This document shows, piece by piece, positions 1 through 64,000 of a DNA stretch of 64,000 nt. How positions within the stretch are numbered: position 1 is the stretch's first letter; the number at the start of each line of letters is the position of its first letter. Location of the stretch: assembly GCA_026026165.1 (NCBI GenBank), contig JAPEUD010000047.1, positions 1 through 64,000 on the forward strand. Direction: 5' to 3'. Source of the DNA: Sarea resinae (Eukaryota). The position numbers were made by a program, and so were the translations under genes. The notes beneath the pieces are model-generated. The model was not told the DNA's origin, did not search any database, and saw nothing but the letters and a program-made list of their open reading frames with translations.

Positions 1-37
<37 letters not shown>
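1..37. repeat. poly-C homopolymer at window start
   Basis: 37 consecutive C; may continue beyond the window or be an assembly artefact. Confidence 0.9.
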
Positions 38-623
38 ACCTCTCCACGCGCTGTGCGTGTATCAGGCCATCCATCGTGGGGACAATCCATTAGATGGGGA
101 AGGTTTTCCTTTCCAGTCAACTGCAGCAACACCGTTTCTCGGTGCTCCAATACAGACGGACTACTTTCTTGGCTCATCGATCGCCTTTGCGTGTGCAAGT
201 GGAGCCCAGCTCTCGATCATTCTCTTTCCTCACCAGACCCCGGAGATGGACGGCCTGAAAGAAGAAGCAGATCCCTAATATTGGGTGTTAGGACTCCAGA
301 CACTTTTGCCCTCATGTGTCAGAAGCAGATCTCGGTTCACCGTAAATTGATTGCGTTGGCCTGCCTGACCCTGTCCGCACGCTATGAATCCGTAATCCTT
401 TAGCCCATGCCTTCTCTTTGACATCAGACTCGTCCTTCAATGTGAAGTTGGGGACAGCTCCGTGCGGCCAAAGACCATAAAATCAGCGAACTTGGACTCG
501 CCGAGGCACAGAGGCACAGAGACCCTTACGGGAGGGCTTGTTTTTCTCGGCACCTCATAAAACATCTTAAACACCTTACCTTGCGAGCCAGCCTCACTGT
601 CGGCTCGGCCTAGATCTTCAATC

Positions 624-3600
624 ATGTCACTGCCTCAGACGAGGATCCTGGTCAACGGTACATTCATGGACATCCATCACATCCTAGAAAAGAACCGCCA
701 GAGAGAAGAAGAGGAGGAGAGGAGAAAGCAGCCGGCCATGGGGAGCCCGCTGGCTGATGAACGCCCCAAGATGGGACTTTTGACCAAAACTGTCATTCGA
801 AGTCCTGTCGTGAAGTGGATCATCCCGGCGAGGATCCGGCACAAAGATCAGAACGACGTGATATTTATCGGTGTAAGTCGCTCGACTCTCTCTGGTAACT
901 GTCAGATGCTGGGCTCGGGCTTATCTAGGGCCTTCATCAGGAGAAGCACATTCAGATCAGAGAACTTCTCCCGGAGGGCCACCTCCAGGAAGTAGCTACC
1001 AAGACCGACTTTGGTTCATCGATCCGGTCTGCTCGAGTCTTTGGCACCCCGAGGAAACCTACCGTTTCGTCGGGACTGGATGCGATCATCAAGGCGGAAA
1101 ATCCGGATGTGGACATGGATTCTCCAGATGATTCACCCAAGGTACCGCCACAGATGCTTGTCTTGGCTCTTGCATCCCGAGATCTAGTATTCCTCTTCGC
1201 TTCGAATCGTCTTGAAGGTGGGGTCGACTTCATCACAAGCCGTAAGCCTCTGCCCAGCGGCAGATCTTTTCTTGAGCAGCCTGGCAAGCACTTGGCCATC
1301 GACCCGAGGTCAGCATTACCTTGCCTCAGCACATCCTTGTCCTGTGGACTTGCCTTAAACATCTCCGGAAGGATAAGCGGTATTCTGACGTCTCTTGCCT
1401 AATGCATAGATCACGCGCCCTTGCCCTTGCAGCCTGTGAAGGCAGCTTCTCCCTCTATGCTCTTCGGTCAATGAGTCAACTGACGCAGGGGATGGAACAA
1501 AATGGAGGATTTGACACTCGAGCATTTGATCCTTTGAAAGAGGTACGCTGAGAGACGTTCCCTCTTGAGATGCTTGTACTCTCCGATGCTTGCTTGTCCG
1601 AAGTCCTGGATCACTTGCAATGAGAGGTCTGACTTCGGAACCATGAATGTCTCCTTTACTGGCCGCGCAACGCCGACCAACCAAATCGGAATTTGGAGCT
1701 GAATCATACAGAGCTAACACTGTCCGATTTAGGAGAAACATTTCCAGGTGGATGGTGTCATTCTCAAGATGGAGTTTTTGCATCCGCCAGTCGATGACGA
1801 GCATCATGTCATACTGTTGCTGGTAATCTCCAAGTGAGTTAGCCATCATCATTCGCCCACAAATCTATCGTACACTAAATTCCTCAAAGGGATAGTAGAA
1901 CACGCTTACTGTGCTATGACTGGGACTGTTCTACAAGTTTGCGAACAGTGAAGAAGCTAGGAACAGCTGGCCAGCCCGTGTCTCGATGTGTGTTTTCTTC
2001 CACTGAAATGCAACCGTATCTTGAGAGTGCTAATATCCGCATCCTAGACGAAAAGTTGCCACTACTCTTTATTCCATTGACCATCTCGTCCGCGTTTATG
2101 CTTGTCTGCGAGCACACTATTTCCGTGTACAAGGATATTTTAACGGGAACGGCAAGCCCGAAAACCATACCAATAGGCTCCACCGATGCTCCTCAATATC
2201 CGGGAAGTTCTCGGAGAGGTGGGATGGTCCGTAACATCTTGCTAGCGATTATGCTAACAGGTTGCAGCGCCTCTATGGACGCATTGGGCAAGGCCTGTGC
2301 GGCGGGAAGAGTATTCTTCCAAGCACGACGATCTCTTTATCTGCAGGGAGGATGGTATCGTCCGGTTCCTCGAGATCAGCGATGAAAGCGAAATCATGGT
2401 CAACGCCTCAATGAGAGCGGGTGTACTTTCCTGTAATATCGATACTGCCTTTGCGAGCCTTGATCTTGGGCTCGATCGAGAAGACTTATTGATATCTGGA
2501 GGCGACATGAGCCCAGGCGGTCTTTACATGGTACTTCATCGCATTCTCACGTTTCAAGTGCGCAGTCTTTAACGCAGCCCAGTTCCGTGCCCGGCTGAAT
2601 CCTGACTACATGGAATCCGTATCGAATTGGGCTCCCATTATCGACTTCGCTTCCGTTCCCCTACCTTCAAATGGAGCGGTGGCTTTGGCCAAACAGAAAT
2701 CTGCAACCAAGACGACAACCTCTTCCGGTTCGACTTACGCGTGCACTGGAAGGCTTACCCAGGGCTCAATCTCCGAATTACGCCACGGCATCGAAGCACG
2801 CATCGGCACGAGAGGGGCGCTTGGGGAGGGTTATCAAGGTGTCAACCAAATCTGGTCTTTGCCGGACTCCTCTGGTGAAGGCATATTCGTTCTCCTCTCT
2901 TTTCCTCTACAAAGCCTTGTTCTACATCTAGCATCAGAGGATACGGAAGATTCAGGTCTCGTCGAATACGACGATTCTAATACTGGCCTTGACCTTGGAT
3001 CTAGGACCCTAATATCGGAGACCATATTTGGTAACATGACTATTCAGATAACCGAGCGCTCGATGCGGATTGTCCGCCTTTCCACCGTCGAAGAACAGGT
3101 CAAGTTATCGCGGGAATGCGGTCCTGAAGAGAAGATCTTGGTGGCCGCCGTGGAAGTGTGCATTCCCCTGGTTGTTACTGCATTGCGCCATGATGGTGGA
3201 GTCAGTCTTCGCGTGGCGATGGTCTCGTTTCAGGACGACAAGATTGCTATTCGTGAGATTGGCCAACCGGTCGCACTTCCTTGTGAGCCATCTTGCCTAT
3301 CTATCGCCAACGTCCGAGGCATTGGTATGGTGTTTGTCGGTACAACCGTCGGAACGCTCCAAATCTATCAATTGGATCCTCATTTTGGGTGTATACCTCT
3401 AATTGAACATAACTTAAGCAACGATCCAGCCTCTGAAAACTTTACCATCTGCGAAGATGTCGTTCTATTATCGGACCCGAAAGCAGAGGATGCTCCCGTT
3501 CTATTATGCGGCTTGAGAAATGGCCAACTGCGTGTTTTCACCATCCATCAATCCAAGGAAACAGGTCCGTCTATCCCTTTATCGGCATTGCGTTCTAGCA

Positions 3601-5661
3601 AGACTAATGATGGACTCAAGATAATATCTTGTTGAAGGCAAAAAATTCATTTACGATAGGCGAAACTCCTGTAGCTCTAAGACCCGACCAGGCCAATCCT
3701 AGTGGATTGTTCGCTCTCTGTGGTGCTCAATTGTCCCGGGTGGATTATCGTAATGGAAGTGTATCTGGAATTCAAATTGATCCAATTTGGTGGACAGATT
3801 GTAACGAGGTAATCCCTTCCGTCTTGAACTACCATATGCCAAGGTTTCTCATTTCCACCCAAATATAGCCATCGCTCAGACAGCCATCGATCGCGGCATT
3901 GTGCCGAGTCCCTTACACGCCGAAGGTTGCCTTATCTGGATCTGTGTTGAGCATTGCAGGAACGAGCTTGATTGTAGCAGCACTTGATGAAGTGCCATCA
4001 GCTGTACCTCGCAGACTCATTGTGGGAGGAACCCCCACACGGCTAATCTACTCCTCTTATCTGAATACTCTCATAGTCGCAATTACGCAGATTGAATTGA
4101 GGCGGTCACGCCAGAGCAGCAGCCGGCGACCCGCTAAAGCTAGACGGCTTGTTCGTCCTGTTGTCAAATTCATAGATCCCGAAAAGTAAGGCACTTCCTT
4201 ACAGCCAAGTCCCTATACTGATGCTAGGAAGGGCCTCAATGAAGTCGGAAGCCATGGAAACAGACGAGACTTTCACGGAATCTGATCAAAGCTCGCCAAT
4301 AACGTTTCGGGCAGGAGAACGAATTTTCGCTTTACTGGACTGGCGGTGCAATGATGACGGTCGTACGTATCACACTATCGTCATCGCCACTGGAACTCTT
4401 CGATCTTTTGGGCCCTCAAAAGCAGGGCGAATACTCTTCTACAGTGCTCAGAAAGATTCTCATGGGACTATCACATCTCAAAGAAAATATCGAATTCACT
4501 GCGACGGCCCCGTATACTCAATCTCTCCTTTCGGGCCACGGTGAGTACCTTCATCCTCTGAAACCTTCGACTCCCATGCTTTCATAATTTGAACTCCTCA
4601 ACGCGCATTCTGTTACAGCCAACCGAGCACTCGCTAATCATCGTCAGCTCCCTTGTTTATTGCTCTGATAAGGAATTGGTCCTTGGGAGTTTTAACTTCT
4701 CTGAAAAAAGGTACGCTCGTGGTCAAGGAGTTTCTACTGCGGGTATTATATGCTAACAAACTATTGGCAGATGGTCTCGGGTCTGTCAATGCAGCTTGCG
4801 ATCTCCTGCTGTACATATTTCGGTTGTAGAGCCCTTTGTTTATGCATCTACTGCACAGGACTCTCTTTTGGTCTTCAAGGTAGAGGGAGAGACGATTATT
4901 CCACAGTTTAGGTAAAAGATGGCCATGAGTGAGACTGGGACTTTCGCAAATGCTGACACACTATTCCAGTGATGAAATAGCTCGAGCCGGTCTGCATCAT
5001 CTTGTTTTACCTCAAATGAACGTTACGCTTGCATCCGACAAGGCCTGCTGTGTTGCTGGTCTATGGCAGCCTTCCCGTGAGAGAGAATTCCCATTAAGCA
5101 CTGCATCGTATGCTAAATGATATAGGTCCCCGCAGGCAGCTCTCCGCGCCGACGATCTTTGAAGCGGAGTTGCCCCATTCAATTGCTCGGCTCAGACGTG
5201 GCTCAATCCGGCCTCCGTGGCGATCACTTCCGGATCAATTCCCTGGAGTGCTGGACAATGATATTCTAGGTACCAGCGCAGACGGCTCAGTCTATGAGTT
5301 CACGCTCGTCTCCGAACCTACGTGGCGACTCCTGCGCTTCATTCAAAATATGGCTGTCAGAAACAGCAAAGTTTGCCCGTTTGCCCATTCGAGCCGGACA
5401 AGAAGACATATAGAACCACAGTCCGGGAAACCGCAGTCCTTTCACATCGATGGCGATATTCTTGCCAGGTTACTCAACTTAGGCCAGGACGAGCTACGAC
5501 GGATGCTCGAGCTCGAGCCCAGATCGGAATCCAAATACGTGGACTTCGACTCGTCGGAGGCGCGTTGTGAAAGATTCGCCGAGCTGACGGGTTTGGCACT
5601 CGGGGAGAAGTTTGAAGATCCCGTTGGAGCAGCGATGGATTACATTTCGTATCTTCTTTGA
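624..5661 (+). CDS. Multi-exon Mms1/DDB1/CPSF-A-like beta-propeller protein (fungal 'thermotolerance protein' type)
   Basis: ORF pieces join through GT-AG introns. Motifs seen: 'LLTKTVIRSPVVKWIIPARIRH', 'PGKHLAIDPR-SRALALAACEG', 'NWAPIIDF', 'YACTGRLTQGSISELRHGIEA', 'IDGDILARLL'. These are typical of the MMS1_N/CPSF_A family (recalled, not searched). Confidence 0.75.
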
Positions 5662-6364
5662 AAGGAACATTTCCTCGCATGATCCTGCATTACCTCCGTG
5701 TACCTTACGACTGTACTTTTGATCTGTCTTTTCCTCGAAGATGTTGACCTGTATTATATTGCTGGCGACGATTGTGTACATTGATTGTTGAATGACGTGG
5801 CCTAATGTGACCAACTAATGGCATGCATCAGTGAGAGCATTGACGTTAGCATCCAGATCAGCATTGCGGTCGTAGAGTAGTGGTGAGGCTGTGAGGCTGT
5901 GACGGTGATACTCCGGAGTAAGCGATGGCGTCGCAGTCACTATTGTTCCACTAGCCTCATCCAGAAGCACACCCACCGGCAATCTTCAACCCCACCAAAG
6001 CCCGTCATTTTGCCTTGCTCCAGCATCCGACTACTCTCAAGACTCCCCACGCCACTATGCAACTATCGTCACTTATGCATTCACACTGACCACGGATCGC
6101 GACAAGGCTCCAGATCTCATCATTTCTTCTCTCCTCCTTGGCCTCCCATCCCTTACACCAGAGGCAACACATCGTTCATGATAGCCACTTACTACTGGGG
6201 TGTTTCCATCTTCACTCGCTAAAAGCACCCGACAGTTGGTGCAGGCGATAGGCCCCATTGACGTCGTCCGCACCTTTACTTGGTCTGGCAATCCTTTTTT
6301 TTTCGGATGTCATCAAGCCCATCTTCTCTTGCGAATTACGCTTGATCGAATCTGAGTTGGCGAA

Positions 6365-9300
6365 ATGGCTCCCAAGAAGAAGGGAAACAAGAAGGGTAAT
6401 GATGACTGGGAGAGTGAACTGGGCGAAAGCCCCGACCCTATAGCAGCAGCGACTCAAGAAGCAAAGGATAATGACGACGCAAATACTACCGAACCAAGCG
6501 AGGTTGGTGGGGGCGGTCTTCTGGCAGCTTTGAAGAAGAATAGAGGCAAGAAACAGAAGAAGGGCAAGGTCCTGGAGGACTTTGTCGAGGGTGAAGATGC
6601 GACCGCCAGTCCAAGTGGAGAAGACGGCATGACCGGTTTTCCAGACTTGGCCGCAAAGGCCCCACAAGAAGCAACCATGGATGAAGACGAGTTTGCCCTG
6701 CCAGCAAAGAAGACCAAAGGTGGCAAAGATGGAAAGCAGGCCTCTGAGCCAGCTCGGGATGAGGACGAAGACGAGGCCGGCGGACGAGTGAAGAGCAAGA
6801 AGGAAAAAGAAAAGGAGAAGAAAGAGAGAGAGAAGCAGCGAAAGAAAGAACAGGTACGAGAACGACCTTTATCAGTCCTTTCGGTGGCACGACTAATGTC
6901 AAATCTCAAATATAGGCCGCCAAGAAGAAAACTGCAGCCCCTGCGCCCGCAGCGGCTAAGGCTGAGCCTGCTAAACCTGTGCCAGAAGCTAAGCCGCAGC
7001 TTGCTCCTCCGGCTGAAACAGGAGGCAAGAAGAAGAAACTCAGCCCGGCCTTGGCTGCCCTACAAAAGCAACAAGAGCTGAGACGACAGCAAGAGGAAGA
7101 GCAGGCAAGACTGGCTGCAGAGGAGAAGGCTCGCATCGAAGAGGAGGAACGACTGGCTGCCGAAGAAGAACAGAAGCAGGCGGAGGCCAGGGCTGCGAGG
7201 AAGCAGAAGGAGAAGGAGAAGAAGGAGCAGCTCAAGAAAGAGGGCAAGCTCTTGACCAGGGCACAGAGAGAAGCCCAGCAACGAAATGAGCTCAGGATGA
7301 AGCAAATGCTTGCGGCTGGCGCTCAAGTTGCCGGGCTGGAGGGTGGCGCTGAGAAAAAGAAGCCTGTATATGACAGGAAAAAGAAGGGTTCCAAAAAGTC
7401 AAGTGAGGAGGCGAAGAAGGACGACGATCAAGCGGCAGCAGAGGAACAAAAGCGGAAGGAGGAAGAAGAGAAAGCAAGGCAGGCAGAGGCCGAGGCAGCA
7501 GCTGCAAAAGCGGCCGCTGAAGCCGAAGCCGAAAAGGACAAAGAAGATGACGACGACCTCGAAGATTGGGAAGCGGCGGCCGATGCAGACGACGGTCTCA
7601 AGGATAGCTGGGATGCGCCATCAGATGAAGAACAGGAAAATAAAGGGGTTACGAATGGCAAGGCGGCCAATGGAAGCGCGGCAGCCAAGCTCGTTGACCG
7701 AACGAAAGCAACAAATGGGGCTGCGGCTTCAACCCAGAAGGAGGAAGAAGAGTCATCAGACTCGGAGTCAGATTCAGAAGACTCCTCCGAAGACGAAGTC
7801 AAAACTGCAACGCAGCGTGCTGCTGCGCAGAGGAAGCAAGAAGCTGCCGACCGACGGAAGAAGGCGCATGAAGAAGCATTGGCCGCTCGTTCAAAGGATA
7901 ATCTCCGATCACCTATCTGCTGTATTCTGGGACACGTCGATACCGGCAAAACAAAATTGCTCGACAAAATCCGTCAGACCAATGTGCAGGAGGGTGAAGC
8001 CGGCGGTATCACACAGCAGATTGGAGCTACCTACTTTCCGATTGATGCTTTACAACAGAAGACCCAGGTCGTCAACAAAGACGGGTCTTTTGAATTCAAA
8101 GTTCCTGGATTGTTGGTCATCGATACGCCGGGTCACGAGTCTTTCACGAATCTCCGCTCTCGAGGATCATCGCTCTGTAACATTGCTATCCTGGTTGTCG
8201 ATATCATGCACGGTCTTGAACCACAAACACTCGAGTCGATGAGACTTCTCCGAGACAGAAAGACACCATTCATCGTAGCCCTCAACAAAATCGATCGACT
8301 CTACGGCTGGAGAAAGATTGACAACAACGGGTTCCAGGACAGCTTGGCGATGCAGAATAAGGGTGTCCAGAATGAGTTCCGTGACCGACTCGAAAAGACT
8401 AAATTGGCATTTGCAGAACAGGTAAGTCTTTTCCCTCTACGTTGCCACAGCAGCTTCTCATCTAACAATCACTAGGGATTCAACTCGGAGCTCTACTATG
8501 AAAACAAGTCTCTGGCACGGAATGTGTCCCTGGTCCCAACATCTGCCCACACTGGCGAAGGTATCCCTGATATGCTGAAACTTCTCGTCTCTCTATCCCA
8601 AGAGCGGATGACCAAGCAGCTCATGTACCTTTCAGAAGTGGAGTGTACGGTGCTTGAAGTCAAGGTGATTGAGGGTCTTGGAACAACCATCGATGTCGTC
8701 CTTTCGAATGGTATCCTGCGAGAAGGCGACCGGATCGTGCTCTGCGGCCTGAACGGGGCAATAGCCACAAACATCCGAGCCTTGCTGACACCAGCACCGT
8801 TGAAAGAATTGCGTGTGAAATCCCAATACGTTCATAACAAGGAGGTGAAGGCTTCGTTGGGTGTGAAAATCGCTGCCAATGACCTTGAGCACGCGATCGC
8901 CGGATCCCGGCTTCTGGTCGTGGGTCCAGAGGACGATGAAGAGGATCTGGAAGAGGAAGTCATGTCTGATTTGGAGAACCTCCTCGGCAAGGTCTCCAAG
9001 ACCGGTCGTGGTGTCAGCGTGCAATCATCTACGCTTGGATCCCTGGAGGCCTTGCTCGAATTCTTGCGCGTCTCCAAGATCCCTGTCGCCAACATCTCCA
9101 TCGGGCCCGTCTACAAGCGCGACGTCATGCAAGCCGGCATCATGCTTGAGAAGGCCAAAGAATTCGCTGTGATGCTCTGCTTCGACGTCAAGGTCGACAA
9201 AGAGGCCCAAGCGTACGCGGATGACGTTGGCGTCAAGATTTTCACCGCTGATATCATTTATCATCTGTTCGACGACTTCACCAAGCACATCGCCCAGCTG

Positions 9301-9802
9301 GCCGAGCAGAGGAAGGAAGAGAGTAAGATGCACGCCGTCTTCCCGTGCGTGCTGTCGCCCGTTGCTGTCTTCAACAAGAGAGAACCCATTGTCGTCGGCG
9401 TGGATGTAATCGAAGGCAATCTGCGGCTCCTGACGCCTATTGCGGCGGTCAAGACGAACCCGGTCACGAACCTCAAGGAAATCATTCCCTTGGGCAGAGT
9501 GTAAGTTTATTCTCTATCCGATTTCTGCAATGTGAAACTGACCGGTCCTTTTCAATAGCACCTCTATCGAACGCGACCACAAGCAGATCCCGCTCTGCAA
9601 GAAGGGCCAGCCATCGGTGGCCATCAAGATCGAAGGCTCCAACCAGCCGCTCTACGGCCGCCAGCTCGAAGAGAAGGATACGTTGTATTCGCTCATCTCG
9701 CGCCAGAGCATCGATACGCTCAAGGAGTTCTATCGGGCCGATGTGAGTAATGATGAGTGGCTGCTTATTCGGAAGCTGAAGCCGCTGTTTGATATTCCGT
9801 GA
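6365..9802 (+). CDS. FUN12: Translation initiation factor eIF5B (IF2 family GTPase), 4 exons
   Basis: Charged N-terminus MAPKKKG; G1 '[21 protein letters not shown]', '[14 protein letters not shown]', G3 'DTPGHESF', G4 'NKID'; C-terminus 'KLKPLFDIP'; introns near 6854, 8422 and 9501. Confidence 0.97.
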
Positions 9803-10329
9803 TTGGTCGGACGAGAAGATGAGTTGTTTGGGCTGATTAGTATGGATGGGCCGACGAGTATGGGTGAGCTAATGAGTATGGATGGACTGAAGTGTATGGC
9901 ATGGGAGATGATGGTGACGATGATGGAGGTGGATGCGTCAGTGACTCTACCGATGTTACCAGACGGACATTGAGGATTCGTCTGTAAATGGGAGATGATT
10001 GGAAGCTGGTGTAACGTACAATGGGTAGGGGTAGTTTTCATTTCAAGAGCCAAAAAAAAGTCACGCCGCCATTTCGGCGCGCCCCGTCCCTGATTCTCGT
10101 CCCCATGAGCTGCTGTTCCCCCTTCCCTTCCTACTCTCGTTCTGTGTTCTATGTATTTACCTCCTCTTCCTCCTCCTCGACCTTACCCTCCCTCCCGTAC
10201 TTTCACCCCTTCCCCCGCGCTTCTTACTTCCTCCCGCTTCGGCCCCCGGGGCCCTTGCGAGGGACTCTCCGCATCCTTTTTTCGGTCACACCCGGCATTC
10301 TAAACCGTTCCGTTCATCTGCCTTTTTCG

Positions 10330-11230
10330 TGTCTTTTTACTTGTAGGGCCTCTCTTTTTCTCTTTTTCTCTTTTTCTCTTTTTCTCTTTTTCTCTTTTCT
10401 CCTTTTTGTCTCGTTTGTCTTTCATCTCGTTTGTCTTTCTCTCTTGAACCTTGGTTTTCTATGAAAGGCGTAGGTAGATGAGATGGTGAGAGACAGTGAG
10501 AGAGAGCGGACAGAAAAGTGTCCTGTTATCTTGATCCTGTCTTATCTTGTCTTGTCTTGTCTTGTCTTGTCTTTAACTTGTCTTAAATTTGTCTTGTCTT
10601 AAACTTGTCTAGGTCGTTCTAAAAAGCAGAAACATATATATATATATGCACAAATTCTATCAATCTATCAATTGATCTATTATTAACTCTATATATCTAT
10701 ACTTTTTAGTTTCTATGTTTTCATCCATTATTTGTCTGGGTAGGTATATATATATGTGTGTGTATATGTATAGAGGCAGGTAGGTAGGTAGGTAGGTAGG
10801 TAGGTTATGTGTAGGTAGGTAGGTAGGTAGGTAGGTAGGCAGGTAGGTAGGTATATAAGTAGGTTAGTAGGTAAGTAAAGCAAGTAAGGCAGGTAAGTAA
10901 GGTAGGTAGAGTACCTAGGTAAGACAGAGGCTATCTAGCTATATCCTACCTTATAGAATATGTGTACCCTACCTATCTAGTCTTATCTTCTCTCTCTCTC
11001 TCTCTCTCTCTGTCTATCTCTCTGTCTATCTCTATCTTTACATTATCCTTTGAATCTCGAGAGCATCGACCAAGTTCGACCAAGTTTGGCCAAATGCGAC
11101 CAAGTTCGAACAGATCAGATCAGATCAGATCAGATCATATTGGATGAGCTCAGCTCTATACCGGAGAAAGTGGTAGTGGTAGTGAAAATAGAAGAGGAAG
11201 AGGAAGAGGAAGAGGAAGAGGAAGTAAAAG
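10330..11230. repeat. Compound microsatellite tract between convergent eIF5B and PPR genes
   Basis: (CTTTTT)n, (CTTGT)n, (TA)n, (GGTA)n, (CT)n, (GATCA)n and (GAGGAA)n are directly visible. Confidence 0.9.
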
Positions 11231-11869
11231 TGCAACTAATCGTTGTCTGAAAACTCTGTGTGTGTGTTGGGGGGGAGGCGAGGGGAACGAAAGTGATATA
11301 TTGGATATCTGACGCATTCGACTCGCTGCCCGACGGCCAATTGCTGGACGTCGCATTCGAAGGCCCGTTATTAGCGGAGGTACGTGGTATGTACGTCGGT
11401 CGTATGTGTGCATGTATGTGTGTGTGTATCGACCTTGATAGGTACCTAGTGTTGAGAGATGAGATGGAAGGGTCATATACGAGTGACGAGTGACGAGTGT
11501 GTGTCCTTAGGCAGATGGAGATGGACGGACGGGATCACTGGTGGTGATTATAGTTTACTCACTCAGGAAATGGCATGTAGTCGATATATATTCTACCATA
11601 TTTACCTACGGGACAGGCGCAAACTCGAAGACTGTCTCTGATGCATCTGATGACATACGTCCTCTCAAGCTCTATACAGTAAGACATCTACCGTGCACAC
11701 TCTTTGTACAAACGAACAAGCTCCGGATGAAAAACAGAAATGGCGGGTACGGGAAAATGGGAATGAGGAACATGGGGAAAAGAAAAAGTGCAAGACTGGC
11801 AACGGGGCAGCAAAACGAGTATGACGCGAAACGGATTCTCTCTCCCTCTCTCTCTGTGATCACACTCTA

Positions 11870-14800
11870 TCAATCCCTAGCCAAAACATCCGCCTGTAGA
11901 TCGTCATCAATACGCGGCATGATCTTGACAGCCCTCACGGCGAGCGGGGCGACAGCATTCAAGGTAGCAATGACATGCTCGAACTCGCTGTTCGCGAGAG
12001 CCCGAGAGCGGCACTCCAGGAGAGCGCCGGCGAGATAGACCATCGTCCGGTAATTTGGCGACAGCTTATCAAGATAGGGGGGCGGCACGGACGAGGGGAC
12101 GAAATCGGCTTGGTCGGCCGGGACGTTGAGGTGGAGCGGCTCGCCTGCGCTGGCGGCTGCGTGCGATGACGTCGACGTCGCGGGTGAAGATGAAGCGTAT
12201 TGATTGCTGTCGGGAATTCCGCTCAAGTTGGAATGCCGAAGCGGGGAAAGCGCCCAAGATTTATTGGGAATTTCCTTTAGCAAGGCGGAACCGCGGCCGC
12301 GTCGGAGCTTTCTGACGTGCCAGCCCCTCCACCCGGGCATGAGGGCCTTTTCGCAGACCTGGAAGGCGAGGATGGGGACATTTTTTCGAGCTAGAATCTG
12401 GACGTAGGTATTCCAATTGGTGTTCGTGAGTGCGTAGCCCCTGGCGAGGAGCTCATCAACAACGGAGATGGCCACATTGATCTGGTCGGCTTCGAAGAGT
12501 GATTGGAGATAGTAGTTTAATGGAAGGGCGAGAGCGTAGCGGCGTGCAGGAAGCACATACTGGCCTTGTGATGGCAGTTCAGAGCCCGTGGACTCAGTAA
12601 TGGCAGACGTCGTTCCTGCATTCAAAGGGACGTTTAGCGCTTGACGGTCGGCGGACAATTTTGCTAGGGCCCAACTCCTAGAGACGTCATCGTACCGTCT
12701 CTGACGGAGGTTCGAGATCATGAGAGCGGTAAGAATCTTGATTGATGGTTTGACATCACCGTCTGCACGAAGGTCTCTGACGGCTTTCAAGTACCGCTCG
12801 TAGAGCTGGCCGACTTTGTCAAAGGCGTTGTGATTCTTCGCATAGCAGAACATGAGATATTCAAAGTAGGCACTGGGGTAGGCCTCGTCGATTGGATCCT
12901 TGCTGATGCCTTTGAGCGGCTCATGGGGGGCGACTTCTGACGCGTCACTGTCCTGCAGCATCCTATCCAAAAGCTCCTCGGTTTGCGCAAGAATGTCTCC
13001 ACTTTCGGGAACGGACTCCTGCGCTCGCACAGATCTTTCACGCCGAAAGTTCTTGGTCTCAGCCTGCGCAATCGCTTTGAGTAGGATGACTTGAGTGGCA
13101 AGGGACGGTTTGATTCTCCGTTTCATCATGCGCTTGTGTGCTACAACAACTCGTTCGGGTTGCTGTGTCCTCCAAAAGCCGCCCATGACGATAGCATAGT
13201 GAGAGGCCGTCACCGTGATACCCTCGCGAGGCATGACAACACTGATCAACTTGAAAGCAGACTCTAGCCGATGGCCGTCCATCGCTAGTGTCTGCAAAAC
13301 TGTGCCATAAGTGCCGCCATCAAGGGGAATTTCGGCTTCGCGCATACGCTGGTGAATCCGACTTGTTGCAAATACGTCCCGTCGCAAAGCATAAGCTGTT
13401 AGGAGGGTGTTCCACATTCCAGTCTTTGAACCTTTCAAGTCCGCAGTCAAAGCCAGTTCAGCGTGTTTCTCTGCCTCCTCAAGCTGGTTGTTGTTCGCAT
13501 ACGCCAGAACAAGGGAACCGATCATTGGCGCTGTTTCCTTGATACCCATGGATTTAGCCTGCTCAAGGAGGGCCCGAACGCTCCCAATGTCACCGCGATT
13601 CGCAGATAGCCCCATCAGTGGTCCAAAGGTATATTCATCGGGTTTGATCCCTGCAGCAAGAAGGTCTTTGAAGCAGCGATAGGCGCCCTTGACATCCTCA
13701 ATTCGGGTATAGGCGTGAATGAGGACATTCCAGCAGTCCAGGTTCGGAGTAAGATGGTACTCCTCGGATATTCTCGAGAACTGTTTCGCAGCCTCCTTGA
13801 CTTCTCCGCGGCGGGCGTGAACATAAAGCAGCGGAAAGACATCCTTGATGTTTACCATCCTAAGATTTTCGATTTTGTTTTCCTGATCGCTGATACGAAG
13901 TTGTGAGGACAACTCGGTGAAAAGTTTGTAAACGGTGGCCGCATCGCCCCTGGAAGCCGCATGATTCATTGCAGTCCGAGTCTGATATCCTTGTGCTTCC
14001 CTTGTCCTACGGAACTTGTATCTGTCCCTGGTTCGGAGCGACAAGGCGTCTTCATAGAGGTCCTGAACCAGCGGAGCAGGCTCAAGTCTGCTCTGCAGGT
14101 AGTGATCATATATTTGCGTTGCTAGTTCTCCTTGACCGTTCAAAAGAAGCTTCGACATGATCTTATGATATAGGATGTGGCTCAGAGCGCTGAGCTCTTT
14201 CAGTTCGTCTAGTAGAAGGAATATCTTGTGACGATCGACTCCCATTCCCTGTGTGAGTGATGCTCTCAGTTGGAAAGTCGCTGTGAATTCCTTCCACCTC
14301 CTGATTTCAGATTCATCCTTATCCGGATTGAGTGTTCTCAGTTTGGCTTCTGTGAAGTTTGCGAGTTTCAAGGCTAGATCTGCGAAATGAGGAAGCCTTT
14401 CCACATCAAGCCACGATTGAAGAGCTTCACCATAGCCGTCCTTGCTATACTTCAATAGGTCTTCTCGAAGCCTCATTGCATGGGGCCAATCGCCCTTCTC
14501 GACGGCGGCAGTGAAAAGAGATTCTGTCCAGAAGGGTCCCTTCACTCTTCCCAAAGCTATTCTATTTAGTTCAATAGCTTCGTCCAAGCGGCCCAATTTC
14601 ATAAGGGCTGCAATGGCGAATGTATAGACCGATTTTGAAGGCTTAGCTTCGGGAAGGCTTTCGAACAATTCCACGGATCGTTCAGCGTCCACTAGTCGCG
14701 TCGAAGTTGAAAAGTATTCCAAGAGTTCCGCGACCAGTAATTTATCGGACTGGTTCCTCCACAGCTCGGGGGACTGAACCTTTGTTCGTTTCCGCCGAGC

Positions 14801-15388
14801 TTTTTCGCAATAGAGTCGCCATGCTTCTTCATAGTTGTCTTTTCGATTCGCACGAAGGAGTTCGCGTAAGAGGTCTGTAGCTCCAGGACCGCGATCTTGC
14901 TTGGTCACTAGAAGTGCCGTATCTGAGGTATTTCTTTCATGCGGTTGAAATGAATTTGAAGATGCGCCCATCAGATCAGAGTCATCGTCAGATTTTCTAA
15001 CCGTGTCCACGGCTAGAGACGAATATGATCGAGATGCACTTTGGGCTCCAATCCTCTTCCGATGAGACCGTGAATGCTCTGACGTGCATGCCGAGAAATG
15101 CTTGATTAAAGCCAACGTCTGTGCCGGGTATAAGAAATCCAGGAGCAAAGCCCCAGGAGCAGAAGAAGATCCACCCTGCGACTTGCTTGAGGTGGCACAT
15201 GGCTGCGCACTACCGACCGGCTCAACCCTCTCTAGCATCGTCGTACACCATGATTGCAGGTCCAGGTCAGCAGCACCATGATACCAGAAAGCCGCATGTA
15301 AAGCCCGCCGACTCGTGGTAGGTCTCTTGGACTCGCGAAGGAGACGCCGTCCCCCGACCTTGAGGCATCCCGCAGCTTGCTCCAGCAT
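11870..15388 (-). CDS. cya5: Mitochondrial PPR protein, COX1 translational activator-like (Cya5/Pet309 family)
   Basis: Single 1172-aa ORF; basic presequence with 'LHAAFWYHGA' and 'LDFLYP'; PPR repeats ('PNLDCWNVLIHAY', 'PDEYTFGPLM', 'MWNTLLTAY'); C-terminal 'AVRAVKIMPRIDD'. Confidence 0.82.
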   Translation of the reverse strand: MLEQAAGCLKVGGRRLLRESKRPTTSRRALHAAFWYHGAADLDLQSWCTTMLERVEPVGSAQPCATSSKSQGGSSSAPGALLLDFLYPAQTLALIKHFSACTSEHSRSHRKRIGAQSASRSYSSLAVDTVRKSDDDSDLMGASSNSFQPHERNTSDTALLVTKQDRGPGATDLLRELLRANRKDNYEEAWRLYCEKARRKRTKVQSPELWRNQSDKLLVAELLEYFSTSTRLVDAERSVELFESLPEAKPSKSVYTFAIAALMKLGRLDEAIELNRIALGRVKGPFWTESLFTAAVEKGDWPHAMRLREDLLKYSKDGYGEALQSWLDVERLPHFADLALKLANFTEAKLRTLNPDKDESEIRRWKEFTATFQLRASLTQGMGVDRHKIFLLLDELKELSALSHILYHKIMSKLLLNGQGELATQIYDHYLQSRLEPAPLVQDLYEDALSLRTRDRYKFRRTREAQGYQTRTAMNHAASRGDAATVYKLFTELSSQLRISDQENKIENLRMVNIKDVFPLLYVHARRGEVKEAAKQFSRISEEYHLTPNLDCWNVLIHAYTRIEDVKGAYRCFKDLLAAGIKPDEYTFGPLMGLSANRGDIGSVRALLEQAKSMGIKETAPMIGSLVLAYANNNQLEEAEKHAELALTADLKGSKTGMWNTLLTAYALRRDVFATSRIHQRMREAEIPLDGGTYGTVLQTLAMDGHRLESAFKLISVVMPREGITVTASHYAIVMGGFWRTQQPERVVVAHKRMMKRRIKPSLATQVILLKAIAQAETKNFRRERSVRAQESVPESGDILAQTEELLDRMLQDSDASEVAPHEPLKGISKDPIDEAYPSAYFEYLMFCYAKNHNAFDKVGQLYERYLKAVRDLRADGDVKPSIKILTALMISNLRQRRYDDVSRSWALAKLSADRQALNVPLNAGTTSAITESTGSELPSQGQYVLPARRYALALPLNYYLQSLFEADQINVAISVVDELLARGYALTNTNWNTYVQILARKNVPILAFQVCEKALMPGWRGWHVRKLRRGRGSALLKEIPNKSWALSPLRHSNLSGIPDSNQYASSSPATSTSSHAAASAGEPLHLNVPADQADFVPSSVPPPYLDKLSPNYRTMVYLAGALLECRSRALANSEFEHVIATLNAVAPLAVRAVKIMPRIDDDLQADVLARD

Positions 15389-16204
15389 GCCCCGGCAAAT
15401 CGCCGCCCTGCCCGCTCAACCCTTTGCAACACGGGATGAATGAACTATGACGGCTGGAGGAAGTCGAAAGAGGGGACTACCTGTTCAGACCGTGTTAGCA
15501 GCTAGCTCCAAGCTCTACCAGTATCACAGCCGGCGGTGATCGTAGGAGGACACGGATAGGCAATGTTCAACGTAGGAGACAAAGCAATGAGGGCTAATAT
15601 GGGAGATGGAGGTTGTGGATGCAGCAACGTACCATCCAGCTCCTGTGCCTCTCGCCACGGCAATGTCCAGAAGGGCCCGGATGTAATTAGGCTTTCGACA
15701 GACGGGATGGGGAAAATGATAGAGGCTGGCTAAGGGAGGGGAGATGAATAACTTGAAAGAGAGGTGGAGGGGGGAGGTTGAGGTTTGTTATTTGCCTCTC
15801 GATCTATCAGCCCGAAGTGATGTATACGACTCAGGTGGACGACCATTGGAGCTTCGACTTTCTCCAGAGTTTCTCTCCAGGGCGCCGAGTATTCGTACGA
15901 TGCTGACCATCCGGTTAGGTAAGGCCTCGGGCATGTCGGATCTACTCCGGAATCGGTACTGACAACCTCCTGCACGGGTCGTTGAGCATATCACAGTAGT
16001 GGTAAAGCTACCTCTTCTCGGGTATCGTCTACTCGACCAGGCCGTCCCTCGTCCCTCGTTGCTCGCTTCTGAGCCAAACCCCACTAAATGGCTGTATCAG
16101 CAGTCCGTCAATCATTCAATATCTGTCTGCGCCGTCCGCTCTGACCACCTGTCCATCAACAAACATATCCAGTACTTGGCCTCACCGCAGTGGCCTTAAT
16201 CGCC

Positions 16205-18264
16205 ATGGATATCACCAAGCTGATTAGCACCTCCCGAGAGAATGCCCTCCTCCTGGGAGACTACAATTCCTACCGTGCCCAGCTTTCTCGTCGGCTCCTG
16301 GTCCTCCGCAAGAAGGTCGCCCGTACGTCCCCCAAGGGCAAGAAATATGCCACGAGGCCTGCCATTACAGCCGAGGACCTTGCCTCCAACAGAGCGTCCG
16401 TCTGCCCGTCCGAGATCACCTGTGGGCGAGCATAGCGTTGCTGACGGCATATAGTTTTGTCCATCTCATCCTCCTCACAGCCGAACGAGCCTGGGCGCAG
16501 GCCATGCACATGAAGTCCACGCATGCGGAAAATACAGCGGCCAAGGGGATCTCTGGCTCGACGAGGAGGCACGTCATTTCTCGGCTCGTCAAGGCCACCA
16601 AGTATGCCAACGAGCTCGTTCGGCTTCTCGAAGACAGGGCCACAACTGGTGCGAGTGACTTCGACGTCCTCGAGGCCCAGGCATACTCTTCGTCTCTTGC
16701 AGGAGCGGCTTCTTTTGAGAAGCAAAGCTGGGAAGAATGCCTGAGAGAATATTCTGTATCGAGGATCATATATGGCGTTCTTGGAAATTCAGCAAAGGAC
16801 GATGTCTTCAAGGATCTTTTGTCGAACACGATCGACCCCAGCATACGCTATGCTGCCTACCAGTCCCGACTCCCTCGAACGATTGCGATCCCCACAGTGG
16901 CAAGACGTCATTTTGACCAATCGAATTCTCAATTAGTGGCATCTCTTGAGAAACTTCAGCCTGGTGCGCTCAGTGAAGATTCGTCGGAGGAGAAAAAGGG
17001 CCTCTCTGCCGAAGCAGAGAGTATTCCTCGAACAATAAGCTGGCGATCCAGGACAGTTGAATTAGAGGATGCCGCCATTGCGCAAGCACTTGCCTCGGTG
17101 GCCGCAGCTGAAGCCGGATTATCTCAATTTCTATCATCCGCCTCCGATTCTCAACTGGCTCCCAAAGATATAGCCGTAGGATACGACGACATTCTTATTG
17201 CCAGTCAAGATGCGGTAGACGCGACCAAACATGCCATTGATGAGCTCCTAGCCGAAGGCGTCAACCAAGGGGATAGGAGAATGCAGGCTTTACAAGTCAC
17301 CCGAACGGCTGTCGGCTATGCAATGATAGGATGGAGAGTGGGGAGAAACCGCATCCTCTTAGGGCAGCAAGATGGGGCTCTGCCACGTGAGACTGGTCCA
17401 CGGAAGCCACGCAAAGCCAGCAAAGGTGGAAAGCAGTGGGTCGAGAAGGAAGAAGGAAATGGTAGAAGACTTGCCAAGCTGAGAGAACAAATCGTACTTC
17501 TTGATGCTACACTCCAGGTATGGACGAATCTCTTGGCGTCATCGATAAATTTACTGATGATTTCAATGATCAGAGTTTGGAGTCGATCAAAGAACTTCCA
17601 GGGGTTGCAGCCGACACGGCGTTTATGGAAGAGCTGGAAGCAAAGCACGCGTATTTCCGAGCGCTTAGGTACGGCTTCCTCCCCAAGCCGATCGGCAACA
17701 AACTTGGCTGACTATACTCTACTGAATAGATGCCTCACCATTGCTCGCTCACACATTGTTCTCTCTCACACCAAAAATGCCCTGGCGCTCCTCTCTCGCG
17801 CCGCCGACATTTCGGCACCAATCTCCTCCCACCTTCCCACTCAAACGTTCTCGCCTTCACAACCTCCAAGCCTTGACGTCTCGCGTGGCCAAGCCGAGAC
17901 ACTGCACCAGCTCCTACAGCAATACGTAGCGCAGCACCGGGCTCTTGTTGAGCTGCAAACGCTCTCCTTGAGCACTCCGAAGAACGGGATGCCTACGTCC
18001 GCTACGTCGCCCCTGATCCAACGCCTTGATGAGTATCCCTCTGGAGAAATCGACCTTACAAACCTCGTGACATATCCTCCGAAGCTGGCGCCCGTGCCGG
18101 TGAAGCCGCTCTTCTTTGACGTGGCTTGGAATTACATCGACTATCCGGGCCGGGTCCAGCAGGTGGTCGCGAATGGGCACGCCGTGGGCCTGGAGAGCGA
18201 GGCCGGCGAGACTGCGCAGGAGAAGAAGGAGGCCAAGAGGGGCTGGTTTGGCTTTGGGAGATAG
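16205..18264 (+). CDS. SRP68: Signal recognition particle subunit SRP68, 4 exons
   Basis: 'MDITKLISTSRENALLLGDYNSYR', 'LLTAERAWAQAMHMK', 'DPSIRYAAYQ', 'PVKPLFFDVAWNYI', C-terminal 'GWFGFGR'; introns near 16396, at 17518-17573 and at 17669-17729. Confidence 0.95.
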
Positions 18265-19088
18265 ACGCAATGGCATTTGATACAGACGCCCGTAGCAATG
18301 GAAAGTGCTCGCAGCACCATGACGTGTTACTACTACTGCGCAATACGTACTACGTACTCGTAGAGCCAGAGTAGGTGTTCGGTACACGACTATTAGCGGC
18401 ATGAATGCGCGGATCGCCAAGTACCGGTCCTTATCGGATCTCCCCTCACTTCCACTGATGAGTACTGTTGTTCGAGTACTCCTCCACTCCGCTCCGCTGC
18501 CTCATCGTGATCCCAACGCGGATCCCTGACCTGGACCTTCTCACCGCAGTTGCGAGGAATGAGAGGGCGGTGTCGTTCTCCTACTCCGTACAATCATCCA
18601 GCGGGTCGTATTCGAGAATCCGGTCCGAGGTCTGACATCACGGGAGAGTGGCAATCACTTGGATCCCTCCCGTCCCCTCCAGTCACTCGTCTCAGCCACA
18701 CCACGTCCATCCGTCCACGCACCACTTCGTAACGTACAGCGTACATCTATCTTGTTCTCCCGCTGTCTACTCCGTACTACGAAGTACCTCACGGCGTCCC
18801 TCCCACCTATGCAGCTGCCCACGGTAGCCCTCGCCACTACTTGACCCCAACGATGCCTGCTCCAATAGCTGCCAAAGGTCAGAGACAATCACAATCGCCA
18901 TCCTAACACACTTGCAGTTCTGATCTCACTTGCTTGATCTTTTTCTATTGCTTGCGTGCCCGTCTGATATCATTTTGCATCTTACCCCGTACCAGACCTG
19001 AGCATTTTACTTCTGGCTTGAAACTCGTCGCTACAGCCACATTCTCCATCGATTGCTGCTCCCACGATCCCCCCACCCTCAATCTATC

Positions 19089-20126
19089 ATGCCTCGTCGT
19101 CTAAACTCACCTGCTCATGTAGGGATCATCATCGCCGCCTCCATAGTCGTGGCCGCCGGCATAGCCGTATACGAGAATCCCCACGTCCGCGAATGGGTCA
19201 ACAACTCTCGCCGCAAGATAGCAGTGGCTCTTCATAACCTCGGCGATGAGATCAATCCACGTCTGAGCCCTACCCAAGAGTCGAGTCAGCCGACTGCAGC
19301 GGGAGGTGGCAGATCTAGAAATGCTCCACCTCCACCACCTCCACCGCGAAGGGAAAGAGGCGACTGGGCTGAGAAACAGGATGATGTGACATCGAAACCT
19401 GGCTTTGATGCTCTCCTGAAAGAAGACGGATCCTTGAAAGATGAACACGCTGTTCGTACCACCGGAACCGACGATGGAGACGACGAGGGACTGCTGCGTC
19501 GACGAATGGACGGCGTACGGGGTCTGAACCGCGGAAGCGTTATCAACTCCTCTTTTCTGGACGAAGACGATAGCCAGGTGCTCTTGGACAAGACCCTCGT
19601 TGGCGCCAACGGAGACGAATGGCTCGCCGAGCAGGGCGCTCGCACCCCAAGACAGAGCTTTGGTGCCTCGTCGACATCGGACCGCCCGTTCCAGTCTTCC
19701 CCATGGACAGACACCAAGTCGCCTACAAGCTCGACCCTCCTAGACAATGAGCAAGAGCCACTCGTGCAACTGGCAACAGACGCAGATTCGTCTCAAAACC
19801 CTCTCCAGCCGGAGACCCTACCACCTCACGCCCTTGCCCCGGAAGACTGGTCCATGAGCGATTGGGAAGGTAGCACGACGGCCTCGAACTATGCGTCCGT
19901 GCACGAAGACCAGAGCAGCGACGGCATGTCCACGCCTCCCGCCGAGGATAACAGCTCCCCCGCAGCCAGCCCGGCTACGCTCTCTGCTGGGTCATCAAAC
20001 CACGGCCACGACGATGCAGCATCACTTGTATCCTTCGGCGACGATTCGGACGTCGGCGGCGTCGGCACTCCCGAGAGCTGGTCCGAGATCGGAAGTGTGG
20101 TCAGCGAGGACGACCATAGGCAATAA
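19089..20126 (+). CDS. Uncharacterised protein with N-terminal transmembrane anchor and long acidic disordered region
   Basis: Intronless ORF; ATG in ATCATG context; hydrophobic 'VGIIIAASIVVAAGIAVY' then 'ENPHVREWVNNSRRKIAVALH'; acidic tail ending 'TPESWSEIGSVVSEDD'. Confidence 0.85.
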   Translation: MPRRLNSPAHVGIIIAASIVVAAGIAVYENPHVREWVNNSRRKIAVALHNLGDEINPRLSPTQESSQPTAAGGGRSRNAPPPPPPPRRERGDWAEKQDDVTSKPGFDALLKEDGSLKDEHAVRTTGTDDGDDEGLLRRRMDGVRGLNRGSVINSSFLDEDDSQVLLDKTLVGANGDEWLAEQGARTPRQSFGASSTSDRPFQSSPWTDTKSPTSSTLLDNEQEPLVQLATDADSSQNPLQPETLPPHALAPEDWSMSDWEGSTTASNYASVHEDQSSDGMSTPPAEDNSSPAASPATLSAGSSNHGHDDAASLVSFGDDSDVGGVGTPESWSEIGSVVSEDDHRQ

Positions 20127-20789
20127 GATGCTCATGAGCGAATGAATCGTTTGAGGGGTCAAGGCATCTGAGATGATGGTGCCGAAGGTGTGGTATCACG
20201 TGGTGTTTCTGTTTTTTTACACGACTCGCCTCTTTTGTTTCGTACTTATGATATACTAAAGCTGCTGGGTTTTGATCTGGGGTCAGCAACAAGGGCGTCT
20301 CACAAGAGGACTGGACTGGACTGGTAAATCTCTCCGCGCGCGCGCGCTAGAAACAACTCTCTGCAGCAGGCGCTCTCTTTTACGTCGATGATCAAGAAAG
20401 CATTTTCCCAAGGGTGCAGTGGCGTTTATTTTGTTTTTTCTAGGACCGACACCGGAAATGGGAAATGGGGGGATGGGGAAAACACTGGAGAGACGGAAAG
20501 GGGGGTAATATGGAATTTTTCTCATAGTGTTTACGGGGCTCGTTTTCCGTTAGGGCATAACAAGGATATCTTCACTTTTATCAATCGTCGTATTTTGGCC
20601 GTGCACGGGAAAAGCAAGCAAGCGTATTTATCGCTCTAGCCATCATGAACTTCTCGAGGGAGACAACGTCAAGGGGAATGGATCCCATACGCAGATGTTC
20701 ACCTGACCTCGCATGTCTTCAAATCCTTCCCACGACCCCGTCCCGTCTCAGCCTCAACCCCCTAAACATACCTACCCACCCCGAGCAAC

Positions 20790-21750
20790 CTAATCTATTC
20801 CGCCCCCCACCGCCCTCCGGACCCTCTCGAGCAGAATCCCACTCTCCCGCCCCAGCTTCCTCTGCCCGTTCCTGCCGCCCTGTCTTGCCTTGGCCATGGC
20901 CCGGCGCCAGCGCTCGCGGTCCTCGATCGCCCGCTCCCTTTCGCGCGCGGCTTGCTCGCGGGCGTGGCGTGCGGCGTCTCGTTCGGCGCGGAGGCGGGCG
21001 GCGGCGGCGGATTCTTTGAGGAAGGGCGTCGGTTTGTGGTGGTTGAGGCGTTGGCGGGGGCGGGTCGCGGGGCAGGGCGCGAGATCTTGTTGCGGGGGGA
21101 GGGCGGGTTTGGGGTGGCGGGCGGCGGCGGTGGTGGTGGTGGTGGTGGCTCCTCTTTCTTGCTGCTGTTCTTCTTCCGGGACCACGGCGGCTTGGTCGGC
21201 GTGCGCTTCTTTCGCTTTGGGTCCGTCGTCGTCGTCGTCGTCGTCGGATTCTTCGTCTGCGGGTGCTCCGTCTTTGCCTTCGCCTTCCCCTTCACCCACG
21301 TTTTCTTCTTCAGCCTCCTCCTCCTCCTCCTCCGCCTTTCGTAGTAGTGGCCGCGCAGCCCGTGCACCCTTCGAGGCGGAGAAGAGCTTGTCGCCCTCGC
21401 GCTTCTTGAGCTTCTCGTACTCCTTCTTCAGCTGCGCTTTGCGGATCAGAGAACGCTTGATCTTCTGGGCTACGTGGGTTTGGCCATGGGTTAGCTGGAG
21501 ATTTTCTCATATCGGTTTCATTGATTGGGATTGGAGATGGCGCTTTTTTTTTTCTGGGGAGAGATGGATGGGGTTGTGGGTTCATGGCGGCGGCATGGGT
21601 GGGTGGGTTTGGGGGGGGGTGTTGTTTACCTTTTCTGCGGTGGGTGCCGTCGGGCAGGTTGGCGGGCCCGACGGAGAACTCGCTTCGCTTTTGCTTCTTG
21701 GTGGACTGGTGATGGTGGTCGTGCTCGTCGAGGGAGCGTTTGGGCGCCAT
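20790..21750 (-). CDS. Fyv7-like rRNA processing protein, 2 exons
   Basis: Exon 1 'FSVGPANLPDGTHRRK' splices to 'AQKIKRSLIRKAQLKKEYEK'; C-terminal 'NGQRKLGRESGILLERVRR' resembles the fungal rRNA_processing (Fyv7) family. Confidence 0.75.
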
Positions 21751-24700
21751 TCTTTGTTTCGGTTTGTCTGTGATAGAAAGTGTGAAGATGGCGATTTCTG
21801 GAGGGATTCTGGCTAGGCGATATAGGTAGGAGACCGTTCAATATGACGCTATGTTCGCAGAAGGTCATGAGACGAGCTGGGATGGGATGGGATTTGATGC
21901 TGGGGTTTTTTCCGTTTGCGCCGGAATCTTGGATGGTGATGGTGTTGTCACTTGGCTGTGAGAAAATCGGACGGCGATTTCCGGTAGGCGGTGTGTGCAA
22001 ATGCGGCCGACACTTCCATTCAGGTCACGCAGTTTTGGGTCGCGGTCATTTTCTTGGACCTTCGGTAAGAGAGAGAGAGAGGCAGGTGGTTTACAGGCTG
22101 TTTATCGTCGAACATCGGATCCAGCTGTCTTCTGAGACGTTCGACGATAAATGCCCGAAACTTGCACAGTGAATTGAGATGCATAGACCCCTTTTTTCTA
22201 GATTCTCCATAGAGACCTGATACTCGACCTCGATGCTCGACGGCAAATGTCACGAAGCCCACCTTGTCGTTGAAGTAGAGTGAAAGACGTTGACCGAAAG
22301 AGAGTACAGAATCGTAGAGCCAGGCGAGGGGCTCAGCGAATATCGATCAAAGTTCAACTAGAATTGTCATACGCCTTGTTCTTGTAAATCCCTACGTTCC
22401 ATTCCAGGCAGTAGGAGGTGAGAGGCATTCGATGAGGACTACTAGAGACGTCCGAGTTCGATGGACATGGGGCCATTCGTCGGACCTGGCACATCGCAAA
22501 AGCTTCAGACGGGATCTATTTTCGACAGAGGCGTTCACAATGAATGTCTCGATCTCAGAGCAATCACAAGAAGACCCGAAGATGGTTGTCCGAATATCGT
22601 GGTCAAAGACCAGAAGCATCGCGTTGCCTTCGCAGCACCATGCTCTTCACCTTTCCCATCGCACGGCCGCGGGACACGCGAAATGCGCACACATCTCCCC
22701 CGGAGGATAAACAGACATCCTTCTCTCGAGGGAAGAGCTGGCCAGCATGCCGCCATACTATAGTACGTGTCCCACACGCAGTACGAGAGCGCCAAAGCTT
22801 CCCGATCGCTTTCGCCCACGAATCGGAATGGGGACCCGACGCCCCTGACAGGGCCGGAACCCCCAAGACTACTCCTACTGAAGTACTTACGGATCACGGA
22901 GACAGGTGCGTCGAATCGACGATGCGGCCCGCCCTGACTTCCAGACGAGCTCGGCCCACTACACTTCGAATGCAGGAGAATAGAGCACTCTACAGACTAC
23001 AGATGGTTGCATTGATCCAATGTCAACAATGAAAAGCACCCTGGGGTTCGCAGCCGAGCAGCCGAGTCGATCGAGGGATGGATTCCCCTACGGTAGGCCT
23101 CGTGTGGGGTAGACGCGACTCTGTGAACACGATCCGTACTCTACATGCTGTCCCTCCCTCGCTCGTCCCCTGTCATCACTTAGGTTGCCCATTCCTGGTG
23201 CAGATGCATGATAGTACGGGGTCTGTATCCATGGATGTGTTCGGCGTGCGCGGTACTCGTATTGCCTTTGCACGTAGAGTACGAGACGAGACGGCACATT
23301 GAACTCGTGGAGCCGGTTCCAGCAAGGGTGTGCGTGCGTGCGTGCGTGCTTTCAGTCAGAAGGCAGATGGCTGCTTCGTCGATGGCTCCAGTACCCTCTA
23401 CCAGGTCCAAGTCAGTGCCGGCCCCATCGAGCATGCAGCAAGAGTGAGGGCGCGTACATGGTATGTAGTACTCCGTAGAGCACGGCGTACTCCACTTTCG
23501 TAATCTATCAAGTATCAGGTACCTTGGTGTTGCAACTTGCACGGCCAGACCGCGCAGCTGACAGTGACAGCAGCAGAGACTGCCGTAGACGGCAGCATCG
23601 TCCGTCGTACGTACCAAGATGACTGGCGATGAGAGGCCCCTGGCCTGCGAAGCCGCATCGGCTGGCGCTTCAGGGCTCTCGGGCAATCATCTTCTGGACG
23701 TCACACCGCCGCCCATCTCGAGCCATCTCGAGCACATCGAGCGATGATGGTCTCCCACTTCATCTCAAGCTAATGCTGGGCCCTGGAGACCTGGAGGAGA
23801 CCAAGACCTTGCTGGCCGGGGGTTTTCCCGCCGCCCTCCTACCCTCGCAACCCTCGTGCACGTCGCAGGAGGGCCATCCTAGATCGATGCGTCTCCCTCT
23901 CTGTACTCTGTATGGGGTACATCGCATGAGCCAATCGTCGATACACGTCCGCGCCGATCAGAGCCTTGCTGTCCCTTCACATCGCATGACTGATGCCCGC
24001 GCAGGCACTCAAGCTAGACTCCCAAGGGAGTCAGAAATGGACAAGGTAGCGGCCGCGATTGCCGTTTTCTGCCTCCATCACTCAATGCTGGACCGGGCAA
24101 CATGATAGTATTCATCATCATACATGGAGAATTGGGACCCATGCATTCCAGGTCGTGAGTTCTGCAGCTACGCGAGTCCTCGATGCGCCTACTGAAGTAC
24201 AGCTTGGAATGTTGGTTCGATGGCAGCCCGGTACAGTGAAATTCCGCGTTATCGCCGTAATTTCCGACGGCAAAATGAAATTAGTGTGCTGCTGCTACTA
24301 GCACTGCTAGTGAAGAGTGGGCGAAAATGAAGAGGAGAAAGGATTGGGCCGGCCTGGAGATCTGAAGAAGAAGAAGAAGGTTGTCTGCTGTGCCTCCTCG
24401 TGGCGAGGATGCAAGACACCATCTTGGGAGCTTGGGAAGGGGCCTTGCCGAATTCCGGGTCGTTGCACGAGCACGAAGAGGCCTTTCTCCACAATTACCG
24501 CATCTGGTCTAAGCTCCCTGACTCTATTCAGACCCCTTGTTTGCCATGCTCAATGCAGTCGATGCTGCCGATTGATGCATCCGATTCTCCTCTGCCCAGA
24601 TGTGCAATATACAGAGGCTCCAAGTTGCCGAGGGCGGTGTCGGGTTGGCTTCCGGCAGCCCTAATTGCATCAAAAACATACGAACATTTCTTGCAAGTCA

Positions 24701-25191
24701 GATGGTAGGGCGATCTGCACCTTTCTTTGTGATCACTAGCCAACGAGGCGAAACCGCCAGCGCCTCTGTCCGTCGCCCTAGCCCGTGATCCAGGGACGAC
24801 GGCCCCAAAGGCAGAAAAGCTTGAGATGTTTTCCCCGCCCTGGGCGTGAATGGTTTCTCATGTTGTAGATGCTAGGCTGGAGTGGCCCTCTTAGTCTGCC
24901 TGTCATACAGAATACATGTTGGTGGTCTATGGGTATTCCTGAAGACTCTTTGGTCCTGCCAATTTTGACACTGTGTACGCCCCTCCTATCCATGTTTTGC
25001 TGGCTGCGACGGAACACCCTCGGGGTTGCCTTCGGCCCACTGATATACGTGATCCTGATACTGAAACTCCGTTGACCCCTTCCGCGAGAGAAACAGTGAA
25101 ACAACGCCTCCTCTATATCCGTCATAACGCGTCAAAAAATTCACACCGGATAACGAGCAAGGCAATGACCTCAACCAGAGAGGGGGAAAAG

Positions 25192-26658
25192 TTATTTTAC
25201 ACTGAATCTCACAGACGCATCGTGCCTCTGAGTAGTAGCTGTGTTGATCGCACCCATGACCTCTTGGAGCAATGGCCCGATCCGCTCCCGAGCGCAAAGA
25301 ACCGTGATTGTAACTTCCTTCCTCGCATTGCCGTCTACCGAACTCTCTATTGATATGTCGTTGCCATAATCAATCGTAGGGAAAGGAGCGGAAGAATTGA
25401 GCGGGTATGCGACAGGATCAAAAAAGTCTGGAGGAGAAGATCGCGACGAAGAAAGCCCCGGATTGTCGCATTGGAGGTCGATAGAATTTCCATCCATAGA
25501 CATATCGTGTGGTAGAATTGGATGCGTTTCCTCTGGGCTGATAGGGCCTGTCAAGAACAAGTCTTTGGAGGCTTGTCCTTGACTCTGATTGGGGTCATGA
25601 TCCAGCAGCCCGACCGTTGGATCGAGAAGGCCCTGCTCAAGAAGTTCCAAATTCATGTCGGATACGGCAAAGTTGGTGGGTTGTGGTGGTGGGCTGGGGA
25701 CGAAATTGTCCATGCCACAATACTGAGTCCCCAAGGTTTCCCGACCGAGCGGCGAGTCTCCGCGGTAGGAATCATGACCGCTTGCTTGACTCATCGTAGC
25801 AGAAGAATCCACCCCCCAGTCATGCTGGGCATTGCGCGATTCCTCGCTCATTTCGGTGGAGGCGATAGAGACTCCACCGTCACTTACCCGTCGGACGCTT
25901 CCCGCGTTTCCTTGGGGCAACGTCTCGTTGGGAGGACAGAAGGTGTTTGTTCGGATTTTTCGAAGCAGAAAAGAGTACCGATTTTTCAATGCTAATGGGC
26001 TCCGGCGCTTGGAGTCAAGACGAGCAATGGTAGTCCAATTGCGGCCGTACACTTCCACATTTCGCACAAGTAGCCTATCCTGATCAACCCAAGCGCGTTA
26101 GAATCTAAGGTGCCAATGTGAAAAGTTGGCCAAAGTGAGGAATGATCGAAAGAGTCCCATAGATGCGCAGAGAGCTGCGCACTTAGAATCGAATGCTTTC
26201 GGATTACTGGAATTGGGAACTCTGGATACGAGGGATTGACGAACCTCTTCTGCTGTCCAGGCACTGTGGTCAATCTTTGGGTTTATTGCATCGTTCCATC
26301 TCTTGGAACATTGATCTCCGTTTCTGCTCCGTACCTCCAATGCCACCTTCGACCACTTCGTACCGATTTTCTTTACGGCTTTACGGAGCCTCTCATCCTC
26401 AACCGATGTCCACGGTCCTTTGCTCACGCAAGCCGCCACCTTGTAATACCACCGCTTCCGGCAATCCTTATTAGTTCGGCCAGGTACGTTCGAAGCGACG
26501 GCGTGCCAGTCTATTGGTTCGGCCTTCGACTCCACTGTGAATACTTAGCTCTTGATGAACGCCAGAAGTCCGTAGACAAGCAATTGCGAACCTTGGGAGA
26601 CAGCTGATCTCAGAAGGGAGTCCTCTGCTGGAGTCCATTTTCTTCTTTCACGTGTCAT
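25192..26658 (-). CDS. Three-repeat Myb-like DNA-binding transcription factor
   Basis: ATG 26658 '[13 protein letters not shown]'; introns 26535-26591 and 26080-26244; repeats '[20 protein letters not shown]', '[11 protein letters not shown]...[10 protein letters not shown]', 'WTAEEDRLL...YGRNWTTIA...LKNRY'. Confidence 0.9.
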
Positions 26659-27420
26659 GATATCTTCGAAGCTTGAGTGAGGGGAGAGATCAATAGCTAT
26701 GTCGCTTTGCATTTGATAGATTAAGGAGAGAAGAAGCTGAGCGGCATCGTTAAGCTAGAGTAGGACCGGCTTCCTACGTCATGTACGATAGCCCCATAGA
26801 TGAAGGGATCCCTGGTTCGCGGACTAGTGATCTTCTACTGCGTCGACTTGCTTGGTGGAGGTATGGTATTTTTCCCGACGGCTTGGAGTTGAAACGAGCA
26901 ACTCATCTGCTGGACTCCATCGAACAGGATAAGCACGCCACAACGTAAGTCTTACAACGTACTATGGGAGTGTTCAGCATCGCCCTTGTGCACGTCCGTT
27001 GCTCTTCGCGCAGATCGTCAGGGTGCAGAGGGATCCCCCGGTCGAGGGCCAGAATGGATCATCGAGTTCGTTGCCTCACCGGTCTCGTATCCTCGGTTCA
27101 GATGCGCTCCGGCGACAGCTGTGTCGAACCACCCGCTGGGATCTTCTAGGATAGAATCGTCAGATCCAGTATGGACCGCTGAGCTTGGACGAAGCTGTCT
27201 CCTTTTGACGTCGACGTCGACTGGGTGCGGACCGAGCCATGGATCACAGAGGCAAGCAGGGGATTTGGTGCACATTAGATAAGAATGGGGGGTCGGCCAG
27301 CGGCCTGGACCACTGGATCTTCACTGGCGGGGACTGAAAGGAGAAAAGGACGAACAGAGAGAAGAAAAGGTTGGGCGAATGGCAGGGACGACGGAACCAA
27401 CTACGTCGGTCCAGGGCCAA

Positions 27421-27470
27421 GTGGGCAAGGTGGGCGAGGTGGGCAAGGTGGACATGGTGGACAAGGGAGG
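27421..27470. repeat. Degenerate 9-bp tandem repeat (GGGCAAGGT-like, ~5 copies)
   Basis: gggcaaggt gggcgaggt gggcaaggt ggacatggt ggacaaggg. Confidence 0.7.
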
Positions 27471-29231
27471 TGGGTAAGGTGGGAGACCGTCAGGAGGAGC
27501 AGGAGGAGTCGGAGGAGTAGTAGCAGTAGTAGCAGTCACGATCCTCCCCATCACCCGAACTATCCCCAAGGGAGCCCGCCCCCCAGCTTCCCTTGGATTA
27601 GTTGCGCAAATACCAGATTACTCGAGTATTCTGCAGTTCTCTGGCACGGTAGCGGCCAAGAATGGCCAAGCCGTTCGTACCTTAGGTAAGGTAGGTACCT
27701 CAGGCAGTACTTCGCCCTTCGACTACGCAGATGCTTGGTACGAAGTACGAATACTGAAGTACACCAGAGACGAACTGGAGGCCCTCGATACCCGATGCCA
27801 TGAGATAATGCAAACGTTGACATTGCAGTCTCTCGGTCATCATCCATGGAAGCCACAATTTACTTCACTCCAAGATGCACTCTGGAGATTGTCTGTGCTG
27901 TGCCTTCAACGGCGCAGGCTCAGCATGCACAATGAACTCAACTCGACGTGGTCTCGAGTACTTGGCCATCCACCTTACATACCTTATATTGCCCTCCATG
28001 AGCCAGTCATACCTGGGTAGGAGAGTTCTCGAGCTCTCGAGCAGTGAGCTTTCCAATGATCAACGGTCCGTGTGGATTCGATCCTATCACGACGAGTTAG
28101 GGCACCATCCCTGAACTGGCAAAACCGCAAATCCGCAATCGACGGCACATCCATTGATCTAGGGCTCTCGACGGGCGGCCACGTACTCTGCACGTACGAA
28201 CGCCTCCAGTTTCCCCTCACTCGGGGCGATGCCACCGTAGAAGGAAGGCCACACCTCTGGGGAGAGGCTTGCATCATCATCCTCTTCCTCATCGTGCCCA
28301 TGAAGTTCCCCATCCTGTTCTTCCCCCAACGACTCTCGGAGACTTTATTCTTCATGCTGGCGATCCTCTCTCTCTGTGCATGACTCAACTAGGGGGGAGG
28401 GGGCCCCCTTGGCTCTCCCAAGCTTGACCCCGGACCCTGAGCCCTTGGCCACGAACCCTGAGCCCTGCTAGTGCAATATGCTCCCATCGCATCATCACCA
28501 AACGGTTCGGAAAATCAGAGAGCAATCTACGATCTTCCTTCTCAAATTGGACCTAGTCGCCTTCTTCCGTAGATCATGATCATTCGACGCGCTTGGCACT
28601 TGAACTATTCTAGGTGCTCTCTGGCGACTCTGGAGTACGACGCAGTACATTGCTCTGCATGCTTTGGCGTATTGTGTACCAAGTACCGTGCCTATCCTGC
28701 ACCTGTACCGCTGGCATCGACTACTCCGAGTAATCTCTCCTAAGGTCGACTACGACGTAGTACTGGCGACTAACTCGTTCACCCATGCCTCACCCAGCCC
28801 TGGCAGCATGTCGCACAGTGCAAAGAATTCGCGGCAATCAGAGGGCTCATGCATGATGCATTACATAACCAGAGGCATTCGAGAGGGGGCCATTCAGATT
28901 CGCCGCTCTTTTGGACCGTCGCCTTCGTCATCATCATCATCGGAAGGATCTACATCAGTCGATTCGACCACGCCAACCGGAAGGGACTTCATTGCCGTCC
29001 ATACTGTCCGATTTGCGCATGATCTACCTTGAGTGGCTGCTGTCCTCGATCACCATTGCTCGCTACCTCACGTTTGTTGCCTAGGTCCCCCGATCATCCG
29101 TTGAGACGCACCCTGCCAGCGTCAAAGTCGAGCAGGCATAGAAAGAGTAACGAAGCAAGAAAGAGCCCATCAGAGGCCCCAAGAGGGTTCGAGCCATCGA
29201 GCTATCCTGTCGCCTGTGATTTGCTCCAATC

Positions 29232-30966
29232 ATGGTAATAGAGCTTTACCACTTTCGCCCCCAGGGCAATGAGAAGATCAGATTCAGTTGTGCTTTTAAG
29301 ACCTTTCCTAACAAGATCACTTCAGGCGAATCTCGAATGTAAATTGCACGTCTTGATCGTTGGCGCCGGCCTGGGGGGCTTGGCCGCCGCCATCGGTTGC
29401 GCTCGAGCGGGGCACATTGTCACAGTTCTAGAAGCGGCAAAGGAAATCACAGAAGTGAGATCGCTTTTCTTCTGCAGGTGGTGCCATCTTGACCTCATAG
29501 TTGGCTCTTGTTCAATGGTATCCTGTAAAAGATGATGACAGTGTCCATCTAGGTCGGTGCTGGGCTTCAGATCACCCCAAATGCTTCCCGCTTGATCCAG
29601 AAGTGGGGACTAGGAGATGCTTTGCAGGAAGCGGCCGCAGAGCCGACCTCCCTAACGGTGCACAGGTATTCAGACGGAAAAATCCTGGCCACTGAGCACG
29701 CCTTCAATATTCATATGCGAGAAAAATATCATGCTCCATTTCTTGATCTTCATCGTGCCGACTTGCAACGTATTCTATATGACCACGCTCAACACCTTGG
29801 GGTCGAGTTTCATCTGGCAGCGCGGGTCACTGATCTAGACCTCAGTGGTCCTACTGTCAAGGTCGAAACAGGGTCTATATACGCTGCGGATCTTGTCATT
29901 GCTGCCGATGGTTTATGGTCCCGATGCCGGGAGATATTCCTTGGCGAGAGTGACCCTCCAATACCGACGGGGGACCTTGCTTATCGTATAGTGCTATCTT
30001 TGGACGCGATCGAAGAAGCAGATCTTCGTGACCTGGTTGCGAAGCCAGCTGTCCACTTCTGGATAGGTCCCGGTGCCCATGCTGTGGGATATTCTTTGAG
30101 GGGTGGGGAGATGTATAACCTCGTCCTCCTAGTTCCCGATGATTTACCCGAAAATGTTTCCCGGCGGCCCGGCTCTGTGGAAGAGATGCGAGCTCTCTTT
30201 ACCGATTGGGATCCGCTGTAAGAGCTGAAGCGTGGCTCGGGATGCGTATGCAGCGACACTAAAAGCTTATAGGCTCAACCGCTTGCTGAACTTGGTTCAG
30301 ACCGTGGATAAGTGGAAGTTGATGCATCGTGAGTATAGGAGACCTGGTTTGAGGTTCATCTCACAGAACGATTTACTTTGAATAGGGCCAACGCTCAAGT
30401 CTTGGATTAACGAGGAACATAATTTCTTGATGATGTAGGTCAAGGCTTATTTATGCCTTGCCCAAGAAGCACTCACTCACGAGAGCAGTGGCGATGCCTC
30501 CCATCCAATGCTGCCATATCTTGCTCAGGGAGCCAACAGTTCGATGGAGGATGGTGCTGCGCTCGGCACGCTGCTAGAGAACTTAAAGTCTAAATCAGAG
30601 CTTACTCGCATCTTAGAGACATTCCAGCACTTGCGCAAGATCCGCGGAGAAGCTATTGCTCGCGAGACGTTCAGACAGGTAGGTAATTCCTTTTCCGGCC
30701 CCTTGAAGCTGCGAGAGAAACTGCGGTAGCTGATTATTCAGCGTGAGTCTTTCCATATGCAAGATGGACCCGAACAAGAAGAGCGCGATCGTCTTTTTCT
30801 ATCGTACCTAGGAAAGGAAATCGCCTGCGAGTTCCCCAGTCGATGGTAAGCATCCCTCGCCCTGTGATTCCCATGAGAAAGCTAAGGCGGTCGAAGGACC
30901 TGCCCTAAAGTCCAGCCCTGGTTGTACGGCTATGATGCCATTCAGGCCGCACGAGATGCGCTTTGA
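29232..30966 (+). CDS. Group A flavoprotein monooxygenase (salicylate hydroxylase-like), multi-exon
   Basis: Rossmann motif 'VLIVGAGLGG', 'EVGAGLQITPNAS', DG motif 'DLVIAADGLWS', GD motif 'GDASHPMLPYLAQGANSSMEDG', C-terminal 'WLYGYDA'; first coding exon is only the ATG (29232-29234), intron to 29325. Confidence 0.92.
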
Positions 30967-32124
30967 TATCATCCAGCATCGTGTCGAAGAACATGACCAC
31001 AAGAGAGGCACTCGTTATCAGCAATCCAGATGACTTTGACACAGACCAAGAAGATACGATAGAGACGAAAGCCAACAAACGTCCAACTTTTCAGGGAAGA
31101 GATGGCATCATTCCTTAGCCATCTCTGTTGCTCTACGCCACTCAACTGGTACGTAATGAAGAGCAAGCTGACGGGTAAAGCGCAGTGATATCTTTTCCAA
31201 ACAGCAGACACAATGAAAATCTCAATCCATTTTTGCACTTGGCGCATTCCCTTCTCAGAACTGTGCCTTAATCTCTGAATTTTGCTCATTCTGAGGGCAA
31301 GTCCAATAGAGGCAGTACACATCTCGTGGCGATGATTCGGCTACACTTTACTGATCTGAACATTGCGCGACTTACATGGATGCGAAGCTACCTCCACTGC
31401 CTACTATGGTACTTCGTACAGAGTACTTCGTCCTCCAGATTACATGTACGAAGTACGGCATCCGAGGGTCCATCCACATCGTATTTATGGTACCTTGCGT
31501 GAATCCGATCATCTCGGAGCTTGGATGAATGCCGTGAATGTCAGATCAACGAAAAAGTGCAACGTCCAAAGGTTTCATGCACCTCCTCAGCGTATCAAAG
31601 ATAGGGACCCTCATGCAGAGATTTCCTCCTTGCTTGAGCTGGAACCACGATCATGCCGATTGTCCCGATCGACCCAGATAGATCATTAATTGTCATATGC
31701 ACTGCAACCTGGCCCGGTATCGGGTTTGGATGGGCCCGTCAAGTTCCATTGAGAAGAAGACGAAAAGTCTTCGCTCGAATATTTGACATGCACGCGTCAA
31801 GGTGTTTAGCAGCCAAATATCATCTTCGTAACAGGATAGATTCCCCGCCTCTCCTCTCCTCTCCTCTCCTGCTGTATTCCTTGGTATTGAGACGGTCTGC
31901 AACTGCAGCTACGACCGTAGTGAGATCATCCAAGCCGGCGGGTTTCGCCGTTCCCGTTTCCCCGCTACAGCCCAAGGTAGTTTGGAGAGCAGCGTCACGA
32001 CGTCCCCAGCCCTCTAGGAAGGCCGTAGCTGGTGCTGTGCGTCTTCTGCTCACCGCACGCCATACACACTTCCATCGGATCGTCTTCGTTGCTATGTCGT
32101 CCATCTTGCAATTTGGAATCTGCC

Positions 32125-34897
32125 ATGCCAATCTTTCATGACCTCGACGGCCGGTCACCTCCGGCAGCTCAGCGTCTTGAGGTTGAGGAGCAGGCGACCA
32201 AGGGATGGGGCTTTCCGGAACAGAATCTCCCCTCCAAGGAGCTCGAGAGGCCAACGCCTCATAGCCAATCTCATGATGGAGCTTTGCCGGGACGTACGAG
32301 GCCCGATATCGAGGATTTAAAGCTACGGGCGAGTGACCGCGGAGAGCTCATAGAAAGGCTCAAGAAAAGGGAGGGCCCTGTCTGGGCGCCAAATCGAGTT
32401 GTAAGTCACTGTTATCGCAGACCTCGGATTCTATGCCGGTTTATGATATGACGCTCTTTGATCTCCGAGGTTATGGTAGCTCCATTCCTAGATCTGAGCT
32501 TTGTTGGCCTTGCTCTGTTGCCACCTTCCTTGGGACTCCGAGACACCGTCAGGTGTTTGCCAGGACACTGAAGAGTTCTTGCAACACATCCACACTCTCT
32601 TTCGATCATCTTTCATAGCACAAGCTGACTCCAAGTCTCTGTCTCAGGTTCCTCACTACACTCGTGATCATGACGACCCTTACCGCTTTCCGTCGCCTCC
32701 GCTCCTCGCTGAGAACTTACCTCTCGCTCCATTACTACCACCTCCTGAACTCCCCGAACGGTCTATCTCTCCTCGTTTCCACCGCGATGGGAATCCGAAT
32801 GACGCAGCCGAAATCGAGAGGCCTAAGTCTGCATTGCACGCCGGGGACTTCACGTCAGACCGCGTACTGAAAGACACATCACATATGTCAGCAAGACCTT
32901 CGGACTCGAATCTGTTAGGCCCCTTGGGTTCTTTCCCGGAGCACCCTTGGTACACGTCTGCTTCTTCTCCTCCTGCCTCCCTCCATTTTCATACGGAGCA
33001 TCATATCTCTCAGGCAGAAAATAAGCATACTTACGAGCCATCAACACGGTCTCGCGCACCTTCTTTGTCCTCGTTCTCATCTAGCTTTGTTCTCAAAGCT
33101 CCCACAAGTCCTCTCGTCCAGCAATCCAACAACACTGATCTCGACTTCTCTCCGAAGACAGATCCAATAGAGATATCAATGAGTCCTGGAAAAGGCAACC
33201 GACGACACACGCTTCCTCCTAACGCGCTATACTCACTTCAGTCCTCGTCGCCCATGGATGTGCGAAATTCTAAACGAGTGCCTTCTTTGCGAAGGGAAGG
33301 CACTTTCCCTTATCAAGCTCATCAGCCGCGAAGATCTTTGACGTCTAATATGAGTCTTCTTCACTCATCGAATTCTCAGACTCCAATACCTTTCCGCTCT
33401 CGCAGATCTTCAATATCTTCAGATGTCTCTCCCCTCCACCATGCGCCATTAGTTGGCTCTTATGAAGAGTCAATTCTGCGCGGAAGGATGTCTATGACTC
33501 CTTCCAGGCCACTGAACTTTATGGCGCAGATCGGTGTGCTCGGAAAGGGTGAGTGCAAGGCCAGCCTCCGGTGCCCTCCACACGTCACGATATCCTTTCC
33601 AGCTGTTTTCTATAACCAATGGAGTAGCGGCGGAGATAGCAGTGGAGGTGCCTCAGTCTTGGAAGATGGGCCAAGTCCGTATGTTGGGCTGATCGATATT
33701 GAAAGCGGCATCAAACCTCCCAAAACGGGTAAGAGAGATAAGAGGAATGCGACGCTCAAACCTGACAGCCACCGAGACGGTGGACGAACAGATTCAAGCT
33801 TTACGACTGGGCAAATAAATGAAGTTCCGGCGCCGCGGCTAAATATGCAAAGCAAAGAAAAGAGAAAGCGAAGATCTCTATCACCGAAAGCGCCGCCAGG
33901 CGGTTCCTACCGCATACCTCAGCAAGGGCAGCTGCAAATCGTCTTGAAGAACCCAAACAAGACGGCCGTGAAGTTATTTCTGGTACCTTATGATCTACGA
34001 GGTATGGAATCAGGGACGAAAACCTTCATCAGGCAGCGGAGCTACTCATATGGCCCTGTCATTGATATGCCTCAACGTTTACCTCCGGCTTTTGCCAATA
34101 ATGGTGCTGATCGGCCGATGCTTCGTTATCTGATACATCTACATATATGCTGCCCTTCGAAGGGACGGTATTTCCTGTACAAGAGCATTCGGGTCGTTTT
34201 CGCCAATCGCGTACCGGATGGTAATGAGAAGCTTCAAAACGAGATACAATACCCAGAACCTAGATTCAGTGTCTACAAACCATGCAGAGAGTACGGCGAT
34301 GTTATGCACTCCATTCATGCAAGTGCTTCTGGAAGTCCTCGCAGGCGGGCCACTGGGGCAATTGATTCCACACACATGGACGTCGACGATGGATTTGATG
34401 ATCGTCGTTCAGCTGTTCCTCCGGGGTCGAATCCAGCATCCAATATCTCGCCTCGGTCTTTCTTACCTGTGTTCACACCGCCCATATTCTATCCGTCTGC
34501 ATCACGGCTTGATCGAGGTGGCGATATGCAAGTTGACGACGCGTTCATATCTCCTACCTCGACAGCACCAGCACTATTCGGACCACCAACAAAGTCGGCC
34601 TCTCAAACCTTCTCTTCTAGCTACAAGAAAGAACCCGAGGACCTTCATTCACACCATGCTTCCGAGTCTTGTATGAGTGGTGACTACAACAAACTCAGCA
34701 AAGGCGACGTCGGCTATGGCGGGATCCCATATAGTTGTCAGACCCATGGCTTCCCTTGCCGTGACAGTAGCGGGGCGGGAAGTGCTGGTAATGGAGCCGG
34801 CGACGAGCTCTCGAGTCTACTAGCGCGCCATCTCAAGGGACTCGAAATGCGGAAATCGGAGGATGCAGGGCGTGCGGACCCGAGCGAGGACTTTTGA
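32125..34897 (+). CDS. DUF4210 / Chromosome_seg domain protein (FAM214/Atos-like), 2 exons
   Basis: Intron 32401-32647 keeps frame; motifs 'LVGSYEESILRGRMS', 'FMAQIGVLG', 'SPYVGLID', 'YRIPQQGQLQIVLKNPNKTAVKLFLVPYDL', 'LRYLIHL', 'LYKSIRVVF'. Confidence 0.88.
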
Positions 34898-35629
34898 GTA
34901 TGGTTCGTGATTTTCTTCAACACCCATGTGTGAGCGACGAGCGTCATTCCTGCATTTGTCTATCTATTCGATCACATTCGAGGCGTTGTTGCATAGCGGG
35001 CGCTCTCATCATCTCCCGCCTTTTTGGGGGGTCGTTTCCTATCTCATTCATCTATCATCCGTACCTTCGGGGAGCTACAGAATCGGCAATCTAGGAGCTG
35101 GAGCAACTGGTCCGCGGCGTCACATGGGGATTGATCAGGTTACCAGGGAGTTGGTTCAAGCAGGTAGGTAGGTAAATACGTGGCGCATCACCCCTCTAGT
35201 CGTATCTGTCTATCTGGCTATTCATCATCTGGCTGGTATTGGCGCAAACCAGTATTGTCGCTGTCATTCTTCTAACTGTTATGGCTCAATATCAGGGGGG
35301 AAGAGAAACTTTTCATTATGGTAGCAATCTAGCTAGCTAGCTCGTGGTGCTTGTTTTGGAAAATAGGTAGGGAAAGTGGAAGGGGAAGTGGAAATGCACT
35401 ATATCTATCTATCTCTCCATTTGTTGGGACTTATATTCGATTATTTGATCCCGCCATGTAATGTCATGTCATCTATCTCTCTATGGATGGCAACGTATGA
35501 GAAATCATTGTTCCCCGTGATCATGTAGAACGATCATGTTCATGGTTGATGGTTCCATACATTAGCGGATCCCTAACTGTGTTTTTTGGGGGGGTCTGTC
35601 TGCAATGGGGTGTTTGGCTGCAGGATAGG

Positions 35630-36073
35630 TATACAATATATATATATATTTATTGATATAAGATATACACCATCTCAACAATCAAACACATATACTCTCT
35701 CTCCCTATCCTATCCTATCCTATCCTACCACCCAATACCTACAACCTATCTACATACCTACAGCGTACATAGCGTACATACGTACGTATGTCATACATCA
35801 GTAGGGTAAGGTAAGGTATACTCACCTCATCACCGACGCCGATTTCAGTCAGACAAATGACAACCTGCAAAACTCCAAACTCTAAAAGGATTCCTGGGTC
35901 TTCAGGCGTCGCAGGGCTAGTTGTCAGGTTTTATTTACCGCCTGGCTGGCTGGCTGGCTGGCTCGGTAGCCTCACGGCGGGATCGAGGACTGAGTAAGGT
36001 CAGGCAAATTAATTGCTTTTCTCCGGAGTTTATGAGGCCATAGAAAAGGCCGACCCAGCAATTGAGACGTTGG

Positions 36074-36109
<36 letters not shown>

Positions 36110-36305
36110 ATGGATGAGTACTGGAGATGGAGAGGGAGAGAGCTGTGGGGCTTTTTAGGGATTGAATTCAGTCTTGGACGAGATGAGATGAGATGGGATG
36201 AGATGGGGCTGGAGCCAAGCCAGGCCAAGCTGTGTATTAAGACACTATTCGCTATTCATATCTGTGCCGGCCTCAGTAGTTCTCTCTCTCTCTCTCTCTC
36301 TCTCA
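35630..36305. repeat. Microsatellite-rich spacer between convergent genes
   Basis: (TA)n, (CCTAT)n, (GGCT)n, (GGAT)n, (GAGAT)n and (CT)n are visible. Confidence 0.85.
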
Positions 36306-36376
36306 CATCCTACCTCGAGCATCATGACTCGATGGCACTGCACGCACCAGCACCAGCACCAGCACTAGCTCCGTCT

Positions 36377-37295
36377 TCACGAATCGCCCTCACCGCCCTT
36401 GCTACTCTCCCCACCCCTGCCGGCCCACTCGACCCAGCTCCCAGGGAACTCGCCCACGCGCTCAAAGCCGCCCTGGACGGCGAGTTTCGCCGCGGCCCGA
36501 CTGCGCACGCCGGCCTTGCAGTAGAACACGACCTCCTCGTTCTGCCCGTCGGGCTTGGGGAAGCCGAACCGGTCTTCGAATTCCTCGGCCGGCAGGAACA
36601 GGGCGTCGGGCGAGGAGGAGATGGGCATATTGAGCGCGGTGGGGATCGCGCCGGCGGAGAATTCGGAAGGTTCGCGGACGTCTGGAGGAGAGGAGGCGGG
36701 TGAGTACGTGACGCGCAGGAGATGTTGGGGAGGGAAGAGAAGAGATTGGGGGAAGGGGGCATCGTACCGATTAGGATTCGGTCTTTGCTGGGCTCTTCCA
36801 CTAGGGCTTTGACCTGTCAACCCAGAGGGCAGTCAGCAACAGCTATCGTAGGATTTACATGAGCGCAGTGAATGCCGCGGCGTAGATGGATGGGTTTCGT
36901 CGATTTCAGAACGTAGGTAAGTAGGTCGGCAAGCAGATCCCACAATCAGGAAAACCACAGCACAGAAATATAGCATATCAACATACATCGTCAAATCCAT
37001 ATTGCTTGACCTTGATCTCTTTGCCCTGCCCAGATTCATTTCTAGAAAGCCACCGCTGCTGCTGCTGCTGCTGAAGGCGCCTGGACCCAGCAATTCCTAT
37101 CCGGCGTGACGGACCAAGATGATTGAGAGCCAGAGATCTCCTCTCAATAAGCCGATTCGGTGACGATGATACGTGCAGAGACCGGGCTTGAGTCTGCTTT
37201 AGTGCGGCGACGGCGGCGGACACTGTGGAGGAGACGGAGGAGCGTGAACGGAGGGTAAGCAGGGCCCGAGGCAGGCAAAGATGGTGGGGTGGCAT
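36377..37295 (-). CDS. Single-domain rhodanese / thiosulfate sulfurtransferase (Rdl1/Rdl2-like), probably mitochondrial, 3 exons
   Basis: 'LI-DVREPSEF', 'GAIPTALNMP', active-site loop 'VFYCKAGVRS', 'FPGSWVEW'; Arg/Ser-rich N-terminal presequence. Confidence 0.9.
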
Positions 37296-38027
37296 TATTG
37301 TGTCACTGTTCCGGAGTGGGGCTGGGAGAGATGGTCAAGAGATAATGGAAGCTCTGATGGGATTGCTGGGTTGCTGAGGAGAAGGGACGAAATGATTTGA
37401 GATCTCGGGGATAAATGGTTGATTGAGCGGATTGATAAGATCTGGAGTGTTGATCCGCGCTCGCCAGTCAATTTATCGTAGTGGTGGTGATGATGCGAAA
37501 GCCGAGCTCGTCGGCCTCTACGTCACCGGCGAAATAGGAATCATACATATTGCCTCAACCACCTCCGGGCATCTACATTTGCCTGCTGTGAATTTGGGAT
37601 TTGTGAAACAGAATCGGCGTATTCATCAACTGAGATCAATAGATTCCAATTACCAAGGTGGATGATAAGATCGTCTTAATTACAAGAAACCGCCTCGCCT
37701 CATCGTCGCAACTTCGGCATACTGTAACGTCCCAAATACCTCAAATAGCGATGCGACTGAAATCTGCGCCATCTAAACTGGGCTTGGATGAGAAGGGTAG
37801 GGTAAAGTGTAAGAACCTCTCCAGCAGCAAAAGAACATATGCCATGTAATCAACGGTCTACTGTCGAGAGATAAAAAGATTCCAACCCAGCATCTGTCCG
37901 ACTAGATAGCCAGTACTCGGACACAGGGTAGCAAACACGGCGATGGCCGTTGCAGAGGTATTGGGAATAGAGGGCGCTCTCTCAACAGGGAAATCTATAC
38001 TAGCGGTAGAGAGAATTAGGAGAGCCA

Positions 38028-39866
38028 TTACGATCGTCGAGAGAAGGTTAGCGGGCAATCGTCCTGCAGGAAAATCGATCAGTATACAAGCTCTTCGGTA
38101 GTGTTCCAATATAGCTAGACCTACCTGCGGGAAAATGGTCGCAAAGACCTTTATCTTCTCCGAAAGAGGGGTGATGTGATGCTCCCAGTCCAGCTCCAAG
38201 CTGGCCTTCGAGAGCATTACCATCAGGTTCAAGATGGCATATGCCTGGCCGATGCAGATGTGGGGTCCAGCGCCGAAGACGAGCCAATTCTTCGAAGCTG
38301 ACTCGGCATCGCCTGTGATCCATCGGTCGGGGATGAAGGTATCAGGATCCGGGTATACTTCGGGGTCGTGGAGAGCTGGGTAAACCGAGGGAACCACCAT
38401 CGAGCCTAAAATACGTCAGAACCAGTGCACTTGAGCGAATCATGAGTAGTATATACCTTGAGGAACAGTGTACTCAGGAGAGATTGTAAATGGCCGCTTC
38501 ACGAGATATGGGACCATGATGACGGGAGGTCGGTATCTCAAGATCTCCTTAACCACTGCACGTGTATACGTCATCTTGTCGAGCAAGTCCATGTCGATTC
38601 TCATGTTCTTGTCACCATTTCGAACAGCCAGATTCTCCTCGCGAACTTTTTCCAAAACGTCAGGGCGGTCACCCATGACCTGGAACAGCCAGGTGCAGGC
38701 AGAGCTTGTGGCATCCTGAGAAGCGAAAAGGAAAGTGAAGATGGTCTGAGAGATCTCGAAGTCGCTGAATTCTCGCAGGATGATTGGCGGCTTCTCGGCG
38801 TCGTCCACTTGAATACCTTTAGCCAGCTTCTCGCGATAAACCCTCGACTCGATGATTTGCTTGACCCATCCATCCATGACACAGGTTACCTCGCCGCCAG
38901 CAGCCATTCTGATCTTGCTCTTCGCAGAGCATTTCGCGAATTCGTCCAAAACCATATCTGCGGCCTTCTTTCCGTACCAGGGTTTGGTGTAGGGAAGGAT
39001 TACAGGGAAATTCACCAGTTCGAGGGCCGCGGTGATCTTGTAGTAGTCGTCCGCAATTCGCTTTACAGTCTCGTCGGGGATATAATGACCGACGAAACTC
39101 CGGCAAGAGACGGCGCACATGATTTCACGGAATTCCGTCATGAAGGGATATGGCTTCATGTCGTTCTTCTTTGAAATTTCGACGAAATCGTCAAAGTATT
39201 TGTCGTAAACCTCCTGCTGACCGGGTAGATACGTCTCGAGAGCCTTTCGGGTGAAGAGACCGTTCAGCCCCTTTCGATACTCGACGTGTGGCCTTCCATC
39301 CAGGAAGACCCAATTGGTGGGACCCAAAAGCTTGTGGGCAATGTCGACTACGCAGGGTTTCGCATATGTAGGCGAATTGAAGACCTTGCGAGCCATATCG
39401 CGTGTGGACGCAATCACGACGAATCTGACCAATGCTTAGCCGCTATGTCATCGGAGAAGGTTCGGAACTGGGGAAATTCACTTGTGGAAGACAGATACGC
39501 AGCTCAAAGCACCGCTATCCCATTTGGCCATGTACTCCTCCATTTTAGGATTGACGGATTCCAGAAAGGGACCGATGAAGGGTATCTTGAACATTGGTCC
39601 AGCAATTGCTCCCTTATTCCAGATGTATTTGACTGGGCCCAAGTTAGCTTCGGGGTCCACTCGGTGCCCGAATGGTCTCCAACGAAGAGGGACTCACATT
39701 GATCGTAGGCAACGAGCATCAAAAAGAGCGTGAGGGCAATGGTCCATCCGTTCATTCCGCCGAGTACTTTCTGAACCATGCCACTGATATGGGGCTGATT
39801 TACGAAGACCCCATGATCCGCACTTGCGGCGGGCGAAGCAAAGCTTCCATTCACGACCTCGGCCAT
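38028..39866 (-). CDS. ERG5: Sterol C-22 desaturase, cytochrome P450 CYP61
   Basis: 'LVAYDQ', '[27 protein letters not shown]', '[11 protein letters not shown]', ExxR '[14 protein letters not shown]', heme motif '[10 protein letters not shown]', '[20 protein letters not shown]'. Confidence 0.96.
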
Positions 39867-42157
39867 TTTCCCAAGCTGATTCTCTGGGCTTGAAGGCAGA
39901 CGTGAAGCCTCTCGAATTGTTCTGGTGAACGGGGGGGGAGATTGTCGGAGTCGCTTAGAGAGTGCGTACTGTGTACAACAGTGACTCGCACGGTACCTTA
40001 GGTTTCGCCTGAGCGGGAGGCCAAGGGGAACCGCTGGGAAGAAGGCGCCCTGTACCTTAATAAAGATGACAGATCCAATAAGGCAACGCAAGGTAGCGAA
40101 AGTCGTACAGATGGGCTAGTATCAACCCAAAAGGCGCCTCGACTGTTCTTGGTCGCAAACCGCGTCGTCGATGGCCAGCCGGACGGGGAGGAGAGTGTCA
40201 CTCAATCAATTGATTGGGGACAAGGAAGGACGGGGAGCAGAGGGGAGAGAGGAGAGAGAGGAGAAGAAAAGAGAAGAGAAGGGGTGGGGGGGGAACAGAC
40301 GGAAGAAGTCGAAGACGAAGTTTGGAAATGATAGCTATGTACCGATGTGGCAGACAGAGGGCGTATAAGAGGTATCGACCATTTCCCGCCGACCACCGAA
40401 GAGCGCTGCGAGTACTGCAGAGTACTTCGTACTTTTGAACAAGGTCTCCGTGCTCCTGCGATCGATGCCCCAAAGGGAGAAGCTCCACGAGGGCTCGCGC
40501 AGTCGCTTCATCTCGCAATACACTAGCGCCACTTGGACCTTGCAAGTGCCCAGTGCATCTTTAAGCTGTGAGCCTGTCGGCACGTCCGTATCCGAGACCG
40601 AAGAAAACAGTCGATGATACTACGAGAGTGCGACTACTCCGGAGTACATACCTTACCTGAGAGATAGGTAGGTCAGGTAGGTACTCTACTACGAGTAAGG
40701 TAATCATCACTAAGGCCCCCAGCGCACAATGGAACAGAACAGCCCTGGAGGCGTACCTCAGTTCTCTTACTCGGTACTGTCGGTACTGTCTAGTACTCCA
40801 TACCTACCTAGTAGGTAAGGTAGATGGAGTTATCCAACTGATATCGAATACATCTCGCTTCTGGGGGCTACATTCTTCTCTCTCCGTAAGGACGAAGAAC
40901 GTCCTCTACTCCGACTGATCGATTATTGTTAGTCTCCATAGCTCGAGGCGGTGAGGAAGACACAAGGCAATGTGCACGGTAGTTGGTAGACTACTTCGTA
41001 CGCCTACTTCGTACCTTACTCTACCGACTCTACTGAAGTACTCTCTGTACTCGAGAATAATGATCATATGTATATGTACCTAGGTAGGTAAGCTGAGCGA
41101 GCCAGCAATGGATCGCAACTCACACACACTGCACCCGATCGAACAGTGGCGCCAGATCGTGACAGAAGGGAATGAAGACCGGACCGTGCTCTTGACCTGT
41201 GCCCCAAGTCGAAGCAAGCAGAAGCAAATCACAGTAAGCAATATGGAGTCGGCGACGTTCTTCGGGCCCCGCAGCATCTTGCTAGTCTGGAAACCTGGGG
41301 TGCGATCCGACTAGACCAGGCTCTGCATATCATTCATGGCATGTTTATCTGACCTGACCTGACCTGACTCCGCACGCCCATGTTGGAAAGACGTTGGGCG
41401 ATGGGGCGGGATCCTTGGATCCGTGGATCATGGGCGGCAAGGGAAAGTGTGGTTAGTACGGAATAACCTCCTTGGTGGACTGCGTACGGCAGGCGAATTG
41501 TCGGGATTCACAACGGAGAAATACTACGTAGCGATCAAATGTGGTCCCTGCGTTGCTGTGTTCAACACTTTTCTGGAAACACGGACCCTTGACTTCGCCA
41601 ATCAGTACCTGGAAGATACTTGATTAGTCACAGGATCCGGATGCCCAGCACGCGGAGTTGCCAGTACCGTAAAAGTACTCTGGAGTACTCCGGAGTAGCT
41701 GGTGTGATAAAGGATCCTTATCGTCTCTCAGGCTAACTGAATACGAGTTAACCACGTATTTCGTACATCCGATGCCTGGGCTACCTTACTCGTACCGTCT
41801 TACCTTACCTAGGGACCTGACCTAGGTAGGTACCTTACCCATTACACAGTACCTAACATGGGGTAGTCAGTGGCGCGTAGAAGTATCAGAGTAAAGGTAC
41901 AGAGTACTCAGCAGCATGTGGTCACACAACGAAGAAAACCATTGTGATTGGAGAGCTTCGAGAACGGCATGCTGAATGATATCCAGGGATTGGAAATGGA
42001 ACACCCGCAAAGAGGCTGCCTTGAGATCAATGACTAAGGTAAGCACGACTTCCATGTACAAGCTTCGAATCCTCGTGTGATGCAGTCCCCACATATCTCA
42101 CATCCGGAGCTATCATCATCCAAGCCCGGCCGAGCCTCGCAAGGAGTCTTGTAACAA

Positions 42158-43054
42158 TCAGGAGGACTTCTCATCTTTCGTCTGAGCATCATCAGAGTCT
42201 CCGACTCTGGTTTCGTTGATTTCCACCATCACCGGCTCTTCATCATCGTCCCTCTGCAGACTCTTACCGTAGTCCTCCCATAGCTTGGCAACAGACTGTC
42301 CAAATAGCTTCTTCCAAAATGATCCCTCTTCGTAACGCCCGCCCTTGAGACTGGCATTGATCATCCTGACACTACCTGCGCCAAAGGTCTTTTCGATGTA
42401 CTCAAGAAAATAGCCAGTGTGCTGATATCCAGCATCCCAGTCACCTCCCCCGTCCCTCGTCCAGTGTGGCGGCACGAAACCTGAGCGCAGCCTTATCCAA
42501 TCTGCAATTCCTTCAATGAGACCTCCCGGTGCAGTGCCGGATGCGTTCCATTGCCAGCAGTGCACCATCTCATGCCTCAGCACACCTAGAATCTCCTCTG
42601 CTTTCCTCTCCTTGGGTATGCCGGCAATGTAGTCCGTTGAGAAATGTATTTCCTTATGATCATCATCAAGATCTGACCCCGTGGTATATGCAACTCCAGG
42701 TATAGCCCGGAGAATGACAGTCACTGAGCGTGTCCCAGGGATGCTCGACGTAGGTACATAGAGCCAGCTCAAAACACCCTCGACAGCTTTCTGGAGGGCC
42801 GAGCTGGCTTCCACCGCAGTCAGAAACTCGCGAGATCCCTTACTAGAGAGGTCACGTATCTCCAAGCGTAGCCTGGGTGTTGGAAAGTTCAAGGGTCTTT
42901 TGCTTTGTTCATCCGGCGAAGTCGTACTCTCCCGGGCAGGTCTCAATGGCAGTGGTGAAGGAGTCGCAGAAGCAGCGGCTGAGCTGGCATCAGATGCAAC
43001 AGTAGACATGCTCATGAAGATTGGTGGAGGTACGCGAGACTGAGATTGCGACAT
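42158..43054 (-). CDS. BSP/PBSP (plant basic secretory protein-like) zincin-type protein
   Basis: 'GVAYT', HExxH motif 'HEMVHCWQW', 'GGLIEGIADWIRL', 'WDAGYQHTGYFL'; intronless; no obvious signal peptide. Confidence 0.88.
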   Translation of the reverse strand: MSQSQSRVPPPIFMSMSTVASDASSAAASATPSPLPLRPARESTTSPDEQSKRPLNFPTPRLRLEIRDLSSKGSREFLTAVEASSALQKAVEGVLSWLYVPTSSIPGTRSVTVILRAIPGVAYTTGSDLDDDHKEIHFSTDYIAGIPKERKAEEILGVLRHEMVHCWQWNASGTAPGGLIEGIADWIRLRSGFVPPHWTRDGGGDWDAGYQHTGYFLEYIEKTFGAGSVRMINASLKGGRYEEGSFWKKLFGQSVAKLWEDYGKSLQRDDDEEPVMVEINETRVGDSDDAQTKDEKSS

Positions 43055-45207
43055 GAATATCCTTTGAGCGAAATGGTTGTGCGCCCCAATGGTGGCTTGA
43101 TAAAGCTCTGATAAAGTAAGGCTGGTAGCTCGAGAGTCGTGAAGATACACGTAACAAAACGTAGGAACGAAACGATCCTCAGTCTCGCGTCCGCACCGAT
43201 AAAACCAGGATCATTCTCTGCTACGTGTACTGTGTAGGAGCTGGCACAAGGGGGTTTGCTGGATGGTTTTACACGGCTGCCCGTTTAGGAATCAGCCTCA
43301 GAGGTAGTTTTCAATAACATGAGGTTCAAAAAGAGATAGGTAAGGCAGATGTAGTTAAGGTAGGTACCTTGTGGATGATTTGATGTTTCGAAGATGTCCG
43401 GCTGCAAGACCCCATTGGGTGTCGTCCAGCCAACGATGGACAGATGCTCTTCTGTTGCAAAAAGAAAACCAGTACAGTAGACCTTCAACAGCGATACAGG
43501 TTTCTTGGTTGGCATACGCAATTCTAGGGGAGAAAAATGCTAACACATATGCAACGAAGGCACATTCATGTCAATGTAATTTTGAATAGAGAGATCGGCG
43601 GGATGAGATTATCATCGATGGTATCTACGTTGACGTCGAACGTTGGGCATCGTATCAGTACCGTAAGGTACCTACAGAGTACTTTACATCCATGCTGTGG
43701 TATACTTGACACGTACAGAGTGCGACGTACCTCATCCACAGCAAGTCCGAAGTACCTCAGTCTACTTGTACTTCATAGGTACAGATGGTGTCCACACCTC
43801 GACGATCGGTCCTTATCAGATCTGATCGATTTGATTCACCCCTCAAGTAAGATTACGACACCGTCAGTGCGCGCCTTCCTTTCCGATATCTATCCTACTG
43901 ACCAGAGGTCTACTACTCTATTCGACACTGCCGTGTCCGTATCACGTCGTCCGCGAGAATTCGTTTTCCCTTCTCCTTTGTTCTTGCTTGAAAGCTTGTG
44001 GTGCAAATGGAAAGATAAGGATCAAGGGTCTTTGGCTTTCGCGTACTCGCCTAACCTAAGAGACCACGCCCCAAAGTAGCTTGGACTCGATGCAGACACT
44101 CATTCAACCTCAGGAACCAAGTACTGGAGACTTAATCTAGTGACCTTAGCCCCTTCCAAGGTTGTTTTGGTCTCGCCAAAGGAGACCGCGACTTCTAACC
44201 GCGATTCAAGTCGTCAAATCGTCAACTTGCCCACACCAGGAGCAGAGTCTCGACCCGTTGATACTCCTTCGTCCCTTCCTTTTTTCCTCCTTCCACCTCA
44301 ACAACCAAGCTCCAGGTAAGTGCGCCTTCCGTTCTGCTGGGCGTCCTATGATGCCATTCCATCATGTTGTTCTTCTCGTGCGCGATGGCCAAAATACCCG
44401 TTCGCGACTCTTCAACCTCACTATCATCACCTTCTTCTTCGCCTTCTCCACCACCTCTTTTTCATTTCTTGTCTTCGGCCCTTTCTGAAAGCTGGCTAAC
44501 GCACTGTCAATATGGCAGGACTCACAGCGTGTGCCGTTTTCTGGATCTTGGCAGTGACTCTATGCGCGCAAGAATCGGGCGTCGCGACCGCTGTTCTCCT
44601 ATTAGTATTGTCTTTATGCTGGAGATCTACAGACTCAGACTGTCCATCGCAACCAGAGATCCCAAAGCGGAGACCATCCATCGCCACCGCCATCACTCCA
44701 GCTCGCCATCAACCTCTCATCCCACGTCCTCTCACACAGATCCCCTTTCCGACACGTCATACTTCTTCCTTACCTCTATCATCAGTCCCTTTTGCTTGTA
44801 CGCCTCCTCTAAGATCTTCGCGACTTAGAATCCCCACGCCTTATCCCCGCCGTTCCATAGCTCTCCTTGCAAATTCAAGACTCCCAGTGCCAGTTTCTGC
44901 CCCAGTACTTTGTTCGTCTGGACAACGGCACCCTCAGCTAAGGAACAGCACGAACTTCATTTCGCGAATTCCAATCAGAACGAGTCCGGTGCCAACGACC
45001 ACAAAGAAGCTGTCATTAGATAGCGAGAACGTATCATCAAAACCACCAATACGAATAGCCTCCGCTCCAGTGCGAACACGTTCAGTCAGCAAAAAGATAG
45101 AAAATAGGGTCAGAAGTGCACCGCGGAAGGGCTCGCTACTTAGACGAGTAGAGACAAACGTCGTCGACGAACGTACCAATCTGCGGCTTGCATCATCTGA
45201 ATCCATC

Positions 45208-48200
45208 ATGGCGAAGCCAATAGACCCCAGAATCACGTACCTGCGTGATACCAGCCGATCAAACGATGACAAAATCAAGTGCATCAACGACGTCAAATCT
45301 ACGATCAAGCACCATGTCGTCAGCGAAGAAGCGGCGCCGAGCATGTTTGAGTTCGTCAGGACAGCCATCTCTTCACAACACTCTAGCATTGTCGTGGCTG
45401 GATTTTCTACTCTAAATCATCTCCTGAAGCGCCTCAACATCCAGGAGCAACCAAAGCTGATCGCGGCACAATCCGGCCGCACATTGCCTCTTCTTATAGA
45501 GCGTCTAGGCGACCCAAAAGAGAGGTATAGACTGTGCGCTGCTCAGGCGCTCGCGGATTTTTGGACCGTATCCCAACTGGACGTGGAACGGGAGATCCGG
45601 GACAGTGCTTTGGCGGGAAAGAATCAGAGAGCCAAGGAAGCCGGGATGCATTGGCTATCAAAAGTAAGCCTGCAGATTTTACTTCCATGGCAGACCTAAC
45701 TTTTGCAGATGTGCTCCGAACAAGGACTGCAGTTTCGAGGCTTTGTGCCTCGACTGATGGATTGCTTGGAAGACGCCGATGGCGGAGTAAGGGAGGCAGC
45801 TAAAACCACAGTTGTCACGATATTTCGGTATATTGATTCCCACGAAGAACTTCCTGAGAAATCATTACTAATACAGTTCATTAGGAACGCCCCTGAACAT
45901 GCGAAATCTGACCTCAAGCGTCAGATGCAGATCCGGGGAGTGAGAAAGGCTATCGCTACCAGCATACTTGTGGATCTCGGTCTTTCTGCTCCAATTGATC
46001 CGGACACGAAGACCACAACCTCTGCAATCGAACCGCCAAAGCAACAAGACTCTCTTGCTGGAGGTACGGGCAATGAGCCACTTCCCGTTCCGGACGTCTC
46101 CACTGTGATAGAGCATGAAGGAGAGCGTCTCGAACCAGCCTATGTGAACTCACAGAGAGAGTTGGATGATACCTTTCGGGATATGGCACCATGGTTTGAG
46201 GGAAAGGAGAGTGAGCAAAATTGGACTGCTCGTGAGAAGAGTATCATAAAATTGCGACAACTCACAAAAGGCAACGCTCCCGCGGATTATTTCACTGCGT
46301 ACGTAGCGGGAATAAAGGGCCTGTTAGATGGAATTCTGAAGACAGTCAACTCTCTCCGAACGACGGTGTCGATGAACGGTTGCCGCTTAGTCCAAGATGT
46401 TGCCCGCGTGCTTGGGCCGGGCCTCGACTCAATGGTAGAGATCCTTCTCCAGAATCTCATCAAGCTATGTGCAGGGACCAAGAAAATCAGTGCTCAGAAC
46501 GGGAACTTGACAGTGGATGCGATATTTGCTCACGTCTCTTATAACCTACGGCTTATGCAGCACCTTTGGGGAGCGTGCCAGGATAAGAATGTCCAACCGC
46601 GTACTTTTGCCGCTGGGTGGCTGCAAACGATCCTTGCCAACCAAGCACATCACAAAGGGCAATTCGATCACTCAGGCGGGCTTGATCTTGCAGAAAAGTG
46701 TATAAAGAAGGGCCTGGCTGATGCGAACCCTGGGGTAAGGGAAAATATGCGCGGCACTTATTGGTCCTTCGCGAAGATCTGGCCGGAGAGGGCGGAAGGG
46801 TAAGAACATCTCCCTTTCTACCTCAACGGATGTCACTAACGAGGAATATCTAGTATCATGTCTTCTCTGGATGGAACTTCTCAAAAATTGTTAGAGAAAG
46901 ATTCGCGGAATCCAAACACGATCAAAAAGCCCGAAACCGCACCAGCTTCAAGCGTCAGACCTACACCAGTCGCGCGGGGGAACTCGGCTCTTGCCAACAG
47001 GCCTTCTTTGAAAGAGACTATAGCAGCACAGAAGCGTGCAAAGTTAGCTGCCAAGGGTCTACCAGATCGCCCAGGTTCTGCCCAGTCTTCATTCTCACCT
47101 GTCAAACATGCTGCTCCGTCCGGCTCCAAGGGATCCTCTGCCGTGTCATCTGCAATGGCCTCGGGGTCACTGATGTCAGCGCCAGTCCGCCCGATGCGAC
47201 CCGCTCGTCGCCCCGAACTCACAAGGCCCGCTACAGCAGACCCATACGCCAGTCGAAGGCCACTCAAAGCTGACACACCAGGAATCAGTCCAGCTGTCAG
47301 TCCATCCAAAACTAAATCAAAAGCCACGTCAGCGACGACTTCGATGAAAACAAAGATGGCACGGACTGGCAGTCCAACCCCAGAGAAATCCAAGTCCAAA
47401 GGGCCTCCCACGTCCGGCATCATCTCTATCGAGGGCGCGGCCCCAAATGCTGATGGCTACTCGACGTCAAGCCCAACAAAAGATGATGAACAGTTGACTA
47501 TGGTGCTTCCAAAGATTAACAAGAGCAAGGACGAAGTCGAATCGCGACCCACTACCAGCGGCAAGGACGTTAGTCTACGTAGCGCATCTCCTGTGAAGGT
47601 CTATGAAGACCCTCAACCTCACGGCGACCATGAAATTAGTCCTGTACAGCACAAACGTACAAAAGCGCTTGAGGAGCTTCCCATAAACGAGCCGGCTAAT
47701 ACTATCCCACCTCTAATCAATGAGGGGACTATCGGTGAAAAGAAACCCGAAGCGGTCGACAAGATTAGCGGCACGGATGAGCAATATCAAGATGAACAAA
47801 ATGCCCGCCGCCTACTTACAAGCGGCATTTCGAAAGCGAAGGCGCGGACACTTGACGTCCATGCCCTGCGAAAACTGCAAACCACTCTGAAAGGCCATCC
47901 AACCGTGTGGGAAAATAGTTCGCATTTTGGTGAACTTTTGCTGCCCCTGCTTTCGTACCTTCAAAATCCAAATGAAGATGCTAGAGTCACACCGAAGAAG
48001 TCCCAAGATCTACAGACGCAAGTTTTGCATACCATTCGCATCATGCTCGACACGAACCAGGAGTTTTTCTCAGCATTCTACGATCAAGCACTCTGTGCTG
48101 TGCTCTTAGCGCGAAAGCACTGGGATAGTACCTCGTATTTTGCGGCTCTCTTGCAAAGCACCGCTGAGCAATTGATCAAGCTAGGGAACACGACGTCCTG

Positions 48201-48567
48201 CTTCAGCTCGGTTCTGGACCTGATGAAGTCGGAGGAGCAGGGCGAAGTACCAAGCCGTATGGCTATCATGTGTCTCCAGACTATCGCGAGACTAATCCAG
48301 AAGGTTGGGACCGAGGATGAGTCACTTTCGGGAGACAAAATTGAGCGGTCGGGCTCATTGATTGGGAGCTGTCTAGACGATCCTGATCCGGATGTCAGAC
48401 GCTCGGCAGTGGAATGCTGCGTCGAACTTTATAATTACCTCCTACCGGCAGAGGGGGAAATCGAGCGGGAAAAGGCCTTCTGGGAGATGGTTCCCGGCGC
48501 AAAAGAGCACCATCGTAATCTCGTTGCCTACTATTTCGCGAAAAGAAACGAGGTCAGTAGCGCATAG
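45208..48567 (+). CDS. STU1: CLASP-family microtubule-associated protein Stu1
   Basis: HEAT/TOG-like N-terminus; CLASP_N motifs 'FEGKESEQNW', 'SLRTTVS', 'DKNVQPR', 'GLADANPGVRE'; introns 45664-45708, 45828-45884 and ~46800-46853; ATG 45208 in ATCATGG context (a longer form may exist, see findings). Confidence 0.93.
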
Positions 48568-49906
48568 GTCTGAGGATACAAACACACCAGTGCCCCAGTC
48601 ACCAGAGCTGCATCTTATCCTTTACTTCTACTCCTCCATTTCAGGATTACGGGAGCCTTGTACTCGTTGATCAGCAGTTTTCTTGAATCTTTATTGGACA
48701 GACAGTATTCTGTCTTTGGTTGGGATTGTTGTGAGAGCGGAAAGTGGTGTTGTCGGAGCAAGCAGCTCTTAGCTTATATATGTTATATCGGCTGGCCTCT
48801 CTGATGCGTCTTCCTATTCTTCAAAAAGCGGGCGCAACAGCGAGGAGTATCTGGATTAGATGGCAAGCGTGGATTAGGCGATAGCCTTTGGAAGCATGAT
48901 TTTGTTTGTATTGTCTATCATGGCAGAGTACTCGAAGTGTTTGCTGCCTTTCGGTTTGCCCTGGTCGTTCGTGAAATTATTGATTCCTCGATACAACCTA
49001 ATCAAAGGTTCGAGGCAGAATACAATACGGCTCTGTAGAAGCTGTGGATTTGAAGATTACTGTATAGCTTTAGGATCCTATTTTTCAGAAGGTCGCTTTC
49101 TTGTCATGCTATTGAAGTGAATTCTGACTACTGCGCAGTACCTCTTGCTGCTACATATACCATTTTCAGGGCCCGCGTATATCGAAACACCATGGCTTGA
49201 TCAGCAGAGCATGCGATGCGATGTGCCCCAACGTGATCTGGCGATCGTGAAGCACGGATATCAATACAGGTACACCAGAGATCCACCCATGGGAGAGGTC
49301 AGGATCAAGTCCGCGAAACCAACAGACTGGTAGAAAATCCCACCTTCATTCTACGGGCTTCTAGACTTGAACGAAAACCAATCTACTCGGATTGATTTCC
49401 AGGCGCGAGTCTGATGCAGTGTAACAACACGTCCTTCGTTACCAGTGTGCTGGAGTTCTAGATTGGGGGAGGAGGGCCGGGAGGGGGGGGCGGGGGGCCT
49501 GGGGGGAACGGACCTACAGTACCAAGTACGAATACCTACTTTCGGTTTTTGCTCCCTTGCCGCTGCAAATAATGAATGAATCGCTGATGCGAGCTTGCAA
49601 TGCCCACACCTTGGTCCTTGGTCGGTTGCGCCGTTCCGCTAGGGAAAAAGAAAGAGAGAAATATATTGCGGCCACCATGAAAATTAGGTGGGCGAGCGTT
49701 CTCGTTCTGTGCTTTTCAATTTCGCAGATGGTAGTAGCAGAAATAGTAGTGAGAGTGAACAGAACGCGAAGCTTCTGCAGCGTTCAGGAGGAAGATTATG
49801 TAGGTAGGTAGGTAGTACTGCGCAGTACTAGTCTGTACTGTAGTATCACCACACTTGGCCAGTGCTTGGTCAGTGCTCAGGAGTAATGTACTAGGTAGTA
49901 AGATAG

Positions 49907-50506
49907 TAGAGAGGTTCTGCAGCATATTTCGTAAGGATCTCGTAGCAAGGATACGGTTACCCTATGGGGACTAGCTTAGTAAGACCCCGGGTAACTGCCT
50001 AAATAGGAAGGTCTTGGCAATATCAAACGGCAATTGCCGACCAGAACTCAACACCATGGCCTACTATTGCGAGATCCACGCATAGCTTTCTCTACTATGG
50101 CGAATGCTGATCCTAGCAGTACAGGCTTCTAAATGCTGATTGCTTAGCAAGTCAGCAGTAATATCCTCTTCTAACCGTGTAAAAGAGTTAGGAGAAGGGC
50201 TATAAGGGTTGAAAATGCAAATATTAGACTGTTAAGGAGGTATAATAATGATTATTGCTAATATGACTGCTAGTTAATGTTGACAATGACAATGATTAGG
50301 ATCGTGAAAATAAGCTTTACGACTAGCTAAGAAAGGCAATAGGAGTAGTCAGCAATTGCCTTTTTGGTTATCCAGAAGAGTTGTGGATATATCCATAACT
50401 CTTTCGTAAAATCGCCGATCAGGTTAGCTATAATAGGAAGGTGGGTCCTTGACTTACCTAATCAGTCATACGAATTCCTTACGAAATATGCTGCAGAACC
50501 TCTCTA
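49907..50506. mobile_element. Non-autonomous MITE-like DNA transposon relic with terminal inverted repeats
   Basis: TAGAGAGGTTCTGCAGCATATTTCGTAAGGA (49907-49937) is the exact reverse complement of 50476-50506; outer TA fits a TA target-site duplication; AT- and TpA-rich interior with no ORF. Confidence 0.8.
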
Positions 50507-51163
50507 GTGCCGTGTCGTGTCGTTGTCATGTCGTCTCGTCTGAGTGTTGCATCCTTGTAGCGAGGGAGGAGGAGGGAGGGGGGGAGAAGGGGGGGCGCCG
50601 GACGGCCCCTCGGGCTCCCTCGAGCTCCAAGCCTCCTCACTCTCCACCCCTGGTGGCTTCGCTTTGACGTGGACGGGTGAGACTGACGGATTGGGGGGAG
50701 GATTTAGCATTTGTCGTCTATCGCGCGCTCAGATGTCTCCGCACGGCACGCCATCAATGTCCTGCATACAGGGTCGTATTAGTAAGATGAAGAGGTTCAA
50801 CTCCTCTACTATGTACTACTACTACTCTAAGGAGGTCGAGTGTCTCGATTCAGAAATGATTAATATGGGGATGACTGGAAACGTAAGGTGGTGGTGATGG
50901 TGGAGAGGTACCTGTGACCGAGGTAGTGGACGCGGCAGAAGAGCACGTCGAGTACTTTGGCTCCACGTTCCCTTTCTCCTGGTCCAAACCCCCTCGGTAC
51001 TCTCTGCTGTCAACCTGAGGAAGGATGGTCTAAATTTATACCACGATATCTGCGCGACGAGACAACTACTCAACTACCACTTCATCCCTCCTGTAGCAAG
51101 CAATAATGTACGATCATCAACAATGATTCATCACCAAGGTCGATGGGCATTGACAGCCGGCAG

Positions 51164-51238
51164 ATGCTGAATGCTGAATGCTGAATGCTGAATGCTGAAT
51201 GCTGAATGCTGAATGCTGAATGCTGAATGCTGAATGCT
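51164..51238. repeat. Heptamer tandem repeat (ATGCTGA) x ~10.7
   Basis: Perfect array directly visible. Confidence 0.95.
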
Positions 51239-51620
51239 CCATGCCCCATCTTCAATGCTGGTTGCTGGATATTGATGCTGAAACACTTGACCCTGCCGCA
51301 GCTGTTTTAGCTGGAGGCCATCTCTCTTAGTCGACGTACTCCGGAGTACTTCGAGGTAGTCCTCTTCGTAACGAGCAGCAAGGTAGCATCGAGGTAGCAT
51401 CGAGGTAGCAGCTGGGCAGTCTGCAGCACGACGACTACCTCTCACGAGAGGTATTCGTCAAGTCTACTCCCGAGTACTTCCAGTACAGAGTACTCGTGCC
51501 AGCAAGAAGAGGTACAAGTCAGTATACCGAGACGCAGCTCCAAATCGAGTACGGTGTTGCTGCCGTTGCTCGTACCTGAACTTGCACTTTCACCATTCGT
51601 ACTTCCACGCACCCACCCTG

Positions 51621-51624
<4 letters not shown>

Positions 51625-51669
<45 letters not shown>
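51625..51669. repeat. (GCT)n trinucleotide repeat, ~15 copies, upstream of the RhoGAP gene
   Basis: Directly visible. Confidence 0.95.
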
Positions 51670-52074
51670 GAACTGCCCCCAAGGCCTGCCAACTTCAAGT
51701 GCGGTCACGACCGAGGTCTACCACTCTACCATTCCAATTCTCACCGTCCGACATCTCTGCGGCATCACCCTCTTTGGCTGTGGATGTGCTGCCTTCGTTG
51801 CCAGCACAGTCTCGTCTTGTCGCTCACCAACACCGACAGAGGCCCTCGACTCCTCTCACGACACCCCCGAGAGGCTACCTTCTCCTGAGACCGGCGGCCC
51901 CCCCGCCCTCCGCTGCCTCTGATGCGCCGCCACCTCGACCTGTCGATAACGGTTGCATTGGCCTCGTGGTATCGAGCGTAGACCCGATAACCATCGCATT
52001 TGTATCTCTCATCCTCGGGTCTCCCATTGGCGACCAAGAATAGGGCGAAAGGCTCAAGTGTGAGGGTGAATACC

Positions 52075-55000
52075 ATGGAGTCTCCCGGAGTGATCCCGGA
52101 GTCCCCATTAGACCAGGAAGATGCGATATATCCGTGCAAAGGCTGTGGCGAGGTATGCCCATCTTCTGCAAACGGTCATGGATTTGGCGATTTGGGCTGG
52201 GGGGGTGAATGCTAAATCTTTCTCAAACAGATTCTCGAAGAAGGCAAGGCGTTTGAACTTGGTAAGCTCATCCACGGCGATGCCCGCCCCTGAGTCCGGT
52301 ATCATCGTATGCAGCCCAGCCTGCTGACTTTGGTGTGAAGCCGGAAACCGCTGGCATATAGATTGCTTTCGTTGTAATACCTGCGGCACACTCCTTGATT
52401 CGGACGCCAATCTACTCTTGCTCGGAGATGGCTCTCTCATATGCAACAATTGCACGTACAGCTGCAATGCGTGCGGCAACAAGATCGAAGACCTTGCCAT
52501 CCTGACCGGTGATCAAGCGTTCTGCGCGAGCTGTTTCCGCTGTCGCAACTGCAAGCGCAAGATCGAGAACCTCCGCTATGCTCGCACGTCTCAAGGAATC
52601 TTCTGCATGAATTGTCACGAATCGCTCATGGCTCGGCGGCGGAAGAAGTCCAAGTTGGCAAAGCAGCAGACAGCGAACAACTCCTCACCAATGCTCCTCG
52701 ACAAATCTCTCCCATCACTCCCTCCCAGCGCCGTACCCCAAAGCGAGTTTTCGTCCGACGACGGCAAGGCTTCTTCAGAGATCACGATAGAAACCGCGGT
52801 AAACGAGCTCTCACCTCGTCCTAGGCCACCTAATCCAAGATCTGCTTCATCACGGAGCTCGCGAAGAGATCGTTCTCCCGCCCCTCCATCCGATTTCCGT
52901 CAAGGTACCATCTCTTGCTTCACTCTGGCCCAGCACGTCTCACTAACTCATACAGAAAACCTCACCTTGCCCTCAACTACCTACAAATCTACCAATCGTC
53001 ATTCTACAATCTCACATCAATCAGATCTTTCGGGTGAAACCGAAGATTTCTTCATCCCGTTGGCACTTGACACGAGTCCTGTGCCTGGACCGCCTCCAGT
53101 GATCAGAAATAAAAGCGCGGAGCACGAAGCTCCTGAGAAGATGAAGCCAAAGCTCACGGAGAACAAAGTCGGTGGTCGCGACTACTTCGCTGGTTCGAGA
53201 GGGCCTTCATCGCACCACCAGGGTTTGGAGAACCGACCGACCTCATCTCGATCCGCTGCACCCCCGCAGGAAGGCCAGCTTTCCTCATCCGCCGCATCCA
53301 GTCCGCATACCAGTCGTCACGAGAGGGGTCAACTGTCTTCGGAAATCCGCGATACAAGTCGCAGGCGCCAGGAGTCTTCTCGTACAGGTGGACCGACCTC
53401 AACTTCAGCTTCAGCAATGGCTAGCGCTGCAGGGTCGCGTACGCAGCCTCCTGGCTTATCCAATGGTGGATCCGTGAAAGAAAACACGGCAACTAATGGC
53501 TCAACGAGGAGTGAAAGCTTCAAATTACAAGACGTTCCCAAGGCCAAAAGATCTGGCGGTCCAGGACGGAGCCCACGTTCCGAAATTGCGCCTCCCTTCT
53601 CCGATAAATCGTCACTGGAACGTTCACACTCGCCCGCACGTGTTTCCCCTGTTGGCAAGAATGAGAACCAGCAGCCTACAGAGCATCCTCCGCGTCTGGA
53701 TACCGGTGAACCGAGGAGCGGCTCTCCCCGCGTCTCACAAGATTCAAGGAGGCACGAACGTAGTCAGACTGAGTCTGGCCACTCGAGTCCATCGATGACA
53801 TCTTCTCAACCTCTCCAAAAGCCGAAGCGAGAAGACTCTCTGAATGCGCTTCAGTCGAAGCAGTCGATCCCACGGAAAGAGCTTGCCATAGGGAGCCGAA
53901 ACCAAGTCCTTGATCATGGGACAAACGGAGCCCAGACCTCAAGTTCTGCACCAGCAGCATCCCACCCAGCAGCTGCTGCTCTCGGTGAGATCTACGGGAA
54001 AAAGGATGCTAAAGTAGATGATGCCTCGACCTTGAAACATCCGAGCGAGCCTTCTTCTGCACCGCCAGTACGCTCACAGACCCTTCCTGTATCATCGTCG
54101 ATATTGCCCCAGGACGGTTCTTTCACGACGCCACGGCCTGCTCCTCAAACGCCCTCGGAACGCCCGAGAACTCGCAATAATTCCATCAGCGTAGTACCGA
54201 CAGAGTCTCCTCGTAATGGCGAACGCCACACATCCCCAGCCTTACCCCGATACAGCGCAGGGGGAGACTTTTCGATGGACGAGGACATGGCACGCATCTT
54301 GGGTAGTGAAGGTCATGAAGGTCATACATCCGTCTTACGCCGAGTCTCCAAGGCCGTGAAACATGGTCGCAGCGCCAGCGATAAGGGCATGCGATCGCCT
54401 GGATCATACAAGTGGCCAAAATCGCCACTGAGCGGGCCGGTGCCTTCTGCGTATTCGCGTGAGATTAGCAGCCCCAGTTCCGTCGCGTCTGACGTCAAGG
54501 ACGAGGTCATGCGGTTGAGGAACGAGCTTGCCCGTACACAGCACAAGTTAGCGGAGGCCGAAGCTGAGACTAATCTGCTTAAAGAGCACCTCAGTAGTAC
54601 TGCCGACATCAAGCAAGTGAACACTGAGCTTCGCGAGAAGCGATCTACCATGGCTTTCCTTGATACGCAGAAAGAGATTGTCATCCAGGAATTGGAGACG
54701 ATGACAGAGCATATTGCCAAAGCCAAAGAGACTGGGCAGGGTTTCGATGCTAGAAATCTTCAATCCGACATCCTGCATGACTTTGGTCGTGCTCTCCAAA
54801 ACCTCAAGGATTCGTTTGCTTCGGAGATTGAAGAGCTAGTTCACCGGCGGAATCAACTGGCAGACGAGGTTGCGGCCCTCAACGCGGCCAAGGAGAAAGG
54901 ATTCCAGGAATTCGAGCAATTGACGCTGAAAAACGCCCAGTTGGCGGAGCTCAACAATCAACTGGTCCATAACATCCAGGAGCTTTACAAGGCTAACAGA

Positions 55001-56400
55001 GAGCCAATAGTCGGTCCACCGCTAGATAGCGTAAGACCTCCTCCGAACGGCTTGGGCATCTACACGCATCATTACAAGGAGAGGTCGGATGTATCCGTAG
55101 AGGCTCGGGAACAACAGCGTCCTAGCACCGCCGGAGAAGGATCGCAAGCTAGCTCCCAGCCTACGATGCAACAGGAACAGGAAGCCGAGCCAGCAACAGT
55201 CCTTACCGCTCCTCAGGTCGTCAACATTCGCAAGGGACAACCTAAAAAGTTCAATTGGAAGAAGGGAGGCCATAGCGTTGCCAAAGGGGTCTCAAAGGGC
55301 CTCAAAGGAGCTTTCTCGTCCAAGGATGGACAAATCACCGAAGGAGTTCCATACGGCGTCATACCTCCTGGATCAGAAAATTCAAGTAGCAGTCTGCCAC
55401 GTTCGGTCAATGACTCTCGCCAAACCTTTGGGTTCTTTGGCAACCAGAAGCCTGGAACGACAAAGGCTGGGCAATGGAAGGGCGTCCCCAATGGGAGTGG
55501 AAGCTTTTCATCGTCTAATGCAGAGAATGGCGCAGGTAAGTCCGACTCATATCATGGCATCAATGGACGGTCCAAGCTGACCAGTTCTAAGTTTTGTTTG
55601 GCTCGGAGCTGGATATTCGTGCTCAGCATGAGAAGCGTGACATTCCGAGCATCATCACTCGATGTATCGAGGAAGTCGAACTTCGCGGTCTGTACCAACA
55701 ACAAGGTTTTAACTTTTCTCTCGCTGACTTCAATCATAGGCATGGATGCGGAGGGAATTTACAGAAAATCCGGTGGCGCCAGTCAGGTCAAGGTCGTGAC
55801 CGAAGGGTTCGAAAAGACGGACGATTATGACATTTCTGATCCCGATCTCGATATCCATGCCGTCACGTCTGCGCTGAAATCTTACTTTCACAAGTTGCCG
55901 ACTCCCCTCATCACCTACGAGGTCTACGATAAGATACTGGATTCGACTCGTAAGTTTATGTACCACCTTTTGTTTTTCAAGTCAGAGCTTGTGGGTCTAA
56001 CCGTGGGCCAGTAATCGCGGATGCGGATAAACGTGCCTTGGCACTGAGGACCGCCATTCTAGATCTGCCGCGTCGCCATCGCGATTGTCTTGAATTCCTC
56101 GTCTTTCACCTTGCTCGTGTTACGGATCGCGTGAAGGATAACAAGGTATGCGTCTTGTCACTTGCCGTACTCTTGGAATATCTGTCTACGACCAAAACGC
56201 CTTTCAGCTGACCCGAACTGACTGACTTTTTTTAGATGTCCCCACTCAACCTAGCTGTTGTTTTCGCCCCAACCATCATGCGTCCCCGCACGATTGAACG
56301 CGAGATGACGGATATCCAACCGAAGCAGCAGGCCGTGCAATTTATCATCGAAAACAATAAGATGATCTTCGCTGTCGAGAACGAGGCTGGGGAAGGGTGA
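52075..56400 (+). CDS. RGA1: LIM-domain Rho GTPase-activating protein (Rga1/Rga2-like)
   Basis: N-terminal LIM domains ('CKGCGE...WHIDCFRCNTC', 'CNACGNKIEDLAIL...CFRCRNC'); coiled coil; RhoGAP 'LFGSEL...CIEEVELRGMDAEGIYRKSG', 'MSPLNLAVVFAPTIM'. Confidence 0.9.
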
Positions 56401-57399
56401 GAGAGAGAGGAGAGTATGATAATGTAGAGTTGGCGGATATGTGCGCTTCTTCTGTGGGGCTTTGATCGAATGCATGCGTGGATGACAGGCATGGCTTGTC
56501 TTGACATTCCACGCCCATGCGTTGATATTGCAGGCGGTCATTTTCTTTTTGTCTCTTCGCAACAGAACCAGTCCCTCGTGTCGGGAGGACCTAGGGAGCC
56601 TACGATTGTTCCATGTATCATGTTTGGGTGTGGGGTTTTTGTTCCTCCTTTCCACTTTTCCATCTCCATTTCGTCCATCTGGGTTTGTCCCGAACATGGC
56701 GTTCTCTCTGTATGTAGCACCGAGCGAGTGGCTTTCCGTTTTCGTCTTTCGTCCGCTCCCGTGTCGGTGTTTCGTTCCGTCTCGTTACTTTACGTCACGT
56801 CACAACACGACGCGGCTTCACTTTCCGCCCCTCTTGTTCTCCTCCTGTCGTCCTCTTCCGTTGGCTTCTTCTCGACCGATCGGGCGAATTCACTTCTACT
56901 TCTTCTTCTTTCACTCTTCTTAAGACCCTTCTTTTCCCTCGTCAGCGCCACCGTTCCCCATTCCCTCTTGTCCCACTCGGTAGCTAGGTAGGTAGGTCGT
57001 ATTTGACGACGAATTCTGTTCCCCCACCTCCACAGCCTCGCGACGAATCCTCCCCGTTGTTAGAAAAGGCAAGGAAAGAAAAAGATGCAGGGAGGGAAGC
57101 AGGCAGGGAAGGAAAAGGACCAGTCAGGGGGGCGGGGGGGAGGGGGAGCAGATGACTCGACTTATTACTTTTATACCTCTGTACCTTATACCAGTCTTTC
57201 CCCCTTCTCCTTTTTCCCTTTTTCCTTCTTGCCTTTTTGCCTTCTTTTTCTGTGTCTCTGCTAATGAGATTTGATTGGGGGGATTGTTGAGTCATGTCGT
57301 GAGTGATGTCGTAGTCAGTGGCCTCCTTGATCCTCCGACCCTCCTCCTCAATCCGTGATTGTGATTAGAGCTCTCCTGAAGGAAAAGAAAGAAGGAAAA

Positions 57400-58140
57400 T
57401 TAAAGGGGGGGCGGGCGCGGGCGCGACGGTAGGATCAAGTAGAATAGAATAGAATACATTTAGAAGATTGATTTTGATTTTGATTTCAGTACTGATTCTG
57501 ATTTAGAGAGAGAGGAGAGAGGAGAGAAAGGGGACGGAAAGGGGACAGAAAGGGGAGATAAAGGAGAGAGAGAGAGAGAGACAGAAAGGAGAAAAGAGAT
57601 GGGGTATATTATATATCTATCACATGTAAAATCCGGGGTTGTGTTGAATATATTCTCTATATCTGTTTATCATCATCTACCTCTCCTCACCTACTTACTT
57701 CACTTTGCCTCCCCCCCTACGTTACCTTTCCCTACCTGGGTACGAAGTTACTGAGCTCTTCCTACCTATCTACGAAGTACCTCACCTCCTTCCTCCCTTT
57801 ACCTACATACCTGACCTTACCTACCTACTGTGCCTTGCCTTCTATTAGCTTACTTGCCGTACCTTGCCTTACCTTGCCTTGCCCTGCCTTACATACCTGG
57901 CTTATATGACCTACATGACCTACAAAACTTGATGACTTCTAACATCCCAAGCTCTTTTTTGTTTTTTTTCCCCCCTCCACCAGGTCCCCTTCCCTTCCCT
58001 TCGCTTGCTCGGTCCAGATGAGATGGGCTACTACTATTAAGGTACTGCGTATACAGACAGGTAAGGTAAGGCAAGGTGTGATGATTGCGGGTGAACGGTG
58101 CGGGTCACCTGTGGAGGCACATAGGCAGGTAGGCAGGTAG
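57400..58140. repeat. Low-complexity / microsatellite spacer between convergent RhoGAP and ASK1 genes
   Basis: (TAGAA)n, (GA)n, (CCTA)n, (CCTTG)n and (GGTAA)n are visible. Confidence 0.8.
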
Positions 58141-58492
58141 ACGGATCCATCCCAACCACATTTTATTGTGTCACTGTCTATTGCATAGGAATGATTTGAT
58201 CCGACTCGATCGAGCCTCTTCTCTGCTCGCCTCTTCGTTATCCATAGACATTGGCATTGGTGAATCGCGTGCGGGCATTTCTCCTTTCTGTTCTTCCTTC
58301 TTTCCCTCTCTCCCCCTTCCTTCTATCGCATCGCTTTCTAGATGGAGATCACGAAAGATACATACATAACTCTACCAAACGCGCGGCCCGGCCCGGCCCA
58401 GACGCCGCCAGACATAGACATAGAAAGTAGACAAAGGTATAGCATACAGAGACGGGGTTGCTCACGCTCGCTCAGACACCGGCCGGCCACGG

Positions 58493-60051
58493 CTAGAAAC
58501 TCTCGTCATCGAGCGCCTCGTTTCTTCGGATGACGGACGGACTGTCTTCTTCCAGGTCGTCGGTCACGTTCCCGCCTGCTGTCAGGAGGAGGTCTTCGAC
58601 GATGCGTTTGCTTGCTTCGCGGGCTGTGGGTTGTTGCAACGTCTTAGTAGAGTACCATCTAGGGGCCATTGACTGGCAGGCTCAGGAGTAGGGCCGGACA
58701 GCTTGTAGGAAACAGCGGTGTGACAATAGGGGAAAAAAGCTTACCAGGGGTCTGCAACAGCCGGCTTTGCGGAACGTGAAATTGCATCGTCTTCGGCGGA
58801 CTGAACGCAAGATTGGAATCATCGTCATCGCTGTCACTGTCCCATACGCCGCCCAATGAACCACCGCCACCGTTGCTCCTCTCCATGGCCGAATTCAAAG
58901 TCGTCGTCCGTCCCTTTCCAATCGTGTTTCCCTTGCCCCGAGGCGTCTGCACGCTGACGCCCGGTGTTCGCGGGGCCATAGGGGTGTGGGAGGTGACGCC
59001 ACGGACAGGGGAGGAGAAGATCTCGGCGTGCAGCTCGGGCGCAGCAATCTCGGGCGAGGACAGAGGTGATGAGTCGTCGGCTTGCCATCGACCTTTGCTT
59101 TGTGGTGTCGTGGTGCTGGCGTTGGCGTGAACTTGAGCATTGGGACGAGGCAATCGAGCTTGCGCATGCGGCGTCGTTCGCACCCTGTAGTTCTTGTCTA
59201 GCACGGTGTGGAGGAGCGGATCCGTGTTGACACCGCGGCGCTGGGTGGACGGAAGGTATGAGTTCGCGGTGCCATAGGGCGACGGCGATGGTGTCATGGA
59301 CACATCCGGCAGTTTCTGCCTGCCGGGCGTCGACGGCAGTTCTGAGGATGAGCCTTCTTCCTGTGATGAGTTTCCGTGGATCTCGTTTTTCAGTGTCTCG
59401 TAGGGCGACGGGTAGTCGGCAAAGGTGGCGCCGGTAGCGGGAGATCTTCCTTTGCTTGTTGGGCGCGGCGCTCGAGGCGTGCTGTGGGAGTCGCTGAGGG
59501 AGAGGCTGTCGAGAAGGGAGTCATCTTCTGGGCCTTCGTTGTAGCGAGACGCTTGAGGACCGGATTCGTCTGCCGTGACTGCTGTGTCATTGGCGCCGCG
59601 TGACGGCGACGAGGCGTATATATTTTCGTGCTCATCCTGCGTTGTGTCTTCCTGCATCGTCGTGTCTTCGCCCGTAGCCTCCTCGTAGCCGGAGAGAGAC
59701 ACATTGGCACTGGCCTCGAAGAATTGTTTCCAGAACTGTCCCAGAGAATATCAGTAATTGAAGGTCTGCAGTAGACAATATAACGCTGGGTCTCGAACCT
59801 TTGAACCCTCCCAAACAGCCTTGGAGTGCTCGGCGTATTGTTCGACCACTGGTAGGATACTAGTGGTGACTATCCGATGGGCGCGACTAAAGTTGTGGTC
59901 GATTTCTAGGAAACACGCCAGTCAGACTCTGATAGCTGTGCAAATCGACGGCCGCACCTTGAAGGGTAAGTGTTATTGATTGCTCTAATTTCTCCAACTC
60001 CTCAGTCAGGGACAAATTGTTGCGCGTCATGGCGTTGCTTGGTCGCGACAT
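58493..60051 (-). CDS. ASK1: DASH/Dam1 complex subunit Ask1, 4 exons
   Basis: 'LTEELEKLEQSITLTLQ-EIDHNFSRAHRIVTTSILP...VWEGSK-FWKQFFEASANVSLSGYE'; C-terminal 'SPPKTMQF', 'TPAREASKRIVEDLL'. Confidence 0.93.
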
Positions 60052-60638
60052 GGCCAAGGTAGGATAGGAGAGCCTCCCGGGATCAGTCGATATAGGGGCC
60101 AGATAACAATCAAGGGAATATTATTTCAGGAATTTGGCTGAATCGTCCAGCCTTTTCGATAATCGCGAGAGAAAGCGTGCAATGCGGTGTGTACTCTATA
60201 CGACAGATAAGAAGGTGATGGTTCATGGTGGGGTTTTGTAGGTGGACGCGACGTTGGGACAGCTGGTGCGAAGTACAAGTACACAACGTGGTAGACTACT
60301 TCGGATTACTATGAGATGTAGGCACATACTCCAAGTACTTCCAGACCCCGCTACTTTCATGTTGCGACAGCTAGAGCGCGCCAAAACCATCGATGCGAAA
60401 ACAGACAAGTAGAAACAGACGGAGACTTGAACGCTACACAATACAAGCTCGTGGCCCACGATGATTATATAAGTAACATCGGTGTTGGATTCCATTGGAT
60501 TCTAATGCGTAAACGATCGTACAGATAGATGCAAAGCTCCCTAATGGCACAATGCAAGATGCAGCGGTCGAACATCGATAGTAGGGTGACTACCCCTTAT
60601 AGATAGGCGCAATAATAAACAAATAGCCTCCCTCATCT

Positions 60639-63600
60639 CTACCTCTTACCCTTCTTCTTCGGAGCTACGACTTTAAAGGCCGAATTGCCTTCGTCCTTGG
60701 CTCCGTTCACAGAGCCCTTCTTCGCCACCTCATTCCATCCACCACTGCCCTTGTTCTCAGCATTGCCAACGGGTGAGAAGCTCTTACTGTGACCCGAAGC
60801 AGGCTCGATGATGCCTCTCTCGGCCAGCTTGCGGCGGCGAAGAAACTCTTCAGCAAAGCGATGGCCGACCATAGTCGAAGAGTTGGCGTGCACGCACTCA
60901 GAGATGATCTCAGCCTCAGCCGGGAAACTGAGAAGTTGCTGGACAAAATCATCCACTAGAAACGGTCAGTACCAGACACGACTTAGGTTCATACGAGCTT
61001 GTAATCACCATTGATGTTCGAATGCAATCCTCTGGCCAGCTCGTTCTTGGCCCACTTCGTGAATTCTTCATTTGCGTTGGGTTGACTGGAACCAACGGGT
61101 TTCGACGGCATTACAGTAGGCCTTGACTTTGGAGTTGCGGGAGTGACAGTAGATAGCTTCCCACTGGCTACACTCCTCAAAGTCGAGGCGGGAGCAGCAG
61201 GCGCGGACCCAAGAGGGGTTTTGACTTTCCCACTCGCCCCAACGGTAGTCCAGGCGCCGCTCCCAGCAGCTTGAGTTGGTGGTGTAGCCACCTTGGAAGC
61301 AAGATCGGCGTACCTCTTCCCGGCCGAGACGCTCGCTTGGACAGCAGAAGTGGTCGCAGCGTTGCTAGCACTAGCATTCGCAACGGCAGCGGCAGCGGCA
61401 GCCTTCATCTTACGTGCTTCCTCCTCCTTCTGAATCTGCTGTAGTGTCTTCTTCGTAGCAGTGGCGCTTGGGCCGGTCGGAACCTTTCCAGTCACGGGCT
61501 TTGCCCAGACAGATGATGGCGTTGCAGGTGATGTCCCACTCCCCCAGGTGGATGTTGACGGCAAGCCCGGAGTGGGAGGGGCTGGTTGGCTGAGGCGCTC
61601 CTGCTCGAGAAGCGCACGTCTCGCAGCAGCCGCAATCTCTTCCTTTTCGGCAGCCTTGCGAGCTTCAGCCTCTTGAATCTCCTTCAAAGAAGGCCCTTTC
61701 GGAGCCTCAGAAGATTCCTTCGCCCATGGAGCGATGGAGGCACTTGGCGTATCTACCGAGGGGGTTTGAGACCTCGAACGGGATTCAGCCGTCAGCGCCT
61801 CAGCGACATTCTGTCTGTTTCGTTGAGCGGCTGGAGCGGGTAATGGTGATGATGACTGTGGTGGCGGAAACGGCTGTGGCATGCCAGGTTCTGTCTTGGC
61901 CCAGGGAGACTGTGGCTGAGAAGCAGCAGCCTTTTGTACCTGTTCGGTCAGCGACAAATGCTCGGGGTCATTCTTCGCCGATCGTTCGGCCGCTTCAATT
62001 TGTGATTGCGCGTTGATGTTCCTATCTTGCGACTGTAACCCGGTGTTATACTGCGCTTGCGATGCTTGAAAATCCAGGTTCATACCGAGCTGGTCTACTG
62101 GCTTTCCTATAACTCCTTCAGGCGGACCAGCAATACGATCCTCTTCTCGTTGACCCCTCAATTCTTGGAACTGCTGCAATCTATCGTTCAGGATTCGGCC
62201 ATCATCCGGCATGGCCTGCTGCATTGCGTCGTGCTGTTGCTGCTCCCGTTGCAACCTTGCCCTATCACCTAGCATGGCAGCAATCTGCTGAGATTGAGTG
62301 TTGTTTTCTTGCTGCTGCTGCTGCTGCTGCGAAGCGGTTGCATTGGGTGTAGTTCCAAATGGGGGCTGGATAGTCCGTCCCCCCATATTAAGACGCTCCA
62401 GGAGAGCGGGCATGTCTTCATCACGGACTCCACTGAAAGGATCGGCACCGGGCCCAACGGCTGCGCCAGGGCCTTGCCTCATCGCACTATCAAAGAATCC
62501 CGGGACTCCTTGGATTGGACCTTGAGTGGGAGATGGCTGATAGCCGTTTGGGGAAGTGATACTGCCAAAGCTAGGCTGACTCTGCAGGCTGTGGGCACTG
62601 GAATGATGGTGTAGCTGCTGCGGATGCATCGCGTGCTGGGGGCCCATCTGTTGCATCTGTTTCATCATGACCTGTTGTTGTGCAAGGTGCTCTTTTTGCC
62701 TAGCCATCAAGTACTGCTCCTCCTGCTTTCTTCTCTCGAGCGCATTTTGCTGCTCGGCAGTGAGTGTTGTACCGAAGCTGGGGAAGCTATTGGCGAAGGG
62801 AGGCTGTGCTGCTCCAGCTTGGACGGGAGCCGTTCCGGGGGCAGGCGCCCCTCCCGGACCAGACCACTGGCTACTAGGAGCTGGAGGACCATGAGGGATA
62901 CCTATTTGTGGAACTAGGAACGGCTCTCGAGAATTTCCAATGCGCCGAATCAACTGAGCAAGCGGCTCATAGTCGGGTTCCTCAAACTTCTTAACGAGCA
63001 ACTCTGGAGAGAAGAAGCCCGCCTTGTACCAGTCATGCATCTCCAGTCCTGACCACGGTCCTTGTGTGATGCCTTGAGGATCGCGATAGATCCACCTCAT
63101 TCTATCAGGCATGACCATAGTGCGTTGTTGAGTGGTTGGCGGCTGATTCGAAGGCGTGCCACTGCTGGGTGTCTTTCCTGCGCTTGGCTGTGATGGATTC
63201 CTCTGCTGCTGAGGAAATTGTTGCGTAAGACCTGGAGCATTGGAAGTCGTCGGCATTGGCATCTGGAAAGACGCGTTGGCTTGCGATTGGCCAAAAGCGC
63301 TTGAAGGTGCTTCGATTGGGGTTGACGCGTCTGTGCCTCGGACTCTGCTCCTGTCAAGGGGACCGAAAAGGTCATCGAACATGCCCCGACCCGCACGCAT
63401 CGGACTGTCAGCTTCCCTTGCTAGGCCACCAAGTCCCGGAGTACCACTAGCAAAGGCTCCCCCAATTTGTCGATCACTGCCCTCTTCTTGCCGGGATTGT
63501 TCCACGCCACGCATCTGCTCCTGCATTGCTGCCGGGAACAATGATCCCATTTTGCTTCCTCGGCCAATAGTCCCACTTCCGCTTATATTGGAAGGATTTC

Positions 63601-64000
63601 CATTCCCAAAAATTCCACTTCCACCGAGGCCGGCCAGACTTGGTGACTGGAGATCTCCCATGGGTCCAAAGATGGAGTCGCCAAATGTGCCTTGGAACCC
63701 GGACCTCTCTCTGTTGGGAGTACCGACCGATCCAGGCCCAGCCGGCCAGCCCGTAGCACCGCCGAGCCCACCGAGGCCTGCAAGTCCTCCAAGACTCAGC
63801 ATACCTCTGCCGGGGCCTGCACTTGAAGTTTGGCTACGGTCGCTTGCCGCACCTTCATAGCCAGCATGAGCCCCGGTTGGTTGCTGAATACCGAAGGAGC
63901 CGATGCCTTGATCACCAGATATACCAGTCAATCCCGGAAGATGACTGGCTTGAATATCTGAACCATCTGTATCGATATCGTCGGTGTCTGCCTTCTCAAC
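60639..64000 (-). CDS. GYF-domain protein (Smy2/Mpd2/GIGYF-like); 5' part lies beyond the window
   Basis: GYF domain 'WIYRDPQGITQGPWSGLEMHDWYKAGFF'; 'SLKEIQEAE' and 'KTLQQIQKEEE' motifs; last exon 'FAEEFLRRR...FKVVAPKKKGKR'. Confidence 0.9.

Follow-up and report, generated by a model that had tools for sequence, protein, structure and literature searches.

The analysed window, 64,000 nt from the genome of the resin-dwelling ascomycete Sarea resinae, contains a gene (45208–48564) that is an orthologue of fungal Stu1/Cls1 and animal CLASP1/2, the TOG-domain microtubule rescue factors. Its product resembles nine database proteins (P0003 and eight relatives) and 15 metagenome loci over its full length, and is 36–53% identical to its fungal relatives. 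Matches to the Pfam family CLASP_N (PF12348), with E-values of 8.1e-24 (TOG1, residues 248–389 of P0001) and 8.6e-104, identify it by sequence as a genuine member of the CLASP family. The window's Stu1 agrees without mismatch with P0003, a Sarea resinae MAG protein according to its source, and the deposited gene model of P0003 begins at 45208. The N-termini read in four relatives have the same start Met. Three Stu1 introns, of 45, 57 and 54 nt, are verified. The DNA between Stu1 and its divergent BSP neighbour measures 2322 nt in Sarea versus 883–1481 nt in 10 relatives, an excess of about 1.0–1.4 kb. This spacer holds a long open frame that runs into Stu1. The features of the locus are as follows.

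42161–43210, minus strand: gene for a BSP-family peptidase, the divergent neighbour with which Stu1 shares conserved synteny
44150–44315, plus strand: putative non-coding exon upstream of the intron pattern, stop-free in the joined frame, with no ATG in any frame and a periodicity chi2 of 4.5
44316–44518, plus strand: putative intron of 203 nt (GTAAGT, CTAAC at 44496–44500, CAG), containing ATG 44512 and four further ATGs
44512–44514, plus strand: candidate long-isoform start codon, with A at -3 and G at +4 and an in-frame TAA 12 nt upstream
44512–45207, plus strand: candidate extension of 232 codons, open, 3-periodic and in frame with Stu1
44515–44625, plus strand: two hydrophobic segments (residues 2–19 and 24–38, with QES between), candidate membrane hairpin or signal anchor
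44562–44828, plus strand: two upstream ATGs (44562 and 44616, frame +2, T at -3 in both, common stop TAG 44826), candidate uORFs of any mRNA starting upstream
44619–45207, plus strand: leader-like stretch of 589 nt in which none of the frames has an ATG
44734–44745, plus strand: TQIP, a motif of SxIP type with basic, acid-free surroundings
44764–44775, plus strand: SSLP, a variant lying between TQIP and SRIP
44875–44886, plus strand: SRLP, a further variant between TQIP and SRIP
44962–44973, plus strand: SRIP, a canonical SxIP-type motif with basic and Ser/Thr/Pro flanks
45208–48567, plus strand: canonical Stu1/CLASP gene, with exons 45208–45663, 45709–45827, 45885–46799 and 46854–48564 and stop codon 48565–48567

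The initial annotation had described the Stu1 frame as open for about 232 codons from 45208 back to ATG 44512. This is confirmed, and the extension stays open more than chance allows. The frame of ATG 45208 (frame 0) is free of stops back to 44500, behind an in-frame TAA at 44497–44499, and ATG 44512 is the sole in-frame ATG, 232 codons upstream. Within 44512–45207 frame 0 has no stops, whereas the remaining plus-strand frames have 9 and 5. A stop-free frame 0 arises in 1 of 5000 dinucleotide shuffles and in 8 of 20000 block-wise shuffles; for either half taken singly the share of open shuffles is about 2.2% (217 and 215 of 10000). The A-rich final 99 codons are also open in frame 0, where the other two frames have 5 and 4 stops. 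A search for relaxed intron candidates in 44519–45260 returned none, so frame 0 has to continue into Stu1. No ATG occurs in 44619–45207, where dinucleotide shuffles contain a mean of 4.09 (P 0.005). Such an absence over the last 589 nt is expected if the same DNA also serves as the leader of a short-isoform mRNA.

The extension has the three-base periodicity of protein-coding sequence. Its chi2 is 27.7 over 44512–45207 and 24.3 over 44512–44910; the median of 105 CDS windows is 27.9 and the highest value among 116 noncoding windows is 16.2, below that of the extension. Under an exact null conditioned on the open frame, 14 of 20000 draws attain 27.7, and Markov nulls of order 1–4 reach the observed periodicity in 0, 2, 1 and 0 of 4000. 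A at codon position 2 is lowest in all seven blocks of 99 nt. The signal is confined to the open segment and sets in at about ATG 44512. It is lacking in the rest of the intergenic region (43211–44511, 1.3 kb, chi2 3.2), in the putative upstream exon and in the intron (6.5). Comparable periodicity is likewise missing from the BSP–STU1 spacers of 10 relatives (chi2 2.2–12.4) and from the 450 nt ahead of the Met at 13 loci (1.5–11.8). Taken alone, the last 297 nt of the extension are not significantly periodic (chi2 8.9). An open frame with a coding-type rhythm means that the fungus may make a longer candidate form of Stu1.

Among five coding measures applied to the extension, periodicity is the sole clearly positive one. 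Codon usage like that of genome CDS, with in-frame scores above off-frame scores, is not seen. When stops are ignored, codon usage places frame 0 as the worst of the three (D -0.058); a value so low occurs in only 1% of the 105 CDS windows, and the disordered region of Stu1 itself scores +0.164. A 3-periodic Markov model finds the frames near equal (0.0097, 0.0136 and 0.0083), versus 0.057 +/- 0.028 for CDS. The synonymous usage of the extension (-0.027) is matched or undercut by 3.8% of CDS windows and matched or exceeded by 31% of noncoding windows, and a general CDS position model favours frame +2 over frame 0. Codon choice lies near that of the Stu1 disordered region (CCA 0.50 vs 0.46, CTA 0.24 vs 0.23), and a position-specific model of that region places frame 0 top in all three sub-blocks.

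Comparison with other fungi, proposed in the initial annotation as a check, does not favour the extension. At all 14 loci that cover the N-terminus, the frame closes 2–126 codons upstream of the conserved Met, and the relatives examined lack any sequence ahead of TOG1. The nearest available relatives are only 36–53% identical in TOG1, so a disordered segment could be unrecognisable at this distance. A phmmer search with the translated extension against 1.84 billion protein representatives gave no match and no paralogue, and a Pfam search gave no match.

The translated extension begins with the two hydrophobic segments and continues as Ser/Pro/Arg/Leu-rich sequence; these segments and the motifs TQIP, SSLP, SRLP and SRIP all lie where the initial annotation had placed them. 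A Kyte–Doolittle mean above 1.6 over some 19 residues is the usual threshold for a membrane segment. Residues 1–19 reach 2.12, a value found in 22 of 11408 noncoding 19-mers and in none of the 176 that start with ATG. With a mean above the threshold over this 19-residue window, the first segment is a candidate signal anchor. The second (residues 24–38) is strongly hydrophobic and only 15 residues long. In the nucleotides of this block, position 1 is G-rich and position 2 T/C-rich. EB1 clients carry [ST]x[IL]P in basic, Ser/Pro-rich, acid-free sequence, and TQIP, SRIP, SSLP and SRLP of the extension lie in surroundings of this kind. Enrichment of such motifs in the extension is marginal: two strict motifs are present where amino-acid shuffles give 0.40 (P 0.06), and four loose ones where 1.06 are expected (P 0.018). 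The Stu1 body of Sarea has no [ST]x[IL]P, and the only matches in seven relatives are three isolated ones (P0004, P0008 and P0009).

The candidate start codon lies 7 nt inside the 3' end of the intron pattern. As had been noted from the sequence, a well-formed intron holds ATG 44512, and its splicing would join an ATG-free exon in frame from TTG 44162; the letters agree on each point. The putative intron carries consensus splice and branch sites: GTAAGT at 44316, GCTAAC at 44495–44500 with CTAAC 19 nt from the acceptor, and a CAG ending at 44518. Its removal joins a frame open from 44150, TTG 44162 included. The strict pattern occurs three times on the plus strand of the window, and the other two instances (54 and 62 nt) lie at ORF junctions. 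Shuffles of 44150–45207 yield such a pattern in 64 of 5000 cases, and the candidate is about four times as long as the verified Stu1 introns, outside their range. Two of the proposed routes to a long form lose ground here. Intron retention is a poor route because four out-of-frame ATGs (44348, 44351, 44364 and 44385) precede 44512 within the intron; non-AUG initiation in the upstream exon finds no support: that exon is not significantly periodic, and near-cognate codons in good context are few. The simple route would be a transcription start within 44386–44511.

The reading favoured here, to which we give an even chance, is that 44512–45207 is a lineage-specific coding 5' extension of Stu1/CLASP and at the same time acts as leader for the canonical mRNA. 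Its observed basis is the open frame, the rarity of that frame, the confined periodicity, the hydrophobic start and the lack of ATGs. The mechanism may be outlined as follows. (i) Transcription from a distal site in the pyrimidine-rich tract 44386–44511 would make AUG 44512 the first AUG. (ii) The long product would have 1299 residues: a hydrophobic hairpin or signal anchor (residues 2–38), a linker of about 190 residues, basic and rich in Pro/Ser, with SxIP-type motifs, and complete canonical Stu1. (iii) Transcription from a proximal site, at any point of the ATG-free 44617–45207, would give the canonical protein of 1067 residues from AUG 45208. (iv) A transcript from farther upstream, with 44316–44518 spliced out, would also encode the canonical protein. 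With two mRNA classes, the same DNA would be coding for one and leader for the other. (v) If translated, the long form may insert into a membrane and might bind EB1/Bim1; the positive charges after the second hydrophobic segment would place the CLASP part on the cytosolic side. The long isoform of the initial annotation thereby stands in part. Openness beyond chance, periodicity, the hydrophobic start and the ATG-free end speak for it; codon usage and the relatives speak against it, and the marginal SxIP enrichment (P 0.06 and 0.018) and the short second segment leave it weaker. The intron pattern, if spliced, would take out ATG 44512, and in our judgement an essential spindle protein would not be expected, on biological grounds, to carry a membrane anchor. 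The fuller picture is doubtful: an ER- or nuclear-envelope-anchored Stu1 isoform from a distal promoter, in which a hairpin and an SxIP tether binding EB1/Bim1 would couple membrane to growing, stabilised microtubule ends while the DNA doubles as an AUG-free leader.

Much of the same evidence can be read in another way. The segment is possibly, with a probability well short of even, a non-coding 5' leader of Stu1 together with its core promoter, and 44316–44518 may or may not be a 5'-UTR intron; open frame, periodicity and hydrophobic start would then all be coincidences in C/T-rich and then A-rich DNA. Filamentous-fungal promoters and leaders typically show a pyrimidine-rich block followed by an A-rich stretch. 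The layout here, a pyrimidine-rich block from -301 to -525 and then A-rich sequence, fits that pattern; the relatives are C/T-rich over -1 to -375. Codon-based measures fall in the noncoding range, 589 nt without ATG is typical of a scanned leader (in relatives, up to 479 nt ahead of the Met can lack an ATG), and the intron pattern is present. The lack of homologues, the absence of the extension in 14 of 14 relatives and an annotation that starts at 45208 point the same way, and a per-gene chance near 5e-4 would still produce several such genes per genome. Against this, a non-coding leader requires an open frame (about 4e-4) and, independently, periodicity (about 7e-4 given openness) that is missing from all comparable noncoding stretches examined, as well as a hydrophobic segment right after the sole in-frame ATG, a placement with no counterpart among the 176 ATG-started noncoding 19-mers. 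Chance alone would produce the strict intron pattern about 0.8 times on each strand of 64 kb (scaled from the shuffles, per 1058 nt), and 203 nt is long beside the verified 45–57 nt.

Periodicity, together with the 1.0–1.4 kb of extra BSP–Stu1 DNA in Sarea, would also be explained, though this is unlikely, by an untranslated coding relic, left by a small gene that lay upstream or by capture of part of another gene. It might formerly have been read in frame +2, with frame 0 open by chance or through recent decay. Frame +2 scores best by the general CDS position model and by purine/pyrimidine pattern, and has a single stop (TAG 44826) in 44352–45021; the codon measures of frame 0 are poor. Yet position-specific composition predicts about 6.5 stops in frame 0, where none is observed (P about 0.0014), whereas the 5 stops of frame +2 are near the 6.6 or so calculated. 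The frame +2 ORF (P0012) has no homologue or Pfam match, phmmer finds no paralogue of the frame-0 translation, and no flanking or tandem repeats were found. Least probable of all, a very slim prospect, is a long spliced leader with uORFs (AUG 44562 and 44616) in which near-cognate codons sometimes initiate an extended Stu1 without AUG 44512. A precedent is described in PMC5487733: the leader of Neurospora crassa cpc-1 exceeds 700 nt, is free of in-frame stops and has two uORFs, near-cognate initiation gives N-terminally extended isoforms, and the extension is conserved in 100 homologues. In Sarea the joined frame 44150–44315 plus 44519–45207 is free of stops and ATGs, and the two upstream AUGs are in weak context in a leader otherwise ATG-free. 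However, the upstream exon is not significantly periodic and has A highest at position 2 in the joined frame, opposite to the extension. In-frame near-cognate codons that combine a purine at -3 with G at +4 number only three (44548, 45097 and 45106), and the frame is closed in 14 of 14 relatives, so that the extension, unlike that of cpc-1, is not conserved. It further differs from cpc-1 in having an AUG in good context, at which periodicity begins.

If the coding extension is real, a fungal CLASP with its own anchor and EB1 motifs would represent a new attachment of microtubule plus ends to membrane, and one stretch of DNA would be used as both coding sequence and AUG-free leader. Animals achieve such coupling with separate adaptors or with STIM1; here a single polypeptide would suffice. 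Should the segment be noncoding, it becomes a warning that the leader of a fungal gene can closely resemble coding sequence. As a method, periodicity confined to an unannotated open frame flags a candidate missed by codon-usage models as well as by the deposited gene model.

Known systems offer partial parallels. STIM1, a transmembrane protein of the ER, follows microtubule plus ends via an EB1-bound SxIP (TRIP) motif. It resembles the proposed long form as an integral membrane protein whose SxIP motif links membrane to growing microtubule ends, the mechanism put forward in the initial annotation, but it is an animal protein of unrelated sequence and lacks TOG domains. Animal CLASPs reach membranes via partner proteins. 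Mammalian CLASP2 reportedly has N-terminal isoforms from alternative 5' exons, one with a palmitoylation motif (attributed to Akhmanova et al. 2001). The likeness lies in alternative 5' ends that give one gene a membrane-associating N-terminus beside a soluble form; the difference is that CLASP2 would use lipid modification rather than hydrophobic helices, in metazoans, with unrelated sequences. The SxIP motifs of animal CLASPs sit between TOG2 and TOG3 and not at the N-terminus, whereas the candidate motifs here lie in an N-terminal extension. Fungal Stu1 is regarded as a soluble, EB1-independent spindle and kinetochore factor. General statements on the animal motifs appear in PMC6641166 and PMC5994897, and PMC10162426 reports that yeast Stu1 on the spindle does not fall without Bim1 and rises slightly.

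The gene at 45208-48564 (forward strand) is an ordinary member of the CLASP/Stu1 family. Pieces of this orthologue match Pfam CLASP_N with E values of 8e-24 and 9e-104. The database Stu1 protein P0003 (1067 amino acids, source name Sarea resinae MAG protein) maps on the window with no mismatches and defines the gene structure.

Structure of the Stu1 gene from the mapping of P0003
45208-45663, forward strand, exon
45709-45827, forward strand, exon
45885-46799, forward strand, exon
46854-48564, forward strand, exon
45, 57 and 54 nt, forward strand, introns between the mapped exons
45208-48567, forward strand, gene including stop codon

In the second intron (45828-45884) the donor, GTATAT, is unusual and the branch site reads ACTAAT; the splice signals of this genome are therefore looser than GTAAGT/CTAAC.

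Upstream of the canonical ATG 45208, the frame is open to 44500, just after a TAA at 44497-44499. The only in-frame ATG of this stretch, at 44512, stands in a favourable setting with A at -3 and G at +4, and begins a 232-codon extension (44512-45207). The two hydrophobic stretches and four [ST]x[IL]P motifs described in the initial annotation were found again, as were the GTAAGT, CTAAC and CAG signals of a putative intron (44316-44518) and the in-frame, ATG-free exon preceding it. Over 44500-45207, frame 0 has no stops and the other two forward frames have 9 and 5. Dinucleotide shuffling left frame 0 open in 1 of 5000 sequences, and block-wise shuffling that kept local composition did so in 8 of 20000; single halves of the stretch were stop-free in about 2.2% of shuffles each. 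By our own calculation, the probability that none of the 14 stop trinucleotides of the region falls in frame 0 is (2/3)^14, or about 0.003. With odds of around 5e-4 for each gene, a genome would still contain a few such cases by accident, and the open frame by itself therefore proves little. Long off-frame ORFs do occur in the Sarea genome: a 313-codon frame at 7301-8239 (forward strand) overlaps, in another phase, the 519-codon ORF at 6916-8472. Further open frames lie in the intergenic region itself. Frame +2 has a single stop (TAG 44826) in 222 codons across 44352-44828 and 44829-45023 (forward strand), and 43528-44079 (forward strand) is open for 183 codons. None of these three matches Pfam, and a homologue search with P0012, the frame +2 ORF overlapping the extension, was without a match.

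The strongest coding signal is three-base periodicity, measured as a compositional chi2 with 6 df. The extension scores 27.7, close to the median of 27.9 in 105 windows cut from long ORFs in the window, and none of 116 noncoding windows of equal length scores above 16.2. The related loci offered just 19 overlapping noncoding windows, probably with short exons among them; these were too few to enlarge the null and were left out of it. Under an exact null of independent codon draws, conditioned on an open frame, a value of at least 27.7 arose in 14 of 20000 trials. Markov chains fitted to the extension itself reached it in 0, 2, 1 and 0 of 4000 runs for orders 1 to 4 respectively; k-mer content is thus not its explanation. 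The periodicity is confined to the open segment.

Three-base periodicity (chi2) by segment
43211-44511, remaining intergenic region: 3.2
44150-44315, putative upstream exon: 4.5
44316-44518, putative intron: 6.5
44512-44910, first part of the extension: 24.3
44911-45207, remainder of the extension: 8.9, not significant alone
Spacers between the BSP peptidase gene and Stu1 in 10 relatives, two of them nearly identical: 2.2-12.4
450 nt preceding the Met, 13 loci: 1.5-11.8
First 450 nt of the Stu1 CDS, 13 loci: 30.8-87.5

Adenine is lowest at codon position 2 in all seven 99-nt blocks of 44515-45207, and the block immediately upstream of 44515 differs in phase. Other sources of the signal were rejected. 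The minus frames contain 21, 13 and 15 stops over 44150-45207, which eliminates an antisense gene. The extension contains no tandem or trinucleotide repeat; a single array was detected, upstream of it (44206-44225, period 8). A mobile element is likewise dismissed, with no direct repeat families of note and only a 14-nt inverted pair. The arms of this pair (44114-44127 and 44902-44915) are 93% complementary and 774 nt apart, the first immediately 5' of the putative first exon and the second close to where the strongly periodic portion of the extension ends; the pair may be due to chance. The pentamer ATCCC occurs five times in the extension (44659, 44719, 44740 and 44830 among them), four times in one codon phase as Ile-Pro, and CCTCT and CCAGT occur four times each, each in one phase. 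These phase-locked pentamers underlie the periodicity, and the recurrent [IL]P motifs as well.

Five coding measures were applied, and periodicity alone was strongly positive. The reference coding set comprised 16 long ORFs of the window, one without a Pfam match and one with a 57-nt intron; the noncoding set may include short exons. The extension's A-ending codon choices, which are unusual, resemble those of the Stu1 disordered region (CCA 0.50 versus 0.46, CTA 0.24 versus 0.23). Position-specific frequencies from that region favour frame 0 in all three sub-blocks, by a margin that 12% of noncoding windows also attain. Frame +2, which has 5 stops, is favoured by the general CDS position model. 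By codon usage, disregarding stops, frame 0 ranks last among the three frames (D -0.058), and just 1% of 105 CDS windows score as low; the Stu1 disordered region scores +0.164. A 3-periodic second-order Markov model rates the three frames of the extension equal (0.0097, 0.0136 and 0.0083), against references of 0.057 +/- 0.028 for CDS, 0.008 for CDS off-frames and -0.026 +/- 0.025 for noncoding sequence. Synonymous usage is -0.027, compared with 0.020 +/- 0.037 for CDS and -0.048 +/- 0.041 for noncoding sequence. Protein-language-model 'recognition' (1423, versus 1139 for the genuine Stu1 disordered region) is a non-discriminating measure here. Rfam gave no match.

Relatives provide no counterpart. 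The 232 residues had no phmmer match among 1.84 billion representatives and none in Pfam, and tblastn, blastn and tblastx against 15 related metagenome loci (36-52% identical) gave chance-level matches only. With the extended query, all nine database matches were confined to the TOG1 part (33-42% of the query). The initial annotation had proposed related fungi as a test of the open frame; in all 14 loci that cover the N-terminus, a stop closes it 2-126 codons before the Met. The Stu1 start conserved in relatives reads M-A/T/V-D/E-K/R, and this Met is the protein start in the four whose N-termini were read. The closest relatives are very distant, and a disordered segment could have diverged past detection. 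The divergent pair formed by the BSP peptidase gene (42161-43210, reverse strand) and Stu1 (45208-48567, forward strand) is syntenic in 10 distant fungal relatives. From BSP residue ~108 to the Stu1 Met the distance is 2322 nt here versus 883-1481 nt in those 10, indicating that the Sarea lineage gained 1.0-1.4 kb, which counts on the side of coding. Downstream of Stu1, a LIM-RhoGAP gene (52328-56011, forward strand) is syntenic in four of these relatives (L001, L008, L012 and L015), with a stretch of 76-79 residues 90-93% identical.

How a long form might be produced is constrained by the distribution of ATGs. Depletion of ATG in every frame is a sign of a scanned leader, unlike ordinary CDS. 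The 589 nt at 44619-45207 contain none in any frame (shuffle mean 4.09, P 0.005), which fits DNA serving as leader for the canonical mRNA, with or without a coding role besides. Seven ATGs lie in 44150-45207, five of them within the putative intron; the remaining two, 44562 and 44616, belong to frame +2, carry T at -3 and run to a stop at 44826. Intron retention, one of the routes first proposed, is a poor one: ATGs 44348, 44351, 44364 and 44385 precede 44512, two in good context, and the frames of two continue past it. Non-AUG initiation in the upstream exon, another, lacks the support of periodicity there; only three in-frame near-cognate codons are in good context, and that exon has none. 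The simple route would be a transcription start within 44386-44511, a candidate site either inside a pyrimidine-rich tract or shortly past it. The putative intron is uncertain. Of 5000 shuffled versions of the region, 64 contained its strict pattern, which scales to about 0.8 matches expected by chance on each strand of 64 kb, and the intron would be 203 nt long versus 45-62 nt for the other introns seen. No intron candidate was found in 44519-45260, relaxed signals included. This rules out a distinct upstream gene that, once spliced, would terminate at a stop of its own, and an ORF from 44512 must be a fusion with Stu1.

That the segment is a coding extension specific to this lineage, and at the same time leader sequence for the canonical mRNA, has, in our judgement, roughly an even chance of being the correct reading. 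Its price is codon statistics matched by only the bottom 1-4% of CDS windows, together with a conservation that is wholly absent. That the region is instead a non-coding leader and promoter, open by coincidence, is rather unlikely: three independent things, the open frame, the periodicity and the hydrophobic start, would have to coincide, and such periodicity occurs in no comparable noncoding stretch. A coding relic, untranslated today, appears improbable. A non-AUG mechanism like that of cpc-1 (PMC5487733) is very improbable; the likeness is a stop-free leader, and by sequence the locus is not a member of that system.

If the extension is translated as a coding segment, membrane anchoring is plausible. 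The first hydrophobic segment is long and hydrophobic enough for a putative anchor, and the second, of 15 residues, is followed by positive charges. The first 19-residue window has a Kyte-Doolittle mean of 2.12, reached by 22 of 11408 stop-free noncoding windows and by none of the 176 starting at ATG; this rarity counts in favour of coding. Putative EB1 binding has as its basis two strict SxIP motifs where 0.40 are expected (P 0.06), and four motifs under the loose [ST]x[IL]P definition where 1.06 are (P 0.018); their surroundings are suitable, being basic and free of acidic residues. [ST]x[IL]P motifs are absent from the body of this Stu1 and from four of the seven relatives scanned. In yeast without Bim1, PMC10162426 describes a slight rise, and no fall, of Stu1 on the spindle. 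The full picture, a membrane anchor combined with EB1 binding, is predicted from sequence and seems quite doubtful.

STIM1 sits in the ER membrane and carries an SxIP motif, and mammalian CLASP2 has alternative N-terminal isoforms. The proposed long form would work like the former and resemble the latter, and is by sequence a member of neither. A non-exhaustive literature search brought up no passage confirming a palmitoylated CLASP2 isoform, and found no CLASP with its own transmembrane anchor.
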